From NCBI GenBank assembly GCA_015523565.1, contig WAKA01000090.1:1-15246 (forward strand): DNA of 15,246 nucleotides. The letters are read 5' to 3'. Positions within the stretch are counted from its first letter, which is position 1; each line of letters begins with the position of its first letter. Position numbers and translations under genes: made by a program. This DNA is from Candidatus Heimdallarchaeota archaeon (GTDB lineage: Archaea; Asgardarchaeota; Heimdallarchaeia; Heimdallarchaeales; Kariarchaeaceae). The notes beneath the pieces were generated by a model. It had not been told where the DNA came from. It worked only from the letters and a program-made list of their open reading frames with translations, and ran no database searches. Positions 1 through 15,246 of this stretch are shown here, one piece after another.

Positions 1-2634
1 GGGGAGAGGGGCTTTCATGGGGTTTCGGGATTGTGCCATGTTTTTTTGGAGTTGTTGAAGGGCTTTGTGCCAGATGATTCTTGTGTAAGACCCTTGCTGT
101 ACTGGTTCGAGCCATCTTTTTCTCATTTGATGTACATTTGTCACATGGTCTACATTCTGGAATGGTCTGATTAGGTCTATGAACACGCCGTTGATTTTTA
201 TGAATTGGTCGCCATCCCTGATGTCAAGGTCTACAATAGGTACTTCAGTTATTTTTGTTGGTTGTCTCAACGCATATTGTGTATAGTCATTTGAGAGGAA
301 CTTGATACGATGAACTTTTTCGGCGAAGAGTTCATAATCTTGTTTTTGGATTTCCTTGATGAGTTCGTCCATGTCAAATTCATGGGTCATGTCATAATGG
401 AGTGCTTCGATTTTCATTTTGGACAAGGTCCATCTGGTACGGTCATAGAGCATTCTTGCCTTTGCGGTTTTATGTGACAGGTGCACGAAGTTGTATATCC
501 TAGTCAATTGGATGCCTTTGTCTTCAGTTGTCGGTTTGTCTTGGATGGAGCTTCCGAATACATGTGGGATTCTGCTTGAGAATATAATTTCATTGTAAGC
601 GGAGGGTTTCAGGTATTTCCATTCCATCAATCGTTCAATGGCGATCCTGAAATGCCTTCCGCCACTTCCCATTATTCCCTTTACTGTTTTGAATGATTGG
701 CCTGTTGCCTCAGATACCAAAATCCCGTTTTTCCCGAAAATCCTTTCTTGGAGCGATTGCTTGAGGTAGTTGACCACGGTTTCAGGCATTTCAGTTTCAA
801 AGGTGATTGGGGGATTGGTGAAGTAGTAATCCAAGTTTTGTCTATTGAGAAGCTCAAAGAACTTGTTTAGTCTGTTCAGTTCTTCTTCGAGTCCATTTGT
901 GGGTTGGATGAACCTGTTGATCTGCTTCTGTTTTTCCATCATTGCGATTTTCAGGGTTGCCAATTGGGTGATGAATTGCTTGTCTTGCAGCAGTTCCAAT
1001 ATTTCTTGTTCAGACCAGAGTACGGGGTTTAGGGGCATTTCTCTGTTGACTTCGATTTCAAATCCGAATTTGAGTTTTCCGTCAACAGTCCTTAGCAAAG
1101 GAATACGCTGATCCAAGATCAAGTGACCGGTGATGAAACCTATTTTGACAGGGATTTTCCGTTGTTTTACTTCGACGATTTGGTCAGTGCCATTTTCAAT
1201 GTTGGAGTAGTCGAGCATGTACACCTTTCCAGAGAACAGGAATTCCTCAATTGCGGCTACGTCATTCAGATATACCTGTACATCAAGGAAGGAAGTGATT
1301 TGATCAAGCATAGAACTGTTCCAGAGCTTGGAATCAATAAGGTTCCTTAGTCGTTCTCCTGCGAGATGGTCTTTCAATATCCTGATTTTTTCGGGATCAG
1401 TTGATTTGAGGAAATTGTTTATCAGGTGTCTTTGATGGGTTAGGATTTCCGTATGCGAGGGATTTCCCTTGAGTGGATAATCAGCAAAAAATTTTGCAAA
1501 GTCAAGGAATTCCCTGATGAAATTTTCATCGAAATAGCGTCCATTGCCGATGAGGAAGTTAAATCTTGCGATGAATGACTTGTAATCGTCAGTGACCCTT
1601 GCCATGTTCAATTTTCCCATGTCAAAAAATTCCCTTGTTTTCCTGTCGATGAAGAGTTCATGGATTTTGGAATAGGAACCTGCGATGGAGGTCTTCATTT
1701 CAAAAAGTAAGATCCGTCTCTTTTCAGGCTCATTTTCAATGAAAGTGCGTATTTTCTTTATGGAGCCTGCATTTAGGGAGGGTATTTCATTTTTGAGCAT
1801 TTTCAGAATGCAGTTCAGTCTTTTGGGGCTCAAGTTCATGACAGCAATGAAATCTGTACCCTGTGTGCTGTATTTCGTTGTGGTCAATGCCAGAATGTTC
1901 CAGCTTTTGGCGTAAACATAGACAATTCCGGTGATCTCATCCTCACTTAGGGATGAGGAACTATCCTCCTTTAGGGATGAAGGGCTGTCCAGGGATGTGG
2001 AGCTATTCCTGTTTAGGGATGATGGGATGTTTCCGTTATGATTTAGCCGTTCAAGCAATCTTGATCTTGTGGTTGTGGAATAATGGTCAATTGATGACAG
2101 GCCGATCTCTTCGAAATTTTCGAACATGACATCATTTGTGAACAGGAAGTCAGTTCCCTCCGCAATTCGTCTTGCCACAGTTTCCTTGCCGTAAACGACA
2201 GAGTTGACCAAAGAGAAGAGATAGTCAAGCTTATCGGCATTTTTCCCAATTATTCCCTGTGAAACGGGAAGGTTGTTCAGAAGTGTTGAGACATCCCCTA
2301 CCTTTAGTTTCAACAGGTCAGAACGACTGTCAGGCAATATGGATGCAATGGGCTCAAATATCTCCCTGTAGTAAATCCCCAATACACGTTCATCGGCTGT
2401 TCCAAGAAACCTTTGGATTTTCCTGTTTCTTGAAAAGGCCTTGTAACCTTCTTCAGGGTTGGAACTGACGATCTCTTTCATCTTATAGACCAAACTGAGT
2501 ATCTGCTTGTTCACCATGTCTTCCATTTTCAAGGTGTTTTCTTTCACCAATTCATCTGCCGTTTGCTCATCGAAAATGGTTGAAAGGTAATTCCAGACCT
2601 TTTTTTCGGGGAGTTGGGCAATGGGCTCTTGCAT
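1..2634 (-). CDS. Large hypothetical protein (>=878 aa, truncated at the left edge), with a possible degenerate PD-(D/E)xK-like motif
   Basis: Manual translation gives an uninterrupted frame from ATG 2634 (MQEPIAQLPEKKVWNYLSTIFDEQ...) to position 1 (...QSRNPMKAPLP). There is an in-frame TGA just upstream at 2647-2649. The ORF track omits it because no stop falls inside the window. It contains GTDFIAV...ILLFEMKTS. Confidence 0.9.
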   Translation of the reverse strand, partial: MQEPIAQLPEKKVWNYLSTIFDEQTADELVKENTLKMEDMVNKQILSLVYKMKEIVSSNPEEGYKAFSRNRKIQRFLGTADERVLGIYYREIFEPIASILPDSRSDLLKLKVGDVSTLLNNLPVSQGIIGKNADKLDYLFSLVNSVVYGKETVARRIAEGTDFLFTNDVMFENFEEIGLSSIDHYSTTTRSRLLERLNHNGNIPSSLNRNSSTSLDSPSSLKEDSSSSLSEDEITGIVYVYAKSWNILALTTTKYSTQGTDFIAVMNLSPKRLNCILKMLKNEIPSLNAGSIKKIRTFIENEPEKRRILLFEMKTSIAGSYSKIHELFIDRKTREFFDMGKLNMARVTDDYKSFIARFNFLIGNGRYFDENFIREFLDFAKFFADYPLKGNPSHTEILTHQRHLINNFLKSTDPEKIRILKDHLAGERLRNLIDSKLWNSSMLDQITSFLDVQVYLNDVAAIEEFLFSGKVYMLDYSNIENGTDQIVEVKQRKIPVKIGFITGHLILDQRIPLLRTVDGKLKFGFEIEVNREMPLNPVLWSEQEILELLQDKQFITQLATLKIAMMEKQKQINRFIQPTNGLEEELNRLNKFFELLNRQNLDYYFTNPPITFETEMPETVVNYLKQSLQERIFGKNGILVSEATGQSFKTVKGIMGSGGRHFRIAIERLMEWKYLKPSAYNEIIFSSRIPHVFGSSIQDKPTTEDKGIQLTRIYNFVHLSHKTAKARMLYDRTRWTLSKMKIEALHYDMTHEFDMDELIKEIQKQDYELFAEKVHRIKFLSNDYTQYALRQPTKITEVPIVDLDIRDGDQFIKINGVFIDLIRPFQNVDHVTNVHQMRKRWLEPVQQGSYTRIIWHKALQQLQKNMAQSRNPMKAPLP
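1947..2022. repeat. Degenerate in-frame 18/24-bp repeat encoding a Ser-rich linker
   Basis: TTAGGGATGA at 1947, 1971 and 2013, and CCAGGGATGT at 1989. On the minus strand this encodes SSLNRNSS-TSLDSP-SSLKEDSS-SSLSEDE. Confidence 0.7.
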
Positions 2635-2660
2635 TGGTCTACTTCGTCAATCCCCCATGT

Positions 2661-2673
2661 ATATTTTTAATAT
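2661..2673 (-). promoter_or_regulatory. Putative archaeal TATA box for the large gene
   Basis: Minus-strand ATATTAAAAATAT about 27-39 nt upstream of ATG 2634. Confidence 0.4.
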
Positions 2674-2820
2674 CCTGAAAACGACTAGAGATTTTGCCAG
2701 CTGCAAAAGAGATTCATCGGCATGCATTTCCTTTTGTCGGATATTTTTTGAATGAAATTTCCTTGAAATCATTTATGAAAAATCCAGTATTTCCAGATGT
2801 TTAGCTGTTGTTTAATTATT

Positions 2821-3264
2821 CTATGCCTTTGTCTCATTCAGCAGTTTCTTGGACCATAATCTGTACAAAGGTTCGAGGATTGCACGTATTCTCATTTGGT
2901 TTTCGTCAGTCATTTCAACGTGGGAGATGCGTTCAGGATCAATTTCAATGCCCAACTCGTCAAGATAAGAGAGAAAGAGATTCTTTATCTCTATGTGAAT
3001 GGTTTTCAATATGTTTACTGCAACATCATCATTGTTAATTGCCACATATAAATTATCAAAACCGTCTTTGGAAAACGTGACCTTTATTGACTGGAATGTC
3101 ATTTCCTCAATGTTTTGACCGATTGCGTCTGAAGAATAGCTGTTGATGGCACTCAAAAGCCCTGAAAAAAGCACTGAATTGACATTGATCGTGTCAATAC
3201 CTTTTATCGGATATTCAAATAATGGAATTCCTGAATTTGAGATCACCAAGAACTTGAACGGCAT
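2821..3264 (-). CDS. Longin-like domain protein, copy A (147 aa)
   Basis: Beta-beta-alpha start (FLVISNSGIPLFEY), then LFSGLLSAINSY...GQNIEEM...KVTF...LYVAI and a closing helix. This pattern is typical of Asgard longin/roadblock-type proteins. Confidence 0.8.
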   Translation of the reverse strand: MPFKFLVISNSGIPLFEYPIKGIDTINVNSVLFSGLLSAINSYSSDAIGQNIEEMTFQSIKVTFSKDGFDNLYVAINNDDVAVNILKTIHIEIKNLFLSYLDELGIEIDPERISHVEMTDENQMRIRAILEPLYRLWSKKLLNETKA

Positions 3265-3561
3265 TTACCCCACTCCAAAGAACCTGAAGAACCGCCTTCT
3301 ACTCTGTTTGTTTCTCTTGAATTTTTGCAAAAGCCTCATTGAAAGGTGGTTTCCGACATCAGTCACCCGATGAGGGTAATATTCCTTGTATATGTCCAAT
3401 ATGGCATTGACCAATTGGGGCAGATTCTCCTCATTTAAATTTTCAGGATTTATCCCAATATTTTGACATGCCAATTCAACAGTATAGTATGCAGACATGC
3501 TAATTTTTTCTTCAAGAACTTCGACGACTCTATAGAATACCTGTTTTTTCAGTTCACTCAT
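3265..3561 (-). CDS. Small helical protein, copy A (98 aa), with a basic/aromatic C-terminal tail
   Basis: True start is most likely ATG 3561 (MSELKKQ), preceded by GGAGG and lying 4 nt after the upstream stop. Copy B has the same start. Its stop abuts the longin ATG. It ends RRRFFRFFGVG. Confidence 0.85.
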   Translation of the reverse strand: MSELKKQVFYRVVEVLEEKISMSAYYTVELACQNIGINPENLNEENLPQLVNAILDIYKEYYPHRVTDVGNHLSMRLLQKFKRNKQSRRRFFRFFGVG

Positions 3562-3565
3562 AATT

Positions 3566-4168
3566 TCATTCCTCCACACCTTCCTTGTAGGAGATAACAT
3601 AGATGCATTCCACTTGTTCCAGCAATTCCTTGACTTTCTCTTGATCCAACCCGATGGCTTCAATCTCACTTTCATTCAAGACTGTCTTTCCGTTTCGTTT
3701 GCACCCCAGATGGATGTAATTCAGGACGTATTCCTCGTTGACTGTCAAGGATGAAACTATCATTTGCCTGAGTTGTTGTGCCACATAACAACCAAGATCA
3801 ATGAATGCATTTTTTTCATCCTCCCTGATTTGGAAGTTATGTAGAATGGTCTTGACTTTTTGATCATCCCCTTGTGCCTCACCCATTGTTTTCATGAGAT
3901 TGCCGAACGGGCACTTTTTGACTCCAATGAAATTAGTACCCACATTGTCAAAGTTGGTGACAACTTCCTTGTCGATGTAAAAGAGTGGTGAACTATGATT
4001 CTTGATGTCTTCCATTGCCTCATCCATGCTTTCATAGTCCTTGTGACCCATTCTTCCCACGATCTGTGAACCAATTTTCATGATTTCCTGCATGATTTGG
4101 TTATAGCTTTTACCTTCTTCTAGAAGACTTCTAAAATCCCCTATTTCGAATTCATCAATATTAGACAT
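3566..4168 (-). CDS. Cys4 V4R/MetOD1-like domain protein, copy A (200 aa)
   Basis: C86 in KKCPF, C127 in LGCYV, C156 in HLGCK and C188 in VECIY, resembling V4R-type metal-binding domains. GGAGG precedes the ATG. The CDS is secure; the fold assignment is tentative. Confidence 0.7.
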   Translation of the reverse strand: MSNIDEFEIGDFRSLLEEGKSYNQIMQEIMKIGSQIVGRMGHKDYESMDEAMEDIKNHSSPLFYIDKEVVTNFDNVGTNFIGVKKCPFGNLMKTMGEAQGDDQKVKTILHNFQIREDEKNAFIDLGCYVAQQLRQMIVSSLTVNEEYVLNYIHLGCKRNGKTVLNESEIEAIGLDQEKVKELLEQVECIYVISYKEGVEE

Positions 4169-4205
4169 TTATGTTCCTCCTATCTCAATCATGTGCGGTT
4201 ATTTA

Positions 4206-4223
4206 ATCGTTTGTTAAAACGAT
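4206..4223. promoter_or_regulatory. Inverted repeat, operator-like, in the copy A leader
   Basis: ATCGTTT-GTTA-AAACGAT, a perfect 7-bp inverted repeat between the TATA-like motif and the start codon. Confidence 0.45.
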
Positions 4224-4241
4224 ATATTTTTTTACACTATT

Positions 4242-4257
4242 AGAATATTTAAATTTT
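4242..4257 (-). promoter_or_regulatory. Putative TATA/BRE element, copy A
   Basis: Plus-strand AGAATATTTAAATTTT matches 15/16 with AGAATATTAAAATTTT upstream of copy B, within otherwise unrelated spacers. Confidence 0.55.
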
Positions 4258-4330
4258 TTGGGACGAATTTATTTAACTTTTACCAAATAAAAAATTATAA
4301 CAAATAAAAATAATATTGAATTCAGGGATT

Positions 4331-4774
4331 TTATACCTTTATCTCATTCAGCAGTTTCTTGGACCATAATCTGTACAAAGGTTCGAGGATTGCACGTATT
4401 CTCATTTGGTTTTCGTCAGTTATTTCAACGTGGGAGATGCGTTCAGGATCAATTTCAATGCCCAACTCGTCAAGATAAGAGAGAAAGAGATTCTTTATCT
4501 CTATGTGAATGGTTTTCAGCGTGTTCATGGGAATATCGTCATTGCATATCACAACATACAGATTGTCAAAACCGTCTTTGGAAAACGTGACCTTTATTGA
4601 CTGGAATGTCATTTCCTCAATGTTTTGACCGATTGCGTCTGAAGAATAGCTGTTGATGGCACTCAAAAGCCCTGAAAAAAGCACAGAATTGACATTGATT
4701 GTGTCAATGTTGTCTATGGGATACTCAAATATCGGGATACCAGAATTTGAGATCACCAAGAACTTGAACGGCAT
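4331..4774 (-). CDS. Longin-like domain protein, copy B (147 aa)
   Basis: Paralogue of 2821-3264 with the same motifs. Confidence 0.8.
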   Translation of the reverse strand: MPFKFLVISNSGIPIFEYPIDNIDTINVNSVLFSGLLSAINSYSSDAIGQNIEEMTFQSIKVTFSKDGFDNLYVVICNDDIPMNTLKTIHIEIKNLFLSYLDELGIEIDPERISHVEITDENQMRIRAILEPLYRLWSKKLLNEIKV

Positions 4775-5071
4775 TTAATTCCCTCCGAAGAACCTGAAAA
4801 ACCGTCTCCTCTTCTGTTTTTTTCCGTCGAATTTTTGCAAAAGCCTCATTGAAAGGTGATTTCCGACATCAGCCACCCGATGAGGGTAATACTCTTTGTA
4901 TATGTCCAAAATGGCATTGACCAGTTGGGGAAGATTTTCTTCCTTCAATTCCTCAGGGGTTATTCCAATGTTCTGGCATGCCAATTCCACAGTATAGTAT
5001 GCCGACATGCTGATTTTTTCTTCAAGAGCTTCAATAACCCTATAGAAAACCTGTTTTTTCAGTTCGCTCAT
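4775..5071 (-). CDS. Small helical protein, copy B (98 aa)
   Basis: ATG 5071 (MSELKKQ) after GGAGG. Paralogue of 3265-3561. It ends KRRRFFRFFGGN. Confidence 0.85.
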   Translation of the reverse strand: MSELKKQVFYRVIEALEEKISMSAYYTVELACQNIGITPEELKEENLPQLVNAILDIYKEYYPHRVADVGNHLSMRLLQKFDGKKQKRRRFFRFFGGN

Positions 5072-5075
5072 TATT

Positions 5076-5678
5076 TCATTCCTCCATTCCTTCCTTGTAG
5101 GAAATAGCATAGACACATTCTACTTGTTCCAGCAATTCCTTGACTTTCTCTTGATCCAAACCTATGGCTTCAATCTCACTTTCATTCAAGACTGTCTTTC
5201 CATCCCGTTTGCATCCCAAATGGATGTAATTCAGGACGTATTCCCCGTTGACTGTCAAGGATGAAAGAATCATCTGCCTGAGCTGTTGAGCCACATAACA
5301 GCCAAGATCAATGAATGTGTTTTTTTCACCTTCCCTGATTTGGAAGTTATGTAGAATGGTCTTGACTTTTTGATCATTTCCTTGTGTTTCCCCCATTGTT
5401 TTCATGAGATTGCCGAACGGGCACTTTTTGACTCCAATGAAATTAGTACCCACATTGTCAAAGTTGGTGACAACTTCCTTGTCGATGTAAAAGAGTGGTG
5501 AACTATGATTCTTGATGTCTTCCATTGCCTCATCCATGCTTCCATAGTCTTTGTGACCTACCTTCTCAACAATCTTTGAGCCAACCTTCATGATTTCCTG
5601 CATGATTTGGTTATAGCTTTTACCTTCTTCAAGAAGACTTCTAAAATTCTCTATGCCAAACTCATCGATATTAGCCAC
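5076..5678 (-). CDS. Cys4 V4R/MetOD1-like domain protein, copy B (200 aa)
   Basis: GTG 5678 follows GGAGGAATTTTT and aligns with the copy A start. All four Cys are retained. Confidence 0.7.
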   Translation of the reverse strand: MANIDEFGIENFRSLLEEGKSYNQIMQEIMKVGSKIVEKVGHKDYGSMDEAMEDIKNHSSPLFYIDKEVVTNFDNVGTNFIGVKKCPFGNLMKTMGETQGNDQKVKTILHNFQIREGEKNTFIDLGCYVAQQLRQMILSSLTVNGEYVLNYIHLGCKRDGKTVLNESEIEAIGLDQEKVKELLEQVECVYAISYKEGMEE

Positions 5679-5736
5679 AAAAATTCCTCCAATTGTAACA
5701 TTCACAATGAGTAAGAGTAAATAACAATATCCTTTC

Positions 5737-5752
5737 AGAATATTAAAATTTT
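5737..5752 (-). promoter_or_regulatory. Putative TATA/BRE element, copy B
   Basis: Near-identical to 4242-4257. Confidence 0.55.
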
Positions 5753-5907
5753 GCTGAACAAAAACCAGTTAAATGGCAATTAATGGATTATTTCCGAGAA
5801 TATCACTCAATCAAAAGTTGTTTATATCTTGAATAAAAATTTCATAGTACACGAAACTAACCATTTGAATATTTTAAATGTGGAATACAATCACTTGGAA
5901 GCATAGA

Positions 5908-6300
5908 TCATTCTTCAGACAGACATTGGATAAGTTCCTCCCTCTGTTCTTTGGACAGCTTCCGCAGGAAATCTTTGTCTTGGAACAGCCCCATGATTTG
6001 TGTGGGGGTTAGGGCAACTAGAGACGCAGATGGCAACGACTGAATCGGGATCTGCTCGGCAGTCAGCATCTGAACCTGCTCGGCAGTCAGCATCTGGATC
6101 TGCTCGTGAGACAGCATCTGAACCTGCTCGGCAGTCAGCATCTGGATCTGCTCGTGAGTCAGCATCTGGATCTGCTCGTGAGACAGCATCTGAACCTGCT
6201 CGGCAGTCAGCATCTGGATTTGTCTAGGAGTCAATCCTTTTAACTCCTTTTCAGTCAAAAATTGAACAAAATGGATTTTCTTGGTTTCTTCAAGGGACAC
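5908..6300 (-). CDS. Octapeptide-repeat protein (130 aa), a stand-alone paralogue of the C-terminal domain of the upstream nuclease
   Basis: GTG start with AGGAG overlapping the upstream stop. Seven QML(T/S)(A/H)EQ(V/I) units. GLFQDKDFLRKLSKEQREELI versus GLFRDKDFLRKLSKEQREELI in the upstream protein. Confidence 0.85.
   Translation of the reverse strand: MSLEETKKIHFVQFLTEKELKGLTPRQIQMLTAEQVQMLSHEQIQMLTHEQIQMLTAEQVQMLSHEQIQMLTAEQVQMLTAEQIPIQSLPSASLVALTPTQIMGLFQDKDFLRKLSKEQREELIQCLSEE
6049..6216. repeat. 24-bp tandem repeat, 7 units (coding VNTR)
   Basis: Contiguous units (GAT/AAC)CTGCTCG(GC/TG)AG(T/A)CAGCATCTG starting at 6049, 6073, 6097, 6121, 6145, 6169 and 6193, plus a degenerate unit at 6217-6240. 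Confidence 0.97.
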
Positions 6301-6311
6301 TAAGCATTCTC

Positions 6312-7199
6312 CTACTCATTTTCAATGCTCATTAAATAGCGGATAAGTTCCTCTCTCTGTTCCTTAGACAGTTTCCGCAGGAAATCTTTGTCTCGGAACA
6401 GACCAATGACCTGTTCGGGGCTGAGTGCAGCCAATTGGTCATTGGTCAGGGATTTAATTTGTTCAGGTGTCAGACCGATCAGCTCATCTGGCGTCAGAAG
6501 CTTTACAAACTCTGAACCACCTGCTTTCAACCCCTCCCTTACAAACTCCTCTTCGGAATCATACTTCTCCTTTATTATCTCTCGGATCTCACTGACGACA
6601 TCGGGCATTGTATCCTCTCTGAAATAGATTACCCATGCAGAGATAAATAGTTTTTCCATCGGGTGAAGGCTTTCATCTTCAAACATTCTTCGGAATCTAG
6701 AGGGCACCAGGTTATCTAGGAGCTGTTGCAGGTAATAAAATGCCTTGTGGTCGGACGGCAGGACATCCATGACAAGCTCCGGGAATTCGGGAAGGTACAG
6801 GGCTCGAAAATGCGGGGTTCTGCATATGAAAAGATCCATTTCCCTTGTTTCAGCGGTCACTGCAAAAATGCGGCATCGGCTCATTGCCATGGTCTTCAAA
6901 TCAGATTTGTGTTTTTTGTTGTGCCTCACCGCCAAGCAGGTGTAGATATTGGATTGGTATATGGTATATCCTGTCGGCCAACGCTCCAGTTCTATGGGGA
7001 TGACCAATCCGTCTTTCTTGAACATGGCGTCGGGTTCCTGCTTTGATATCGGGTCTATGAGCGACGCCTCCGTCCGTCCGACGACCTGCCAGCCCTCAAG
7101 TCCGAATGCCTTGTTGAAAGCTGGGGAAAACTCTTTTCTTAGTTCAAAAACAAACTGGAATGATGATTCAGAAGTGAAGTCCTTTACGACAGTCAACAA
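6312..7199 (-). CDS. PD-(D/E)xK-fold nuclease, Rpn/YhgA-like architecture, with a C-terminal LTPEQ-repeat domain (295 aa)
   Basis: E44, P56-D57 (EPDAMF), E70-x-E72 (IPIELER) and Q82xxxY86. The C-terminus reads LTPDELIGLTPEQIKSLTNDQLAALSPEQ. TTG start at 7199 or 7196. Confidence 0.7.
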   Translation of the reverse strand: MLTVVKDFTSESSFQFVFELRKEFSPAFNKAFGLEGWQVVGRTEASLIDPISKQEPDAMFKKDGLVIPIELERWPTGYTIYQSNIYTCLAVRHNKKHKSDLKTMAMSRCRIFAVTAETREMDLFICRTPHFRALYLPEFPELVMDVLPSDHKAFYYLQQLLDNLVPSRFRRMFEDESLHPMEKLFISAWVIYFREDTMPDVVSEIREIIKEKYDSEEEFVREGLKAGGSEFVKLLTPDELIGLTPEQIKSLTNDQLAALSPEQVIGLFRDKDFLRKLSKEQREELIRYLMSIENE

Positions 7200-7480
7200 T
7201 ATTTCTTATAATGTTATCCATAAAAAACATGGTTGTTCATTTCGGTGTGCGGCAATTTCCATAACACATCCAAGGATGGATACTGGACCATCACATTTTG
7301 TCGAGGGATGAATATGCGGAATGAAAATAATCTTTTTTTTGGAGTTTTGAACCACATTTTCATTTGGAAAGTCAATTTGCAAAGAGACAAAACATATTTT
7401 TCCGTAACATTTCATGAAAATTACGGATTTGTTCACTTGTAAACCAAATTATTTTTGAACGCTGTTCAATATGATCGGTA

Positions 7481-10400
7481 ATGTCTATTTGTTTTGTTAA
7501 AAAAGGGATTGCACTTGTGATTGCCGTTGGTTTGATTGCATCAGTTCAATTTATTGGAGGCGGGGGCAGGGCGGCGAAAATGGCAATGCAACAGGGATTT
7601 GTGGCAAGAAGCCAGAAAGGGCGAGTTAATCCGCAAACTGGACTGAACCAAGTTCAACAGGATTCCTTGCAAAGTCATAAGGAATATGTCAATGGGTTAA
7701 TTAGCAAGATATGGAAAGAAAACTTTACGGATACATCAGCATTTGCAAAGGTAGCAGGGCAGACAATTTTCAGTGACCTGACTTCATTTGCATCAAGCTA
7801 TGCGAGTGGGGGGGATGGATCTGTCGGCAACCCATATATCTTTGATGGGCTATTCATCAACGCATCGGTTACGGAAATGTATTTTGACTCAGTAACGGCA
7901 TATTTTGTGCTCAGGAACAGTTTGGTTTTGGGAAAGATGACAATATCTGCATCTAATGTCAAAAGCATCACGAATACAGTTTTGTTCTCATCATCCTATG
8001 CCCTGCGGTTGTTGGGGGTACAGGACATGGAGATTTCAGGGAACACAATTGTGGCCAATGGAACGTCCTATGCAATAGCCATTTATGGAAGTAAAATTTT
8101 GGACATCAGGAACAATGTAATCTTAACTTCTGAAACTGCGGGAGCGGTAGTGCTTTCATCGGGAAGTTTTACGGTCATTAATGTAAATTTCACCCAAAAC
8201 CAGTTCCAGACACTTAGTTCAGTAATTTATTCGACATCAGGATTTGGAGGGGACAATCGGCTGATTGGGAACATCTTCAATTCTTCCAGTACATCCACAT
8301 TCATCACCATTCTGCCTAGAGGGAACATTGAGTTCAGCGACAATACAGTCATGGTTCATTATTCCCCGAACAAATGGGATGGAAACATCTTTTTCGGTGG
8401 GATAGGGGGAGGAACTGGAGATGTTTGGACAATCAGGAACAATACGGTTTCTGGATTGGAAGATGGGTTCTTTTTTTCTTCGCCAAAGGTGCTGGAATTA
8501 GAGAACAATACAATTCGTGAAAGCCTTCATGGGGTGAGATTTTATGATGGGAACAACCAGTCAAGAATTCATGGAAATATAATTGAAGACACACAAATCG
8601 GGTTTTACATCAGAATTTCAGACAACAATACCATCGATGGAAGTATTCTCCGTCGCGTTGGTTTTGGGGCAATTTTTGAATTTGCCACAGGCAATGTTTT
8701 GAATAATACGTACATTGAGGACTTTAATCTGCTGATGTATGACATCACTGCGAACAATCCTCCAAATCGGGACTTTAACACAAATACGGTTGGCAAGAAA
8801 GATGAAGGGATCAATGTCAAGACAGATGGGGATCTTGATGCCATGGTAACAACGGAGGGATTGCCAGGGAATGGTACACCTGATGACCCATACGTCATTT
8901 CTAAATTGACAATTGATGGGGGATTGGGATTGGCAATTACAACAAATTATACAATAAAACTGAAGGATCTTGTCATAAAAAATGTCTTTGCAGACATTGT
9001 CAAGCCTTTAAGCATTACCTCAGACAATGGCTTAATCCTTGAGAATGTGACAGTCATCAATGCGACAAACGGGATATTCTTGGATACGAAGGGATCCTTG
9101 GTAATCATCAACTCCAGCTTTTCTGGGTTCATGTATTTTTCGACGATCAAAAGTGGAAAGTCATCATTCATTGACGGGATTAGGTATACGGATTCAGAAG
9201 AGGGGCTTTCGCTTAGCTTGGAAAACTCTGTCTTCTCAAATTTCGAATTGAGAAATGTCTATGGCAGTCAGCAAATATACGTAAGTGGCACAAACCTGAC
9301 CTTCACGGACGGAAGCATCACGGGTGGTACAAATGCCTTCAAGGTGTCAGGTTCCAGTAATGTAACAATTAAGCGAACAATAATTAATGGGACTGAAAAG
9401 CCTGTTTATGTTTCAGAGGTTTTTGGGTTCGTGTTCAAGGACAATTATGTGACATTATCGGAATATAAAGGGGTGGTGGAATATTCAGATAACATAAATG
9501 TTACTGGGAACATGTTCGTTGACAACAAGGACAGTGTGTTCTATATTGAGGTCAACTACTTGAACAAGCCATTCTCGATTTGGAACAATTATTTCATAAA
9601 CAATAGTTGGGAAAAGGGAAGGGGGCATATTGAAACATATGATGAATTGGTTCTTACTGTTGACGGAGTTGGGAATTACTGGTCTGATCTTCGCGATGGG
9701 GAAACAGAATATTATGTGCAGGGATATGCCGATACAGCACCAATTCGACCTTCAATAGAGCCAGTGCAACGGGATGTTGAATACGACACCACAATTTCAA
9801 TCAGTATGGCAAGTAAGTTTCCGGTTCCCTTGGATTCATGGGTCTTGTTCCAAAATGGGACGATGATACAGAACGGGACATGGAATACGGATGGAAACCA
9901 ATTCACATTCAGCCCAATGAAATTGGGGAAATATGCCTTTGAAATTGGGGTTCGAGACAAAAACAATGTCAAAGGACTGAACACAAGCATTGTGATCAAT
10001 GTTGTCGATACAACGGCACCAACAATCGTATCTGCTGGGAATGTCATCATCCATGAGGGAGAGACAGTGAATCCATTGGTTTGGCAAGTGAATGACTGGT
10101 TCCCGGATTCCTACGAGGTGCTGAAGAATAACACCTCCTTTGTGACAGGAACGTGGAGCTCTACAGAAAACATCACTCTTGACATTTCCGGATTGGGAAT
10201 TGGAACATATAATTTCACCCTCATTGCAAAAGACAAGAGTGGAAACACGGGGGTTGATGAGATCATTGTCCAAGTCCTACCAATAACCTCGTCAAGTACC
10301 ACGTCAAATACGAAAACAGAAACGCCTACAACGACGACATCCCTACCCAAAGTTTCTATGGACACCACCACCACCATTTCAAATAAGGGCAATGGAAAAG

Positions 10401-10501
10401 AAAAATCAACGAATGGACGGTTCCTGTTGTTTATTGTGATCATCATCAATATGCTTGCACTATATTTCGGGGCAAAGTCTTATTATGAATCACGTCATTG
10501 A
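7481..10501 (+). CDS. Membrane-anchored surface protein with NosD/pectin-lyase-like right-handed beta-helix repeats and Ig-like domains (1006 aa)
   Basis: N-terminal KK plus hydrophobic signal/TM segment. Two cap motifs (GDGSVGNPYIF, GNGTPDDPYVI), many (I/F)xxNxI repeats, GNYWSD, Ig-like DTTAP...GTYNFTLIAKDKSGN, a Ser/Thr-rich stalk and a C-terminal TM helix. Many NxS/T sequons. Confidence 0.88.
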   Translation: MSICFVKKGIALVIAVGLIASVQFIGGGGRAAKMAMQQGFVARSQKGRVNPQTGLNQVQQDSLQSHKEYVNGLISKIWKENFTDTSAFAKVAGQTIFSDLTSFASSYASGGDGSVGNPYIFDGLFINASVTEMYFDSVTAYFVLRNSLVLGKMTISASNVKSITNTVLFSSSYALRLLGVQDMEISGNTIVANGTSYAIAIYGSKILDIRNNVILTSETAGAVVLSSGSFTVINVNFTQNQFQTLSSVIYSTSGFGGDNRLIGNIFNSSSTSTFITILPRGNIEFSDNTVMVHYSPNKWDGNIFFGGIGGGTGDVWTIRNNTVSGLEDGFFFSSPKVLELENNTIRESLHGVRFYDGNNQSRIHGNIIEDTQIGFYIRISDNNTIDGSILRRVGFGAIFEFATGNVLNNTYIEDFNLLMYDITANNPPNRDFNTNTVGKKDEGINVKTDGDLDAMVTTEGLPGNGTPDDPYVISKLTIDGGLGLAITTNYTIKLKDLVIKNVFADIVKPLSITSDNGLILENVTVINATNGIFLDTKGSLVIINSSFSGFMYFSTIKSGKSSFIDGIRYTDSEEGLSLSLENSVFSNFELRNVYGSQQIYVSGTNLTFTDGSITGGTNAFKVSGSSNVTIKRTIINGTEKPVYVSEVFGFVFKDNYVTLSEYKGVVEYSDNINVTGNMFVDNKDSVFYIEVNYLNKPFSIWNNYFINNSWEKGRGHIETYDELVLTVDGVGNYWSDLRDGETEYYVQGYADTAPIRPSIEPVQRDVEYDTTISISMASKFPVPLDSWVLFQNGTMIQNGTWNTDGNQFTFSPMKLGKYAFEIGVRDKNNVKGLNTSIVINVVDTTAPTIVSAGNVIIHEGETVNPLVWQVNDWFPDSYEVLKNNTSFVTGTWSSTENITLDISGLGIGTYNFTLIAKDKSGNTGVDEIIVQVLPITSSSTTSNTKTETPTTTTSLPKVSMDTTTTISNKGNGKEKSTNGRFLLFIVIIINMLALYFGAKSYYESRH

Positions 10502-10577
10502 GGATAGGTAGAGTTAAGGCATATCAAACAGAGAGAATGAAAAAAAGGATAGATAACAATCATAGGCAGATTTAATC

Positions 10578-11762
10578 ATGACAAGAATTGAGAGATTAGG
10601 CAAATCACTACAAAGGAATATATATAATGACATGAGTTCTTTTTTTGTGGCATATGACCATTCAGACAAAAAATCTAAGTTGCTCGGATGTCTTCTTATC
10701 GGGGCACTTTCAATGCTGTATGCTGAGGTAGGGTCAGGAGCTTCTAACCTTTGGTTTTTAGACCCCTTTGGATGGTTGCTGACTTTCGTTCTTTATGCAC
10801 TCCATACACTGTTTTATTTCAATATAGCAGTGAGATTACATAAAACTTCGATTCAGCACCTATATTTATTGGGAATGCTTTTTGCGCTTTATGAGGCCCC
10901 AATTACCCAAGTTTTATGGAGTGGATACATTGATCAAGGAAGTGCCATGTGGGGAACATTTTTGGGAGTGGCATGGGGAGAATTCCTGGTTCTTGTCTTC
11001 TTCTGGCATCCCGTAATGTCCTTCATCTTGCCAATTTTAACGTATGAGGTATTCATATTGGAAGGGAATGAGGAAGAAGGTCTAGGGGAAAATGTTCTTC
11101 CAACACATACTGAGTTTTTTGCAAGGCTTGCAAAAAAGAAAAAATGGCTGTTTTTCTTCACTATTCTCTTTACCCCCTTTCAACTGATTGGGTCAGGATT
11201 TGATATCGTCATTTCATTGATCTCCATTCTTGGAACCATCGCTCTCGCAATCCTCTTCAAGAAATCACTGTCTTGGTTGAAAAGGAGAAGAGGGATCAAT
11301 CAAGCAGTAAGTTTGAAAGATATAACTCTTGGAAAGAGAGGAATGATAACTATAACACTGGTATTGATTTTCTGGGTCTATGGCTTTGGATCCTTTGCAA
11401 TTTCAACGTTTGTTCCAGGAAGGTGGCCAAAATCCCTGCAACCCTACCTGACTATTGCATTGTTCGCATTGATCGTAATACTATTGTTTGTAACTTCCCC
11501 TACAGACCTCCAAAATGAAAAACATGAGGGAATGTCTGAACAAACGTCAGAACTTGAGTATCAAATCGACATGAGTGAACTTGCACAAATCGTGAAACGG
11601 ATATGGATTGTCTGGATACTTTCAACCGTCGCCTTCGCCATCATTCCCCCTGCCGGATTGGTTGTAGGTTTCCTGATGTACTTGACGATGATACCCCTAG
11701 GAATAATTTTTTTTGGCAAAATCTTTCAATGGCTTCTCAAATCAAGATTATTAGCCCCATAA
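10578..11762 (+). CDS. Multipass membrane protein of unknown function (394 aa; alternative start 10632)
   Basis: About 9-10 hydrophobic segments, with intramembrane acidic/His residues (YAEV, LYEAP, FFWHP, TYEV). Confidence 0.8.
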   Translation: MTRIERLGKSLQRNIYNDMSSFFVAYDHSDKKSKLLGCLLIGALSMLYAEVGSGASNLWFLDPFGWLLTFVLYALHTLFYFNIAVRLHKTSIQHLYLLGMLFALYEAPITQVLWSGYIDQGSAMWGTFLGVAWGEFLVLVFFWHPVMSFILPILTYEVFILEGNEEEGLGENVLPTHTEFFARLAKKKKWLFFFTILFTPFQLIGSGFDIVISLISILGTIALAILFKKSLSWLKRRRGINQAVSLKDITLGKRGMITITLVLIFWVYGFGSFAISTFVPGRWPKSLQPYLTIALFALIVILLFVTSPTDLQNEKHEGMSEQTSELEYQIDMSELAQIVKRIWIVWILSTVAFAIIPPAGLVVGFLMYLTMIPLGIIFFGKIFQWLLKSRLLAP

Positions 11763-11870
11763 CGTGGGAGAATAAGGAAAAACATGAGGATGACATGGAG
11801 AAAAACGCGGATTTGTTTTGTTGAAAGCCAGTGGGAAATAGCTAAAAAGTCCTTTACTACCTAAATATCT

Positions 11871-12377
11871 GTGAGAATTGCAATCATTGGCTCAAATCGC
11901 GGAAACGAGAAACTTAATGCCTTTGCTTTTGAGGCAGGACAAGCTCTTATGGATTGGGGACATACCATCATCAATGGAGGGATGGGCGGCATCATGGAAG
12001 CAAGTGCAAAAGGTGCAAGGACAAGTGTCTCTTTTGAGGAACATAGACTTATCGCAATCCTTCCCGTCAATGACCCAAGCAAAGGAAATCCATATTCAGG
12101 CGTGAAAATTGCAACCCATTTGGGAACTGGCCGAAACTACATGATCATACTCAATTCAAATGCCGTTCTTGCCATTGGAGGTGGTGCGGGTACTTTGAAC
12201 GAGATTGCAACAGCATGGGAACTCAAACGACCCATTGCAGCGTTTGTCGGTGCGGGTGGATGGTCTGAGAGATTGGCAGGCACTTCCATTGATTCTAGAC
12301 GATCCGACAGGATAAGCCCAGTCCATTCAATCAGTGAACTGGAGGATTGGCTTTCAAGTCTTGATGCAGAACAGTAG
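11871..12377 (+). CDS. TIGR00725 family / LOG-like (SLOG superfamily) Rossmann-fold protein
   Basis: IAIIGS, NGGMGGIMEASAKGA, GTGRNYMI and AIGGGAGTLNEIATAW motifs. GTG start. Confidence 0.9.
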   Translation: MRIAIIGSNRGNEKLNAFAFEAGQALMDWGHTIINGGMGGIMEASAKGARTSVSFEEHRLIAILPVNDPSKGNPYSGVKIATHLGTGRNYMIILNSNAVLAIGGGAGTLNEIATAWELKRPIAAFVGAGGWSERLAGTSIDSRRSDRISPVHSISELEDWLSSLDAEQ

Positions 12378-12476
12378 AAGCAATACAAAAAAGTGGACGT
12401 GAAAACCAAATTCAAGATTGGCTTTCACATAAATCCAAGATCCACTCAACCAAATTCAAGATGTGGGGGGAGGGAG

Positions 12477-12518
12477 GCAGCCACCCAAGAAAATCACGGA
12501 TGGCTGCAATTTTTTATT
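12477..12518 (+). terminator. GC-rich hairpin followed by a T-tract
   Basis: GCAGCCAcCC (12477-12486) pairs with GGaTGGCTGC (12498-12507), followed by AATTTTTTATT, about 100 nt downstream of the SLOG gene. Confidence 0.5.
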
Positions 12519-12770
12519 AGGTTTCGATCAAAATAAATGTTTGTATTACCGAAATATTATCCGAGTTTGATTTTTACAGAAGACAGCCTCTGTACAGGAA
12601 CCATTATCTTTTTACCCTTCGAACAGGGAAAAACGGCAGATTATGCTTCGTGTGAAAGTAGTTTCATCTTCACTTGCAAACCCTTGTGCTTGAAATTATA
12701 AAGTAACGGAAGGATTGAATCCATCTTTGCCTCCATTTCTTCGTCTTCACTTGAATTCAAGGCTTCAGTC

Positions 12771-12795
12771 AGTAAAACCTTAAATAGCGTGGTGA
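12771..12795 (+). promoter_or_regulatory. Putative BRE-TATA promoter for the 538-aa gene
   Basis: AGTAAAACC followed by TTAAATA (12780-12786), 20-26 nt before ATG 12806. GGTGA at 12791. Perfect palindrome CTTGAATTCAAG upstream at 12750-12761. Confidence 0.55.
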
Positions 12796-12805
12796 GGCAT
12801 TTCCT

Positions 12806-14422
12806 ATGATGAGTTTATTGGAAAGTCTTCGACAAGGAGATGAGGAGGCATTTTCAAGCCTAGAGGAAACAGAAGCGTCCGAAATCATTGAAAGCCTACC
12901 AGAACTGATTCAAGTGGCATTTGAACAGGAAGACAGGATGCGCTCGTTTGCCGTTTTCAGAAAGATACACGAGGTGCTCCAATCCAATCCACAGGAAATA
13001 GATAGACATTTTGGGACTATTGTGGATGCAATAGAACGGATTGTGGACATGAAACCCCCTGAAGATGACCTACTTCACAGTGCAGGCACGATGCTCTACA
13101 CTCTCGTCGTCCAGAAATTTATTGTGGATCCAATGCTGGTTGACCAGCATGCAAGATTTCTATTGAAATTGATGTCTGCTGGCGGGACATTCGGTCAGTT
13201 GACTGTTTCGCCAATAAGCCAAGCCGCCCAGAACCGACCAAAAGTCATAGCACCATATGTAAGGGAACTGTTTGAAGCCATAAGGGCGGGAAATGATGTA
13301 CTGATGGTTGCACTTTACGGGTTGTATCCACATAACAAGGAAGGATTTGAAGAGGAATTTCCAACCCTGATGGAGCTTTATAGATCGAAACCAGCACACA
13401 AGTCAATCACCCTGAAGATCATCGGGGACATTGCCGCATCCCGACCTGAATTGGTAAGGGATCATCTTGAAGAATTCCTTCCCGACCTGCAAGGTATGGG
13501 GACATCATATCAAGCCCTAGTTATCTTCACCGAGGTTGCAAAGGTTGATCCTGAGGCTGTTGAACCCTTTATTGACCAAATCTATGCAGAGGCAGAGAGC
13601 CAACCGCATATGGCATATTCAGTGCCCAACCTGCTCGGCTTGGTCGGACGGAAGATGAGAACTGAGGATATGCTTGAGAAGCTGATGGCATTGTCCAAGA
13701 AGGTTCCTGAGGAAGCCCTCCCCTTGGTGCTGGCAGAAGTCAGGAACCTCGGTGAGGTTGACACGTCCCTGTTGGATGAATATATGGATGAAATCAGGGC
13801 ATTTGAATCACACCAACAAGAAGGCGTGCGTGACCAAGCAAGGATGATTGTTGACCTATATGAGGGTCGCTCATTGAGGACACTTGAACTTTCCATAGAG
13901 GAACAGAACCGCCGGATTGCAGAAGCTGTCAAGACTACGGAGGATCTCAGGAGGTATGTTGACGAGAACATCTCTGAGCTCAAGGATTTCATTGCCCAAA
14001 TCAACAAGAAGCTTCCAATCCCCAAGCGGTTTTCCACAAGGGGGATGATAAGGAAGACCCTCGTCCTTGAGTTTGTATGTGAAGGTGATTCGCCAAACTG
14101 TCTGTTCCCTGATGACAGACCGTTCACAACTGAGACAAAGGACTGGAACAAATGGCTGAAAATAGCCTTTTCAGGAATAAAGCTGGGCAAAAGCCTGATC
14201 GTGCCCGCCAGCGGAGGTGACGCCATCAGTGCCGTAAAGGACGCATATGACGCCTATAAGGACAGATACGACAAGGATTTCCTGTCTTACATCAGGGAGC
14301 CATTCCTGACAAGTTCAGAACAGGACAACCTAGTGAACCAACTGCGTGATGCAAAATTCTTCAACGTGTTCAACTATGATGCACAGACTGCCAAATGGGT
14401 CTGCACCATGTGTGGATTATAA
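12806..14422 (+). CDS. HEAT/ARM alpha-solenoid, coiled coil and Cys4 domain protein; Melted/VEPH1-like, lacking the PH domain (538 aa)
   Basis: HEAT-like units ([39 protein letters not shown]) and a coiled coil ([16 protein letters not shown]). The C-terminal KKLPIP...LEFVC...NCLF...WLKIAF...KFFNVFNY...WVCTMC matches the pre-PH region of VEPH1 as I recall it. Confidence 0.75.
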   Translation: [538 protein letters not shown]

Positions 14423-14559
14423 TTTCAAGGTTGAGTCGTGTTTTTGTAAATAAGAAGTAAATTTTGGCGAATTAATATAATCTTCCAATTTCTTTTCAAT
14501 ACAACTGGTATTGTTACATTCATTTGAAATTGAATCATGAATTCCACAATAACCAAATA

Positions 14560-15246
14560 TCATGGCCGACCACCTATAACGTTCTTTTCCCAAAGTTCCC
14601 CAAGAGTGTATGTTTCTAGCCAGTCCCTAAGTTGTTCTGTTTCCAACCGTTTTCCTTGTGAATGTCCCTTTTTGTATTCAACAACAACAATAGCATCCTC
14701 GCTGAAATAATCTAGGAGCCGAGGAGATTGTGTACAAAGAATAAATTGAATATCAGTTGACCGTTTCATAACCGCTTCCCAGAACAGTAACAGAGCCTTT
14801 GGGTGTAATCCCAATTCAGGTTCATCAATCAGGATCAGGCAAGGGTAATCTTCTTGGAAGATGGTGACAAGCAATCCAACCAGACGTTTGGTTCCGTTTG
14901 AAAGATCGACAAAATCAAAGATATGATCCGCATTTGTATGTCTCCATTCCAGTAACACCATGGAATTGTTCAATGGGTTTAATCGAAAATGGAATTCCTT
15001 GAAAAATGGCGCGGCAAGGTTGATGATTGTTTCGATCTGATAAAGCAGTTTTGGTTGGTTTTGTGCCAGGCGATACAGAACTGAAGAGAGATTTTCTCCA
15101 TCCCCTTTCAGTACCCAATTGTCATGAACTGACGATGACTTTCCCAAAGGAGTGGTTGCACTCACATCAGAAAAATGGTATACATAGAGACGTTTTTGCT
15201 GTTCAAATACCTCTTTTAACCCCTCGTTCAACCAATTGAAGTCAAC
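14560..15246 (-). CDS. AAA_21/ABC-type (SMC-like) ATPase, C-terminal part; 5' end lies outside the window
   Basis: Signature LSNGT, Walker B/D-loop ILIDEPELGLHP, switch CTQSP, and terminal LGELWEKNVIGGRP. The frame stays open to the window edge (VDFNWLNEG...) and no Walker A is present in the window. Confidence 0.88.
   Translation of the reverse strand, partial: VDFNWLNEGLKEVFEQQKRLYVYHFSDVSATTPLGKSSSVHDNWVLKGDGENLSSVLYRLAQNQPKLLYQIETIINLAAPFFKEFHFRLNPLNNSMVLLEWRHTNADHIFDFVDLSNGTKRLVGLLVTIFQEDYPCLILIDEPELGLHPKALLLFWEAVMKRSTDIQFILCTQSPRLLDYFSEDAIVVVEYKKGHSQGKRLETEQLRDWLETYTLGELWEKNVIGGRP

Follow-up and report, generated by a model that had tools for sequence, protein, structure and literature searches.

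Does a gene in a Candidatus Heimdallarchaeota genome encode a relative of Melted/VEPH1? This family has been described as having only ARM and PH domains, and the gene was said to emerge with the pseudocoelomates (PMC6734325). The animal protein is a growth-signalling adaptor; in experiments, it is recruited to the membrane and acts on the TOR, FoxO, Hippo or TGF-beta pathways (PMC6734325). The archaeal gene is an ORF call at positions 12,806 to 14,422 of the forward strand, and it encodes 538 amino acids. The window (the whole stretch of 15,246 nucleotides that we analysed) is the entire contig C90 of a 3.57-Mb assembly, which is about 90% complete and has no 16S gene. A sequence-only reading of the gene had proposed that it is a homolog of Melted/VEPH1 that lacks the PH domain and that shows the ancestral core of the family.

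A homolog of Melted/VEPH1 without a PH domain

We found that the ORF is a bona fide homolog of eukaryotic Melted/VEPH1. A phmmer search over 1.84 billion protein representatives returned 292 proteins, including sequences annotated as "protein melted" from a spider (E = 4.7e-31) and an octopus (E = 9.9e-20), each of which matches in two stretches. With BLASTP, spider Melted aligns across the solenoid (24% identity over 328 columns; E = 2e-17) and then, in the same order, across the C-terminal domain (25% identity over 158 columns), and the alignment stops where the PH domain of the spider protein begins. We also built profiles from 25 animal sequences only and ran them against the 8,891 reading frames of the archaeon's own genome. 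The profile of the ARM region gave this ORF 101.6 bits, versus 20.9 bits for the next protein, and the profile of the C-terminal domain gave it 100.3 bits, versus 10.7 bits for the next. The profile-profile probability was 99.8-99.9% across the ARM and C-terminal regions (99.9% for ARM). Our animal reference was the spider, octopus, and nematode proteins that are named "melted". Because the C-terminal domain is not a repeat and matches alone, we can exclude a generic likeness among HEAT repeats. The proposed homology is borne out by phmmer, BLASTP, and the animal-only profiles, as well as by the comparison of structural models that is described below. We did not find any paper that ties VEPH1 to archaea or to eukaryogenesis, or Melted to Asgard archaea, but the protein may be listed in an ESP table.

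The eleven archaeal motifs on which the homology had been proposed are all present, in the order given, and we compared the equivalent blocks with spider and octopus "protein melted". The matches were thought to run along the whole length of VEPH1, but the SEIIESL block carries no weight, because it is not conserved even among the archaeal orthologs and because the animal-only profile matches only from around residue 133. The absence of the PH domain stands: we found no match to it, and the stop codon arrives two residues after the last cysteine (GL intervenes, so the stop is not immediate as had been described). The protein is therefore a PH-less homolog, and not a VEPH1 ortholog in the textbook sense.

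Like animal VEPH1/Melted, the archaeal protein has a colinear ARM-type solenoid followed by a four-cysteine domain, and it is encoded by a single copy (one tblastn match in its own genome). It differs from the animal proteins in lacking both the PH domain and a long low-complexity insert, and the identity is just 19-25%. Also, the archaeal protein has no membrane anchor, unlike animal Melted, which is recruited to the membrane: no transmembrane stretch was found in the 538 residues (the highest 19-residue hydropathy is 1.28).

The ORF is a real gene of Heimdallarchaeia, probably from the family Kariarchaeaceae. We consider it to be real because it has 24 further relatives (35-80% identity) and because its AlphaFold model has ordered helical repeats. 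Several of these relatives are labelled as Heimdallarchaeota LC_2, Kariarchaeaceae or Hodarchaeales. (The family names of host groups were inferred from named homologs in kin genomes.) Upstream of the start codon, at 12,778 to 12,797 on the forward strand, we noticed by eye a TATA-like AT-rich box (about 12,780-12,787) and the Shine-Dalgarno-like word GGTGAGG (12,791-12,797). A scan for promoters and terminators gave results at chance level, with a tool that was built for bacterial promoters.

Could the contig be eukaryotic or mis-binned, or the match be a generic HEAT likeness after all? The contig is somewhat atypical: its GC content is 41.4%, versus 38.6%, its tetranucleotide rank is 102 of 114, and the GC3 of the ORF is at the 97th percentile. 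However, genomes from the same genus hold the gene at 57-77% identity, and these copies group with it in our tree (100/100). Relatives of two further genes from this contig are encoded on other parts of the genome, the context is prokaryotic and intron-free (as it is for an archaeal copy on a 201-kb contig), and the non-repeat domain matches independently. So, the gene does belong to Asgard archaeal genomes, and we consider an artefact of either kind to be extremely improbable; for the family as a whole, it is already refuted.

A solenoid, a linker, and an unannotated domain

In the AlphaFold model, helical repeats (residues 1-353, pLDDT about 90) are followed by helices at 357-400 and then by an alpha/beta domain. 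The first region (12,806 to 13,864, forward strand) is an ARM/HEAT-like alpha-solenoid according to the model, the animal-only profile, and Foldseek, which matched it to armadillo/importin proteins. Residues 133-338 or so specifically match the N-terminal region of animal Melted. The helices that follow (13,874 to 14,005, forward strand, from the AlphaFold model) form a linker that is probably a coiled coil. Both a HEAT/ARM solenoid and a coiled coil had been read from the sequence; the solenoid is confirmed, while the coiled coil is a prediction, as the pLDDT of the linker in the full-length model is only about 58-67. In many protists the linker is lengthened by long heptad runs, and animals have a low-complexity insert instead.

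The C-terminal alpha/beta domain (residues 401-538; 14,006 to 14,419 on the forward strand) has no Pfam model, and we call it the Melted core domain. It is the most conserved portion of the protein: among the prokaryotic copies, identity is about 40-72% in this domain and 22-62% in the solenoid. When residues 372-538 were folded from a 135-row alignment, the model had a pLDDT of 87 and a pTM of 0.83. This model matches the model of a "Melted-like protein" with a TM score of 0.82 (153 residues, rmsd 2.2), and the next rows score at most 0.34. Neither the 538-residue protein nor this domain belongs to a family in Pfam, NCBIfam, or PADLOC. Searching the PDB with the protein sequence gave no match, and feature searches of the ESM Atlas gave nothing usable. 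Comparing the domain to PDB structures did not yield a clear match either (Foldseek found none at E = 0.001, and the best VIA Z was 3.5), which is no proof of a new fold. We also considered a pore-forming hairpin at residues 445-485 and set it aside, as the hydropathy is modest (mean best window of 1.07).

As the sequence-only reading had noticed, the domain contains four cysteines, although the spacing within the first pair is C425-x6-C432 (14,078 to 14,101, forward strand) and not x5. The second pair, C533-x2-C536 (14,402 to 14,413, forward strand), follows a beta-hairpin in the model. In the alignment of 135 sequences, C425 and W450 are invariant. All four cysteines are present in 97 rows, only the first is present in 37, and one row is intermediate. 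The loop cysteine and the CxxC motif were lost jointly in three of three independent losses, all in eukaryotes, which suggests one shared metal site (p = 0.25; three events are too few to reach significance). As judged from the sequences, C425, C432, C533, and C536 are probably a Cys4 zinc site. This site is not essential to the fold everywhere, because one third of the eukaryotic rows lack it.

Relatives in protists

The closest eukaryotic relatives in the phmmer results are from protists (Amoebozoa, CRuMs, Rhodelphis, and SAR). They include proteins from Cavostelium, Clastostelium, Filamoeba, Diphylleia, Rhodelphis, Phaeomonas, and Polykrikos. The named matches are from animals, Amoebozoa, CRuMs, Rhodelphis, stramenopiles, and alveolates, and we did not identify any in Discoba or Metamonada. 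Thus, the family is widespread across eukaryotic supergroups and is not specific to animals, and linking the archaeal gene to animals, as had been done at first, was too narrow.

The protist proteins share the C-terminal domain, and in most of them the solenoid and the coiled-coil linker precede it, as in the archaeal protein. The highest identity, with the protein from Cavostelium, is 36% across the whole length and 48% in the C-terminal domain. They differ from the archaeal protein in their added tails and in the coiled coil, which is often longer; also, some of them have lost three of the four cysteines. The PH tail is already present in Amoebozoa and in Diphylleia, whereas the tails of other lineages are ankyrin-FYVE or CaaX-like. 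There are 18 of the CaaX-like ends, some of them from near-duplicates. PH, FYVE, and CaaX-like ends are membrane-targeting devices. In a 2,118-residue protein from Phaeomonas (P0176), the unit of ARM region plus domain appears three times, and this protein has a CaaX-like end.

Rare and patchy in prokaryotes

Across 400 Asgard genomes we found 14 intact full-length genes and one more that is cut by the end of a contig. The intact copies are in 7 of 12 genomes of the archaeon's own family and in two genomes of the family of Thorarchaeota AB_25; within the class, three further families have them in 2 of 3, 2 of 22, and 1 of 2 genomes. We found no copy in another family of this order (31 genomes) and no intact gene in a 135-genome Asgard family. 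The domain profile matches 24 of the 400 genomes, one of them marginally. Our first search of these genomes gave many weak matches that were due to generic HEAT repeats and that vanish if the domain profile is used. Five genomes contain broken remnants of the gene, whose best matches are to their own lineage (51-93% identity over short stretches). Because these pseudogenes exist, gene loss must be common.

The gene is rare, but not absent, in non-Asgard prokaryotes. There is one copy from Myxococcales and one from Planctomycetota (1 of 301 Planctomycetota genomes), and full-length bacterial copies, including the one from Myxococcales, are on long contigs (148, 401, and 121 kb). When 185,579 species genomes were scanned with two short patterns, an approach that misses distant copies, 14 loci were found (13 archaeal and one from Planctomycetota). 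We found no match to the family in plasmids, phages, or viral contigs. Beyond close kin, nothing recurs in the gene's neighborhood, so no partner is indicated.

Some NCBI labels do not match the genomes: the gene for a protein labelled "Methanobacteriota" (P0005/L005) lies in a genome from the same genus as the window, and a record labelled "Thorarchaeota" (L047/L016) belongs to the window's class. We also noticed a very divergent protein with the ARM region and the domain (P0090, L053:1123-2673) on a gene-dense, prokaryote-like contig. It has a long branch, and its placement is unstable.

Vertical descent or transfer?

We built a tree of 63 rows from the solenoid and the domain (LG+C20+F+G4), with 20 long-branched or redundant rows excluded. 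The tree is unrooted. All 30 of the prokaryotic rows are on one side of a branch (support 99/95), and a reduced quick tree of 43 rows has the same split with a support of 83. The window's protein and the copies from its genus lie within a group of 13 rows that includes most of its own family (100/99). The Thorarchaeia-like copies form their own group (100/100), and the Hodarchaeales-type copies also group together. The two bacteria sit in an open fork at the base of the prokaryotic side. The eukaryotic supergroups are not cleanly recovered. The archaeal sequence is not nested inside the eukaryotes, as it might have been after a recent transfer. The idea that it displays the ancestral ARM and zinc-binding core fared less well: the tree has no root, the gene occurs only patchily across Asgard genomes, and it is also present in two bacteria.

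If the tree is rooted on Thorarchaeia, then the eukaryotes are in a fork with lineages of Heimdallarchaeia, as vertical descent predicts. If it is rooted among the eukaryotes, then it implies one early transfer. Rooting by the domain's other archaeal architectures (see below) failed, because the topology of the domain-only tree shifted with the taxon set. A grouping of eukaryotes with Hodarchaeales was not rejected (p-AU = 0.33), and neither was the monophyly of eukaryotes in the domain tree (p-AU = 0.52).

We lean towards vertical descent from Asgard archaea to eukaryotes. It is possible, although we doubt it, that the gene arose in a eukaryote or proto-eukaryote and was transferred once, early, to an ancestor of Heimdallarchaeia; it would then have shed the tail and moved laterally into Thorarchaeia and a small number of bacteria. 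In that case, what we see in archaea would be a trimmed form and not an ancestral one. The gene's patchiness across Asgard genomes would fit, and proto-eukaryote transfer has been argued to be a general cause of patchy signature proteins (PMC12395588). Also, the eukaryotic branches are longer and more diverse, and the midpoint root lies among the eukaryotes; identity between the Thorarchaeia copies and the copies labelled Hodarchaeales is 41-51%, and the former cluster with P0025 (91/91); and the two bacterial copies show that the gene moves. However, the prokaryotic group is not nested within any eukaryotic lineage in the 63-row tree, the copies sort largely by host lineage, and the pseudogenes show that loss is common. 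The two groupings that were not rejected also count against an early transfer, as do the domain's divergent occurrences in other prokaryotic architectures.

An origin in Myxococcota or Planctomycetota, with transfers from there to Asgard archaea and to eukaryotes, seems very unlikely to us. The full-length copies on long bacterial contigs would fit, as would the open fork in which the bacteria are placed within the prokaryotic group. But just two bacterial lineages have the gene, neither bacterium is sister to the eukaryotes, and the mobile elements and viral contigs that we searched do not contain it.

The domain in other architectures

Three further prokaryotic architectures carry the C-terminal domain. 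Two of these are in Asgard genomes, and the sequences are divergent. In prokaryotes, the domain lies at or near the C-terminus, behind differing input modules. In a protein of 2,463 residues (L054:856-8247), the domain comes last, after FG-GAP repeats, Ig repeats, and one transmembrane helix, and a protein from Helarchaeota (P0111) has LVIVD repeats and a transmembrane helix before it; the repeats of both proteins are extracellular. TPR proteins also end in the domain (L020, 1447-3312, and L021). The receptor-like and TPR proteins from other Asgard families have extra cysteines and, ahead of the domain, another cytoplasmic region in common. By eye, this shared region looks like an adaptin appendage.

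In two metagenomic proteins and one eukaryotic protein (among P0076, P0084, and P0163), the domain follows a Roc GTPase. Roc GTPase proteins with the domain at the end are encoded at L033:133-2295 and L058:364-3404; in L058, the LRR-Roc part and the part with the domain are two adjacent ORFs. The domain may resemble the C-terminus of TORNADO1-type proteins from plants and of some bacterial ROCO proteins. In the bacterial ROCO proteins that we sampled, the slot after COR is filled by CHAT, TIR, or EAD1, and the domain is absent from all 15 sampled bacterial ROCO loci. The archaeal protein resembles a few ROCO proteins in that the same domain takes their post-COR slot, but it has no GTPase. Given the varied input modules before it, the domain behaves as a portable output module.

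Other genes in the window

Upstream of the Melted-like gene and on the same strand, a SLOG cluster 4 protein is encoded at 11,871-12,377 (428 bases away). A truncated ABC-type ATPase at 14,560-15,246 is convergent with the Melted-like gene, and its best match is HEC-01A from PADLOC (E = 1.5e-69).

Further upstream, positions 2,818-4,164 and 4,328-5,674 are a 1,349-base tandem duplication with 90% identity. The unit contains three genes (147, about 136, and 200 amino acids) and is absent elsewhere in the genome. The three genes have no significant match in Pfam or NCBIfam; the 147-residue protein looks roadblock/longin-like by eye. Two minus-strand ORFs at 5,908-7,199 (130 and 295 amino acids) contain 24-base repeats that encode an ALTTAQ-like repeat, and several copies of the 295-residue gene (70-89% identical) occur at other places in the genome, a pattern that a mobile element would produce. 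At 7,481-10,501, a 1,006-residue beta-helix protein with a PKD-like domain and hydrophobic ends is probably anchored at the surface. Finally, an 878-residue ORF at 1-2,634 runs past the contig's edge; it has no family match, and it has paralogs on four other contigs (21-33% identity).

Proposed function

By a narrow preference, we propose that the archaeal protein is a soluble adaptor with a zinc-clamped output domain, and that a protein with the ARM region and the domain was inherited from Asgard archaea, with frequent losses and sporadic transfers to bacteria. The protein would be cytoplasmic. The fast-evolving solenoid would bind variable partner proteins, and the slowly evolving C-terminal domain, with one zinc on C425/C432/C533/C536, would dock on or assemble a downstream complex. 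Lacking an anchor, the archaeal protein would reach the membrane only via its partners. The protein with the ARM region and the domain would have passed by inheritance from Asgard archaea to early eukaryotes, with many losses in both, and the two bacterial copies would be sporadic transfers. Eukaryotes would have added PH, ankyrin-FYVE, or CaaX-like lipid tails, which would fix the protein at the membrane.

The main functional rival to an adaptor is a sensor-effector for defence or conflict, in which the solenoid would sense an invader's protein and the C-terminal domain would trigger a response. Because the post-COR slot of bacterial Roc-COR proteins holds the swappable CHAT, TIR, and EAD1 domains and is filled by the Melted core domain in P0076, P0084, and P0163, a role in defence is conceivable. 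Patchiness, pseudogenes, and transfer are compatible with defence genes, and in this contig the flanking genes encode a SLOG protein and a HEC-01A-like ATPase. However, PADLOC gives no match for the protein, the neighbors at five other loci show no recurring defence genes, the gene is single-copy, and its domain is evolving slowly instead of diversifying. The role in growth signalling that is known for the animal adaptor (PMC6734325) also argues against a role in defence. We think that a defence role is unlikely and that an adaptor is the better explanation.

More tentatively, the four-cysteine domain might be an undescribed signalling module that was born in Asgard archaea, where membrane receptors, TPR and ARM adaptors, and Roc GTPases would all use it as their output. 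One form, fused to the ARM region, would have been inherited vertically and would have become VEPH1/Melted after tails were added.

Implications

The archaeal Melted-like gene is a candidate eukaryotic signature protein. Among the closest known classes are the signature proteins of Asgard archaea that are built as alpha-solenoids, such as the clusters that resemble INTS4 or adaptin (bioRxiv 10.64898/2026.10.28.762692). In contrast to that class, the link to Melted rests on a non-repeat domain and can be detected by plain sequence search, so convergence of repeats is excluded. Another difference is that the Melted-like gene is not strictly Asgard-only, as two bacteria have it.

Our results push the origin of this signalling adaptor, which was supposed to be animal-specific, further back than the protists, to the archaea that are related to eukaryotes. 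They also expose a third, unannotated domain in VEPH1/Melted, and no other part of the protein is as well conserved from archaea to protists. The compact prokaryotic version, with just 538 residues, is on offer for structural studies and biochemistry. The archaeal receptor-like proteins and the GTPase fusions hint at what the domain does and make its role testable.
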